Position numbers and translations under genes: made by a program. Shown here piece after piece: positions 1 through 64,000 of a stretch of DNA of 64,000 nucleotides (the stretch's first letter is position 1; every line of letters starts with the position of its first letter). The stretch comes from Eukaryota sp. TZLM1-RC (lineage: Eukaryota > Protista > Metamonada: BaSk clade), in the NCBI GenBank assembly GCA_040285825.1, contig JAUPSS010000004.1:4059784-4123783 (forward strand), in the 5' to 3' direction. A model generated the notes under the pieces. That model saw nothing but the letters and a program-made list of their open reading frames with translations, made no database searches and had not been told where the DNA came from.

Positions 1-411
1 ACTCGACCATGTACATATCAACTTCCTGATGTCTGTTTCGGTGTTCCTTCACGACGCTTTAAACCAGATTATGATACAACCAAGTCGTGTTTGGATATTC
101 CTGAACCCGAAGTCTCTAAACAAAAGCGAAGAGGTGTGAAACCAGTCAAGATTCCTGATATTACCTTTGGAGTCACACAACCTATGCAAGATCCTATCCA
201 AACCAAAAAAATACTAGCTCATGAGTACGAAGCCAACACTTCGCATCATGGAATGCAGAAAACTCAACGGAATAAGTCCAAATCACTACACACCAAAGCG
301 TCTCTGGGCCATGCTAAGAAGTCTTCCAACCAAGACACTGTCGCCGAACCCTTTAAAATGAAGAAGTTTCTCAAAGTACCACCAAGAGTTCAGATTCCCC
401 CAACTAAGTAG
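1..411 (+). CDS. CFAP77: CFAP77/DUF4483-like flagellar protein, 5' end outside window
   Basis: Frame open from base 1 (TRPCTYQLPDVCFGVP). Contains TFG..., TKASLGH and C-terminal FKMKKFLKVPPRV motifs recalled for CFAP77. Ends TAG. Confidence 0.6.
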   Translation, partial: TRPCTYQLPDVCFGVPSRRFKPDYDTTKSCLDIPEPEVSKQKRRGVKPVKIPDITFGVTQPMQDPIQTKKILAHEYEANTSHHGMQKTQRNKSKSLHTKASLGHAKKSSNQDTVAEPFKMKKFLKVPPRVQIPPTK

Positions 412-1314
412 TTTTTTTTCAAGTTTTGTATATTATTCCAACAGTTGAGTATTAATTGATAAATTAATTGTTTAACCGTTGTTTTCTTGAGACATGATGT
501 TAAAGTCACACTAAAGCATCTTGGGAAGTAACTGGGAAAGACTGTTTCATCGACAAATCTTCGTAATATTGGGATCCAATGTGTAGATTGAATAAGTAGC
601 TACATTCAGAAGAGATTTTTATCTTGAACCAGTTAGGTTTAAGAAACTAAAGAGTTACTCTTTATTTTCCCAATAGGGTTGACAAAAGATTCAGTTCAAG
701 GCTGGAGGAGCCTCATTACTGGTAAAGAATGCACCATTAGCTTAGATTATCAATTGTTGAATTGAACCCAGATTCCCTTAAAATCATGAACTTCAATAAA
801 AAATATCAAAAATGGTCTCAAAATTCTGCTTCACGATTCCAATGTTCAACATTTCATCAGGGGTTATTTGTCAATATTAGCAGAATTGTACGAAGAACTT
901 ATCTATTTTTTGAACTTTATTACTTGTATTGCTTTCATAATCATAAGGAACCACTTTTGCTTATCACAGAGCTTATCGAATGAGTTCTTATTCCATAACT
1001 ATTTTGGTGGTCAAAAGATCTGAGAAAACATAATGTGATTTAAAACAAGATGAATGAGCAAGTTGAAATGTTAATGTTTTTCTTCAATGGGAAAGTTCTT
1101 CTGTAAAAAATTAGAAGCTAAACCACCAGGTTTAAAATGGCCAAACCATGAGAGTAATAATCGTCATTATATTGAACAATACTATCAGTTGCGCTCAAAT
1201 TATACTCATGTCAATAGCCAAAGAGTAACTCGAATATCATTGTGTGACCAATATTCACACGTTTTATTTGTTCAGTATTCAGCAACACGTTTTTGAACCA
1301 TTTAGTTGTACTTG

Positions 1315-3380
1315 TGTTAGTGCCTTTAGGCTTAAATAGAACAAGGGCAAAATAAATCAACTTTATCTCATTCACTTTATCTCTCTTTATCTTAACTTCA
1401 AGACTCAAGGCAACAATAATTATTGGCCATATTTTAGTCAAGATATACCGTAAATAACTTCAGCAAATACTACCAGCTATCAGCAAGATGTTTTCAACGT
1501 GTCAGATAGCTCTGACTTACCACATTTTTCTCACCATTTGCAGCAAGAGGAACAACACCAACAACAAGTTAAATAGGACAATGAGGCAACGGATCCGGTT
1601 CCCATCTCCTCCATCAAAGGAGAGACAATCGTAAAAACGGATAAAATTGCTCTTTCTTCTAAAACAAAAGTCAAAGGAACTGGTCCGGACCGGGATCCCA
1701 CCTCTCTTTCTGACCCATTAGTTAAAGAGGCAACGATAACGGACGCGGATTCCTCTTCCCTTCCCAACGTAGAATCCAGTAAGGATATGGATGGAAACCT
1801 TACTTTACATACATCAACCATTTTAGGCAAGTATGATGAATTTCAAACTCAACTAGATAAGATGGAAGGGGAAGATGACACCAGTAATGGTTTTTACAAA
1901 CTCTTAACAAGGGCGCGGAAACTTGATTCGAGTCAACAAACCTTTGTCTATTTGAGCAGTTCCCTTTTTATAGAGTCAAACACTGAAAAACAAAGTCGAT
2001 TGCATACGAGGTTACAAGTAGAGACGCCAGCTCCATTATTTATGTAATACGAGGGCTAAGATACGGCTGTTGCTTATTTCAACAATTTTGATCGAAAACA
2101 CAGCAGTTTAACATCAAAAGACGCCGCTTTTAGATTTCTGAACTTTGCTATTTTGCTTGCTGTTGTTTTTAGTCCAACAGAGACCCTGTATAATCATTAG
2201 CGAATCCACTATTCGGTACCATGATAGATTTACTAAACGACACTACCATGTTACTCGTTTGCGAAAAAAAGAAGAAGCAGAGCGTTTTTGTGTAGCGATT
2301 AAAACATACTCAACAAAATAATCAAACACACAGATCTTGGATCTATCCTATTCTACATTATTATCAAAGAGTTATAGTTCATCAATTGTCGAACTTAAAA
2401 GTGTAAACCCAATGTCTGTGTCAATTTCAATCAGCGCAGAGATGATAGTAAAAAATAGAAAACACTAGTATTTAGTTATTAGTATTTTGTATATTTATAG
2501 TTCTTATAGTTGGTAGTTTATTAGTTTATTAGTTTAAACCATACTTGCAAAATACAAGGGCCAAAAAATAATACAAATACAAATACAGAAATACAAATCC
2601 AAAATACAAATACAGAAATACAAAATACAGATGTTTATCCAGTTGGTGTTTTAGTCAGAATTTCGAATGTATAAGGTTACTCTCTACGTTTTTTTAATAC
2701 ACTGTTATTCTTTTTTGCTATTCTTCTCGGTTTTCCTGCTGATGGGCCCACACAAGCGTGCATTAGTGAACTATCGACTTCTTCGTCGATTTCATCAATT
2801 AAGCTTTGTGTGTCTTCGGGAGCGACACTTGTGATCTCGACTGGTTCAGGATCAAACTCAATGTCATCGTCATCACAAAACATAACCATAGTTTCCAGCT
2901 CAGCAACAATATCACTTTCAGGAAGATGAATATTATTTTCAATGAATGAGTTGTCAATCTGACTCAATTTATCTCCCCACTTATCTCACTTATCTTAGAT
3001 CGTTTTATTGCTATTGACGATATGGGTCTTAAAACCGGGAGGAGGTTCAAGTTTGAAAGACTTCTGGTAGTGGGGGGTGGAGGAAGATGTCATAATCAGA
3101 ATGCAAAACACGGTAAACCTAATTTTATAATGTGCAACAAAATACAAAAAAATACAAATACATCGGAAAAAAAATACAAATACAAATACAAAGAAAATAC
3201 AGAATACAAATAAATACAGAAAATGGTATTTTGCAAGTATGGTTTAAAGCTAATTAAGTTTGAAAAACGGAAGAAGCAGTGTTGGCGCCTTTAGGCTTAA
3301 ATAGAATAAGGGTAAAATAAATCTACTTTATCTCATTCACTGTATCTCACTTTATCTTAAATTCACGACTTAAGGCAACA
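1315..3380 (+). mobile_element. Non-autonomous LTR retroelement (TRIM-like), copy 1
   Basis: 101-bp TG..CA direct repeats at 1315-1415 and 3280-3380. 4-bp TSD CTTG (1311-1314, 3381-3384). PPT GAAAAACGGAAGAAGCAG abuts the 3' LTR. No pol. Interior homologous to 40868-41924. Confidence 0.92.
2533..3248. mobile_element. MITE / non-autonomous TIR DNA transposon nested in the LTR element
   Basis: Perfect 23-bp inverted repeat TTTAAACCATACTTGCAAAATAC (2533-2555 / 3226-3248, target bases included). Subterminal AAATAC arrays. Absent from the sister element near 41890. Acidic ORF remnant 2677-2967 (-). Confidence 0.85.
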
Positions 3381-4008
3381 CTTGCGACTTTAGTTAATAA
3401 TGCTGCAATTACCGGAATTGTAATGAAGCGTTATTGAGGAGAAACTCTATGTTGATGATAGAGTTCAGTGAGTTACCTTTGGAACAATTCAAAAGTACAC
3501 TTTTGGGCCTATCAAACATTTGATGATTGCCAGTCAAAAAGCTATGAAATCACTGATCATATAGAAAAAACTTGATGAAGAGTTTTTTAATACAACAGAA
3601 TACCAAACTTTCTATGATATTCTTGACAAAATGGACAAAATGGACTATAAGTACGTCAAATTCAAATTCCACGTCAAAGACAGAAGGTCTAATTTACCAA
3701 ACATCTTCTATGAATGATATAGAACATTATATCCAACTAAAAACCATTGAATGCAAAATCAGATGCAATGTAGATCTCATATGAGATAAACTGAACTGAA
3801 CTGATCAACCGATTAAAAGCCAAATTAAAAGCTGATACTAATAATTGTCTTTGGTATAGTGGATTGAGAGAGGAAATGGATCAAGCAATAATTGCAAATA
3901 CAAAGACACTTTGCTTAAATCTGTACAATGACAGCAAAGCCCCCTGGGTTAACATTATCGAAATTTTGGTAATTCATTCAACCCTTTCGACTCATTGGAC
4001 CTCAAACA

Positions 4009-4704
4009 ATGTGTTCTCCACTCAATCTTACTGTCATCAAACGCTATGATAAAAAGGCACAACGTGTGCTCTTCACTCTTTCTGTCTTTCACTACCAATA
4101 TAACTCAAATTATGACCCCAAAACTGACCCTAAGGAGAACTGTTGGCAAAAGCGTTCTGCCATCGGCACGCAGATGGCACAATTGTTCATATATGAGCGC
4201 AAGAGCCCCCACGCACCTAAACACGCTTTTATAATTATGGAAGTGATGAATGAAGATTGGAAACCCATTGCAGAACCCATTGAACCTTCTCGGGGGTTTC
4301 AACGTGCTTCTCCCACTACTCTCACCTATTATTCGGTTACTGGTAATCGACGACTTATCTCAACCAAGGACAACATTGTGTCAATGGATAGTTTGTATGA
4401 AATGTTGACAACTCTGGTACAAGAAGCACCTTCCTCCGAAATTCAACCTAGTCCTGCTTCACGAATTACAAAGAACCCTGTCCAGCGTCAGCTTTCATGG
4501 CAAAGTTTTAGCCCAAGGGCAGGCTCTCCAACCATTCTGCAGGTTAAGGAAGAAGTTCCAAAAAAGGATGTCTCCATGGAAGTGTTCACTGAAAACAATA
4601 ATCCAAAGATGGATGATTTGGATGAAGATTCAATGGTATTTAAATCCATTGTTTTGAATACTGATTTTATGGAGAGTTTCATTTCATTGATGGAGAAGTT
4701 TTGA
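4009..4704 (+). CDS. DCP1: DCP1-like mRNA decapping cofactor (EVH1 domain)
   Basis: N-terminal LNLTVIKRYD...W.K...G..LFIYER...P.HAFIIM matches the Dcp1 EVH1 pattern. S/P-rich linker and C-terminal helix. Confidence 0.65.
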   Translation: MCSPLNLTVIKRYDKKAQRVLFTLSVFHYQYNSNYDPKTDPKENCWQKRSAIGTQMAQLFIYERKSPHAPKHAFIIMEVMNEDWKPIAEPIEPSRGFQRASPTTLTYYSVTGNRRLISTKDNIVSMDSLYEMLTTLVQEAPSSEIQPSPASRITKNPVQRQLSWQSFSPRAGSPTILQVKEEVPKKDVSMEVFTENNNPKMDDLDEDSMVFKSIVLNTDFMESFISLMEKF

Positions 4705-4774
4705 TTTCAGCAACAGTGTATTAATTGTGTATTATGAAAAAATACATTTTTGAAATAATTAATTATTTTGATTT

Positions 4775-5983
4775 TTAATTTGAAAATTTTCCTAAAACAG
4801 AGCTATACATATCTGGGGTAATATCAATAATTTCGAAAGCAGAAAATAATTCATGCTCTTCTATTTCATTAACGTTCTTGATAGCCTTCAATGCATGTTC
4901 AAAATCCAAAACTAATTCAACCTTGATCAAAGACAATATCGCCAAAGACGTCCTCATCAGAGTTACATCACCTAAGAGAAACCAGTTATCCCAAATGCGG
5001 GCCACACAATCCAGAGAAAGCGACCGAGAAAACACGGTATTGAACCAATCATGTAGATAAAGGGAACAGTGTAAATCTATTTGTTTGAAATATGTTGCAA
5101 TATTTGGAAGGTATTGAAGTAAAAAATGGTCAAATAATTTGTAATAAATGTCAATTCTTGACTGATTAAATGTATAAAAACAACTCAAAATAGGGTTATT
5201 CACTATTATATTCGAAAAACAAGTAAATGCAGAGTGTGGTTCTAAAAATAGTAACAAGACACTTTGGATAAAGCTCATGCCCTGAACATAACCAATGTCA
5301 GGCCTATATTCAACAAAGGCAACCAGGCAATTATAAAGGGAAGTTCGCCAAGGACCTTCTGAGAAAAAAGAAAGGGTTGGGAAGGTCCTGGGAATATCAG
5401 TATCAATGAGTTTCATGGACATTTCATTCGCCACAAATGAATGATCACTGTTTGCTTTCCTGTGGTGTTTCTCAATGAGGGCATTAAAAAGTGATTTAGT
5501 AATGCCCAGAGGATTCCCTACAACTAATGGCCAGATATGCTTCCTATAACAAGAAGGAATGCCCTTAGAGAACAGCTTTTTTGCTTTTCTTGTGGTAATA
5601 ATGGAAGGAAGGTGAGGAATGATCTGAGATGACCAAATCTTTAAGTTTTTAGCTTTTTCTGCTTCAAGTTTGGCTCGGAACTTGCGTTGTTGTTGGAGAC
5701 GCTTAGCTTCACGTCGCTGTGATCTTTTAGAATCGCGTTGGAGTCTGGAAAAGTCTTCAAGTTGGCGATTAGCTTCAGAAGTTGGTTTTGCTGGAACTTC
5801 AGTACCAGAGACAGTGTGAATAGGGCGGTTGTAAATGTGAGGAGTAAGAGAAGATATATCTTCATCTTTAAGATTGAGTGTACGTATTTGAAAAACATCA
5901 GCGGGTGGCTTCATAGTGGAAGTATCATCAACAGGAGGAGAATATCGTATTGGAGGAGGAAGTGGGGCTTCGTGGTTGTGCAT
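4775..5983 (-). CDS. TBC-domain Rab GTPase-activating protein (TBC1D12/14-like)
   Basis: GIPSCYRKHIW, IDTDIPRTFP (Arg finger), GYVQGMSF (Gln finger), RIWD. Intact 402 aa, TAA stop. Confidence 0.92.
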   Translation of the reverse strand: MHNHEAPLPPPIRYSPPVDDTSTMKPPADVFQIRTLNLKDEDISSLTPHIYNRPIHTVSGTEVPAKPTSEANRQLEDFSRLQRDSKRSQRREAKRLQQQRKFRAKLEAEKAKNLKIWSSQIIPHLPSIITTRKAKKLFSKGIPSCYRKHIWPLVVGNPLGITKSLFNALIEKHHRKANSDHSFVANEMSMKLIDTDIPRTFPTLSFFSEGPWRTSLYNCLVAFVEYRPDIGYVQGMSFIQSVLLLFLEPHSAFTCFSNIIVNNPILSCFYTFNQSRIDIYYKLFDHFLLQYLPNIATYFKQIDLHCSLYLHDWFNTVFSRSLSLDCVARIWDNWFLLGDVTLMRTSLAILSLIKVELVLDFEHALKAIKNVNEIEEHELFSAFEIIDITPDMYSSVLGKFSN

Positions 5984-6260
5984 AAAGTTGTGGTATTATG
6001 GCCCACAATGTGTGAGCAGAATTTCGGGTTAAATGATTTCTTAATCATAGAAAAAATTCCTCCATGACTGCCATACAGACAGAAGGTTCCACACAATTCG
6101 ACACCAAGGGCAGTCCTCTATCCTGAATTGATTGATATCCATCGATTTCACAATTTTGAAAGAACTTGGAGTAAATTGTACAACTCTACTCTGACATTCT
6201 GATTCTTCGCATCACGATTTGCTAATTGCTTGGTTTTATTTTAAAAAATAAAAAATGAAA

Positions 6261-7646
6261 TTAATCTGTTTTTACTAAAGAATTGTTTTCACCTTTACAT
6301 GCTTTTGTTACTCTCTTAACTATAGGGAATGGAGACTTGTTGATAAACAAATAAACACCATTTCCAAAATGACTAATAAATCTACTAGAATAAATTCGAG
6401 AAATACCCTGTTCTTCCACAAGCAAACTAACCTTCTCTATAAAAGAACAATAAACATTAAGAAAAGAGGCTAGTTTATCCTTAGGAAGAAAAGTTTCAGA
6501 TTCAAACTGCATGGCTTCAGACTCCACCACTTGTTCATAGAGATCGCCGGCATAAAACTTTAACAGAGAAAGGGCCAGCAAAAGTGGATCTAATCGGTGA
6601 TAGACTTGATGAAGCACAATAAGATCAAGCATTCCAATACACTGTTCCTCTAAGACAGGACTAACTTCTGCATCTAGAGCTTCAGCAACGGCCAGCAGTT
6701 CAACAAGTAATTGATAGCTTGAGGGTATTCGAAGTCTCCATTGAAGGATGTTCAGAACAATAGATTCCATGGCAAACAGCTCTTCTCTTTCCACCAACTC
6801 TTCTAGAACCAATGAATTAAACTCGGAAACCCCCTCTGACTGATTGACCTTCACTGCAATCATCAGACAAGTAACTCCTATCAACTGAATCTTGGAGCTA
6901 TAAGGCACACTTCCAAATGTGAAAAGCGACCGTATAACTCTGTCGAAAAAGGAAACAGCAAGGTAAAACGTCTGCCTTTCAAGGGGGAAGATAAGAGAAA
7001 ACTCCATTAGCCAGTCAACCAATACACTACGCTTTAACGATGGCTGGTCTGTTCCCTGATCAAATGTCCAAGGGCAGGCAGACAAGACAACTCGCCTTGG
7101 AGGAAGGGCCCTTCGCTTTTCATATCGGAGAAAAGTGGATAGAGCAAGAGACTTGAGGAACCGAGGCAAAGAAGGTTTGGTTGGACTGAACGGTGTGGTT
7201 AACGTAGACAAGGACGAGCACCATAGGGAGTGGTAAATTCTGGCCGGATCTTTCACCTTATACCACGTCACAACGTTGTCTTCCGTCTCAGAAGCGGATA
7301 TAGCAAATTGAACATTGCTATCAGCAGTTACGGTCCACTCATGTAGGCGTCCAAGAAAGTATTCACAGCATGCTTCATTGACCTTGTGTATATTGAGAAC
7401 TCGATCTGCACGTCGAGGATTTGGAAGGGCGGCCAGTCGACCCTGGTCATCACGGAGTACAAATGATGTGATAGTATGGTTACTGTGTTTGTAGGAGTAC
7501 GATTCAGCCCCACCAGCAACAAGAGACGACTTAGGGTAGTGCAGGATTGTGCGACAAGAAGACTCAGCATAGGCGCAGTTAGAGCGTTTTACAGGTGGCA
7601 AATTGTCCAGATATGTCCTTCTGGATCGAGCATTCATAAACACCAC
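6261..7646 (-). CDS. Cyclin (cyclin N-terminal box)
   Basis: RSVLVDWLMEF...LERQTFYLAVSFFDR...IQLIGVTCLMIAVK...ME..VL..LQWRL cyclin box. The 5' end is uncertain because a CTAAC...TAG acceptor lies just upstream. Confidence 0.88.
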   Translation of the reverse strand: MVFMNARSRRTYLDNLPPVKRSNCAYAESSCRTILHYPKSSLVAGGAESYSYKHSNHTITSFVLRDDQGRLAALPNPRRADRVLNIHKVNEACCEYFLGRLHEWTVTADSNVQFAISASETEDNVVTWYKVKDPARIYHSLWCSSLSTLTTPFSPTKPSLPRFLKSLALSTFLRYEKRRALPPRRVVLSACPWTFDQGTDQPSLKRSVLVDWLMEFSLIFPLERQTFYLAVSFFDRVIRSLFTFGSVPYSSKIQLIGVTCLMIAVKVNQSEGVSEFNSLVLEELVEREELFAMESIVLNILQWRLRIPSSYQLLVELLAVAEALDAEVSPVLEEQCIGMLDLIVLHQVYHRLDPLLLALSLLKFYAGDLYEQVVESEAMQFESETFLPKDKLASFLNVYCSFIEKVSLLVEEQGISRIYSSRFISHFGNGVYLFINKSPFPIVKRVTKACKGENNSLVKTD

Positions 7647-7799
7647 CTACGTATAGAGGGGTTAGGTATGTGGTTCCATTGTGTGAACAGCAACATCGTG
7701 AGATGACAAAGAAAATGTCTTGCCAACATTTTTCTCATCCCATGAGATCTGTCTACTTTGTGTTTTTGTTTCAGCTTCGAGAAAGGAGTATTAGATTTG

Positions 7800-8400
7800 A
7801 TTCCTAGAAATCACATGACTTTTGATTAAGCAATGCATTATGTTTATATTTGCTTATATGATTATTCTTATGTCCAACCTAAACCGTGCTAGTGTGGACT
7901 CTGATAAGCATAATCAGGAATTTGGGACATTTAACATCCCAGTAATTGTGATCAAAGTTTTCAGTGAACTTCTGGGCCAAAGGCCTAGAGATGAGAAGAT
8001 TTGTAGATCCAAATAAATGATTAAAAATGGAATTAAAACAAAGTCTTAAAGTGGAAAGTTTGATATGTTTTTGTATATCCAATTTCATCATTTGGTCAAT
8101 ATTTTCGGAAATTAAGTTCAACTTATCAAACAATTCTTTGGTGACTTCATCATTATTTCCTAAAAACGAACCCAAATGAACGAATAGCATCAGTTGAATA
8201 TAACTATAAAAATAGTAAGAGTTGTTTGTTTAAAATGAATAAACAAGGACATTTGCACAGATTCATTGGTGCACTCAATGTCAAGGTGAGTTTGAATGTA
8301 CGTCCAAAATGTAGGGTGCACTGCTAAAATACTGATGGATTAGGCATCATAATTAGCATAAAGTCTTTAACAACAACTAAAGGTCAAAACCTTTATTGAT
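7800..8400 (-). pseudogene. Degraded CRE-like LINE fragment (RT C-terminal region)
   Basis: HLGSFLGNNDEVT...KHIKL..LRLCFNS..NHL is homologous to 42030-42200 and to the 43011-45002 RT tail. Confidence 0.7.
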
Positions 8401-8438
8401 GTTAATAACTCAGATTAATACTAAAAGACACTCCATGG

Positions 8439-9137
8439 TCAACGTTTTTTTAATATTATAATAAAACAATCTTCTGGAAAACTCAATAAGGAAAAATGAA
8501 GCAAACACCTATCTAAAGCTTCAAAAAGTAATTCATGAGCAACGTTACTTCTTTTCTTGTAGGCAATGACGGCCTCTCCATCATCAGTTATGAGCTCTTC
8601 AACAGTTTCAAAGAGCGGGGTAAAGCATGTTGGATCATACAAAACATCTGCGCCATAAACTAAGTCGAATTTACCATATTCAAGGGAAAACCTATTGGCA
8701 TTGTCCCTCTCCCATTCAAGGATATGAGACTCAATGCTAAGACAGTTGACATTGGCATTTTTTGAGATAAGATCAACGATTTCTCTCTCTCCATCTGTGG
8801 CAAAAACATGGTCAACACTACAATACTTTTTAACAAAAAGACTGGGAAGTGCAATTCCTGCACCAAGTTCTAAAGCCTATGATTAGCAAATCATTTGGTA
8901 GGTAAAAACTTTTGAACAAGAAGAAAATACAGTTGTAATATTGAGAAGAAGATACTCTAAGAGTACATGTGTAGCCGGCCACAAAACTGTTCCTGTCCGA
9001 TCACAATCTGTACTTGCTGCCTTCGAACAGTAAGCATTGACAGTGAAGTCCTTATGATGATAAAGGTTGAGAATGTAATCAGTGGTTGTGAAGAGATTTA
9101 GAAAGGCATCTTCATAATCATCTTCTGTAGCAATCAT
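8439..9137 (-). CDS. METTL21/METTL23-family (Methyltransf_16) lysine methyltransferase, one intron 8877-8909
   Basis: ATG at 9137. TGTVLWPA, then after a 33-nt GT..CTAAT..AG intron ALELGAG, FATDG, LEW, FDLVYGADVLYD. Spliced frame intact to TGA. Confidence 0.9.
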
Positions 9138-9142
9138 TGAAA

Positions 9143-9300
9143 CAGATATTGTGTATAACAATGAATTGAAATAAGTGTCCTTTTTACACCAATGTAGAGG
9201 GACTGAGTTTTTGAGAAGTAGAAGATTTTCTCCTTGACACCATTTCCTTTGAACCTTCATCAACCTTGGCTCTCTGTCGGTATACCGGGCTATCTCCACC
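9143..9300 (-). ncRNA. Predicted Fanzor omegaRNA scaffold, copy A; guide would continue into TTTCA-ATG-ATT-GCT...
   Basis: Conserved, hairpin-rich ~150 nt between the RuvC-III coding region and the element end. This is where TnpB/Fanzor omegaRNAs are encoded. Confidence 0.65.
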
Positions 9301-11431
9301 TTTTACATGTGCTTTTATCACAGCCAACATATTCAGCGAAGCATTTCGATCTGTATTCCACAAACTTTCACATGATTTACACATGGTAAGCCCATGACGA
9401 ATAGACATCTCATGTCTCTTCCATAGCCTAGGATTTTGTGCGCTTTCTTACAGTTGAAACAACAGCAACTGGTTCAAAACTCATCAATTAATAAGACCTT
9501 ATAACCAGCCTTTTTAAATAGAATTCTCAAACCTTTTTCTTTGGTAGGTCCTTTGAATTTCATGTGTTTTCGTTGTTCCCAGTCTCCAATTCCAATAGCT
9601 ACTTGGCCTGGATCAGCAATTACTGATTTGAATCTCTGTATCATCTTTGCTTCAGCTCTTGTGCGATTAATCTCAGCCGACCATCTTAGTTTCCTAAATT
9701 ATTTTTGATGATAGACTTCACCAACAATACTGTTCACAAAATTCTTTTGTTTAATATAGGCCATAAATCTATCAAACCTGCAGCGTTTGAAATTGAATTG
9801 GGATAAAGTTGCTTCCCGTTCTACTGCAGGTTTAGTTTTTTGTTCATTATTTCTCAAATTCAATGAGTAATCAATTTCGTGGGGAATATTGCTTTCTTGA
9901 GGTACTTCATCTCTTAATAAACTAATTGTTCTTTCAGTCATTTGATTAATTATACTGCTGTATAAATCCATCCTTTGTTCTTGCTCTTCAGATGGTTCAT
10001 AATTGGATAGATCAATCACTCTATTAGTAGAGTTACTTATTGTGATAAGAGTGTCATTCCGTATGCTGTCTCTTATTCTTTTGAATTTGGAACTTTTTGA
10101 CTCAAATCTTCGTTGATTTTGAGTGTACCTGAAATGAACATATTTATCTCTCTGTGGTTTTTTGAATGAGTCATTCCAGTAGCTAAATTGGCAGAGAAAT
10201 AGAGTAGATCAGATTTCCCTGGATCAGTAGCTGCAAGGGTCCTATCTTGGAATTCAGAAGGATTGATGCTGGGGTCATCAATATACTTTTCTTTATCTTT
10301 TTATTCTTTTGCAGTTATTTTGTACTTTTTCAAGTCCATTCTAGATTGAATGAAACTTACTGCTGTTCCATCAGTCTCGATACTAGACATCCTGTACTTT
10401 GAATTTTCTGAATAAAGATTAGTGTTTTGAATCTTATCCATTTTCAAAAAGGTATTCCATAAAAACAAATCAGCAGCTTGATTATTGCATTGGTAAAAAA
10501 ACCTTGGACCGGGAATGTCCTTGAATTGGGCAAAGAACAAGTCCAACAAACTTGTCTTGTCAATTCTGATATACGAGGGAATACAAGAATTCGTCAAAGG
10601 CAGAGCATGAAAGAATTTGCTCTCCTCATATTCTAGATAATTATTTATATACAACAATGCCCCCAAATACAAATTTGATTTCGATGAAAAATCAAATTTT
10701 GAATACTTTTCCCTTTTAGTAGTGGGAAGTAAGAGAGGGATCCGGTCATTAATGAAAAGCAAAGTAATTGATGAGACTTTATTTCTCATTGCAGAAGTTT
10801 CACCGTCAATATCTCTACATCCCTCTAGATGAAGAGGTTCAACTTTGCTGATGAATGATGAGAAGTTTTTCTTATCTTGCTTTTTCAGAACATTGTTGTT
10901 TCTCTTAACATCATAGAGAACATCAACAAACCGATTCAAGTAATCAAAGTAGTGCCCTGGGATGTTATTTGTGAAATTCACAATCAGTTTGTCAATTGTG
11001 TAATACAAAATATAACTTATTCTCTTTTTTGATAAAACTTTACAACCAAGTTTTTTTCTAAAGTGTTGGTGATAAAATTCCTACAACGAAGCACAACGAA
11101 GATTTTGCAAAGCTGTTTTTGTCTTTGGGCTGAGGGAACTTTCCTCCTCACTTTGGGACGTGACTATAAGAAAAGCGTCACGAAATTCCTGGGTTTCAAT
11201 TTTTGGTAAAATAGCATTTGGGTTTAAGTCAAAAATATGCAAATAGTAACCACAAATGAATTCTAAACCAACAATAGAAATTTTTTGACACCTAATTACT
11301 GCCTCATCGATCACGTCAAGCATTTTCGGATCTCTGATGACACTTTTTAGACTGTCTTCATAACCATCATAAGGTTTATGTTTAACAGTTTCCATGAATT
11401 GGTCATTGTTAAAGAAATTAAATAATTTCAT
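9184..11431 (-). pseudogene. Fanzor1-like RNA-guided endonuclease, disrupted
   Basis: N-terminal SLKSVIRD...I.EAV.R. Then IETDGTAVS, RuvC-I TDPGK, RYTQNQRRFE, FRKLRW, IGDWEQRKHMKFKGPTK, a RuvC-II region (LLIDE, frameshifted), Zn ribbon, WNTDRNASLNM. Stops at 11081, 10301 and 9699 plus indels. Confidence 0.88.
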
Positions 11432-12200
11432 GGTTAATTCGGGTATCCCTCAAACAGTAAACTGCAACTGCAGTTCTTCTTTGGGATAAGGAAAAATCTG
11501 AGAAGGATTATCTTCTTGAACCATCCAATATTTTGCAATATACTGAGGATCAAGGTCAATTCTACTATCCCCTAATAGAATTTTAGAAACTGTGTTTAGT
11601 TTGCGTGTTTGATAATAATTTGTGTAAATACTACAAGTATCTACAACAAATCGACCAGCAATTAAGGGGTTCAAGTGTTTGTGATTCAATTCTATTAAAT
11701 TTGAGTTATAGTATTGAACCTATTCACTAGCACCGATTTCATATTTTGAAAAGTCCTCATTTTGAGAACGTTTCATAATATGTGGGATGTCAAATGTGAG
11801 AATATTAAAACCACAAATTATTATATTATTATAGGATTAAAAAGATTCTAATAATTTTTTGAATGAACTTTGCAATTCTTTTTAAGAGGAATGATGATAT
11901 AAAGTGATATTTTTATCATCAACTTTGCAAAAATGTATATTTCTGCTTGTTGGCTTTTCTACAAGATCACAAAAACAAAGATTTAATTCAATCTGTTCTC
12001 GAGTAAAAATATGAGAAACAGAATTTGCAACAATTTTTCTTGTAGATTGACAGTAAGAGATGGAATGTTCTCATGCAGAAATGACAATTATTTCATCCTC
12101 ATCACTGAGCTTTTTACCCAACACCAAAGTTTCAATATCAAAATGTAATATTTTGAGAGTAAATTGTGTTTTGACATTTGATGGTGTCACTAAAGGGTAT
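11432..12200 (-). pseudogene. Family-B DNA polymerase-type 3'-5' exonuclease domain (DEDDy), no polymerase domain
   Basis: ExoI LKILHFDIET (~12128-12155) and ExoII IICGFNILTFDIPHI (~11780-11825) plus IAGRFVVD and KLNTVSKILLG are all in one frame with stops. ExoIII AVYCLRDT-ELTMKLF (~11420-11470) is reached through single-base shifts. Confidence 0.85.
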
Positions 12201-12439
12201 TTGTGTCGAGTCAGTGGATTCTCGTTGAACAGTGTTTTTACACGTTTCCAAGGTCTGCTCAATACAATCGCTCGCCTTTTTCTGACGGTTTTATGTACAG
12301 ACGAGCATTTCTTTGTCTCAAATGATTTGTGTTCTTTGTCAACACAGCTATAAAAACAACTTTTGTCTTGGTTCACAAAATGTTTAACATGAGCTGGATC
12401 AATTGAATTGTGCTGATTTGACAAAAACAAATTGATCTT

Positions 12440-13040
12440 TTTTTGAAAACAATATGGTGAATATTCCACAATCATACAAATTAGATTGAAAAAAATTCAG
12501 ATATATTCTGACTAATATTGATTCCAAGTTTTTCCAAAAATTATTGAATTACTTTTTTGATGTTGTTCTTCATTATGACGAAGACTATCAAAAAGAAATG
12601 CTTTTACTGTTCTGGATTTGATCCAGAATGCAACAAGTACCCAATGTTGTCCATTAGTAAATTGTTCGTCAACAGATGTAATCAAATTTGATTGATGAAA
12701 TGCATCATTATTTTTTTTAACTGGAATATTTATTGAGAAAAAAAACTATCTAGACTTCAATATCCTCCAAACAAGCGTCACTATTACTAAACATCATTAT
12801 AGGGTAGAAGAATCAATGTGTTTTCGTGGTCGCCAGAATTGATCAATTGTGAGCAAAAATCCTCTTGAACAAATTCCCTAAAAACAATAGGGCTGATGCG
12901 ATGGGGCAAACAAGTATTTTGTGATGTGACAGTGGAGTTGATGACTGATTGATAAAGTTGTTGATCGAATCAGTGATTTGTTCATCATCTAATCACCTGT
13001 CTTCAACATCATCACTTTGTTGCCCTCCACCTGATAAATT
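12440..13040 (-). pseudogene. Ulp1/SENP8(NEDP1)-like C48 cysteine protease domain, disrupted
   Basis: Ordered motifs (W>stop)LDDEQI, ISPIVF, LILLPYND, GQHWVLVAF (His 12644-12646), FLFDSL, QSNLYDCGIF (Cys 12468-12470). Not in the ORF track because of frameshifts. Confidence 0.82.
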
Positions 13041-14279
13041 TATTTTTTAAAAAGTTATATTGTTATTATAAAATGGAATTAATTTTATATAATTTTTAAT
13101 AAAAAATTATAAAATATTTTATCAGATAGGTCATCAATCTTTCCAAAATAAACACAAAATGAATTGCTTCCTTCTATAAAGAGGCTGTGGGTGAAAACAC
13201 TGATGTGTGAAACTCATACAGCTTCCAGGTTCGTGCCCCAGACACGACCAGCAAATTCATACATAATGTGTTGTTTTGAAATATTTATAAAATGTTTATT
13301 AATCAATAATGTTGAACAATTAATTAAAAAACAGTTTTTAAAAACTTCATGATGGACTACTTGGACACATTGACCCTTCTCAACCAAAAAAAATGGAATA
13401 ATCAATTTGACCAAGTAGATTATTTTCAACCAAATGGTAGAAAGGGTCTTCATGAGAAAAAGTTCCCTTGTTACAATTGGTTGAACAAGAACTCACCTGT
13501 GAAGGAGGAATATCAAATAGAAACTTTGAATTAAATGATTGTTTTCTCTGTAAAATATATTTAGATGGTCAGTCAAAAATTATCAATCAATTGGCTGATT
13601 GCTTATATTCTAGAATTAGAATTACCTTGGGGGTTATAATCGATTTGATTGATGATGTCAGCAGTCAGATAAAGTCAAGTGTCAATACGTGTCGGTCAGT
13701 TTTCTTTTTTGAACCTTTTGTTTATAATTCAAGTTATAAAATCCAACAAATTATTGCTCAAGTTTGTATTTAACTCAATCCAATCTATTGTTGATCTTTT
13801 TCAGAATTATTTTAAAGAACTCTGATCTTATCTGGATAGCAATCAATCAATATCAATCATATCTGAACTGATTGGTCTATCAAATTTGATTAGTTAATAG
13901 GGTTTTGATTTTAATCATTTGTTTGCTCCAATTTTGAGGGATATTGTATGCCAAAAGTCCAAAGAACATGTCAATATTTCGTTGACTTCATTAGAAAAGG
14001 GTCAAAATTCACAGGATTTTGAACTAGATACTCCACCTGAAGAATTTAATTCAGCTTCACATTTATTGGTAGTAAAGGAATTAAATATTTTGATCAATAT
14101 TCTTAAACCTTTTTCAATTATTATGTGCTTGATGTGTTGCAAATCAACGTTGAGAATTTGAGGGCTGGAAATGATCTCCAAGTAGGGCTCAGTGCAAGCT
14201 TGCTCCTGGATGGTTTTACTCAGCAGCGAATCCATATAATTCTGAATCCTCTTTGGACCAGGGGGTGCGTCCGGCATGT

Positions 14280-14390
14280 AGTGAAAATAATGAGCTTATT
14301 TATCAAATTTTGCACTCATTCTCGACTTATGGTTGCCTATTCTATCACGTTTTTAACCTTCAACTTGGTTCTGGGAGGTTTTCACTTTTG
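14280..14390. repeat. Dispersed repeat, homologous to 56550-56670
   Basis: Shared TATCAAATTTT..CAC...CGACTT..GTTGCCT...TTAACC(T/C)TCAACTTGGTT(C/T)TGGGAGGTTTTCACT. Both lie in decayed minus-strand ORFs of unknown family. Confidence 0.7.
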
Positions 14391-15224
14391 ATTCACCAAC
14401 ATTCATTAGCAATCTCAATGACTATCTGACATTTTTGTGCTATTAGACGATGTCTTCAGGTTCTAGTCATCCAGAAGCCTTCGCAACTCTGCCAAGACTG
14501 CCACCAGTTCTTTGGCTCTACTGAAACTGCCTGAAGTGTGTGTTACAAAAACTACCACTCTGTTTACTCCCTCTTCCAAATGCCTGGTCTAGTTTTCAGT
14601 GAAGTGTCCAGACATAACCCGTTTCTAGCTGATTTCATAAAGCGGAGGTGTCTCTAGACATGCTTTCATCTCTAGGTTATTTAAAGTAAGACTTTTTCAT
14701 TTTTCGAGTCCCTTCATGATACGCCTTCCATTGTACACCTTTGTTGGTTTCCATGTTGATATTTTCTTCCAATTTCACGTCATGGTATTGTAGTAATTTT
14801 ACGCAAAGATGTTTATCTCACTACTTGGTTTCTTGAAACTAAACTCGTTTAAACAGCTTATTAAAGCAATCATTGAAATATGGTTAGCATGAAAAATTAT
14901 TTGGGATGTGGGTGCAAACTTGTTTTCACATTGTTTCACCAGTTATACATAGCCTTTATTGACAAAGGAGCAGGACTCAACCCGTCTATAATTAAATGTC
15001 AGTTCATCTTGTATACAATAAAAATCTATCTTCCTTCTTTTTTGACAGAAATGATGTGATATCATCACAACAGCTTCATAAACATATACTTTTTACATCT
15101 GACATCAACTTATCTTTATTGGGAGAGAATGCCTATATAAATATTTTTTTGTAGTAGTGTTCCTATTTTTTGCCATGAACAAATTCCATTCACTATCTCA
15201 TCGTTAGAACTATTTGACTGTGCG

Positions 15225-15412
15225 AATTCCAATTCTAAATCCAAGACTAGTTGCCCTGCAGTTGATTCTTATAGCTCTCGTACGAGATCCAAGAGAGGGA
15301 AAAGGTAGTGTTGTATTCTGGACAATTAGTCTAGTACATACAGCACTAGTGATGGCCTTTATAAGGGCCAGTGAATTTTAATAAACACCTAATTATTCTT
15401 TATTGTTACACA
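15225..15412 (+). mobile_element. Gypsy family 3 remnant: integrase tail, PPT and 3' LTR (15309-15412)
   Basis: Encodes NSKSKTSCPAVDSYSSRTRSKRGKR-TAG directly followed by TGTTG. Homologous to 59975-60170 (-). Confidence 0.85.
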
Positions 15413-15640
15413 TGGTTGTTCGCCGCTTAAATGGTAGTTTTACTATTTTGGATGCCATGTCCATTGACCCTTGCAATTCTTCTAACGAACATTTTATTAA
15501 TTCTGATGTCAATAATCCTCTTTTTGCTGACAAAAATTCCAAAATTGCTAAATACGTGAAACATATTTCTTCTGTCAAGAAAAATCCTAATGCCCAATGA
15601 AATTTAGGTAAGGCTGCTTTGGCTGTCCTTGATGATTTCA
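15413..15640 (+). pseudogene. CRE-like LINE endonuclease-domain fragment
   Basis: LNGSFTILDAMSIDPCNSSNEHFINSDVNNPL nearly identical to 45858-46110. Confidence 0.85.
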
Positions 15641-15670
15641 ATGGAAAAAATTTCTTAGGTTCTTGCATTC

Positions 15671-18600
15671 TGATGATCTGTGGGGGTTAGACATTGAGTA
15701 TACCTTAAATGTAATTTATTACAGGGAAATAAGGATTTCCCTAAACTTAAGCGCATAGGCGCAATAAATACAAATACTATTAGTAAACTATAAATAAACT
15801 ATTATAAATATTATCCAAGGCTAACACTGCCCTTTCTTCTTTTCGAGCGTCGAGGCCTGATAGGAGTTGGATTAACATTATTGTTAATATTAACAGAACG
15901 ACGTTTACGGCGTGAAGGACGAGAGCGAGTATTAGAAACAGACTTGGAGAATTCTTTATAGGCAGAGGTGTTTTGAACAGTCGAAACCAGCTCAGTGGTA
16001 ATATGATTGCCAGGCCATTGGACTTGACAGTAATCACCATCCTGACTGAGGACTTTCTGGATCACGTGCTCTTCTGCATCGCCAGCAGCAACCCAGGAGT
16101 GAAATTCATCATCTACTGGTAAACTGGAATGCCAAGGTTGGAGGTGCTTCACACTGGCTTTAACAACCATACCAGTACACAGGTTCTTGATGTCAGCTGT
16201 GGAGGTAGAGGGTGTGTCGATAACTAAGAATGGTCCTTTGTAGTTACCATGTAACTTAGCAGTGGAAGACGAAGCTCGTTTTACCAATTGGCCAGGAGAG
16301 AAAGGGTTGGCTTCGATTTGGGAATCACGAGGAGGAGCCTTGGAAGCTTGACGGAGCTCTGCTTCCTCCTGTTTCTTCTTCAATCTGGCAAATTTGGATT
16401 GAATGTTGTTGATGTAGGTTGATTCAGACGTTGAGCTTTCGAGGGTCTCTATGATTTTGCCGGGGTCAGCTCTTGGGCTAAAATCTGAACCAAACATGAG
16501 CTCGTATGGTGAGTAACCTGTAATCGAACTCTTGGATGAGTTGATTAACAATTGTACATAGGGTATGTACTCTGACCATGCGTCGTAGGCGTTAAAATCT
16601 ACGAGCAGCTTCCTCAAATTCTGCAAAATGTCACGGTGACGGCGTTCGACTAAACCGTTGGACTGAGAGAAGTGAGGGACGGACTTTGAGACCTCTATGC
16701 CCAAAAACTCACATAGAGCGTCGAAGACAGCTTTAGAGAACTCAGGACCGTTGTCACTATGAACTATGAACGGGATCCCGAATATCGCGCATACCTTCCA
16801 TATGAGAGCGTCAGCGGTAAGGTTGGCGTTGAGTTCTTTGAGGGGGACTATGATAGTGAACCTCGTGAAGCTATCCACAAATACAAGAATGTATCTGTGG
16901 CCGTCTTGATCTTCAGGAAGAGGACCAATGACGTCGACGTTAACTCTTGCGAATGGTCTGTCAGCCCACAAGGAACCAGTTGTAGGGACATGCAGTTTGG
17001 GGACTGCTGCTGTCTTCTGACAGGAGGGGCATTCTTGGACGTGCTTGGTCATGTCTGAAAGCATGTTAGGCCACCAGTAGTCGCTGTTCTTGAGTCTGAG
17101 GAGACTTTCTGCCTTACTGGGGTGGCCACCTTGCGGGAGTCCATGTAGAAGGTTAAGCGTATCCTTAACCAGTGATTGAGGAATCACGATCTTGTGCTCT
17201 GGAGTCAGATAAAGATCTAGACGACTATCCAAAGTACAGTTGTTAAATGAGGTGTCCTGGTTAGCGAGGGCTCGCTTTTTGTTCGGACCTGATCTTGCAG
17301 AGCCATGGCTCGAAGAGTGGAAGGTCATTGGAGCATCTGTCTTGAAGGATGAGCACCTTCTCAAATGTATGGAGATCTTCAACGAAGCATCTCTCTGACT
17401 CAGTTTCGTCAATCCTATTTGTGTAGTAGATAGGGTGAAACTCTTGGTCATTAGAATGTACCAGATGGTTGATGGTATGATTGTCTTGGGGCGGTACTAT
17501 CCTAGATAGCATGTCTGCCCAATGGTTCTCTTCCCCTTTTGTATGAACTATGTCGAATAGGAACTCAGAAAAGATGGGAAGCCACCTTCTGACTATTCTG
17601 TTTTTGTTCGGAGCGGTGAGCATGTAAGTAAGGTTTTGGTGATCTGTGAAAATGATCAGGCGCCTTCCTTTGAGGTAGTTCTCGAAGCCACTTTCGGTAA
17701 GCATGAGAAGGATAGCGTAAAGCTCTTTCTGTACCGTGGGCCAGTTCTGCTGGGAGTTAGTCAACAATCTGCTGAAGAAGCTGATTGGTCTACATTTCCT
17801 ATTGAGTAAGGAAGTACCAGGGTCCTTAGTGGGTTCTAATTGTTCCCAAATCACGCCGCCAACTGCTATATCAGAGGCATCGCAACTAATTAGTACTTGG
17901 TTATCCACCGGAGGTAAGTTTAGAGGCATATGCTCCGCGATCAGGCGTTTGATTTCGGCTAAATGGTGGTCGTGAGTGTCTTTCCACTGCAGGCGACGTG
18001 GTTTGCCGTGTGTTAGTTTGATGATCGGGGCAACATGCTTGGTTACCTGGGGAAGCCATTCCCTAATGAAGTTGACTGAGCCGATAAGGCTACGGGCGTC
18101 TTTCACAGTCTTAGGTCTGGGAAGATTCAGTAAAGACTCTGTGCGTGTAGGATCAATGGTCCTGGTTTTGTGTTGGAATCTGCTACCAAGGATCTTTATT
18201 GGGTGTCTAGAGGACACAAAATGGCACTTGGGCAGTCCAAGGCTAACTCTACGGGTTCGAGCCTTCTCGAGGACACGTCTTAGACGTCCGAGGAACTCGT
18301 TGAAAGTTCTACCTACTATAATGATGTCATCTATATAGATGAATACACCGTCTCCGGAGAAGATGTCTGCCATAACGTTCTGGAAAACTGCAGGAACGTT
18401 CTTGAGGCCGAAAGCAGCACGTTTAAACATGATGCTTTTGCCAGGGATGCTTAAGGCAGTCTTCTCCCAGTCCTTTTCTGCAATTTTTAGTTGCCAAAAG
18501 GCTTTGGGGAGGTCAAGGGTACCGATGAAATTGGCTTCTGAAAGGAAGACTAGCACATCGGATATTCTGGGGAGATTAGGTTCAACGGGAATAGTGTTGG

Positions 18601-21600
18601 CGTTGACTCCGTCCTTGCCGCTGTAATCACCAGTAAGACGAGGCTTACGATGATCAGGGTATACCACAAGACATACTGGAGAGCTGAACTCATGGTTCGA
18701 TGGTACAGCAAATCCAGACTCGACGAGTTCATCGAAGATCTGTTCGGCGACTTTCTGTTTCTCGGGGTTTAACCTACGAGGGGGTCGTCTGACTCGAATA
18801 CTTTCATCGTGAAAGTTGATCTCCATTGGAGGACAGTCAATCCCATCAGCATGCGGCTTAAGGGTGAATGTCTCTTCGAACTCTTTCAAGGTTAGAAGTA
18901 AGGTCTTCTTGTCGTTGTCACAGTCGAGGTTAATAGTACAACCAGAAGACTGTATGTGCTCCAACCAACGTCTGGGGACGTTGACGACATCTGAGACTTG
19001 GGAGATTCGATGGTCGAATTCAGCCTCAGGCAGAAGTAATGTACGATGTTCCTCATCCATCTTGATGAAGAGGCCTTCATCGTTCAATAAGCCTAGGTGA
19101 TGCAGCAGGTCTCTACCAATTAGTAACATATTGTTGCCAGGAATGATGGCCAAGCTATGTTTCACATGAACTAATTGGGTTACACTACCGAGTCTGAAGC
19201 TCAGTGTGCCTTCTGCTGATCCTAAAGACTTCGACATGATGTTGTTTGCAGACTTAAAGTTTATGCAATGGTTAGTCTTTACCATGTTGCATCTCTCTGC
19301 TAGATCAACAGTGATGACTGATATCGAAGCTCCAGAGTCGATGATCCCTTCTATTTCGCAGTTATTTATTGAAAATTTCAATTTTAAATTTTTGCGTGCG
19401 ACATCTGAGGTGCGAACCATGAAGATATCACTGTGGGACTCTGAGTCTGGGTTCGAGTCGAACTCATGAATGAAACAGGGTTTATTTGGTGTTTCTATCG
19501 TTGTAGCTGTTTTAAAATTCTGGGTAGTCAAAGGATTAGTTAAGCACTTAATCCACTGGTTGGAGACTGAGGTTTGTTTTATGTTTGGTGTTTTACGTGC
19601 TGGAGAGCTGTCTTGCTCTATAGTAAACAAGGAACATTTGTTTGAACGTTGCTTTGATGTATTACCTGTTGGAGAGCTATCTTGCTCTATAGTAAACATA
19701 GAATATTTATGGGAACGTTTATTACTACTAGAAGGGCCCTTGCCTCTTCCTCTACGTCTACCTCTGCCTCTACTACTACTATTACTACTACCCCTAGCCA
19801 AATATGCTCGAACGGCATCTGGGTTGGCTTCTCGCCATTGCTTGGATCGCTGGCAATCAGGGTCGGGACATTCGTTAATGGAGTGGCCTGGAAGACCACA
19901 GAATCTACAGAGACCAGCTTTATCTCTTTCTTTCTTAATTTGCGACTTGCTCCTTTTGGTAAGTTGAGCAGGGGCGACGCTGGAACCCGCAGGCTTAAAT
20001 TTGCCTATTCTTTTCTTGTCCTTTGGGTTTGCTCTAACGTAGTGACCCATATGTTGTTGATAGCTGTCACTGATGTTGGCCCTTTGCTCGTCATAGGATC
20101 TTGCTGAACACCAACTCATGTATTCAGCAGCAAGGATGTCGACAAATTGTTGTAAAGTATGGTGTTGCCAAACATTGGGTGTGGACCATACTGTTCTCAG
20201 GTTGTCACTGATGGCCTGAATACCAACAGAATCGATCATATGGGTTGCAATTTCCCAGTTTTGAATACGCTGTAGAAAGTGTTGACCATACAAGGCACGG
20301 TCGCTTGCCCTGACGTCAGAAATGGCAGTACTTCGTGAAACCGTTCTCATTAGCCTCACTGTGAAGTCGTCCCAGCGATTCCTAAAGTCCTGAATATTCC
20401 AATTCATCTGGACTCTATATAACTGATTCCTCGCCGTTTCTAATGTACTATACTGGCTGAGGTGTAAAATCGATTCCCATATTTGCTCCTCATTGATGTT
20501 GTCGATAGCTGAGATACTATCAGACATGGACGAAAACCTGCCTTGAGCTCTCAGAGCGGCCAAGCATTCTGGAGTAACACAGGAGGCGATCCTGCGAGGG
20601 TCGACTTGAGCAGCAGCTCTGAATCGGTCCCACTCGTGGAGGGGGTTACCATATCTCTGATCGAGAGGGAGGTTCCGGTTTTCTCTGCTTATGGATTGAG
20701 GAGTGGCAGGAGGACGAGAACGTTCCTCAAGTTGCCTTCTTAATTCAGACACTTCTCTTGCTAGTCTGACTTGAGTAGGATCAGATTCATTGATGTCTCT
20801 CTTCAATGGTCCTCTCAGTCCTAGCATACAGAATAAATCTGTCGATGAATTTCAAGATCCTTACTGGGTCAGAGATATCGTTGGCTTCCAGGGTGGGTTT
20901 TCTAGGACGACCACCTCTTTGTCTATCTCTATCTCTATCTTGTGAACTCGCCATAGCTTCCATCAGTAGGGTGTTGGAATACTGGGGAGCTATGGGAGTG
21001 TTAGAAGGAGTTACTCCTAGGAGCCTAGGGTCCTGAGGAACCTGGGAAGGAGTTGATGGATCCTGAGATTGGACAACTACAGATTGTTGCACTGACTCAA
21101 CAGTGTCAGTAGTCGCCATTGGCTCATCTTGTTGTTGGTCATCTTGAGGCTCAATGCTCAAAGATGAGAAAACTGTGTCTGTCTCAACTGGGTCAGGCTC
21201 AGAAGTTCTCAATTCTACTGGGTCATGATCGCTCGGATAGTAACTTTGCACATTACCATCAACATTGACCCACAGAAGAGAACTAGAATTGGTGACACCA
21301 ATGTTCTCCTGTACATTCATCAGGGCGTCCCTTAGTGGCCTATTCCTTCTATGTTCTGGACCAAAATATGACGCGCAATGGTCTGGTCTGCGGTCTTGAA
21401 GGTACAATCTTTGGTAGTTCGTAGTGTAAGTGTACCACCATCCAGTCCTGAAGTCTCTATTGATATAAATATCAAGAGAGGCATTGTATCCAGGGCTAAA
21501 CCTGGGGAAAGGACATGGGTTACATCGGTTGAGGAAGAGATTCAGCTCATCACCAGCGAAGATCCTCTGTACACCTTCACGAGGAGTTCTGAACCCTCCA

Positions 21601-23041
21601 ACAGTATCCCGTTGAGGATAAATTGGAGGAGGGTCACAACGAACCGTAAGATTGTCTACTTCTTCCGTTGGGAAGTAGGGACCTATTCTTCTGCGGATCC
21701 TAAAGCCGTGATCATTAACCACTTCTGGACCCCAAAATGGGGGTAAAGCAGCAATGAGTTCATTGGGAGGAATCGATGCAGGATCTCCTAGCATTAACTC
21801 AATACCAGCATTGAGAACTAAGTTTTGAGCTTCAGTTCTCTGTTGGGTAGAGATGAAAGGAGAATCTGATTCCTGGGGCTGGCTTGGGGCTTGATAAGTG
21901 TTAGGCTGTGCAGCACTAAGCACCTGCCAAGCAGCAGGAATAGAAGAAACAACGTGACCTTGCTGAGGAGTCTGGCCAGAGGTTGCAGGGACATGAATTA
22001 CTCCTCTAGTAGAAACTCCCGAAGGAGGAACAGATGGAGTTGAATGGACTTCTGTAGGAGCTACCGTAGTAGGAGCAGAAGTATCAGGAAGGCCTGCTAC
22101 AGGAACTTCTTGAGAAGGAGTAGTAGGATTTGGGCTACCAGCAGGGACTGCAGGAGGAGCTGGTTGTTGTGGAGGGCTGCTTTCCATAGGTACTTCTCTA
22201 GAAGGAATGGAAGGAGCTTGTTGTCCTTCCCCAGGAGCTTCCGTAGAAGAAGTAGAAAGAACTTGTTGTCCTTCCCCAGGAGCTTCCGTAGAAGAAGTGG
22301 AAGGGGCAACAGGAGCGCAAACAATAGGTGAAGAGGGAGGCTCTACCCTCTTGAGCTTCAACAGCTCAGATATCTTGTTGCTAGCCGAGTCAGGGTCAGT
22401 CTGGTTGATGACATACTTCAGATATTCATCTAAAGTACTGAACTGTTCAGGACCTAAAAGGGAATCTTCAACCTCTCCTTCAGAACCAGGGGAGGAGAAA
22501 GAGGTACAAAGTTTTCCACATTAGAGGGAGGAACAGGAAGACTGATAGGAACCACAGGAACGTCATCCGTAGATGGAGTGGAACCTTGACCCGAGGGTTG
22601 AGAGGAAGTATCACTTCTCTCGCCGCCAGAGGGTTGTTCTGTTCCCAACTGAGGAGTTTGGGAGGAAGAACTTGTAACATTGGGTTGTGTAACAGGATCT
22701 CCGGAGGGAGGAGTTAACACAGGAGGAGGAGAAGCATTGCTTCCCTCGGGCCCAGTTGACAAGGGTTGTTCTGGTCCCGACTGAGGAGTTCGGGAGGAAG
22801 AACTCGAAGAGTGAGACGTAGGAGGATCAGTCCTAACAGTCTCGGAGTTGTCATTGGAACCACCCAAAGGTGATCCAATACGTATTGATGATCTGTGGGG
22901 GTTAGACATTGAGTATACCTTAAATGTAATTTATTACAGGGAAATAAGGATTTCCCTAAACTTAAGCGCATAGGCGCAATAAATACAAATACTATTAATA
23001 AACTATAAATAAACTATTATAAATATTATCCAAGGCTAACA
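15671..23041 (-). mobile_element. Full-length young Ty3/Gypsy LTR retrotransposon (family 1)
   Basis: 156-bp LTRs at 15671-15826 and 22886-23041 with one mismatch. 4-bp TSD ATTC. PPT AAAGAAGAAAGGGCAG. Domain order gag-PR-RT-RH-IN. Confidence 0.97.
15811..22909 (-). CDS. Gag-Pol polyprotein, probably one ~2366-aa ORF shown as four ORFs (22454-22909, 20787-22361, 17261-20827, 15811-17451)
   Basis: CCHC knuckle CRFCGLPGHSINEC, protease IIDSGAS, RT YIDD, RNase H CDAS, integrase HHCC + D-D-E, GPF motif, chromodomain-like tail. The three breaks fall in CCCC, GAGAGA and AAAAA runs. Confidence 0.85.
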
Positions 23042-23439
23042 ATTCCAGATTTTGTACTGTTTTTCGAAATTGCTTACCTCATATATGAATGGGACTTGTT
23101 ACTTGACCCGACCCGTTACGATGGGTCGAGAATTGACCCGTCTCAACGTGCCGTCGATGGCTATTTTTCTACTTGCTGTTGGGTCGCGTCAACGGCTAAT
23201 TTTGGTGAAAACGGATCGACATTTGTGTTTTTCTTTGTATCAGTTATCCTCAATATTTCTCGTGTTGTAAATGTCTTTAGTATTGGTTTTATTAATCTGA
23301 TAAAAATCTTTTAATGCAAACTCGTCCCTCCTTAGAATCATGGTTGTACGTAGGTTTCGCTTGGAAGAGCCGAATCTTCTTGTTGAAATTTCTTCTCTTG
23401 AAGAACTTCCTTTACAACTTTCCACTAATACTGTACGGT

Positions 23440-23708
23440 CTCCAGGAAGACAATGGGCAGATGTCCACAATTTTTTCTCCTATGAGAATGACAACATCCG
23501 AAAGTGTAAACATATTATGAATAGATACTGTTGATTTGAATTATTGCTAGTGGAATGGATTTTAAAAGAATTCCCCGGACTTCCTGCAAGTCATTGAGGT
23601 GAATGGTTCAAATTTTGAACTTCAAAATAGATGAAATAGGAGGAAAATCTCTCACTTCCCAAACTCAAATACAAAATCCGTCCTATCCATTGTACTTGAC
23701 GATATCTG
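23440..23708 (+). mobile_element. Diverged Fanzor right-end remnant (copy D) with omegaRNA-like end
   Basis: TGAATGGTTCAAA, GGAGGAAAATCTCTCACTTCCCAAACTCA and CATTGTACTTGACGATATCTG align in order with the ends of copies A-C. Upstream VHNFFSYEN...CKHIMNR resembles the Zn-ribbon/NRD region. Confidence 0.75.
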
Positions 23709-23713
23709 CCAGA

Positions 23714-25443
23714 ATGACAATGCATCTCGAACCCCCTCAACAGGCAACCTTTGTTGCCAAGAAGCTCCCCAAGTTTACTGCTGAACAACGTGAAGCTATT
23801 CTTGAGCAAACTGATTACAATGTCTTCAACTTTCCTGCTTCTATGGTAACTGTCGATCTTCTCACCGACTCTGGAACCGGTGCTTTATATCAAAATCAGA
23901 TGGCCTCATTGTTCATGGGAGACGAATCCTACGCACGGAACAATTGGTATGTTGCTTTAAATGTGTTCATTGCAGGTATTATGCATTCTTAGATGCTATG
24001 CGTGATTTCACCACTCGCGGTGACAATCCCAAGAAGCGTTACCTTCAACTTTTCGAAGGTGCCCCTACTTATGAACAAATGAAGAATTTGTTTACTGATG
24101 AAAACAATGAGGTTGGGGGATTTGTAAATGGAGGTGTACATCAATTAACTGATCCTAACATATGGCTTCTCCCTCAAGGCCGCGTTTGTGAACAAATGTT
24201 TGTGCTTTATATATTCACCACAGCTTGTTTTCCTCGCTGAAACAGTACTGCCAGGATATCGAAAACCCCATCGCCCTTTCTAATGGTTTCTTTGATACCA
24301 CACGTGCCAATTCCCAAGTTTGTTCTTTCTTACTTCATTCACTTTAGGTTCAAGGCTTTGAAACTATTGATCTTTTCTCTAAAGACATTTCTGCAGATTT
24401 TCCTGTTGATAAGGTTGGAGTCGAGAATCCTTTCCGTGGTGACATTGATGTCTCTGAACTTACTCGCATGCTGGAAGAAAACCCAGGTAAGGTTGCCATC
24501 ATTGTAATGACCCTCACCAACAATACTGGTATGTGTAATCATAATACTAACTCAAGGTTCTGCTCAACCAGTCAGTATGGAAAATATGAAAAAAGTTCGT
24601 GAAATTGCTGATAAGTACGAGGTTCCTCTATGGATCGATGGAGCACGTATCGCTGACAATTGTGCTTTTGTCAAGAAGTTTGAGCCTGGATTTGAAAACC
24701 TCAGTATTCCCGAAATTCTTCGCCAAACATTTGCCTTGTGTGATGGATTCCACATCTCCCTAAAAAAGGCCCTTTGTCACATTGGTGGAGTAATGTGTGT
24801 ACGTCATGACGGTCCCTTCCTCCGCAAGTACCCAGGAATCAACCATTTGTTCAAAAAGCTCCAAATTATCCAAGTAGGAAACGATTCATATGGTGCTCTC
24901 AGTGGTGCTGCCATCGCCCAAATTACTTGCAGTTTGTATCAAGTTGTACGTGAAGATTACCTTTACGCCCGCCTTGCCCTCACTGAGTATCTAGCTGTCG
25001 AACTTGCCAAGAAGAATATCCCTGTTACTCTCCCTCCTGGTGGCCATGCTGTTTACATTGATGTTAACAAGATGTTTCCCAATGCCAAATGGGATGATTA
25101 TAAGGGCGTTGGACTTGTGTCTGAGTTACTAAGGTTGTACGGTATTCGTGGCTGTGAATTGGGTTACGCAGCAGTATGTTTTTATCAATTTAGTCATTAA
25201 TTTTAGTGGGAATTGGATAACAAGGTTGGAGAAGATGGAACATTGCCCGAAAAACTACCTCCTAATCTTGTAAGACTTGCTATCCCAGCCAATGTTTATA
25301 GTGAGGAACACATGGACTATGTTGTTGCAGCCATTGATCAACTTAACAACAACAAGTCTTCTGTCCCCTCCTTCACCATCGGTCGGGGTAAGAATATCGA
25401 ACTACGTCATTTTGTTTGTGGTTACTCAAAGAAGGAAAATTAG
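23714..25443 (+). CDS. Tryptophanase / tyrosine phenol-lyase family PLP enzyme, five introns (23947-23975, 24198-24223, 24318-24347, 24529-24556, 25174-25206)
   Basis: DLLTDSGT, GDESYA, QGR..E, SNGFFDTTRAN, TNNTGSAQPVSM, DGARIADN, ISLKK (PLP Lys), PPGGHAVY, VRLAIP, LRHF. Splicing restores one frame. Confidence 0.93.
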
Positions 25444-25915
25444 ATGTTTATCGTGTATAAATTATAGTTGTAAGTCTTTTTTCCATTGTATCTAGCTCGA
25501 TACCATGTGTTATATCATGGGACTGACCAAGTTCAGTTTTTGTTGTTTGTTTCAAAGAAAATAATGTCACCCAAACTACATCAGCAATGCTGGACGGTAT
25601 GCATTATAAGAGGGGACAGTGTAGTCCTGATACCTAAATACCTAACCATGGAAAAGGCTTAGAATTATGATACACCATAACAGGACGTATCTCAACGGAT
25701 GTCATTATGCACAGCTAAACTAAGCTGTGAGTTCATAGAAATATTTAAGTACTTCAATACTTAGATCAAACAGAAACGGTTATGGTAGAAGATACAATGA
25801 GAACGAATAGCACCTCTGAGTCAATAGATTGATGTATATGTGGGAGAATTCAATGAAAGTAGATGGGTTGCATTTGGATTCATCATGTACAAATTCTTCT
25901 TTTTCCTCGTTTGAA

Positions 25916-26494
25916 ATGCCACCCAAAGTTGATCCTACTCAACTAGTTCAAAGTATGATCTCCACTATCACTAACATTAGTCTATGTACGTGTTGTTGGT
26001 GGTGAGGCTGGTGCTGCCAGTAGTTTAGCTCCCAAAGGTAAGCCATTTCCCCCAGTGATGATCTCATCTTAGTCGGTCCCCTTGGTCTTTCTCCCAAGGT
26101 CATCGGTGACCAACTGGCTGCCGCAACCAAGGAGTATATGGGTCTCCGTGTCCGTGTCCGTTTAGATATCCAAAACAGAAAAGCAACATGTGTGCCTGAA
26201 CCAAGTGCTTCTACTCTCATTATTAAAGCTTTAAAGGAACCCGTGAGGGATCGCAAAAAGGTCAAAAATGTTCTCCATAACGGTGACCTTTCACTCCGTG
26301 ATGTTATCGGTGTTGCTGAGGAATGTAGAGATCGCAGTATGTCCGTTCATTTCGCTGGTACTTTGAAGGAGATCTTTGGAACTTGTCGTGCAATTGGTTG
26401 CACCATTGATGGCCAATCTCCTCAAGATTGGATTGAACAAATCAACGAGTCTGAACTCACAACCAAGGAAGAAATTGAAGCCCAATTCTGTTAA
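25916..26494 (+). CDS. RPL12: 60S ribosomal protein L12 (uL11), introns 25953-25980 and 26038-26072
   Basis: MPPKVDP...[26 protein letters not shown]...PSASTLIIKALKEPVRDRKKVKN. Confidence 0.97.
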
Positions 26495-26724
26495 TTATTT
26501 CATGTTATTCTGCATTAGTTTCTGCATAGTTTTCACAATCCCAGAAGAGTTAATAAATGGTTCAACGGCGTCTTGTGTGTTTTTTCTTATAAAACAAAAA
26601 CTCTTTAATTAATTTGCATTTTTAATCGAAATTGATTCAATTGATTGATTATTTAAATACTCTACTATTCAAAATTATTTATTTTGAAACGTAAACAAAA
26701 CAACGAAACAAAAGACTAGAACTC

Positions 26725-27930
26725 AACAAAGAACTTGTTCTCTTCTTCACAATTTGGTGGTGTTGGCTTTACCAAATCATCAATTCTTTGTCAAGCAGCT
26801 TTTGTTAATGGTGAAAAAATTGTATTTTTGAATTTCTCAATCGTTTTCCTGAGGATAGCCATTTGCTTTATCCATCTTTTCAAAATATTGGTATGATTTT
26901 GATGTTGCTATTAATAATATTGCACCAGAAATGTGGTGTCAATGTTTTCCCGACTCAGTTCAAGAGATTCCTCCACAAAATATAGTTAATTTAAGGTATT
27001 GTGTGAAGAAGCTTCAACAAAAACTGACAGTAATATTTGAAGGCTTGGATTATGAAGTACGTCTTGGCATGGCCAAGCAAAAAAATCCCTCGTTTTCATA
27101 TTTTTTACTGGATGTTTGTGATAGTTTTGCCTCTTGTCTAATTAATCAACTACCAAGAATTTGTGGTTTGTTTCTAAATAACCCTTGCTTTTTATTATCT
27201 ATGCGTCTTCGATCTCTTATTTGGCCTCATAATCTTCCTCATGATTTATTTTGTAAATGTGGAAAGACTGTCACTCCAACCCATTTATTTAATTGTAATC
27301 GCTTTATTACTCTTAGATCAAAATTGCATGATGCAGTCCGTGATCAGCTCTATTGTATGTTTAAGTCCTACAAGATTGAATCATTTTTAGAACCTTTGCT
27401 TTCAAATCTGGCTGATGAATCTGACAGAAATTCTTTTGGTGACAGCCGTGCTGATGTGCTAGTTCCCGGACTTGATGGATCAATGATCATTATTGATGTC
27501 AGATCTACTGATGTTTCAAACAGCTCAAATGAAAAACGGGCACAAACTTATAATTCACCCTTACGTTGAGCTGAAGAAGCGAAAATTATCAAGTACACAG
27601 AAATAATCAATAATCTGAACTCCAACTCACATACACAATACCTTCTTTGTCCTTTTGCTTTTTCTTTATTTGGAACCTTGGGTAAAACTGCGTTATTTTT
27701 TTTTCGACGATTTCTCATTTATTGTCAAAAACAGACCTGGAAGAATATCTGACTGAACCTTTTGGCAAAACAGAATTGTATTTTCTATTTTTAAGGGAAT
27801 GCATAGCCTTGTTCTCATTAGAAAGTATTTATCAAGAAAAAGCTGTAGGTCAATTTTCAATGGTAGGTTTGAAGTTTGAGGAAATTGATTTTTAGATTTT
27901 AACAATTTCGTTTGAAATAGAAAAATTCTC
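26725..27930 (+). mobile_element. 5'-truncated degraded CRE-like LINE
   Basis: GGVGFTKSSIL, CKCG..THLFNC..RSKLHDAVRD, EPLL, RADVLVPGLDG..IIDV. Homologous to 45131-46312. Confidence 0.88.
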
Positions 27931-28255
27931 ACCTTGGAAAAGTTTTAATTAAAAAGTTTTATTTAAATAGTTATTTAAATAGTTTTAATTAAAAAGTTTT
28001 ATTTAAACAACTACTTTAGCTCAAAAATCAATTGTTTTATTAACAATTCGTTATTCTTCAACCTACTTTACTTTTCTTCGTACTACTGTATTGCCTAACC
28101 TAAATACTGAACTGTTTGCAACTAAACTTGCTCAAGAGTATTTTGGTAATGTCGATTGTGTAAGGAAATTTTCATCAAAGTGAAAAAGGGTAATAACTGT
28201 TGAAAACTGGTAATAAATTCATAAATTTGAACCACAACCCACAAAAACCATCCAT

Positions 28256-29830
28256 CTATTTTGAACCATCTACAAAACCAAACAAAATTCCGCTTCCAAA
28301 GCCGATCAAACCACCAGGAAGTCCACCAAAACCAAACCCCAAACAAGCGTTGCGTGTCCCCAAAAGAATTGAAGAAGAACCTTTTGAATTGGAAAAGTTA
28401 CCAAAAACAATTGATTCAAAAAGCACATTATACAATGACTTCGATGATGAAATTGACTTGGAATCACGTAAAGCACTATAGACATCATTAGCCAGCCAAA
28501 TTGCTCCAAAAGCAAAACCAATTTTGATAAAAGAAGTTTTTGCAAGAAATAATTTGGAATTGACCAATTTGGCCTTTTTTAGCAATTTTAATGCTAAAAT
28601 GGAACACTTTTGGACATTTAAAAACTTTTCCAAAGGATCAATATCATACTGGTAATTGAAATTTCCATTGTCAAATACAACATTGTTCAAAAATGAATTC
28701 ATTCTATTGACAGCATCAACATAGACGAAATTGTCAAAATCGGAAGATTTTGACTTAAAGAGATTCTTTAGTCTAGACAAACGACCGGGTTTGTCCTTCG
28801 TTGACGCCAATTTTGAAACTAAATCACATTGAGCAATAAAATGATGTTGTGTCAAAATTTGAAAGTTAGGCGACTGAAGAGTTGAACATGAAGAGAAGCG
28901 ATCAGAGTTGAGATCACTCAAAATTTGGTGACAACTTAGCTTGAAAGCGATAATGCAATGATGATCATCAGAAAAATTTTCATTCAAAAATTCCATTTGC
29001 AATTCAAAACCAAGTAAAATTAAATCAATCGAGATACCCTTTTTAAATAAAGAATTAGTGGCTTTGACATAAATACTTCTAATTAAAAGTACAAGTGAAT
29101 GAAAAGATGAAATATTTGATAATCTGAATATTTCGTCAGCAAAATTCTGTTCTAAAGCATCAAAATTTTGAAATTTTGAAACATTTTGAACTAGTTCGAC
29201 GCCCACAGATCTGAATTGATGCAAAACAAAAGCTTGGTTAATCTCCAACGGAAGAAAACTGAAAAAAAGAGATCTTCCTCCAGAATGCCAGACACGTGAC
29301 AAGTAGAGATCACCAAAATTTGATCCAACTGTTAGTAAAATTGACAAAATGCTCCTAATCTGGCTATTGCCTAAAGGAAAATTACCCGCAACCTCCAGCT
29401 TACCAAGAAGATGAGCAATAACAATTGCTAAATCACCTGAGGAATTAGAAGAACTTAGCGAACCATGAAGAGTGTTAGCTAGTTCTTTAAGTACAAGACG
29501 TGGCCAGTGTGTTAGAAGGTGTGAAAAAAGGCTAGTAGTGGGGAGAGGTACACAAAGAAGGGATGAATTGCAGATAGAGGAAAAGACAATGTCCATGTCG
29601 GCTATGGAGTCAGGTAGGCTATGGAGAATGATTCTGCTGAGAGGCAATGCAAGATTCATTGAAAAAGGGTTGGGGCTAGTGGAAGTTAATAGGGGATAAA
29701 AGACCTAGCAATGTGAAGGACAATGAAGCGGAGACCCCTGGGAGGGTCGTAGTAGAGTAAAAGAGGCAGGTGTGTACTTATCTACAGGCCATGTAGATTT
29801 GTAAAATTCGTGCTCAAAATCCAAAATCAT
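28256..29830 (-). CDS. Hypothetical protein with Gly-rich hydrophobic C-terminus; predicted intron 29676-29704
   Basis: 467-aa ORF. A 29-nt GT..AG intron joins it in frame to an upstream exon starting at ATG 29830. C-terminal LGFGFGGLPGGLIGFGSGILFG. Confidence 0.7.
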
Positions 29831-30129
29831 TCTTGTTGAAAAGAAATCTACTTACTGTGGTTGAATATCTATAAAACACCACTGCTTTTATCTTTGCCTG
29901 TGAAATTTTAATTATAATTTGTCAAACTGATCAGTAATTATAGAAACTGTCTAAGCTTTATCCTAAATCATCTTGGATTTTAGTTTAATTCAATCTTTCT
30001 TTTAGTATATTCATCAATAAATGTTTCATAAAGTATAAAATTCTTTGAAATTCTAAAGATGACAAGAGAAAGGTGAAAAGAAATATTAATTTCTATTACG
30101 TCTATTATTATTATTAGGTGTTTATTACA

Positions 30130-30951
30130 CTAAAACTTTTTCAACCCCTGCCTTGATTGGATAGTCTGTAATCTGGATATACTACCACTGGCTCTGCCAC
30201 TGCCAAAATTTGTCTTACTTTTTGATGAAGACCCTGAAAATTTCAACCATGAGCTCTTTTTTGATTGTGTAACCTTATCAAGCTCTTCTTCTTGCTTCTT
30301 CCGCTTCAAATCTCTCTCTTCAAAGGCTTTTTGTCTCTTTTCACCAGCACTGAGAGTTAGCCTATGAACTGCTTCTTTTTTTGATTCTGGAACCGGTTGG
30401 ATAAATTCAGCCTTGACCTGCTCAAAATTGTTATAAGAAAGAAACTCAACCAAATAGGAAGATTCCTTACTGCTAAAGCTCCGTTGAATTCTTGCTGGAT
30501 AAAACTTCTTATCTTGCGAATAACGTGCTAATACAAGATCTCCGGGTGAGAAGAAGCGACCTTCTGGGTGTGGTTCAACTTCCTGAGCTTCCTTACTCAA
30601 CTTGATAAGAGGGCCAAGCTCAACAAGCCTAAGAGTTAAGGATTCATCATCAGAATCAACAACAACAGCTTCGGCATTTTGTCCTTTGTAGCGAGCCATA
30701 CAGCGACTTCCTACAGTAAAAACGGACTCGTCCAGTGGTTCATCGGGTGGAGGTGACTTTGGCTTTTCCTGAACTGGTGTAGAACTACTTTCAGATGATG
30801 AGGTTGATAGCGTACCTTTAAGTAAAGAAAGCTTCTCGTCAATCTTTGCAAGTAGATTCAGAAGCTTTTGGTCTGAAGGTGATGTATCTAAAAGCTTGAG
30901 CAGAGACTCTCGCTTTGAAGTGAGTTGTTGTATTATTGCCCCTGCATCCAT
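30130..30951 (-). CDS. SPF30/SMNDC1-like Tudor-domain splicing factor
   Basis: N-terminal helical hairpin (L...PSDQKLLNL), Tudor folds (VGSRCMARY; GDLVLARYSQDKKFYPARI..YLVEF..YNN.E.V), Lys-rich tail with KSSWLKF. Confidence 0.8.
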   Translation of the reverse strand: MDAGAIIQQLTSKRESLLKLLDTSPSDQKLLNLLAKIDEKLSLLKGTLSTSSSESSSTPVQEKPKSPPPDEPLDESVFTVGSRCMARYKGQNAEAVVVDSDDESLTLRLVELGPLIKLSKEAQEVEPHPEGRFFSPGDLVLARYSQDKKFYPARIQRSFSSKESSYLVEFLSYNNFEQVKAEFIQPVPESKKEAVHRLTLSAGEKRQKAFEERDLKRKKQEEELDKVTQSKKSSWLKFSGSSSKSKTNFGSGRASGSISRLQTIQSRQGLKKF

Positions 30952-30957
30952 TTGCTA

Positions 30958-31110
30958 CAGATATTGTCTATAACAATGAAACAAGTGTCCTTTTTACACC
31001 AATGAAGAGACCAAGTTTTTGGGAAGTGGAGGAATATTTTCTCCTTGACACCTTTTCCTCTGAACCTTCATCAACCTTGGCTCTCTGTCAGTATACCGGG
31101 TCTATTTCCA
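30958..31110 (-). ncRNA. Predicted omegaRNA scaffold, copy B; guide would be TAGCAA-ATG-GAT-GCA...
   Basis: Same conserved hairpin-rich end as copies A and C. Confidence 0.65.
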
Positions 31111-32878
31111 CCTTTTACATGTGCTTTTATCACAGCCAACATATTCAGCGAAGCATTTCGATCTCTATTTCACAAACTTTCGCATGATTTACACATGGTA
31201 AGCCCGTAACGAATAGACATCTCATGTCTCTTCCATGGCCTAGGATTTTTGCATTATCGGAATCTTTCAACTTTTTTCTCCGCTTTCTTACAGTTGAAAC
31301 AACAGCAACTGGTTCGAAGCTCATCAATTAAAAAGACCTTAAAACCAGCCTTTTTAAATAGAATTCTGAACCCTTTTCCTTTGGTAGGTTCTTTGATTTT
31401 CATGTGTTTTCGTTGTTCCTCGTCTCCGACTCCAATAACTACTTGACCTGGATCACCAATTACTGATTTGAATCTCTGAATCATCTTCGCCTCAGATCTT
31501 GTGCGATTAATCTCAGCCCACCATCTTAGTTTCCTAAGTTATTTTTGATGATAGACTTCACCAACAATACTATTCACAAAATTCTTTTGTTTAATATAGG
31601 CCATAAATCTATCAAACCTGCAGCGTTTGGAATTGAATTGGGATAATGTTGTTTCCCATTCTGCTACAGATTTAGTTTTTTGTTCATTATTTCTCAAATT
31701 GAATGAGTAATCAATTTCGTGGGGAATATTGCTTTCTTGAGGTACTTTTCCTCTTAATAAACTAATTGTTCTTTCAGTCATTTGATTAATTATACTGCTG
31801 TTTAAATCCATCCTTTGTTGTTTCTCTTCAGATGGTTCATATTTGGATAGATCAATCACTCTATCAGTAGAGTTACTTAATGTGATCAGAGTGTCATTCC
31901 GTATGATGTCTCTTATTTTTTTGGATTTGGAACTTTTCGACTCAAATCTTCGTTGATTTTGAGTGTACCTAAAATGAACATATTGATCTCTCTCAGGTTT
32001 TTTTGAATGAGTCATTCCAGTAGCTAAATTGGCAGAAATACAGAGTAGATCAGATTTCCCTGGATCAGTAGCTGCAAGGGTCCTATCTTGGAATTCAGAA
32101 GGATTGATGTTGGGGTCATCAATATACTTTTCTTTATCTTTTAATTCTTTTGCAGTTACTTTGTACTTTTTCAAGTCCATTCTAGATTGAATGAAACTTA
32201 CTGCTATTCCATCAGTCTCGATACTAGACATCCTGTACTTTGAATTTTCTGAATAAAGTTTAGTGTTTTGAATCTTATCCATTTTTAAAGAGGTATTCCA
32301 TAAAAACAAATCAGCAGCTTGATTATTGCATTGGTAAAAAAACCTTGGACCAAGAATGTCCTTGAATTGGGCAAAGAACAAGTCCAACAAACTTGTCTTG
32401 TCAATTCTGATATACGAGGGAATACAAGAATTCGTCAAAGGCAGAGCATGAAAGAATTTGCTCTCCTCATATTCTAGATAATTATTGATATAAAACATTG
32501 CCCCCAAATACAAATTTGATTTTGATGAAAAATCAAATTTTGAATACTTTTCCCTTTTAGTAGTGGGAAGTAAGAGAGGGATCCGGTCATTAATGAAAAG
32601 CGAAGTAATTGATGAGACTTTGTTTCTCATTGCAGAAGTTTCACCATCAATATCTCTACATCCCTCTAGATGGAGAGGTTCAACTTTACTGATGAATGAT
32701 GAGAAGTTTTTCTTATCTTGCTTTTTCAGAACATTGTTGTTTCTCTTAACATCATAGAGAACATCAACAAACCGATTCAAGTAATCAAAGTAGTGCCCTG
32801 GGATGTTATTTGTGAAATTCACAATCAGTTTGTCAATTGTGTAATACAAAATATAACTGATTCCCTTTTTTGATAAAA
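30958..32878 (-). mobile_element. Fanzor element copy B, 5'-truncated
   Basis: 436-codon open frame 31539-32849 with IETDG and TDPGK. After the TAA: LRKLRW, GD.EQRKH, LIDELRTSCCCFNC, C..C, NRDRNASLN. Ends CAATATCTGT. Confidence 0.92.
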
Positions 32879-33339
32879 AATAGGTAGCACTTACTTACTT
32901 TTAACATCCATGTTGATGGTCCAGAAATGAACCATTTAATTCGTTTTATTCCTCCAAATTTGAGCACTCACTATGTCAAACAGTATTTGACTAAAAGAAC
33001 TCAGTTTTTGGGGTCAGTACTAAACATCAATAATATTGATGATACTTCCTTCAAGCTTTTAAGTTGCATAATTATTTCGCATAATAACTCGTTCATCTAT
33101 TTCATCAAATGCTGCGTTTTTAGGTGGAATCAAGAACTTCATGTATGAAATTGCTCTAAGGTTTCCATTTCAATGGATGTATTTAGTGTATAACTCTTCA
33201 GTTTTCAATATTTTTTTATTTATTCCAACAAAAACAAACTATACGACAAGGTTAAAATTCTATGTCTTCATAACCCAAATCAGCCAAGAAGAATTGACTG
33301 GAGGTTTGTCCTTCATAAAAGCGTCCAAAAGATAACAAA

Positions 33340-34445
33340 GCTAAAGATAATATGGGAACAGCACCTTTCAAAATTAAAAATACAATTCTGTTTTGCCAAA
33401 AACTCTTCCAGTACGTTGTTTCACAATTTCAACAAAATCATCCAGAAAAGACAAAGCAAGAGGTCCAAGCGTTCCATGAAGGGAAACTGCAAATGGACAG
33501 AGGACATAATGAGTATGCGATTCCGCATTCAAGGATAACAATTTTGCTTTTTATTTGTCAATTTTGGCTTTTTCGGAAACAGTTAAGGGGTCCCTATATT
33601 TTGATTGAGCCATTGGAATAAAAGAATCATTACAGACATCAGTGGATCTCACATCTGTATCTCACATGGTAGTACCTTCAAGACCTTCAAGCATCAAATC
33701 ACCTGTATTTCGACCAAACGAATTCAAAGTATGTTCATCAACCAAACGGGAAAGTAATGGTTCTAAATAGGAAACAATTCTATGTGATTTTGACATACAA
33801 TAGAGTTGATCTCTTACTGCATCATGAACTTTTGATCGGAAAGTAATAAAATGTTTACAATTGAATAAATGATTTGGAGAAATTTTTGATCCACATTTAC
33901 AGATCAAATAATGAGGCACGTTATCAGGCCAAATACAACAACCAAGGCGCATTGTACAAGAAAATTCTGTATCATTTAAAAGAAGACCATAAATTTGAGG
34001 AATCTGAGTAATTAAACACGAAGAGGAATTGTTTTGGGCATCTAACAAAAAATTTATCTTTTTTGGCCAAGCCAAGACGAACATTAAAATCCAAGCCTTC
34101 AAAAATTATTGTTAACTTTTGTTGCAATTTTTTAACACAATATTTCAAATTAACTAGTGTTCTAGATGGTATTTCCTGCACATTGTCGGGAAAAAATTTA
34201 CTCCACATTTCGGAGGGCAGACTATCAAGAGCATTTTGTAGGTCTCTAAGAAAATTATTGCTTGTAAAATTCAATAAATTAACATCATTGGAAAAACGGT
34301 TGCAAAGTTCAAAAACAAAATTTGTCCCTCCACCAAGAAAAGCAACCTGACAGAGAATAGACGATTTAGTGAAATTAATTCCACCAAAATTAGATGATGA
34401 AAATACATGACTTCGAATTAGTTCAGGATTGACATCAATCAAAGA
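33340..34445 (-). mobile_element. 5'-truncated degraded CRE-like LINE
   Basis: GGINFTKSSIL, CKCG..HLFNCKHFITFRSKVHDAVRD, EPLL. Frameshifted. Confidence 0.88.
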
Positions 34446-34749
34446 AAGAGGAAGGAGGAAAGAAAACTCTTCTGCAGTTGCAATGAAATTTTTCATACCT
34501 TCCTAGAAAATTTCTCGAATGACTTCTGGAAAGAATTATTTTCTGCAAAAGGTGACGTTACCTGGATTGAAACTAAAGATTTACCAAACTTTTTAAGAAC
34601 TGTTCCTGAACTACAGAAGAAGATCATTAATATCGAGAAGCTGAATCACTGAACAACCAAATAAGCATGGCTAACAACTCCAGTGATTTTTCTTTGAAAT
34701 TATTTTGTCTTCTTTGTGTTGTGTGAATTCCTTTCAAAATAGTTCGTCT

Positions 34750-35400
34750 TGATTGATACCTCACGTTCCTTCCCGTTTTGAACTATTACTCTCAGTTATT
34801 CAATTTTTGACAGTCATGCGAATCAGACTTAATTTACCTCCTCCTCAATGCTTGTCAGATATGAATGTAGATTTGGTGCTTATGCTTCTTTTAATCACCT
34901 TATTTCCTGCAAATTCACTCAAAAAGATCAATTATATACAATGCGGTTAGTGATTGTATTTATGATCTCTTAAAATGTGCTCATCATCCAGTTCGTTTAG
35001 CACCTCTGTTTGATGAACTTAATTTCAGTTTGAGCCAAAAACGAGGTGACATTCAATGTGCTTATGATTATTGATTGTACCGTATCTCTATGGAAAAGAA
35101 GATCCAATTCTGACAATCAACTTTTACTCAAAGTTGCAGAGCTTTCCAAGTAATCAAAATACGAAGCCCTTCTACAACGTCTCAATTGAGCACGAGGCAG
35201 AAACATTAAATTTGTCCCAATTGTTATTTCTATTTTTGGTACCATTGGAAGCGAAGGTCTCAATTTTTTACATCTTTCAGGAAAACGTCTCAAAGAAAGA
35301 GTATATTAGATTTTTTGACTTGGAAAAACAGAATTGAATTTCGTTATTTAAAGCCCTTCCTCATTATATTGACACCATTTTGAATAACACAACTGAGTTT
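34750..35400 (+). pseudogene. Highly degraded CRE-like LINE 3' region (different subfamily)
   Basis: MRIRLNL, HL..C, RSII.NAVSD, PLFDEL, KRGDI remnants across frames. Confidence 0.55.
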
Positions 35401-35597
35401 TAAAACAAGCGAGTTGCTATTTAAGTGAATAGCGAAAATCTCCCGTCATTCAATTGATGGGGTTTAGATAGGTAAAACCTTTTAGTTAAGGTTTGTTGTT
35501 TAGTTTTTAAATGTGTCTGTTTCCGGAATAAATATCTTTTTTATGGATTGAAAATATAATACATTTTTTTGATACTCTGCTTTACAGTCCACCATCA

Positions 35598-36047
35598 ATG
35601 TTCTCTCAACAGACCAAATTAGGCATTGGATTACTACTCATAGGTGGTTTCTTTACTGTTACAGGTGTTTTCCTTCTTTTTGACACAACCCTACTTATGA
35701 TGGGAAATGTATTGTCTCTCACCACGTTGTAACCCTAGATATGTTTTCTTGCCTCTCTCTTCCTTCTTCTTGGACACAAGCGACTCTTGAACCTATTCAA
35801 GAACTGTAAAAAGAGAAGGTATCCAGCTGGTTTTCTCCTTGGTGTAGTTGTCGTTTTGCTTCAATTCCCAACCATAGGAATGGGTATTCAGTTGTACTGT
35901 GGTCTCTTTATTTTTGGTTCTTTCCTTCCTCTACTACGGGCTTCTGCTTCGAGAACATCAGTTGTAGGAGGGCTCTTTAGGAATGGTTTGGTCAAGAAGC
36001 TTACAAACAGCTTTTCCATGGACAGGGACAGTGTGTTGGGAGTATAA
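35598..36047 (+). CDS. GOT1: Got1/GOLT1 vesicle transport membrane protein, intron 35709-35738
   Basis: MFSQQTKLGIGL..IG.FF...GV.LLFD..LL.MGN|ICFL..L.LLLG. Four hydrophobic segments. Confidence 0.88.
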
Positions 36048-36123
36048 GTGATAAAAACTTGAATTAAGAAATTATTACAGATTTAATTAAACACAAATAA
36101 AAAGTATCTACACAAAAAAATAT

Positions 36124-37809
36124 CTACAATACAGAGACATCCTTTGCTTGAGGCTGTCCAGTGGTGGAATAAATGAGGGTAAACTTGACCATAGCACCAG
36201 CTGATGGCATTGTTGTGGATGAAGAAAGACGGCCAAAGTGAAAATAAACCTCACAATTCAGGTTTGGAGTTTTTAAGAATCCAAATTCCTTGTCTGGTTT
36301 TCGAACAATTCGGGTAACTTCTCCCAGAAGCCTGGTATTGGGCTCAATGTCTGAAACAGATAGGGTGTCTAAAGATGCTAAGTCCGTGGCATCAGAGAAT
36401 GAAGTTGATGGTGAGCCAAGATCTCCCCCAATGCAAATGCAAGACTTTGAATGCCAAAAACCAGATACATGAGGGGAAATCACCATCTTACAGTGTTGTC
36501 CAAGCAGCATTGGCCAATCTCCCTCAGAAATCGATGATCCATTGGCAGCTCTTACGCTTCCAAGCCTAAACACAATAACATCATCAGAAAGATTAAACCC
36601 TTTTGCATTAACTGGAGATTTTTCCACCAAAGTATTACGAACACAGTTGGGTCCATAAGAAACAGCTACCCCCATAGGAACACCCTTCCCAGCCAAAGGT
36701 ACGATGGCAATGATGACTGCCTTAACTTCAGTATTAGAGTACTGAGTGAGAACTTCAACATTCCTTCCTTGTGGTTTATCACCTTCCCAGACAGCTTCAA
36801 ATGTCACTAGCTGTCCTTCTTCGAATAAGGGTTGTTTCTTGCGTTGTTCTCGGGTAATGTAAACCTCCAGGCCCGTAGAAGACTTAACAAAACCAAACAT
36901 TGCTCTCCATGAGTAAATATGCCCTGTGTAAATTCTGTTTGGACAGTGTATGGTTTGCAAAGAGGAGACAGGTCTGGCAATGGTGACGTCACAAGCGGAT
37001 AAAAGGGTGGTGGCAGATGAGTCAATTTGGAAGGAAACCATGCAGTGGAGAGAAAGATTGGGGGGTCCTTCTTTGGCAAGTTCAATCACAACAACAACAT
37101 CAGGCAAAAGAGAACACTTGGCTTTGAAATTCAAGTGTAAAAGCTGAAGTGATTGAGGGTTGGGTACTATTAAAGCAATACCAAGCTTAGAGTGACACCA
37201 AACAATGGTACCAAGGTATCTTGTTAGAGGATAACCGTCGTGACAAGGGACCATTTTGGCATCTCTATGTTTTGTCATCTCCTTTTGATGGCCTGTTGGT
37301 TCTAAGTCGTTGGAGAAAAACACATCACCAAAATACTGGTCCTGGTTAAACTGTTGTTCCAGTAGCTTTTCCTCATGATGTAGCATTTGAATGGCCTGAG
37401 GAAGGGAAGGATGGTTGGAAACAGTTTGGGTATCCTGGAACTCGCCTGAGAGGGATTGCTTTGTGGGTAGCGATGGAGAAGCAACACCAATATCTAAGCC
37501 AAATTCCACATGGTTGACACATGGAGGAGGTAATGGAGAAGGGGGGCCTATGGGAGTTGCAGTAGCTGATCGAGGTGCTTCACTGAGAGAAACAGAAGAT
37601 CGACGAAGATCTTGCAAGCTTGTGATTTCGTCTACTAGCGATTCCTCCTCGTGAGCAGAGTAAGGGTCCTGACTCAAAAGCTCACGGGCAGCATCATCAA
37701 AAATAAAATTAGCTGGAACTGAGAGTCTACGTTGAGACTGAATCACAGCTGGCACATTCGTAACCGAGTTCGTTCGTAAGCCGATGAAAGACTTACGAGA
37801 TGGGTTCAT
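36124..37809 (-). CDS. Multiple cold-shock/OB-domain RNA-binding protein (CSDE1/UNR-like)
   Basis: Repeated G.I..W..FGFV....EVY...EGQ.V.F......KPQG.NV and FGFL....EVYFH...G..VKF......PQA.DV. Confidence 0.75.
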   Translation of the reverse strand: MNPSRKSFIGLRTNSVTNVPAVIQSQRRLSVPANFIFDDAARELLSQDPYSAHEEESLVDEITSLQDLRRSSVSLSEAPRSATATPIGPPSPLPPPCVNHVEFGLDIGVASPSLPTKQSLSGEFQDTQTVSNHPSLPQAIQMLHHEEKLLEQQFNQDQYFGDVFFSNDLEPTGHQKEMTKHRDAKMVPCHDGYPLTRYLGTIVWCHSKLGIALIVPNPQSLQLLHLNFKAKCSLLPDVVVVIELAKEGPPNLSLHCMVSFQIDSSATTLLSACDVTIARPVSSLQTIHCPNRIYTGHIYSWRAMFGFVKSSTGLEVYITREQRKKQPLFEEGQLVTFEAVWEGDKPQGRNVEVLTQYSNTEVKAVIIAIVPLAGKGVPMGVAVSYGPNCVRNTLVEKSPVNAKGFNLSDDVIVFRLGSVRAANGSSISEGDWPMLLGQHCKMVISPHVSGFWHSKSCICIGGDLGSPSTSFSDATDLASLDTLSVSDIEPNTRLLGEVTRIVRKPDKEFGFLKTPNLNCEVYFHFGRLSSSTTMPSAGAMVKFTLIYSTTGQPQAKDVSVL

Positions 37810-39123
37810 TCAACTCAAAATCTAAAATTATCTCATTTTCCAACAAAACTTGATAAAATTTCGAATAAATTCCAATAGGGTACGAGTCAATGAAAGACAA
37901 TGTGCGTTAACTTGACTCAAATCAAAGTACTGGCATAAAGGGCCTAATCATCTTTTCTAGTGGAAAATTCGATTAATAATCCAGTTACTATCAGATTGGA
38001 TTCATGTCAATATAAAGCAACTTCTCGTCTGTGTGTTACCGAATTCTTTTTTTATTGAACTACAACACCTAAAACAATTAAACCAGAACTAATGGGATTA
38101 AAATCAATTAACCAAGAATTGCACTACAAAATGCTTGTCTACTTTTTTTCTTGTCATTAGTGCTCATATTCGATAAAAGAACCGAGGTAGTCTTTTAAAT
38201 ATAGCAAAATGAAATCACCGCTGCCACAAAAAGGCATCAAATGTCTTCAGTGTTTCTTCTTGAACCAAATTTTGGTAATCATTCAAAACAATTCCTGCTT
38301 CTACTGATAGTCTTCCGTTTATTAGAAAATAAAGAAGCAATAAAAACAAGTGGTCTATTTCTATCAGTATTGGCTTCTTCGACATCTTTGTCACATTTTC
38401 TATGTTTTTCATTCGCTTTATATTCAAGAGCTTCTACAGGATTAAGATTCCTTCATTGAACCAAAGTGTCATTTGCAACATTACAGGAGACAAAATTAAC
38501 AATTACTTCAGAATTCTCAATCCAATCACAGTAAATATCTCCTCTAGCATAAGAACTACACATGTTTACTGCCAGCGTTCCTCTAAGCAAAGGCTTCTAA
38601 TACATGAAAATCTTGCATTTTTGCCATATTGAAAACAGTGTCCCTGACAGCATAATGTAATGATCAGCGATAAGATATCAATTTGGGACAATTTAAAACG
38701 GGACGTTAGATGAGCTGTGGGGAATTAGAACAACTACATTTTTTTAAAAAAGATTGGCCAGAAGGGATATTCAGATATAATCTCATCTTAGTTACAAAAG
38801 CTCCATTACGGGCACATAGCCCAAACTTTCGTGGCACAATGGTGACAAATAGTGATGAATCTGATGACAAGTTTTCGCATATTCTTTCTAATATTAATTA
38901 ATGAAGATCTTGAGCTAAAACACCCGATCTGCATAAACTTTAAATAGATCATTTTTATACATTCTGGTCATTCTTTTTTGTAATATTCGAAGCGTGTATT
39001 GTAAATTCAAATCTGTTTCCAGAAATAGCCATCGAATGAATGAGGAAAACATCGATTCCATTTTTCAGCATCAATTTTCAAAAATTTTTCATGTAATGCA
39101 AAAGTTTAACTTTGCGTTGTCAC

Positions 39124-40466
39124 TTTTTTTTAGTAACAACAATTTTATTCTAAATTTATAAATCAACATCTAAAAAATCCATCTCTCCTAAAACAAAAAC
39201 ACTAGATGCAACTCTCTCATAGTGAGATCCAAGAGAAAGCAAAGCATCAGAAACCATCTTCAACATCCCCTTAAAAATAGAAAACACAATTCTATTTTGC
39301 CAAAACAATCTGTTGAAATTTCTGCCAGTTCTTTTCTTTACAATCATTTCAAAATCATCCAAAAAACGTAAAGCAGTTGGTGCAAGTGAACCAAAAAGGG
39401 AAAGTACAAATGGATACAAATTGTATTTTGCATGCTGTAGACTGGCCAATTTGGACAAAGGTTCATTGTATTTTTTGAATTTAAAATTTTCAGCATTTGA
39501 AAGGGGATTATGAATTTCAGAATTAACAAGCCTTTCATTTGAGGCATTACAAGGATCAACAGACATTACATCCAATAAAATGAAGCTTCCATCTAATCCA
39601 GGTAATATGACATCACCTCTATTATTCTTATGAAAATCATTTTCAGCATCAAACAGATTTGACAACAAAGGTTCCAAGAAGGATTCAATTCTATGAGATT
39701 TACACATACAATATAACTGGTCTCTTACAGCATCATGAACCTTGCTTCTAAAAAGTAATAAAATGTTTACAATTTAACAAATGAGTAGTTGTAATTTCTC
39801 GAGAACATTTACAAATTAAATTATGAGGTAAATTATCAGGCCAGATAAAGGAACGAAATCTCATATTCAGAGTCCAAGCAGAATCGGATAAGAGAGTACC
39901 ATAAACTTGTGGAATTGTTGTTACTAAGGCAGAAGAAGTACTGTCACACATATCTTGTAAAAGATTTGCAAAAGCGGGATTCTTTTTCTTGGCCAAGCCA
40001 AGTCTAACATCAAAATCCAAGCTTTCAAAAATCTTTGACAATTTTTGTTGAAGTTTTTACAGCAAAACTGTAAATTAAATAGAGATCGGTTTGGAATTTC
40101 TTGAATTGATTGAGGAAAACATTTGGTCCAAATTTGTGGCGGTAATTTTTCAAGTTCACAAGATAACTCATACAAATAGGGACTACAATTGGGGACTAAC
40201 AGATGAGAATTATCAGGAAATCTACGAGAAAATTCATAAATAAAATTTTTGCCACCACCCAAGAATGCTGATTGACACAAAATTGAAGATTTAGTAAAAC
40301 CAATACCACCCAAATTTGCTGAAGAAAATAAATGGCTTTTCAACATTCCTGGTTCTACATCCAATAAATCAGCAAAAAATTCTGTTCTCAATAAATTAAA
40401 AGAACGACAAAAATCTAATGCTATGGAAGGAGCACAAGATCTCAAAATGTGGGTTATTCTCCCACA
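39124..40466 (-). mobile_element. 5'-truncated CRE-like LINE (family 1) with poly(A) and TSD
   Basis: TSD TTGCGTTGTCAC(T) at 39112-39123 and 40467-40478. T8 at 39124-39131. Empty site visible near 52060-52075. Confidence 0.93.
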
Positions 40467-40764
40467 TTGCGTTGTCACTAATATAATAAATCTTTCCAAT
40501 CAGCAAATCTTTCGGAAAACTCAGAAATGATATTTCCATATCCACTAATAAAAGCACATAAAGTCAGATTAGAGGCTTGAGTTCAGCCAAAGTCACTATT
40601 TTGTGGACCTAGACAAGCATGATTAGGAATTGAGGGCATTTGACACCATGTCATGTTAGACAAAACTTCAGCCCGCAATTCATCACACTTTTGGGCCACA
40701 GGGCTAGCAATAGAAGGATTAATAGAACAATCGAAATCTGTTGTTGAAATTTGAATTGAAACAG

Positions 40765-42028
40765 TGTTGGCGTCTTTAGGCTTAAATAGAATAAAGACAA
40801 TAAATCATCTCCATCACATTCACTTTATGTCATACACAATATTCCAATTCTCCGACTTACGGCAACAATAATTATTGGCCATTTTTAAATCAACGTATAA
40901 CGTACATAACTACAAAGAAGCTAGCAAGATTCATTGATAACAGGTATCAGCAAGGTATCAGCATGTCATACATCTTGAGAAACGACATCTCTGACTTATC
41001 ACATTCTCATCACAATACGCAGCAACAACATAAAGTTGACAAGGTAAAGGATTCGGCTCCCACCTCCCCCTTCACATCAACTGAAGGTACGGACATAGTC
41101 TCTCCTTTTTTTAGACAGAAATAGGAAAAAAGGAAGCAATTGCAGAACCGGTTGCCATCTTATCTCTAAAACAAAAACATCAGAAGGGAAAACGAATACA
41201 GACCCTGTTCCCACTCCCTTAATCTAAGCGATAAAGGAGAGGTTACGAGTACGGACCCGGTTCCCATTCTTGCCAGAAGATTGGTCCCAAAATTGGAGGT
41301 TACGAGAACGGAACCAACTTCCCCATCGTCCTCCTAAGTAAAAGAACGAGCCTACATGTGTAGACCTTTCCTCCACCACGAAAATCAACACTGAACACGA
41401 GGCTACGGGTGTAGACCCCTTCTTTTTCGACAATGTTTGTAGAAATGCTGTACTTTAACAACAAGGGACACTGCCTCCAGATTTCTGAACTTTGTTACTT
41501 TCTTTACTGTTGTTTTCAATCCATCATAGACCCTTCATATGCATTAGCGAATCCATTTTTCGATTGCAGAATAACCTAACTAAACGACACTACCACATAA
41601 CTCGTTTGCGAAATAGGGAAAAAGCAGAGTGCTATTATGTAACGACTGAAGCTAACTAAACAAACACTCAAACACATTGATCTTGGAACGATGTCCTTTA
41701 CGTTATTTCTCACTACTTTATTCTACATCCTTGTGAACGGAAGATAGTACATCAATTATCAATTTGAAAGAGTAACCAGCGTTTGTGGAAGTTGCAACCA
41801 GATCAGAGATGATAATAGTCCATAGGAACCATTAGCATTTAGGTTAGAGCATTTTGTATATTTTGAGAACAGTTGGTAGTTCATTAGGTTAAAGTAGAAT
41901 AATTTTGAAAAACGGTAGAAGCAGTGTTCGCGCCTTTAGGCTTAAATAGAACAGTGGCAAAATAAATCAACTTTATCACATTCACTTTATGTCATACACT
42001 ATATTCCAATTCTCCGACTTTGGCTACA
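40765..42028 (+). mobile_element. Non-autonomous LTR retroelement (TRIM-like), copy 2
   Basis: LTRs at 40765-40867 and 41925-42028. PPT GAAAAACGGTAGAAGCAG. Imperfect TSD ACAG/ACAT. Interior homologous to 1416-3279. Confidence 0.9.
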
Positions 42029-42941
42029 ACATAGTCTTTTAATGATACATTTGATATGGGTCTACACATTCATTTTCATCATTTGGTCAATTGTTTTACA
42101 ACAACTATTCAATTTTTTCAGCTAATTGTCTGGTCGCTTCATCATTATTGCCTAAAATTGAACCTAGATGACGAATTGCATCAGATGAATAAAACTTAAA
42201 ATTGAATTTCAATTCCATCAACTATTGTTGAAATTGGAGAGTTTGGAAGTTAAACACATTTAAGCAAGTTAAGTCGAAGACCAATATTGTTAAATAATGC
42301 TTTGAGACATAAAATCGCTTTTCCTACCATCGTTTAGTCGCCTATTAAAACCACAATATCCATGTGAACAAGCATCATTAATACAGGAGATATTGCTTGA
42401 ATTTGTAATAAATTTGGATGAATTTCCAAACAGAATAAAAAACGTCCAAAGGGGTCACCTTCTTCAACGCCACTGGATGATTTGAATAATGGAATCAGCA
42501 AGTTATAAATTAGAGTTGGAGCAGTATGTCGTTTGAAAATATGGCAACTATTCAGGCAAGTGATTCAACAAAGAGGTATGAATACTACCCTTATGAATTG
42601 AATTGAAAGCATTGCTAAAATGAAACAGCATACAAACATTTGATTCATTTTGGTGAAGAAATACATCTGTACCCATGACTGCTGAAGCAACTCCATCAGT
42701 AGTATCAATTCCATATTGAAAAAACAGCAAAGTTGTTTTTCCCTTTCGTATAATCTGTTTAAACAACAGGCTGGAAAAAATTACTTAAACTCTCAGAAAC
42801 TGTGATTGGGCGAACATCCATTTTTGAATTTTTCACTAAACCTGTGAGTCACGAACTTCTTAATTCTTTGGGGTATTTAACCTGACCTGTTGAAATGCTA
42901 TTAAAAAATTTTGTTAACAAAATTAAACAATCTTCAAAAAA

Positions 42942-45900
42942 AAATCTTCTTTTTTTTCTCCCTCCCCTGGTCAACCCTCTCATATTTCACTTTCTGTCAC
43001 GGCGTCCAAGTTGTACTGTGTCTTTGCCAAAACGATGCCATTGACTGATAGTGACTCTGATACTGATTGGAACGCCCAAGCAAAGATTCTACCCATCAGA
43101 TCAAGCTCATCCCCTTCACTTCTCCACTCTTCCCACCCTTCAAGCTATGCTCGAAATTCTTCTCAAAAAAATTTGAAAATTTTTAAAAAAGATTTTTTGC
43201 CTTTGTGTGATGCCCCTGATATGACGCCTGAAAAAGTGCAAAAAAGAAGACATACCTGTTCCAAATGTGGCAAGGTTGGTCATAACATTAGAAAATGTCC
43301 TGATGTTATTACCGAAAAAATGAGACTGAAAACCAATATTTCTATTGTTAATAGTTTGCAAACGCCATCCGAACTGATTCTTCCTCCTGTTCCCAATGTT
43401 TCTGCTGATGATGTTAATTATGATTTAAATATTGATCAAACTCATTTACCAAAAACTGTTGCTCCTGATCCTACGGATAATGTCTTGAAACATAATTGTC
43501 CTTTTTGCAAAAAGTTCCTCTCTAATTCTTCTAATGGTCGCCCTCTCTTGTTTTGTTTTGACTGTCAAACAAGTGATTCTCTTCGTGCACCTGTTAAAAT
43601 TCCTGTAGAGGTGAGTCCTGCCAGTTCTGTTCCTATGTCAATGGAAATGCGTTCTTTTTCTTCGCAATTGAAATTAAACAAATGGAACATAACAAGATTT
43701 TGGAAATTCTTTGCCAAAAAGAATAAGAAGAAAATTAATTACAAACCAAAACAGAAAAAAGCTAATTCATCTTTTCAAGCAAGAAAATTGTTTTTGAGAG
43801 GTAGATATGGAAGCGGTTTAAAAAATATTTTTTCGGGAAAACTGGCTGATAACAATCTCGAAACTGTTGAAAAATTGAAATCCCTCCATCCAACTGAAAA
43901 TTTTTGCCCCAGTAAGCCTTCTTTTTGTCAATATTGGCTCGAAAATCCATTTCAGGCTCAAGAAGTATTGAATGCCGTTGCTAAATTACCAAAAGGAAAA
44001 GCTGCTGGTCCTTCAGGCATTTCCTTTGATTTGTTGAAAACTGCCTGTAAAAATGCTCCTGAAATTGTTGAGGATCTTGCTTCCTATTTTCAAAATTTAA
44101 TGTGTTTGAATTATGTTCCTCCGCCTGAATTGACTGCTGCCCGTTTAGTTGCTTTAGTTAAACCTGGTAAATGTGACAAACCTGATGGAGTTAGACCAAT
44201 TGCTATTGAAGAGTCATTAACCAGATTGCATTCTTCGCTTTTTTTTAACAGAATTTCTACTAAAGCAAGGGACTATTTGAAGCCTTTCCAATTTGGTATA
44301 AAAACTGTTGAAGGTGCTTCTGTTGCTTCAATGACTTCAGATGTTTTTTTCAATAGTCAACAACATCAATATATTTTCAATTTGGATTTCAAAAATGCTT
44401 TCAATTCTGTGAAACGTAATTGTATTTTTGATGTGCTTCTTCATGATTTTCCTGAACTTTCTGCATATTTTTATTTATTTTATGGAAAAAAATCAGACTT
44501 AATTTTTGACTCCTTTACCCTTGAATCTTCTTCTGGTGTGAAACAAGGTGATCCTCTTGGCCCTTTGCTGTTTTGTTTGGCTATTCATAATATTATTAAA
44601 ATGACACAACAAGATTTCCCTGATTTGCGTATTGTTGCCTATATGGATGACATTTCTTTTATTGGTTCTTTTGAAAGCATTTCTAGGGTTTCTGAAGACA
44701 TTGCGGCGAAATACAAAGAAATTGGTTTAGCTTTGAACCCATCTAAATGTCTCTTGATTGGTAGAGAAAAACAATCTTTGATGATTGGTGGAGCTCAGAT
44801 TGTTTTTATCAATTATGACCAACAAGCTTTTAAGTTTCTTGGATGTTGGCTTGGCAATTTGGATGAAATTTATTCCCAGTTAAACAATTTATTGGAGAAG
44901 TTTGACAAGGATCTTAGTTTTATTGCTGAATGTGACATTGAGAAACACATCAAATTTTTTATTTCAAAATTTGTTATTCTGGAAAATTCACTCATATTTT
45001 AAGGTCAACTCCCCCATCGGTATCTCTCAATTTTTGCAGATCTTTTAACAAACTTCGAGTCAAATTTTTTTCTTCTTTATTAGAAGTAAATGAATCTTTA
45101 ATTCGAAGTCATGTATTTTGTTCAGCAGATTTGGGTGGAATTGGATTCACCAAATCTTCGATTCTGTGTAAAGCAGCATTTTTGGGAGGTGGTAAAAATT
45201 TTGTTTTTGAATTTTTCCAAAGGTTTCCTTTTGATGTTCATCTGATCAATGGTGAATCAAATTTTTACTTGAATCAACTGCAATTTGAATTAGAAAATTT
45301 GCCTAGTGATATCTGGATTCAGTGTTTTCCTCAAAATGTTCAAGAAATTCCCACCCGATCACTTCCAAATTTACGTTTTTGCTTGAAAAAGCTTCAGCAC
45401 CATCTGGTTAAAGTATATGAAGGCTTGGATTATGAAGTACTTTGCTTGGCCAAAACTAAAAATCCCGCTTTCGGTAATTTTTTAAAGGATATTCGTGATA
45501 GTTCAGCTGCTGCTTTAGTAACTCAAGTTCCCTCTGTTTATGGACTTTTGTTAAAAAACAATGAATGGCTTCTAAACATGCGTCTTCGTTGTTTTCTGTG
45601 GCCAAACAATTTGCCCAATCATTTAACTTGTAAATGTGGTAAACCTCTTTTGTTTACTCATCTTTTGAACTGCAAACATTTCATTACGTTTAGAAGCAAA
45701 GTGCATAATAACGTCAGGGACCAAATTTATGTAATGTGCAAATCATATCGAGTAGATTCCTTTTTAGAACCGCTGTTATCAAAATTAATTCTTGATGATC
45801 CCAATATTGATAGTACGCGCTACAAAAGAGCTTCTATGGATTTAACAAGAGGTGAGCTGGTTGTTCCCGGCTTAAATGGTAGTTTTACTATTTCAGACGC

Positions 45901-46358
45901 CATGTCTATTGACCCTTGTAATTCCTCTAACGAACATTTCATTAACTCAGATGTAAATAATCCTCTTCTTGCTGGCGAAAAATATACAATTGCTAAATAT
46001 GCGAAACCCATTTCCTCGGTTAATGAAAATTCTCATGCCCAATATAATTTATGTCCCTTTGTTTTTTCTTTGCTTGGATCTCTAGGTAAGGCTGCTATGG
46101 CTTTCCTTGAGGATTTTGTGGTTGTTGTAAAGGAAAGAACTGGAAGAATTTTCAATCGTGTTTACTGGCAAACCAGGATTGTATTTTCTATTTTTAAGGG
46201 AATGGTAAAACTAATTTCTGATTCACTCCCTTCTTTTGGGAAATTTTCTGAATCTTTAGCAATTAATTGTTTTGATGTAGGGGAGGCAGGTTTTGAGGAT
46301 GTGGAGTTTTAATTGTGTATTTCATATTTGTTGTTGAATAGAAATTTTGCAGAAAAAA
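42942..46358 (+). mobile_element. Near full-length CRE-like non-LTR retrotransposon (Zn knuckle, RT, restriction-like endonuclease)
   Basis: CSKCGKVGHNIRKC, GVRPIAI, DFKNAFNS, GVKQGDPLGPLLF, YMDD, CKCG..HLLNC..HNNVRD, RGELVVP. One frameshift near 44960. Poly(A) and TSD AATCTTCAAAAAA (42929-42941, 46359-46371). Confidence 0.95.
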
Positions 46359-48864
46359 AATCTTCAAAAAATATCATTTTCCACATGACTTTTTTAGATA
46401 ACAGAAAAGCTTTCTGCTGCCACCAATGGATTGCTTTTCCAATTAGTTCTATAATAATTTTGATCTGAAAGTGGTTTTTCAATTTGATGCAGGTTCATCA
46501 GTTTCTCTACTGTATCTTCCTTGTTCGGTGGATTCAAAATGGATGAAGCATCAGAGCATTTGTTATCAAAACACCTGTCTTCATCAATTTTGCTTACCTT
46601 TTGAGACGACAATTTGCTTGGTCCTAAATTTGAATCCAGTGAATTTTCTATATAATTTTGTTCAATAGGGGGACAGAAAGAAAAATTCCCAAAAAACATT
46701 ATTGACACACTTTCCTGAACATAAGTGGTCTAAAAATCGTTACAAAACAAAGGCAAATTCATTAGATTTAGACGGATGCAATTTTCGTTACTTAGTGAAG
46801 CATATAAATAACAACTTTCCAAAGAATCGAAACTGGATATTTACAATTATTAATTTAATTCTTTTTTTTCTCAATTCTATTCCTTATTTGTAATATGATC
46901 GTAATCAGAATTATTCTGGTGGTGTAAAAGATGATTTTTATCAATATGGATCGAATCTATTAACTATTAGAAACATGCCCGTTGAGAAATTTAAATTTCT
47001 TAATGTTGAAAATATTGGTTCAAATGGTTTGACAACAAGCAGATCAAGATTTTGTAGAGGAAATCTTTTTTCCATGATAGACGTCCCATTAGTTATGAGT
47101 TAATTTAGTTAAGTGTGTGAATCTCGTATTGTTGAATTGGATTTGGGTTTTCATGAAAAATTTGATAAAAAAACAATGAGTGCACAATATTGACATATGA
47201 AAAAGGGATTGGAACCAGAGCAAACCTTTCAATAAGAGCTGTTTTGGCAGGTTCAATCAATATATTAATTCATGGTTTTATAACGGTCGACCAAAATTGG
47301 TCAGATCAGAAGACACAACCAAAATCAACATTGTAGGACATCGTGCAATGGTTGGATCTGATGACAATACCTCAAATGTAAAATTTATTTTAAAACTTTC
47401 TGGAATTAATTCCTGACATTGAAACACCAAATTATTTCTTGGAAATCAAATCAATCAATTGGAATTTCAATGGAACTGTCTGGGAAAAAGTATTGGATTG
47501 TCCAATAAAATATTTAGGATTGGCTAACATAAAATAATTCCATGAGTTAAAATTTTAGATTTATGTACTGGATAGATCATTGGTGATTTAACTTGTGAAC
47601 GAAATTATATTCTATGTCGACTATCACTATTTTTTGGTAATTGTGTGGCAAAAATTCATCACATTGAAGCTAATTGATTTATATAAGTATACATTAACTA
47701 AGGAAAGCGAAAGAATAGATTATACCAATGATGAACAATATAAAATGTGTAGAATTAAATTAAAGCAAATCAAACAACAGATAGTTGAAAGGGTTATTCA
47801 TTTTGAACAAACTTATAATTATGCAATTGATTACCCGAGATCGTATTTTCCAATTGTTTGTTACTAGAAGTTCTTAAATTTGTCCCGATTGTTTTTGGTT
47901 GTCATTACTTGGTGTTGATTAGTTTCTTGGAGTGCTTTTATTTGACTTTCAAAATCTGATTTTTCACAAGTTAATCCTTCAATAGTTTCCACATATGCCT
48001 GCAATTCACGTTGAGCCTCGTTTCTTTGACCTTGCACTCTACCCAAGACAGCATCGCACCCATGGCATCGTTTTGCACTTTTTTCACTTTTGGTACAGTG
48101 CGAGTGCACTCAACTTTTGTTTAGATGTTCCTAATTGGAAGAATTGTCTGATTGTATTGATTGGCAATGAATGAATTATAGAACATTTGCAGTGAATACA
48201 CTGTTTAAGTAAATAAAAAAATTACAAAAGTAAATAAATTCAAGTAATGTTTCATGACTCACGCAACATTTGGCACACCATTTGAATATTAAGAATATTT
48301 ATTGAATTTGCATCCAATTGGTATTGTTTTACCAATAGTTGATATTTATAATTTATTACAATCAAAATAATTTAAAAAAATCCTCAATTTTTCTATCAGT
48401 GTCAAATTTTGTCAAACTAACTGTGTTTTTCATTATTTTCGGAACATATCGTTGCTTAAGTATTTTCAATTGAAAATTATAAATGAAACCACTAGTACTT
48501 GATGGATTGAATGGAAACAGACCTAATTGAATAAGGAATCGAATATGGTAGTATTGTATGCAGTTATGGGAGACATCAAAGGAAACAAAAGCAAAACACC
48601 TTTCATACACCCATATCCCCACTATAGCATTTATGTGATTGTATAAGTGGCACTGTTTTTCATATCCGCTTCATTAAAAAACTTCAAGAATTGTGGGTGT
48701 TCTTTGATTACAACTACTATATTTAGAAAGGCGAATTCACAGATCTGAATTAAAGATTTATGAAACAACAATACTTGGTATAAAAAAATAAAGATTTAAA
48801 TAAAATAGAATAATCTACATTTTATTTTCCCAAACCACTAAAGACTTCACTAAAACAATATTGA

Positions 48865-49848
48865 TCATCCCAGCAAATTACCACCTACATCATGAATATT
48901 ATCATTGGGAGCAGCAACTGATTCTAAATAAGACACAATCTCAGAAAGATGCTCCTTCCCCTTGTATAGCAAAGAATTAAACAATGAAGCATCGCTGTTT
49001 TCTCTGATAATGAGGAAAACTTCCAAATTATTGAATGGCTCATAATTAGCGGCGAAAGAACAAAAGTCAATCAAATACTGCAAATTATTGGTTTTAATGC
49101 TGAAATCAACACCATTTAAGCTTAGCTTCTTGTCTTTAAATTCATATTGGAACGCATCCCTGAAAAATTTCCTCACTGCAGGTGGTCCATTCGACTTGAG
49201 ACTAGTGTGAAGAAGTTTTCCTCCTTTATGCCTCCAAAAAAACCAAAAGCAATAGTTTCCACTCTTCTTCTTCCTCGTGATTGAATCTTTATCTTCAGTG
49301 GTCCTATCATCTGCATTCGAGAGGTATTTGGAGGTTAATTCCTTTTGTGCGGCATCAAAACCTACTTCATCATCGTATTTGACAATAACAAAGTCATCAA
49401 TAAAGCCTTGGTCCTTGACGAACTGAACGAGTTCTCCCTCAGGTACAGAACTCCTCCAAAGAAGAGCAACAGAGCTGTTGTCACGAAGGTCTTGTCTTAT
49501 AACGAGGAAGGTTTCGAGTTCTTGGAAGGAAGGGTGAGATGCGCAAAAGTTGATGAGATCACGTAGGTAACGGTAGTGAGTGGTCTTAACGTTCATTTCT
49601 TGGTTATTGATGGTAAATTTGTCTTCAAAGGTAAGACCAAAAGCTTCTTGAAAAAAGCGACTCATACATACTGTCCCCGAGCCTCTGTGGGAGAAGAACT
49701 CCAGGTCACTTAAGGGTAGTTGAAAGGCAATAGTGAATATGTAGTCGAAACGAGACATGTGTTTCTTCTTGAGAGGTGGTTCAACATCAGAAGGTAATGA
49801 AGACGAAAGTGATGACGTAGCTGAAAGCTCAGGAGGGTTTGGTGGCAT
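48865..49848 (-). CDS. Hypothetical protein with an internally duplicated ~120-aa domain
   Basis: Intact 327 aa. FFQEAF..F..K..IN.....KTT..RYL.D...F.....F..LE.FL.IR occurs twice. N-terminal PPLKKK. Confidence 0.75.
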   Translation of the reverse strand: MPPNPPELSATSSLSSSLPSDVEPPLKKKHMSRFDYIFTIAFQLPLSDLEFFSHRGSGTVCMSRFFQEAFGLTFEDKFTINNQEMNVKTTHYRYLRDLINFCASHPSFQELETFLVIRQDLRDNSSVALLWRSSVPEGELVQFVKDQGFIDDFVIVKYDDEVGFDAAQKELTSKYLSNADDRTTEDKDSITRKKKSGNYCFWFFWRHKGGKLLHTSLKSNGPPAVRKFFRDAFQYEFKDKKLSLNGVDFSIKTNNLQYLIDFCSFAANYEPFNNLEVFLIIRENSDASLFNSLLYKGKEHLSEIVSYLESVAAPNDNIHDVGGNLLG

Positions 49849-49889
49849 GGTGGTAACTCAAAAAGTGCATGTTTCCCCACATGTAGAAA

Positions 49890-50146
49890 TTGATATTTAT
49901 TGAATTTGCACACTTAATTAAATTAACTCATAACTAATGGAACGACTATCATTGAACCAAGATTTCCTCTACAAAATCTTGATCTTCTTGCTGTCTAGCT
50001 AAAGCTTCTCTTATTCGATTGAAAAACCGAGGTAATCTAATAATAATGGCAAATTGAATCCAAGAACGCCATAAAAAAATGTCAAATCTTTTCATTGTTT
50101 TTTCTTAAGCCATTTTTTGGAAGTCATTTAAAAAAGTTCCTGCTTC
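49890..50146 (-). mobile_element. Short 3' fragment of LINE family 2
   Basis: Near-identical to 57280-57535. Flanked by an imperfect direct repeat CC(C/A)ACATGTA. Confidence 0.85.
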
Positions 50147-50844
50147 CCAACATGTAAAATACATTTTATTAATTATATTTTATTAATGACAACCTAAATA
50201 TTGTATAAACAAGCAATTTCAAATACTGAACTTGTAACACTTTTCAGTCACAGCCCGTGGTGTTTATTACAGTCTACTTCTTCCCCTTCTTTGAAATTCA
50301 GCCACTAGCAACTATTCCTGTTGCAGGAAAAATTCCATATGTAATGATTAAACCAAAAAATCTAAATTGGACAAAAACTATTCAAGACTCTGATATTTCA
50401 TACGTTTGAATGTATGTCTACTATGATAGCTGTCTCAATAGTGGTTTATTGGCGATATTATTTCACAAATTACGACTGTTTTCCTATTTTTAGTAATGTA
50501 TATTTGAATAAAAAAGTAATGTATATTTTATATTTTTTGAAAGAATAAAATCAAGCAGTAAACATCACAATGATCTAGGAAAGGAAAAATGAGGTTAACA
50601 GAAATATTTCAAATTGAATCATCTCTCCATTTGGGTTTATTATGTATTTCACGAATTTGTTAACTTGAACAATTTCAATAAAAGTAAAATAATAAAAGAA
50701 TCAAAACCACAGATGGAGCATCAAATGCTGTTTTCATGTCTGTCTTATTTTTTAATTGTAATGAAAATAATGTTATTTTAAATCTATTTTGAGTTCTTAT
50801 AGTAGATAGTATCTTAGAGTATGGTTTAGAAATTCAACAAATTA

Positions 50845-52299
50845 GGTTAAATACCCCAAAGAATCAAGAAGTTCGTGACTCACAGCTTTAGTGAAAAATT
50901 CAAAAATGGATGTTCGCCCAATCACAGTTTCTGAGAGTTTAAGTGATATTTTTTCAGCCTGTTGTTTAAACAGATTATACGAAAGGGAAAAACAACTTTG
51001 TTGCCTTTTCAATATGGAATTGATACTACTAATTGAGTTGCTTCAACAGTCATGGCTACAGATGTATTTCTTCACCAAAATAAATCAAATGTTTGTATGC
51101 TGTTTCATTTTAGCAATGCTTTCAATTCAATTCATAGAGGTAGTATTCACACCTCTTTGTTGAATCACTTGCCTGAATAGTTGCCATATTTTCAAACGAC
51201 ATACTGCTCCGACTCTAATTTATATCTTGCTGATTCCATTTTTAAAATCATCCAGTGCCGTTAAAGAAGGAGACCCCTTGTGACCTTTTTTATTCTGTTT
51301 GGAAATTCATCCAATTTTATGACAAATTCAAGCAATATCTCCTGTATTAATGATGTTTGTTCACATTGATATTGTGGTTTTAATAGGCGACTAAACGATG
51401 GTGGGAAAAGCGATTTTATGTCTCAAAGCATTATTTAACAATATTGGTCTTCGACTTAACTTGCTTAAATGTGTTTAACTTCCAAACTCTCCAATTTCCA
51501 CAATAGTTGATGGAATTGAAATTCAATCCAAGTTATATTCATCTGATGCTATTCGTCATCTAGGTTCATTTTTAGGCAATAATGATGAAGCAACCAGACA
51601 AATATCTGAAAAAATTGAATAGTTGTTGTGAAAAAATTGACCAAATGATGAAAATGAATGTGTAGACCCATATCAAATTTATTATTAAAAGACTATGTTG
51701 TAGCCGTAAGTCGGAGAATTGGAATATTGTGTATGAGATAAAGTGAATGAGATAAAGATGACTTATTGCCTTTACTCTATTTAAGCCTAAAGGCGCCAAC
51801 ACTGTTTCAATTCAAATTTCAACAACAGATTTCGATTGTTCTATTAATCTTTCTATCTTTAGCCATGTGGCCCAAAAGTGTGATGAATTGCGGGTTGAAG
51901 TTTTGTCTAACATGACATGGTGTCAAATGCCCTCAATTCCTAATCATGCTTGTCTAAGTCCACAAATTAGTGACTTTGACTGAACTCAAGCTTCTATTCT
52001 GACTTTATGTGCTTTTATTAGTGGATATGGAAATGCCATTTCTGAGTTTTCGGAATGATTTGCTGATTCGAAAGATTTACTAGTGACAACGCAAAGTTAA
52101 ACTTTTGCACTAAATGAAATTAATTTGAAAATTGATACTGAAAAATGGAATCGATGTTTTCCTCAATCATTCAATGGCTATTTCTGAACACATTTATTTG
52201 AATTTAAAACACACGCTTCGAGCATTACAAAAACGAATGACCAAAATGTACGAAAATGATCTATTTAAAATTTACGCAGCTCGGGTGTTCTAGATCAAG
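50845..52299 (+). repeat. Inverted homolog of 38910-42885 (LINE family 2 segment)
   Basis: Colinear reverse-complement similarity. Lacks the 39124-40466 insertion and has a solo LTR where the other copy has a two-LTR element. Confidence 0.9.
51699..51801 (-). mobile_element. Solo LTR
   Basis: 103-bp TG..CA unit matching the LTRs of 40765-42028, with the same flanks. Confidence 0.92.
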
Positions 52300-52540
52300 T
52301 GTAGCCTTAAGTCGGAGAATTGCAATAAGGAAAAATTGATTTATTTTCTAATGATATTGTATAAGCCTTAGGGCTCCAACACTGCTTCTTCCCTTTATTG
52401 AAATAAATCAGCTCATATGAATGTGAAACTAAAACTATCAACAAATAACTAAATAGCTATAACTACTAAGAATTAGCTTCGCTTTCTAATTCTATTGCTA
52501 CGTCTAGGCCGCTCAGGGGCTGTAGACTCATTTGGAAATA
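52300..52540 (-). mobile_element. 3' LTR (52300-52381, 82 bp), PPT and 3' UTR remnant of Gypsy family 2
   Basis: Homologous to 60482-60720. PPT AAAGGGAAGAAGCAG. Confidence 0.85.
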
Positions 52541-52549
52541 CATTGGCGT

Positions 52550-54024
52550 TTCGAAGATGACAAAAGTAAGCTCTTTCGTCGCTCTGCATTTGTACCAATC
52601 GTGTATACCATTCTATATCAGAAGTGACAAGACAAGTTTATTTAACCTGTTCTTTGCCGAATATAGGCACAGCTGATTTGTTCTTATGGAACACCATTTT
52701 GAAAATGGATAAGACTAAAATCACCAAATTTTATTCAGAAAATTCCAAGTACATCATGTCTAGCATCGAGAGTGATGGAGCAGCAGTTTGGTTCACTCAA
52801 TCTAGAATAAACTTGAAAAAATACAAAGTAACTGCAGAAGAATTGAAAGATGAAGAAAAATATATTGATGATACCAGTATTAATCCAATCCAATTTCAAG
52901 ATATGACCGTTTCTGCTTCTGATCCAAATAAATTTGATCTACTCTATTTTTCTGCCAATTTAGCTACTGGAATGACTCATTCAAAAAAACCTGAGAGAGA
53001 TCAATATGTTCATTTCAGGTACACTCAAAATCAACGAAGATTTGAGTCAAAAAGTTCCAAATTCAAAAGAATAAGAGACATCATACGGAATGACACTCTT
53101 ATCACAATAAGTAAGTCTACTGGTAGAGTGATTGATCTATCCAATTATGAACCATCTGAAGAGCAACAACAAAGGATGGATTTAAGCAGAAGTATAATTA
53201 ATCAAATGACTGAAAGAACAATTAGTTTATTAAGAGGAAAAGTGCCTCAAGAAATCAATATTCCCCACGAAATTGATTACTCATTGAATTTGAGAAATAA
53301 TGAACAAAAAACTAAACCTGTAGCAGAATGGGAAGCAACATTATCCCAATTCAATTCCAAACGCTGCAGGTTTGATAGATTTATGAAGTATATTAAACAA
53401 AAGAATTATGTGAATAGTATTGTTGGTGAAGTCTATCATCAAAAATAATTTAGGAAACTAAGATGGTGGGCTGAGATTAATCGCACAACATCTGAAGCAA
53501 AGATGATACAGAGATTCAAATCAGTAATTGGTGATCCAGGCCAAGTAGCTATTGGAATTGGAGACTGGGAACAACGAAAACACATGAAATTCAAAGGACC
53601 TACCAAAGAAAAAGGTTTGAGAATTCGATTTAAAAAGGCTGGTTATAAGGTCTTTTTGATTGATGAGTTTCGAACCAGTTGCTGTTGTTTCAACTGTACG
53701 AAAGCGGAGAAAACAGTTGAAAGATTCCGATAATGCAAAAATCCTAGACCATGGAAGAGACATGAGATGTCTATTCGTTACGGGCTTACCATGTGTAAAT
53801 CATGCGAAAGTTTGTGAAATAGAGATCGAAATGCTTCGCTGAATATGTTGGCAGTGATAAAAGCACATGTAAAGGTGGAGATAGACCGGTACACCGTCAG
53901 AGAGCCATGGTTGATGAAGGTTCAAAAGATGATATCAAGAAGAAAATCTTTCACTTCTCAAAAACTCAGTCCCTCTACATTGGTGTAAAGAGGACACTTA
54001 TTTCATTGTTATAGGCAATATCTG
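52550..54024 (+). mobile_element. Fanzor element copy C, 5'-truncated
   Basis: IESDG, SDPNK (RuvC-I), RYTQNQRRFE, TAA, FRKLRW, IGDWEQRKH, LIDEFRTSCCCFNC, NRDRNASLN. Ends CAATATCTGT. Confidence 0.92.
53870..54024 (+). ncRNA. Predicted omegaRNA scaffold, copy C; guide would be TAACA-ATG-ATC-ACT...
   Basis: Hairpins GTCCCTCTACATTGGTGTAAAGAGGAC and ATTGT-TATAG-GCAAT lie just before the end. Confidence 0.65.
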
Positions 54025-54029
54025 TAACA

Positions 54030-54650
54030 ATGATCACTCTTTCCTTGACGTGCATTCTTATATCTATTTCTCTAGTGTTTGCACATTATGGCCAGTTTGC
54101 ATGTGATGCACATCCACCGTTTGAAATAGGACAGCAAGCTTTGCTGTCAGTAGACATATTGGGCCATGAGGGCACATTCCCCTTTTACCCCAAAGTAGAT
54201 GACTTTTCCCTGCTTCATCTCTATGGTGCTGGAGAGCCGAGCTCTACTCTTTACAAAAGCATTGATGCAAAGCTTGTTGTACAACTACACAATTCTGGTG
54301 AAAATGGCTCCATTGAGTCCCAAGAATTGACCTTCAGTAATGATGAAGGGTTTGTCCCCTACTTCACAATTGTAATTAACCTTGTAAATGGACGACCCTC
54401 TTCCTTGGTTTTAGATACTCCAATCCCTGACAGGGTGTCATATAGTGATGCTGATTGTAGTGACCATGAATGTGACCCTCGTATTTACCTTGCTTGGGCG
54501 GGAACAGATGAAAAGGGTTTGAGGTGTCACTCAGTGGATTCTATCTTTTCCCGACTGCGCTCACACTCGCTTAGGTCAATGGTGGATACTGGGTTTGGGT
54601 TTATTGATGATATTAAGGATCATATTGATGATTTGATTGGTGATTTGTAA
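54030..54650 (+). CDS. Hypothetical secreted protein
   Basis: Intact 206 aa with an N-terminal signal-peptide-like segment, C..C..DPRIYLAWAGTD..G motif, TAA stop. Confidence 0.8.
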   Translation: MITLSLTCILISISLVFAHYGQFACDAHPPFEIGQQALLSVDILGHEGTFPFYPKVDDFSLLHLYGAGEPSSTLYKSIDAKLVVQLHNSGENGSIESQELTFSNDEGFVPYFTIVINLVNGRPSSLVLDTPIPDRVSYSDADCSDHECDPRIYLAWAGTDEKGLRCHSVDSIFSRLRSHSLRSMVDTGFGFIDDIKDHIDDLIGDL

Positions 54651-55039
54651 TAAAATTAATGTATCATCATGTTTGTCTTCTTTATTTTAGTACCATAATT
54701 TTCAATTATTATTCTCAAAATTTCATTATTCTTGCAGCTCTGCTTTTTATCTTGATGCTAAATTCAATCAGCTATAATTCTGAAGTTCGCAATTGAAAAA
54801 TATGGGACTAATCTCGTGACTTTTTCTGTTGCACTATTTTTGCATCCACTTTCAAAGTGAATTGCTGTTCGTCATGTACAGTTAGTATCTTGAGCAAAAC
54901 CAAAGAAATAACGAATTGTAAGTGCATCATCAAGTTGTTTGATAGTGAAAGCGACTGAGGATTGTATTTCAATTGAGGAAAGTTTCATAAATTCAAATTT
55001 TAAAATAGTTTAATTATTTATTTTCCAAGTAAACACAAA

Positions 55040-55680
55040 ACAAAACTAATTAAAACACATAAGAAACAAAATTCTCCACACCCACTCTTGAAGAATCCTT
55101 GTAAAGCTTAGACATCGTTAAATTTGAATACTTGGGAACACTTCTATACAAAGCAAAATGGTACGGTTCTTCCACAAATACCCAGCAAAATTCTTACCAC
55201 TTGAAAGACAAAGATTATCAGAATCATTGAAAAAATTCAAATCAGACTGACCAATATTGCCAAAAATCGAGAAGGCAAAAAGAACAAAATAAAACTTCGA
55301 GTCAATGTTCTTCTTTAAATCATTCAATAACTCAGCATATTTGTTTTGTTTACGAAACTTAGCTTTGTCCAAGTGGCCATTAAAACCAACCAAGACATCA
55401 TCACGATAAGTTGAAGCAAAGAGATCAACAGTAGTAAAATCAATAACAACTTGAAAGGAACCCACAAAAGGAGCAATTAAATCATCACAACGAGAATTAA
55501 ACAAATTATTATCGCTATAATGTTTCAACAAGGGTTCTACTTTGCAACTGAAATTGTAACACTTAAACAATTCATAGGTCACATCACGAACAGCATTATG
55601 GAGAACTGACTGATATTGGAGAAACTTCTTACAACTCACAATATGACGGAAATCAAAAATATTTATTGAACATGTACACT
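55040..55680 (-). pseudogene. CRE-like LINE endonuclease fragment (third subfamily)
   Basis: CKKF..YQSVLHNAVRD, VEPLL, R.DDLIAP, VIDFTTVD. Confidence 0.8.
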
Positions 55681-56255
55681 TAATAAAATTAATTCATAAC
55701 TAATGGGACGAAAATCATTGAACCAAGATTTCCTCTACAAAATCTTGATCTGCATGCTGTCTAGCTAAAGCTTCTCTAATTCGATTGAAAAACCGAGGTT
55801 ATCTATTAATAATGGCAAATTAAATCCGAGAACGCCATAAAAAAGTATCAAATCTGTTCATTGTTTTTTCTTGAACCATTTTTTGGAAATCATTCAAAAA
55901 AGTTCCTGCTTCTACTGATAGTCTTCCGTTTATAGAAAATGGGAAAGCAATAAAAACAAGTGGTCTATTTCTATCAGCATTTGCTTCTTCGATATCTTTG
56001 TCATATTTTCTATGTTTTTCTTTTGCTTTAAAATCAAGAGCACTCACAGGATTAAGTTTTCTTCTTTGAACCAAAGTGTCATTTGCACCATTACAAAAGA
56101 CAAAGTCAACAACAGCCTCAGAATTCTCAATCCAATCACAGTATACATCACCTCTATCATCAGAACCAAAATTATTCAATGACAATGTTTCTTTCAGCAG
56201 AGGCTCTTTGATACATGCAATTCTTGCAGTTCGAGCCATATTAAAAACAGTGTAA
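55681..56255 (-). mobile_element. 3' fragment of LINE family 2
   Basis: KEPLL...DRGDVYCDW...VDFV. Near-identical to 57300-57875. Confidence 0.88.
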
Positions 56256-57275
56256 AAACTGTAAGGGTACATTGGTTAGGCAGCCAATCTGTTTTTAGCT
56301 GTGGAAAGCTTTGGAATAGAACCAGTGGTGATGACGGTCATAAACATATACCATACATCCTGTTCCACTAAAGCTCTAGATGTCAACGGAAAATTTAGAA
56401 GAAAAGATTGAAGCAATAAGGAAGATTCATGACAAAATTCGGTGAGCAAAGGAAGGTCAGTCCGAATTTGTTGCACCGCTGCAGGGGTCAGCAGCGAGTT
56501 AAGTGCACAAGACCGAGTGAATGCACGTGACACAGAGTGGGTGTCTGACATGTAGTGAGAATAAACAGCTCATCTATCAAATTTTACACTTGTCACCCCA
56601 TTTTCGACTTCTTGTTGCCTGTTATGGGAGGTTGTTAACCCTCAACTTGGTTTTGGGAGGTTTTCACTGTACCCACGTAGACATCCAGTCGAAATTTTAC
56701 CTGAAAGGCCCCTTATTGGTGTTGATCTGGGACAATCAAGATTATGTGGTTACTTCTTAAATGATTATCAATGTGGAGTTATTCCTTGATACTCATATGT
56801 GAGTATAAAAAGATTTCCTCAATATTGAATTGCAATATATTGAATTGGGAATTTTGGCCCACTAATTTGAATTGAATTACTGAATGAATTATCAACATAA
56901 ATTGAATTGACTGATCCATATTGCATTATATTGGAATCAATATCTTCTTTCAATTGTGATAAATTTCGTGTTCAGAAGCCCTGGTTAGCCCTACCCTTTG
57001 TAAAAACAGTGAGTCCGGAGATTTATACTCAGATCAATTTGTTAGAAGCTGAATTCACAACAAACAGTAATAATACAACATCGTTCATCAAATCTCTTCA
57101 TTGAAGAACCAGCCAACCAAATACTTGCTTAATAATTTCCACTTTGACACTTTACACTTTGACTTTCACCAAGGACCAAATGACTATGGAGAGCAAGTAA
57201 TTTTGTATCTTCTGATGGTGTTGATGATGTATTCTAGAAGCATAAACATTAATTTATGATAAAGTCCCTACAAAC

Positions 57276-58183
57276 TTTTTATATTTATTGAATTTGCACA
57301 TTTGATTAAATTAAATCATAACTAATGGGACGACTATCATTAAACCAAGATTTCCTCTACAAAATCTTGATTTGCTTGCTGTCTAGCTAAAGCTTCTCTA
57401 ATTCGATTGAAAAACCGCGGTAATCTATTAATAATGGCAAATTGAATCCGTGAACGCCATAAAAAAATATCAAATCTTTTCATTGTTTTTTCTTTCACCA
57501 TTTTTTGGAAGTCATCCAAAAAAGTTTCTGCTTCAACTGATAATCTTCCATTTATCGAAAATGGGAAAGCAATAAAAACCAGCTGTGTAATTCTATCGAC
57601 ATTTGCATCTTCAATTTCTTTATCATATTTTCTATGTTTTTCTTTTGCTTTAAAATCCAGAGCAGCCACAGGATTAAGTTTTCTTCTGTGAACCAAAGTA
57701 TCGTTTGCAACATTACATGAGACAAAGTCAACAATAGCTTCAGAATTATCAATCCAATCACAGTATACATCACCTCTATCATCAGAACCAAAATTATTCA
57801 GAGACAGTGTTTCCTTCAGCAGGGGCTCTTTGATACACGATATCCTTGCAGTTTGTGCCATATTGAAAACAGTGTCTCTAACAGCATCATGTAATGAAGA
57901 ACGATAAGTTATCAATTTAGAGCAATTTAGAGCATGGCTCAAAGTGAGTTGAGGTGAATTCGAACAAATACATTTTTCTTTTGATAATAATTGGTTAATG
58001 GGGATGTTCAAATATAATCTCATTTTTGTTACAAATGCTTCATTAGTGGCACACAATCCAAATCTTCGTGGTACAATGGTTACAAAAAGTGAAGAATCTG
58101 ACGCCTTGTTTTCACAAACACCCTTTTCCAATAACAATGAGTGAAGATCTTGATTTAAAACAGCCGAGCTGCAAATATTATTA
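57276..58183 (-). mobile_element. 5'-truncated LINE family 2 with TSD
   Basis: Open 265-aa RLE region (CICS..HALNC..HDAVRD, RGDVYCD). A-tail. 10-bp TSD CCCTACAAAC (57266-57275, 58184-58193). Confidence 0.92.
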
Positions 58184-58283
58184 CCCTACAAACCAAAACT
58201 AAATGAATTTTTGAAAGCTTCCATGAAATTCCCTCCATATCCAAAGATAGCAGCTATTAGTCTTTCTTATAGGCTGTCTCCAT

Positions 58284-58739
58284 ATGATCCTTGAATACCA
58301 GGATGAAGATGATCTGACTGATATTATGTTATTCCTCGATAATCTACTCAGTGAACCTTACAGTCGCTGGACCTATCGTTATTTTGTCAGCGAGTACCCT
58401 CAATACTGTTTCATTATCAGAAACTCACAGTCGCTTCTTATAGGTTGTATTATTGGTAGAATAGACCATACACTTCATGGAGAACCAACAGGTTACATTG
58501 GCATGGTTGCCACTCATCCAGATCACAGGGGGAAAGGTTATGGAAAACAACTGGTGGAGGTGTTGCTTCAACGGTTCATAGATGATGGACTTTGTCAAGT
58601 TTGTCTGGAAACTGAAGTATCCAATACTGCCTCTATCAGGCTATACAAGAATTTGGGTTTCGTGAAGGATATGTTCCTTCCCAAGTATTACATGAATGGT
58701 AATGACGCATACAAAATGAGATTAGTACTCAAATATTAA
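58284..58739 (+). CDS. NAA30: N-alpha-acetyltransferase 30 (NatC catalytic subunit, MAK3)
   Basis: LSEPYS.WTYRYFV, GYIGMVA...HRGKGYG, LETEVSN..S..LY..LGF..D..L..YYMNG.DA. Confidence 0.92.
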   Translation: MILEYQDEDDLTDIMLFLDNLLSEPYSRWTYRYFVSEYPQYCFIIRNSQSLLIGCIIGRIDHTLHGEPTGYIGMVATHPDHRGKGYGKQLVEVLLQRFIDDGLCQVCLETEVSNTASIRLYKNLGFVKDMFLPKYYMNGNDAYKMRLVLKY

Positions 58740-58872
58740 TTTAATTTATTTACATATTAATAGAACCATATTAATATTGAACAATTTGTTTTAAAAATGA
58801 AAAGAATAGATAAAATACAAGAATAATTTGTTAAATTAATGAAACCAAATACTAAACCCCCCAGAAAACAAC

Positions 58873-59466
58873 CTATTCATTGACACAATAACTGGTTGCT
58901 GGTCTTACATCACTTCTAAGGCTAGCAGACCAAGAATAGTTGGCAAGACTGGTTGATGCCAGGTGAAGAAGTTCAGGTGGACGGCGTGGAGAAGTGGAAG
59001 GACTACCAAACTTAGAGCTAGAATTCCAAACAGTAGAACATTGGACAGTCCTTCCGCGAGGAGAGCAAGGAGAAAACTCAGTTACTGGGGTTGAACTTCG
59101 TTGCTGGTGAAGGGCGTAAGGGGAGATAGAAAGAAGATCTAGCTTCACTGACCTTGCAGTAGGATTTTCATTGGGGAAATGAGTTGAATTAGAATGCTGG
59201 CTTTCCGTTGATGTGTGATGGTGGGAAATAACAACAGAACCCAGTGTAGACTTTCTATCTGAAATTCGCGGTGAACTGGTCTGGAGCATCGGAAGTTTAG
59301 GACTAGGTAAAGATTGCTGAGGTCGGGGAGATCGAGGTAATTTTGTGCATGTTTTTGGAGATGCAGGAATTGAATTGAACGAACTATTACAGTCATGACC
59401 TTCAGAAGGTATTGTCAAAGGAGATACATTACTGGTTATTCGGGAAGCCATGTAAAAGGTAGACAC
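58873..59466 (-). CDS. Hypothetical Ser/Pro-rich protein, 5' end uncertain
   Basis: 197-codon ORF with host-gene-like GC content and many SP motifs. Frame is open upstream; a possible further exon lies near 59560-59600. Confidence 0.55.
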   Translation of the reverse strand: MSTFYMASRITSNVSPLTIPSEGHDCNSSFNSIPASPKTCTKLPRSPRPQQSLPSPKLPMLQTSSPRISDRKSTLGSVVISHHHTSTESQHSNSTHFPNENPTARSVKLDLLSISPYALHQQRSSTPVTEFSPCSPRGRTVQCSTVWNSSSKFGSPSTSPRRPPELLHLASTSLANYSWSASLRSDVRPATSYCVNE

Positions 59467-59974
59467 AAAACAAGTTTTGGATCACTACTGTAAGTTGAGA
59501 AGCTCCTGAATGTGATAGACCATATTTTCATCCAATAATAATCTTATTCTTCTAACCATTTATCTTCTTCTGAGGAAGAGTCCGGGTTTATGCAATTCAT
59601 TAAAAGAACGCGACAATTTTTGTCAAAATTTGGCATTGGATTAAACACTGTGTCCTACCGACTACAATTCATTTTTACAGAAGTTTTAAACAGATACTGT
59701 TCTGTGTGGAACACTTAATTAAATCAAATTAAGCATGTTTCGCCCTTCACCCATAAATGATGTTGCTGAAAGTCACCTCGTAGCTGAAAGAATTCTTAAT
59801 TTTAATTGATGTTCGTTGATAAGCTGATGTTAACTTATGGCATATTTTGAAGGGAAATCGTCAACCAGTTTAATTTTTGTTGAAAGTGTCAGAATTCCGT
59901 ACACAGCATGCTGAATTCACAGGTCACATCACCATTTCTATTATGGTGGGTTGCTTGGGTCAGCTATGATGCTT

Positions 59975-60481
59975 TGTGTTTATAAATAGATGAATAGAGA
60001 TAAAAGATTTTTATTAAAATTCACTGGCCCTTATAAAGGCCATCACTAGTGAAGTCTATACTAGACTAATTGTACAAAGTACAACACTACCTTTTCCCTC
60101 TCTTAGATCTCGTACGAGAGCTATAAGAATTAACTGCAGGGGAATTAGTCTTAGATTTAGAATTGGAAATCACTTTCCGTGTCCTGGTAATGCGAGGACT
60201 AAGGGTTCGCAAATATGATTGGTATGCCTCAGTGCTTTTGTCGTTAGCAACTGTGACAGACGATGTCTCGCTGCCATACCAAACTGCGGTGCAATAAGGA
60301 ACTTTATTATTATTCGAGTCTATAAAATCGAAGTGATCTATAATCTTAATATATACAGATCCTTCCATATCCCCGGCAGCAATGTTCTTATGCCAATCTA
60401 AATCTTCATTAGTGAAGTCAGAGAGGTATAGTTTACTATGATTAGTGCTAGCCGTCAACGTCGAACAGTGACAATTTTCTT
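59975..60481 (-). mobile_element. Gypsy family 3 3' end: integrase tail, PPT, LTR 59975-60086
   Basis: AAGDMEG...CTAVWYG...AYQSY...SKRGKR-TAG then TGTTG. Interrupted at 60482 by family 2. Confidence 0.85.
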
Positions 60482-63400
60482 TGTTGCCTTAAGTTGCAAA
60501 AGTGGTTGAGATAAAGATAATTTATTTTCTATTCATATTATAAAAGCCTTAGGGCGCCAACACTGCTTCTTCCCCTTTTTCAAAGATAATAGGCTTATAT
60601 AAATATGAATCTAAACTATAAACAAATAACTAAGTAACTACAAATAATCTAAACTAATCTAAACTAAGAATTAGCATCACTTCCTAATTCTAGTACCGCG
60701 TCTAGGACTCTTGTAAGGCGTAGAGTTATTGGAGGTACTTCTACGTTGACTAGTAGTACGTTTTCCAATTTTCTTGTTATTCCTACTGAACAACTTGTAA
60801 GCTTCTGAATGTTTAACTGAATGGAGAGGCTCTTCTGTTGTCTCACCGCCAAACCATTGAAGAGTACAGAAACTACCTGAGTCAGAATTATATTCCGAGA
60901 GGATTTTCTCTATAACATGTTTCTCAGCATTGCCTGCTGCGACTGCCTTTAGAAATTCGATATCCTGAGGATTATTTGCGTTATAGATTTTGCAATCTTT
61001 CTTAGCAGCCTTTAATTCACTGCCAGTGATAAGATTTTTTAATAATAAAGTAGAGTTGGAAGGATGGTCTGTTACTAAAAAGGGTCCGTTCCAAGATCCA
61101 TGTAATTTATTATTCTGTTTGGTTTTACGTAGGACATAGTCACCAGTATTAAATACTATAGAGCGCGAATTAGTACTGTCTACTGAAATCGGAGTATTTG
61201 ATAATTGATGACGCTCTGCTTCTTCCCTTTTTTCTTGCAGACGAGTATTTTTCATTTTAATATCGTCTAATAAAGGTATATTGGAATCAAATTTTGATAA
61301 GTTTCCTAATATGTTTGCAGGGTCCGATCTTGGACTAATCGAAGATCCCAACATTAGTTCGTAAGGTGTAAAACCTGTCTTTCTGCTTTTAGTGGAATTT
61401 ATTAATAGTTGGGATATGGGTACATAAGTAGACCAATTTCCATAATCATTAAAATCTATTAATAATTTCCTCAAGCATTGTAGAACGTCTCTATGTTTTC
61501 GCTCTACGAGTCCATTACTTTCAGAGTAGTGGGGTATTGAGTTACTCATCTCAATAGCTAATCTGTTACACACTATCTTAAAAGTCTCGTTGGCGAACTC
61601 AGGACCATTATCACTATGAATTAACATAGGTATGCCAAAAATTGCGCAAACGTTCCAAATCAAAGCGTCTGCGGTCTCTGAGGCATTGAGTTCCTTCAGA
61701 AAGACTAAAATTGAATACCCAGTAAAAGAATCTACAAATACTAATAAGTATTTATTACCATCACTATCAGCATTCAGAGGTCCAATTGTGTCGACATTTA
61801 ATCTAGCAAAAGGACGATCTGCCCAAAAGGACCCTGTGGAAGGTGTTTTTGTTCTTTTAACTGGTGCCGTTTTTTGACAAGTTGGGCATCTTTTGATGTG
61901 GTTTATGAGGTCCTTTCTCATATTAGGCCAGAAAAAGTCGCTTTTGGACAGTTTATGTAGACTGCCTTTTTTGCTGGGGTGGCCTGATTGAACCAATCCA
62001 TGAATTAATAATAGTGCCTGTTTTCCGAGGCTTTTGGAATTAAAATTTTATTTTTATTGTTTTTCCAAATTTGAGTATTTTCATCTAGAATTGCATTCTC
62101 AAATAGAGGGTCATTATTATTTTTGGCTATTTGTTGTTCAGGTCTTATTTTAGAGAACCAAGAAGAAAAAATAGGTAAGTCCTGGTGTCTACTTAGGGAT
62201 GAAATTGATGGGATGTCTTCGAGGTCCGAATCAGAATCATCGTCTATTGGAGGTATCTCGTAATTCGAAAGTAAAGTATCTGGTATATTTATACTACATA
62301 TAGAAGGAGTTTCCTCATTTTGATCTAAATCAATATTCCTCGATAGCATATCTGCCCAGTGGTTATCTTCACCTGGTTCATGGACTATATCAAAGTCGAA
62401 TTCAGATAGTATCGGCAGCCATCTCTTTACAATTCTATTTTTCTCTGGGGCTGTGGCCAGGAATGCGATATTTTTGTGATCAGTGAAAATTGTTAGATGT
62501 CTAGTCAAAAGGTAGCTTTCTAAACAACTTTCAGTTAAAATCAGAAGAATTGCGTATAATTCTTTCTGTAAAGTGGACCATTTTCTTTGTGTTTCTGTAA
62601 GTAATCTACTATAAAACGACAAAGGTTTCACTTTCCTTTTATTCAGCGGGGTTCCTGCAAAAGAGTGTGGTTCAATTTCTTGCCAGATAACACCTCCAAC
62701 TGCTACATCTGATGCGTCAGTACTTATTAATACACGCTTGCCCGGAGCTGGTAATTCAAGGGGCATGTGATTAATTATTAAATCTTTTATTTGTTTAAAA
62801 TAATCGTCATGCTCGTTGGTCCATTTTATTATTCTAGGTTTTCCTTTAATTAACTCGTTAATTGGAGCTATTAATTCGGAAATACCTGGAAGCCAATCTC
62901 TAATATAATTGATGGATCCTACCAATGAGCGAACTTCTTTCACTGATTTTGGTCTAGGGATTCTCATCAAGGCTTCGATTTTTTTTACTAATAAATCTGG
63001 TTTTATCCTGGAAGGTGCTTCCTAAAATATCAATAGGGTGTTTGGATGTTACGAATTTACATTTGCGTAGACCTATATTTACACGTCTATTTCTGGCGCA
63101 TTGGAGGACTCTTTGTAATTTCTTATAGAATTCATCGAAAGTCGTTCCAACTACTATAATATCATTTATATATATAAAAACGCCATCAATTTGGAATATT
63201 TCCATCATTACGTTTTGAAAAACTGCTGGGATGTTCTTTAATCCGAAGCAAGCTCTCTTAAACATAATTGACCTTCCAGGGATTGAGATTGATGTTTTCT
63301 CAATGTCCTTCTCAGCTACATTCATCTGCCAGAAAGCTTTTGGTAAATCAAGCGTGGCTATGTAATCTGCTCTACTTAAAAACTCTAAAATATCACTAAT

Positions 63401-64000
63401 GCTAGGTAGATTAGGCTCTACTGAAATCGTGTGGGCATTGACTCCATCTTTACCGCTAAAGTCTCCCGTTAACCTGGGTTTCTTGCCGTCAGGATATATA
63501 ACTAAGACAATAGGAGAGCTGAATTTATAATTAGATTCAACTGCATAGCCCATTTCAATCAGTTCATCAAATATTTTGTTTGCTATTTCCATTTTGCTGG
63601 GATTTAATCGTCTAGCAGGTTTATGTACTATAGCATTCTCGTCTCTAAAGGGGATTGTTAGAGGTTTACAATCGATTCCTTTTCTGTTTGGAGTTTCACT
63701 AAAAACATCGCTGAAAATTCTTAGTAAACTCGTTAATTTTAATTTATTATTATCATCATCTAATTTTATTTCACAACCAGATCTAGTTAACTGCTCCTCA
63801 AAATCGGAAGAACTCGATGATTGGTTATCTAAGGTCCCAATCGAATGTTGAGCGATTCTTGAGTCGAATTCAGATTCTGCATTTAACAAAGTGCGGTGTT
63901 CTTTGTCTAATCTAATGAAAAGACCATCATCCGTCTGAAGCCCAAGTGTTTTTAACATGTCTATCTCTATTAATAATTTGTTCGAACCCGGGATTATGGG
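60482..64000 (-). mobile_element. Ty3/Gypsy family 2 element, 5' part outside window, probably inactive
   Basis: 81-bp 3' LTR (60482-60562), PPT AAAAAGGGGAAGAAGCAG. RT (YIDD mutated to YIND), RNase H TDAS, integrase with GPF and chromodomain-like tail. Two frameshifts. Confidence 0.95.

Follow-up and report, generated by a model that had tools for sequence, protein, structure and literature searches.

Fanzors, the eukaryotic relatives of Cas12, are under development as compact genome editors, and engineers fuse exonucleases to such nucleases to alter repair outcomes. The known Fanzor1 proteins (SpuFz1, 8gkh; PpFz1, 9cf0; GtFz1, 9cer) are stand-alone enzymes with only an NLS region at the N-terminus, whereas the family described here adds about 714 codons before the Fanzor Met. 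Neither an exonuclease nor a protease fusion to Fanzor is described in the primary Fanzor surveys consulted, and a natural protease-exonuclease-Fanzor combination was found in none of the Fanzor literature examined. The locus analysed here is very probably a dead, near-full-length copy of a family that encodes such a combination, namely a fusion of leader, C48-like protease, basic linker, DEDDy exonuclease and Fanzor1, with the roles proposed for these parts below.

The repeat family and the copy in the window

The window is a stretch of 64,000 nucleotides from Skoliomonas litria TZLM1-RC (GCA_040285825.1). Its positions 14418-9142 (minus strand) are a decayed, near-full-length member of a repeat family of this genome, whose ancestral unit of about 4.7 kb was filled by one open reading frame (ORF) of about 1,456 codons. 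Five other loci of the same assembly (L001-L005, on four contigs) are collinear with the window across position 11431 at 86-93 % identity (blastn). The window coordinates of the motifs given below were obtained by mapping the window copy onto L005, which is near intact. The unit is directly flanked by host genes and contains no transposase.

The window copy has 10 in-frame stops, about 13 frameshifting indels, a 28-bp deletion (~9436) and two insertions. The earlier note had rightly called it decayed, and had also taken it for the only copy long enough to reveal the architecture; it is the longest in the window, but L001 and L005 are comparable or better. In L005 no more than 3 stops and 2 frameshifts interrupt the 1,456 codons. 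Every copy retrieved carries stops or frameshifts, and no intact copy is among them. An alternative genetic code was considered and rejected; the breaks include all three stop codons and many frameshifts and are therefore real breaks. The larger insertion (644 bp, 13516-14159) lies in the leader coding region of the window copy only, is absent from L001 and L005, is skipped by a contig joint (13515>14159), and has no further copy among the sequences compared. The smaller (80 bp of a short repeat, 12712-12791) lies in the protease region, is likewise confined to the window copy and absent from L001 and L005, and is bridged by contig joints (12702>12792). The same 80 bp recur in L003 and L004, but at other positions.

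At the 5' end, positions 14278-14418 (minus strand) are a remnant of the 5' untranslated region, as judged from blastn collinearity with L001 8093-8356 and L005 7307-7449. The sequence shared by L001 and L005 extends about 160 bp further upstream (L001 7933 = L005 7143), so the window copy is slightly 5'-truncated. At the 3' end, the stop codon (TAA, 9186-9184) is followed by a 42-nt tail (together 9142-9186, minus strand), and an alignment of eight copies has the last ~60 nt of the element conserved up to its terminus, ...ATATCTGT, at window position 9142. A host ORF begins just beyond this terminus, with its ATG at 9137. A local LINE-like retroelement was considered as the source of the precise 3' and ragged 5' ends and was rejected, its own 3' ends (...CAAATTCAATAAATA) not being at host start codons.

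A single reading frame from leader to Fanzor1

Overlapping uninterrupted ORFs of the sister loci assemble into one frame of about 1,456 codons that encodes, in order, a leader, a protease, a linker, an exonuclease and a Fanzor1. A stop-free ORF of L005 (P0006, 491 aa) runs from the ATG through leader, protease and linker to ExoI, and one of L001 (8699-9664, 322 aa) from the protease to ExoI. The exonuclease continues into the Fanzor in stop-free ORFs of L001 (9668-10513, 282 aa) and L005 (11708-12547, 280 aa), and P0005 (288 aa) and P0002 (171 aa) both cross the exonuclease/Fanzor junction. In the window itself the frame stays open between 11449 and 11084, through the junction (ELTMKLFNFF...SLKSVIRD), as the earlier note had read it in describing an ExoIII helix that passes into the Fanzor N-terminus with no intervening stop. 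Wherever a copy covers the catalytic motifs of the three enzymes, these are preserved; the motifs which that note had named for the protease and exonuclease all lie on the minus strand in the order it gave. Its size estimate of about 1250 aa was too small: the ORF starts further upstream, at the ATG at 14277-14275, and comprises about 1,456 aa, of which some 200 form the leader. Pfam and PDB matches of the window's own fragments are weak, and the sister copies were therefore needed to identify the domains.

These sister copies also bear on the possibility that this locus held an unrelated protease/PolB pseudogene into which a Fanzor once landed, by chance and in frame. The window alone cannot exclude such an event, because its other Fanzor copies, B (30957-32878) and C (52553-54034), are 5'-truncated and stop short of the junction. 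The junction is nevertheless shared by the five other loci and also bridged by short contigs from separate sequencing runs, stop-free ORFs cross it, and the peptide at the junction hardly varies among six copies. The element boundary near 11400-11430 that a chance event would have left, according to the earlier note, is seen in no copy, the six being nearly identical there. A chance insertion at this locus is accordingly very improbable. Throughout the family, the protease, the PolB-type exonuclease and the Fanzor belong to a single ancestral reading frame, and the fusion characterises the family as a whole and is not an accident of the window locus.

The enzymes encoded and the point of fusion

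Codons 715-1456 (9187-11395, minus strand) encode a complete Fanzor1, as indicated by PDB and Pfam matches and by selection on this part of the frame. The window copy contains the RuvC-I motif TDPG (10225), IGIGDWE, LIDEF, the zinc ribbon CCCFNC...CKSC and WNTDRNA, and the RuvC and zinc-ribbon motifs are present in all other copies covering the region. An ORF of L005 (13367-14380) matches the Fanzor1 structures 9cf0 (E=6.8e-22) and 8gkh (E=3.6e-19), and the window's own piece 10304-11080 matches 9cer (E=7.3e-5). The Pfam family TNB (PF07282) scores 30.2 bits on the L005 ORF, against a cut-off of 26.3, and 14.5 bits on the window fragment.

The fusion point is Met715 (11393-11395, minus strand), which corresponds in alignments to the first residue of free-standing Fanzor1 relatives, their start Met. 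By BLASTP, residues 148-277 of the L005 ORF correspond to residues 2-130 of a 656-aa Fanzor1 (L008; E=1e-9), a match also obtained with tblastn, and both L008 and a second free-standing Fanzor1 (L007, 660 aa) start at the residue aligned to Met715. Since these relatives begin exactly there, the exonuclease was added N-terminally at the former start codon and is not the product of a chance insertion.

Codons 459-714 (11396-12172, minus strand) encode a B-family polymerase-type (Pol-delta-like) DEDDy 3'-5' exonuclease domain. Its motifs are ExoI FDIET (~12145-12131; D/E at 12142 and 12136), ExoII GFNILTFD (~11806-11792; N/D at 11806 and 11794) and ExoIII YCLRD (11456-11442; Y/D at 11456 and 11444), and they are kept in 5-6 copies. 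Pfam DNA_pol_B_exo1 (PF03104) scores 36.8 bits on the L001 ORF 9668-10513, against a cut-off of 23, and 17.7 bits on the window fragment. Yeast Pol delta (3iay) matches the sister-copy ORF at E=1.5e-7, with ExoII and ExoIII aligned over residues 307-463 of yeast Pol3. A polymerase palm, fingers or thumb gave no Pfam domain match in any piece searched, and Met715 lies only some 15 residues beyond the ExoIII helix, so that this is an isolated exonuclease domain and not a polymerase. The earlier observation that Fanzor stands where the polymerase would normally follow is thereby borne out.

A clan-CE protease and a PolB exonuclease on one strand might instead be the remnant of a Polinton/Maverick-like virus element that a Fanzor had entered, the more so as the nearest free-standing Fanzor1 relatives lie in giant-virus-like contigs. 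Against this origin, no polymerase domain, integrase, ATPase or capsid gene is found in or beside the unit, and the exonuclease best matches the replicative Pol delta, not a protein-primed PolB. The protease and exonuclease also share one ORF (P0006), and the unit is only about 4.7 kb long with host genes at its borders. The single ORF and these borders contradict a Polinton remnant, which was rejected as exceedingly improbable.

The leader (codons 1-199; 13038-14277, minus strand) begins with the ATG at 14277-14275; it is broken in the window by the 644-bp insertion and intact throughout in P0006. It had no Pfam match and no meaningful match in the ESM Atlas. Between leader and protease lies an LSGGG motif (codons 200-204; 13023-13037, minus strand). 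An LSGG ahead of the protease had been noted before and is indeed present, but it is internal to the protein, and in one of three copies, L001, the position reads LSGEG. From its sequence the motif is a candidate cleavage site of the ubiquitin-like type.

Codons 217-385 (12392-12986, minus strand) encode a C48-like (Ulp1/SENP8-like) cysteine protease of putative clan CE fold, assigned from its motifs and its Atlas neighbours. The His (GQHW, 12646-12644), Asp (FDSL, 12589-12587), Gln (12488-12486) and Cys (12470-12468) residues, the last two within QSNLYDCG (12488-12468), follow one another in the order GQHW, FDS/NL, QSNLYDCG in all four copies that reach the protease. Pfam PF02902 scores 17.9 bits on the L001 ORF, below its threshold of 20.7, and the Pfam search gave no PF02902 match for P0006; the domain had no PDB sequence match. 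In the ESM Atlas the language-model feature score was 0.95 and 28 of 30 matches were C48 clusters, and a low-confidence model had a TM-score of 0.65 (on a 0-1 scale of fold similarity) against a SENP8-like cluster. AlphaFold2 of P0006, run without an alignment, gave a pLDDT of 29. SENP8-type specificity is putative, from the predicted-structure match at TM 0.65. The protease is followed by a basic linker (codons 386-458; 12173-12391, minus strand) with an NLS-like RKRR...KRVK and the sequence LFNENPLT.

The long ORF may have given a polyprotein that was afterwards cleaved by the C48 protease, or may have yielded separate products through ribosome skipping or internal initiation at Met715, so that the Fanzor acted alone and the exonuclease and protease were separate accessory proteins. 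The original Fanzor Met is kept at the junction and a di-glycine motif stands ahead of the protease, both in favour of such processing. On the other hand, no NPGP, and thus no canonical 2A site, occurs in any frame of the window or of L001-L005, the two candidate 2A sites reading DVKDRWLD and LFNENPLT in all copies. Between exonuclease and Fanzor there is no di-glycine or other recognisable site, and the short distance from the ExoIII helix to Met715 is typical of a tight domain fusion. Processing into separate proteins is therefore considered rather unlikely, and a single fused protein is the preferred reading.

Selection on the fusion frame and a proposed mechanism

The in-frame omega of the substitutions shared among copies is 0.39 overall (p=1.5e-10), with 0.34 for the Fanzor (p=1e-10) and 0.37 for the exonuclease (p=0.03), and is close to 1 in the two wrong frames. 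Selection on protease and leader was not significant, only 3-4 copies being available for them. The substitution pattern indicates that the Fanzor, and more weakly the exonuclease, were under purifying selection in the fusion frame.

This result has to be set against an account in which the parts were fused once by accident, for example by entry of a Fanzor into a gene fragment with protease and PolB exonuclease, and the resulting dead block, never functional as a protein, was multiplied by other machinery. All copies seen are indeed broken, and the unit has no transposase of its own. A TAA at codon 1276 is common to the three copies in the window and absent from the other five; it is derived, and it shows that a dead copy still spread and that the protein was not needed in cis. 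Fused relatives were found nowhere outside the one assembly by a library-wide junction search, protein searches, and metagenome and viral-contig scans: phmmer with the junction piece returned only two fragments, both of the same genome, and word-indexed protein searches returned only fragments, all of this assembly, with no intact fused protein among them. A block that never worked would hardly retain purifying selection in the fusion frame, including the exonuclease, with off-frame controls near 1, nor would it keep all its catalytic motifs. The join, moreover, lies exactly at the Fanzor start Met with the frame uninterrupted, and the unit has its own ATG and a 5' leader sequence common to three copies. 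A passive origin of this kind is judged improbable, and a family that encoded a working fusion protein is preferred.

In such a protein the Fanzor would cut DNA under the guidance of an RNA made from the element's conserved 3' end, and the tethered proofreading-type exonuclease would trim the 3' ends at the cut, which would prevent their direct re-joining and steer repair towards copying of the element. The protease might cut off the leader (e.g. after LSGG) or strip ubiquitin-like modifiers from chromatin or repair factors, and the basic linker could carry the protein to the nucleus. Built-in end trimming and a deNEDDylase or self-processing role, as already suggested in the earlier note, are what we infer from the sequence for the two added enzymes. 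The window copy itself can make none of the proposed activities. More tentatively, and with rather less than even confidence, S. litria may hold, or recently have held, an active RNA-guided cut-and-trim enzyme, with the exonuclease hard-wired to the N-terminus of Fanzor1 and an Ulp1-like protease upstream. Its element would dock with single-nucleotide precision 4-6 nt before host start codons, and the exonuclease would take part in copying of the element or in site choice.

If this were true, the family would represent a new functional class of OMEGA/Fanzor system. A natural exonuclease-Fanzor1 fusion under selection would show a workable geometry found by evolution, and would give a handle on what Fanzors do for elements in eukaryotic chromatin, a setting in which ubiquitin-like modifiers and the choice of repair matter. 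The position of the join, at the former start codon, and the free-standing viral relatives give a clear picture of how the fusion originated.

Comparison with known systems

Clan-CE proteases are found in mobile elements elsewhere, as Ulp1/C48 proteases in eukaryotic transposons, and plant MULE elements also carry Ulp1-like domains. One structural neighbour in the Atlas is a cluster that joins an Ulp-like protease to hAT transposase domains. The protease of the present family differs in being in frame with a nuclease pair, not a transposase, and in scoring below the Pfam cut-off. The exonuclease shares with that of Pol delta the motifs ExoI DIE, ExoII NxxxFD and ExoIII YCLxD, in this order, but it stands alone, without N-terminal domain, palm, fingers or thumb, and with a Fanzor in the place of the polymerase. 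The C-terminal 742 codons are a complete Fanzor1, in which the LIDEFRTS and WNRD motifs are identical with those of known Fanzor1 proteins and the REC region matches GtFz1.

The closest intact relatives retrieved are the free-standing Fanzor1 proteins of giant-virus-like metagenome contigs (L007 and L008), which are 46 % identical to the family in the RuvC half and 26-28 % in the N-terminal half. They are without exonuclease, protease and leader, and their neighbours are viral (minor capsid P2, DNA methyltransferase). Engineered proteins embody the same idea of an exonuclease tethered to an RNA-guided nuclease. An exonuclease fusion of this kind, TREX2-SpCas9, is named in one report (PMC13370227), and TREX1, TREX2 and T5 exonuclease were fused to the Fanzor2 editor MmeFz2, where all lowered activity (PMC12923547), so that a benefit of tethering is not a given. 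These fusions are man-made and use other exonuclease families, whereas the fusion described here is natural, N-terminal and of the PolB type.

The junction in the window and at sister loci

The protease, exonuclease and Fanzor motifs listed in the earlier note are present on the minus strand at 8800-13300, where three-frame translation finds them scattered over shifting frames broken by stop codons of all three types. Stop-free pieces taken from the window itself gave weak family matches only (Peptidase_C48, E=0.04; DNA_pol_B_exo1, E=0.0025; Cas12f1-like TNB, E=0.04; Guillardia theta Fanzor1 (9cer), E=7e-5), and the copy is a pseudogene with 10 in-frame stops, ~13 frameshifting indels and one 28-bp deletion. 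Contig joints mark 13516-14159 and 12712-12791 as insertions private to this copy. The former is 644 bp long, lies within the leader's coding sequence and has no second copy in the window or at the five sister loci (L001-L005). The latter, an 80-bp repeat that breaks the protease region, recurs in either orientation inside other copies or beside their truncated 5' ends (L003 9272-9346; L004 8219-8304 and 12549-12617) and could represent one terminus of a different small mobile element.

Two further copies of the Fanzor part, B (30957-32878) and C (52553-54034), are 5'-truncated and end before the exonuclease/Fanzor junction, so the window by itself cannot separate a fusion from a chance insertion at this locus. 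A phmmer search of the whole library, queried with the junction piece (11084-11449), returned two fragments, both from GCA_040285825.1 ('Eukaryota sp. TZLM1-RC', the type strain of Skoliomonas litria; PMC11603281), and word-indexed searches returned three more from the same assembly. Collinearity with the window continues through 11431, next to the 11400-11430 interval near which the earlier note had allowed for an element boundary, in five loci from four contigs, at 86-93% identity: L001 from 14418 to 9129 (with a LINE-like insertion), L002 from 12695 to 9137 (RT insertion), L003 from ~12362 to 9144 (Gypsy insertion), L004 from 11904 to 9133, and L005 from 14301 to 9132 (ORF without large internal insertion). 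Short contigs from three separate runs of one sample (10972-11506 and 11151-11506) also bridge the junction. Both observations argue against a chance insertion and for a family-wide fusion, and the single protease/exonuclease/Fanzor architecture is upheld. Other contigs of that sample link the opening few codons (MSDAP...) straight to ORF-internal points (12061>14265, 12711>14285); they are derivatives with internal deletions, in which the 5' end is kept and either leader plus protease or everything from leader to ExoI is missing.

Reading frame, domains and selection

No intact copy was found among the window copy and L001-L005, and the unit is tiled by overlapping uninterrupted ORFs: P0006 (491 aa; ATG, leader, protease, linker, ExoI), L001:8699-9664 (322 aa; protease to ExoI), L001:9668-10513 (282 aa) and L005:11708-12547 (280 aa), both running from exonuclease into Fanzor, P0005 (288 aa) and P0002 (171 aa), both spanning the junction, and L005:13367-14380 (338 aa; RuvC half to stop). 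Once three stops and two frameshifts are bridged, 1,456 codons are readable in L005. Projection of the window copy onto this frame places, all on the minus strand, the ATG at 14277, the leader at 14277 to 13038, LSGG at 13037-13023, the protease at 12986-12392, the basic linker at 12391-12173, the exonuclease at 12172-11396, the Fanzor from Met715 (11395-11393) to 9187, the stop TAA at 9186-9184 and the conserved terminus ...ATATCTGT at 9142. NPGP is absent in every frame of the window and L001-L005, and all copies have DVKDRWLD and LFNENPLT at the two candidate 2A positions; this is therefore a subfamily without a canonical 2A. No run on record as RNA contains the window stretch.

The exonuclease matched Pfam DNA_pol_B_exo1 (36.8 bits, cut-off 23) and yeast Pol delta 3iay (E=1.5e-7), with ExoII and ExoIII aligned (YCLKDA vs YCLRDA) and no polymerase domain downstream. 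The Fanzor moiety matched PpFz1 9cf0 (E=7e-22), SpuFz1 8gkh (E=4e-19) and Pfam TNB (30.2 bits, cut-off 26.3). The N-terminal enzyme is a probable, not proven, C48 protease: its His, Asp, Gln and Cys motifs follow the expected order, it scored 17.9 bits against Pfam C48 (under the cut-off of 20.7), and its ESM Atlas features scored 0.95, with C48 clusters making up 28/30 matches and a TM of 0.65 to a SENP8-like cluster. No match to the leader was found in Pfam or the Atlas.

Substitutions were classed against the majority codon, with eight copies projected onto the L005 frame. Those common to at least two copies gave omega 0.39 overall (p=1.5e-10), 0.34 for the Fanzor (p=1e-10) and 0.37 for the exonuclease (p=0.03; 8 synonymous, 12 non-synonymous); singletons gave 0.60 overall, the two wrong-frame controls gave 0.95-1.14 for shared substitutions, and pairwise Nei-Gojobori values were in agreement. 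Selection on protease and leader, covered by 3 or 4 copies each, did not reach significance. Each copy retains the catalytic motifs of the three enzymes wherever it covers them, and the junction peptide LTMKLFNFFNNDQFMETVKHKPYDGYKDSLKNVIR is nearly unchanged across six copies.

Origin, termini and spread

A metagenome scan with the RuvC half recovered relatives including intact free-standing Fanzor1 ORFs in L007 (2186-4168, 660 aa) and L008 (7701-9671, 656 aa), the latter adjoining giant-virus-like genes (a minor capsid protein P2 homologue and an Eco57I-type DNA methyltransferase). The neighbour of the L007 gene has weak matches to an IBR zinc-finger domain. A third contig, L006, carries a RuvC half only (2110-2934, 274 aa, 53% identity with the Skoliomonas protein), with a dUTPase gene ~1.5 kb away. 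Residue 2 of the free-standing Fanzor1 aligns two positions past Met715 (E=1e-9), and tblastn found no exonuclease homology upstream of these relatives; together these comparisons indicate that an entire Fanzor1 was extended at the original start codon to give the Skoliomonas protein, with ~15 residues between that Met and the ExoIII helix.

The terminus is identical in 8/8 copies, which end at window 9137-9142, 30951-30957 and 54025-54030, and at L001 ~15978-15986, L002 14290-14291, L003 19675-19682, L004 14084-14095 and L005 14424-14429. In the three window copies it is followed by a 4-5 nt spacer and the ATG of a same-strand host ORF; at L001-L005 a called same-strand host gene, among them Elongin A, HSP70-like and ARS2-like genes, begins at or within ~10 nt of the homology end. 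The aligned ends suggest a spacer of 4-6 nt over all eight copies. Codon 1276 (window 9701-9699) is TAA in the window copy, B and C and ATA in the other 5/5 loci, a difference of two base changes with TAA derived. Each of the three TAA copies sits before a different host gene; an already dead copy thus still spread, apparently through mobilisation in trans.

An abundant LINE-like retroelement that carries an RT interrupts two Fanzor copies, at points within ~90 bp of each other on the Fanzor element's coordinates, and also lies in a third copy's 5' leader sequence (L001 10780-14128; L002 10233-12352; L005 7450-9976); it also occurs at window 7879-8203 and further window sites, e.g. 57282-58047 and 39148-40464, and its 3' ends (...CAAATTCAATAAATA) are not docked at host start codons. 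The Fanzor part of L003 is interrupted at 11652-18525 by an LTR retrotransposon of the Gypsy type with protease, RT, RNase H and integrase.

Proposed mechanism and comparison

The Fanzor would cut under RNA guidance. Resection of the broken 3' ends by the DEDDy exonuclease tethered to it would disfavour precise re-joining and favour copying repair; alternatively, guide-RNA trimming could be the role of the exonuclease. A possible task of the protease is to free the leader or remove ubiquitin-like modifiers. The linker's RKRR...KRVK stretch resembles a nuclear localisation signal, a feature typically found at the N-terminus of Fanzors (PMC10530073).

Neither exonuclease nor protease fused to Fanzor is mentioned in Bao and Jurka 2013, Saito 2023, Jiang 2023 or Yoon 2023, the S. 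litria genome paper is silent on Fanzor, TnpB and transposable elements, and full-text literature searches returned engineered fusions only. Fanzor and engineered fusions are known already; the natural fusion of exonuclease and protease to Fanzor is new within the literature searched. In a Fanzor2 editor, man-made fusion to TREX1, TREX2 or T5 exonuclease impaired activity (PMC12923547), which, with the spread of the dead TAA copy, counts against a simple benefit.
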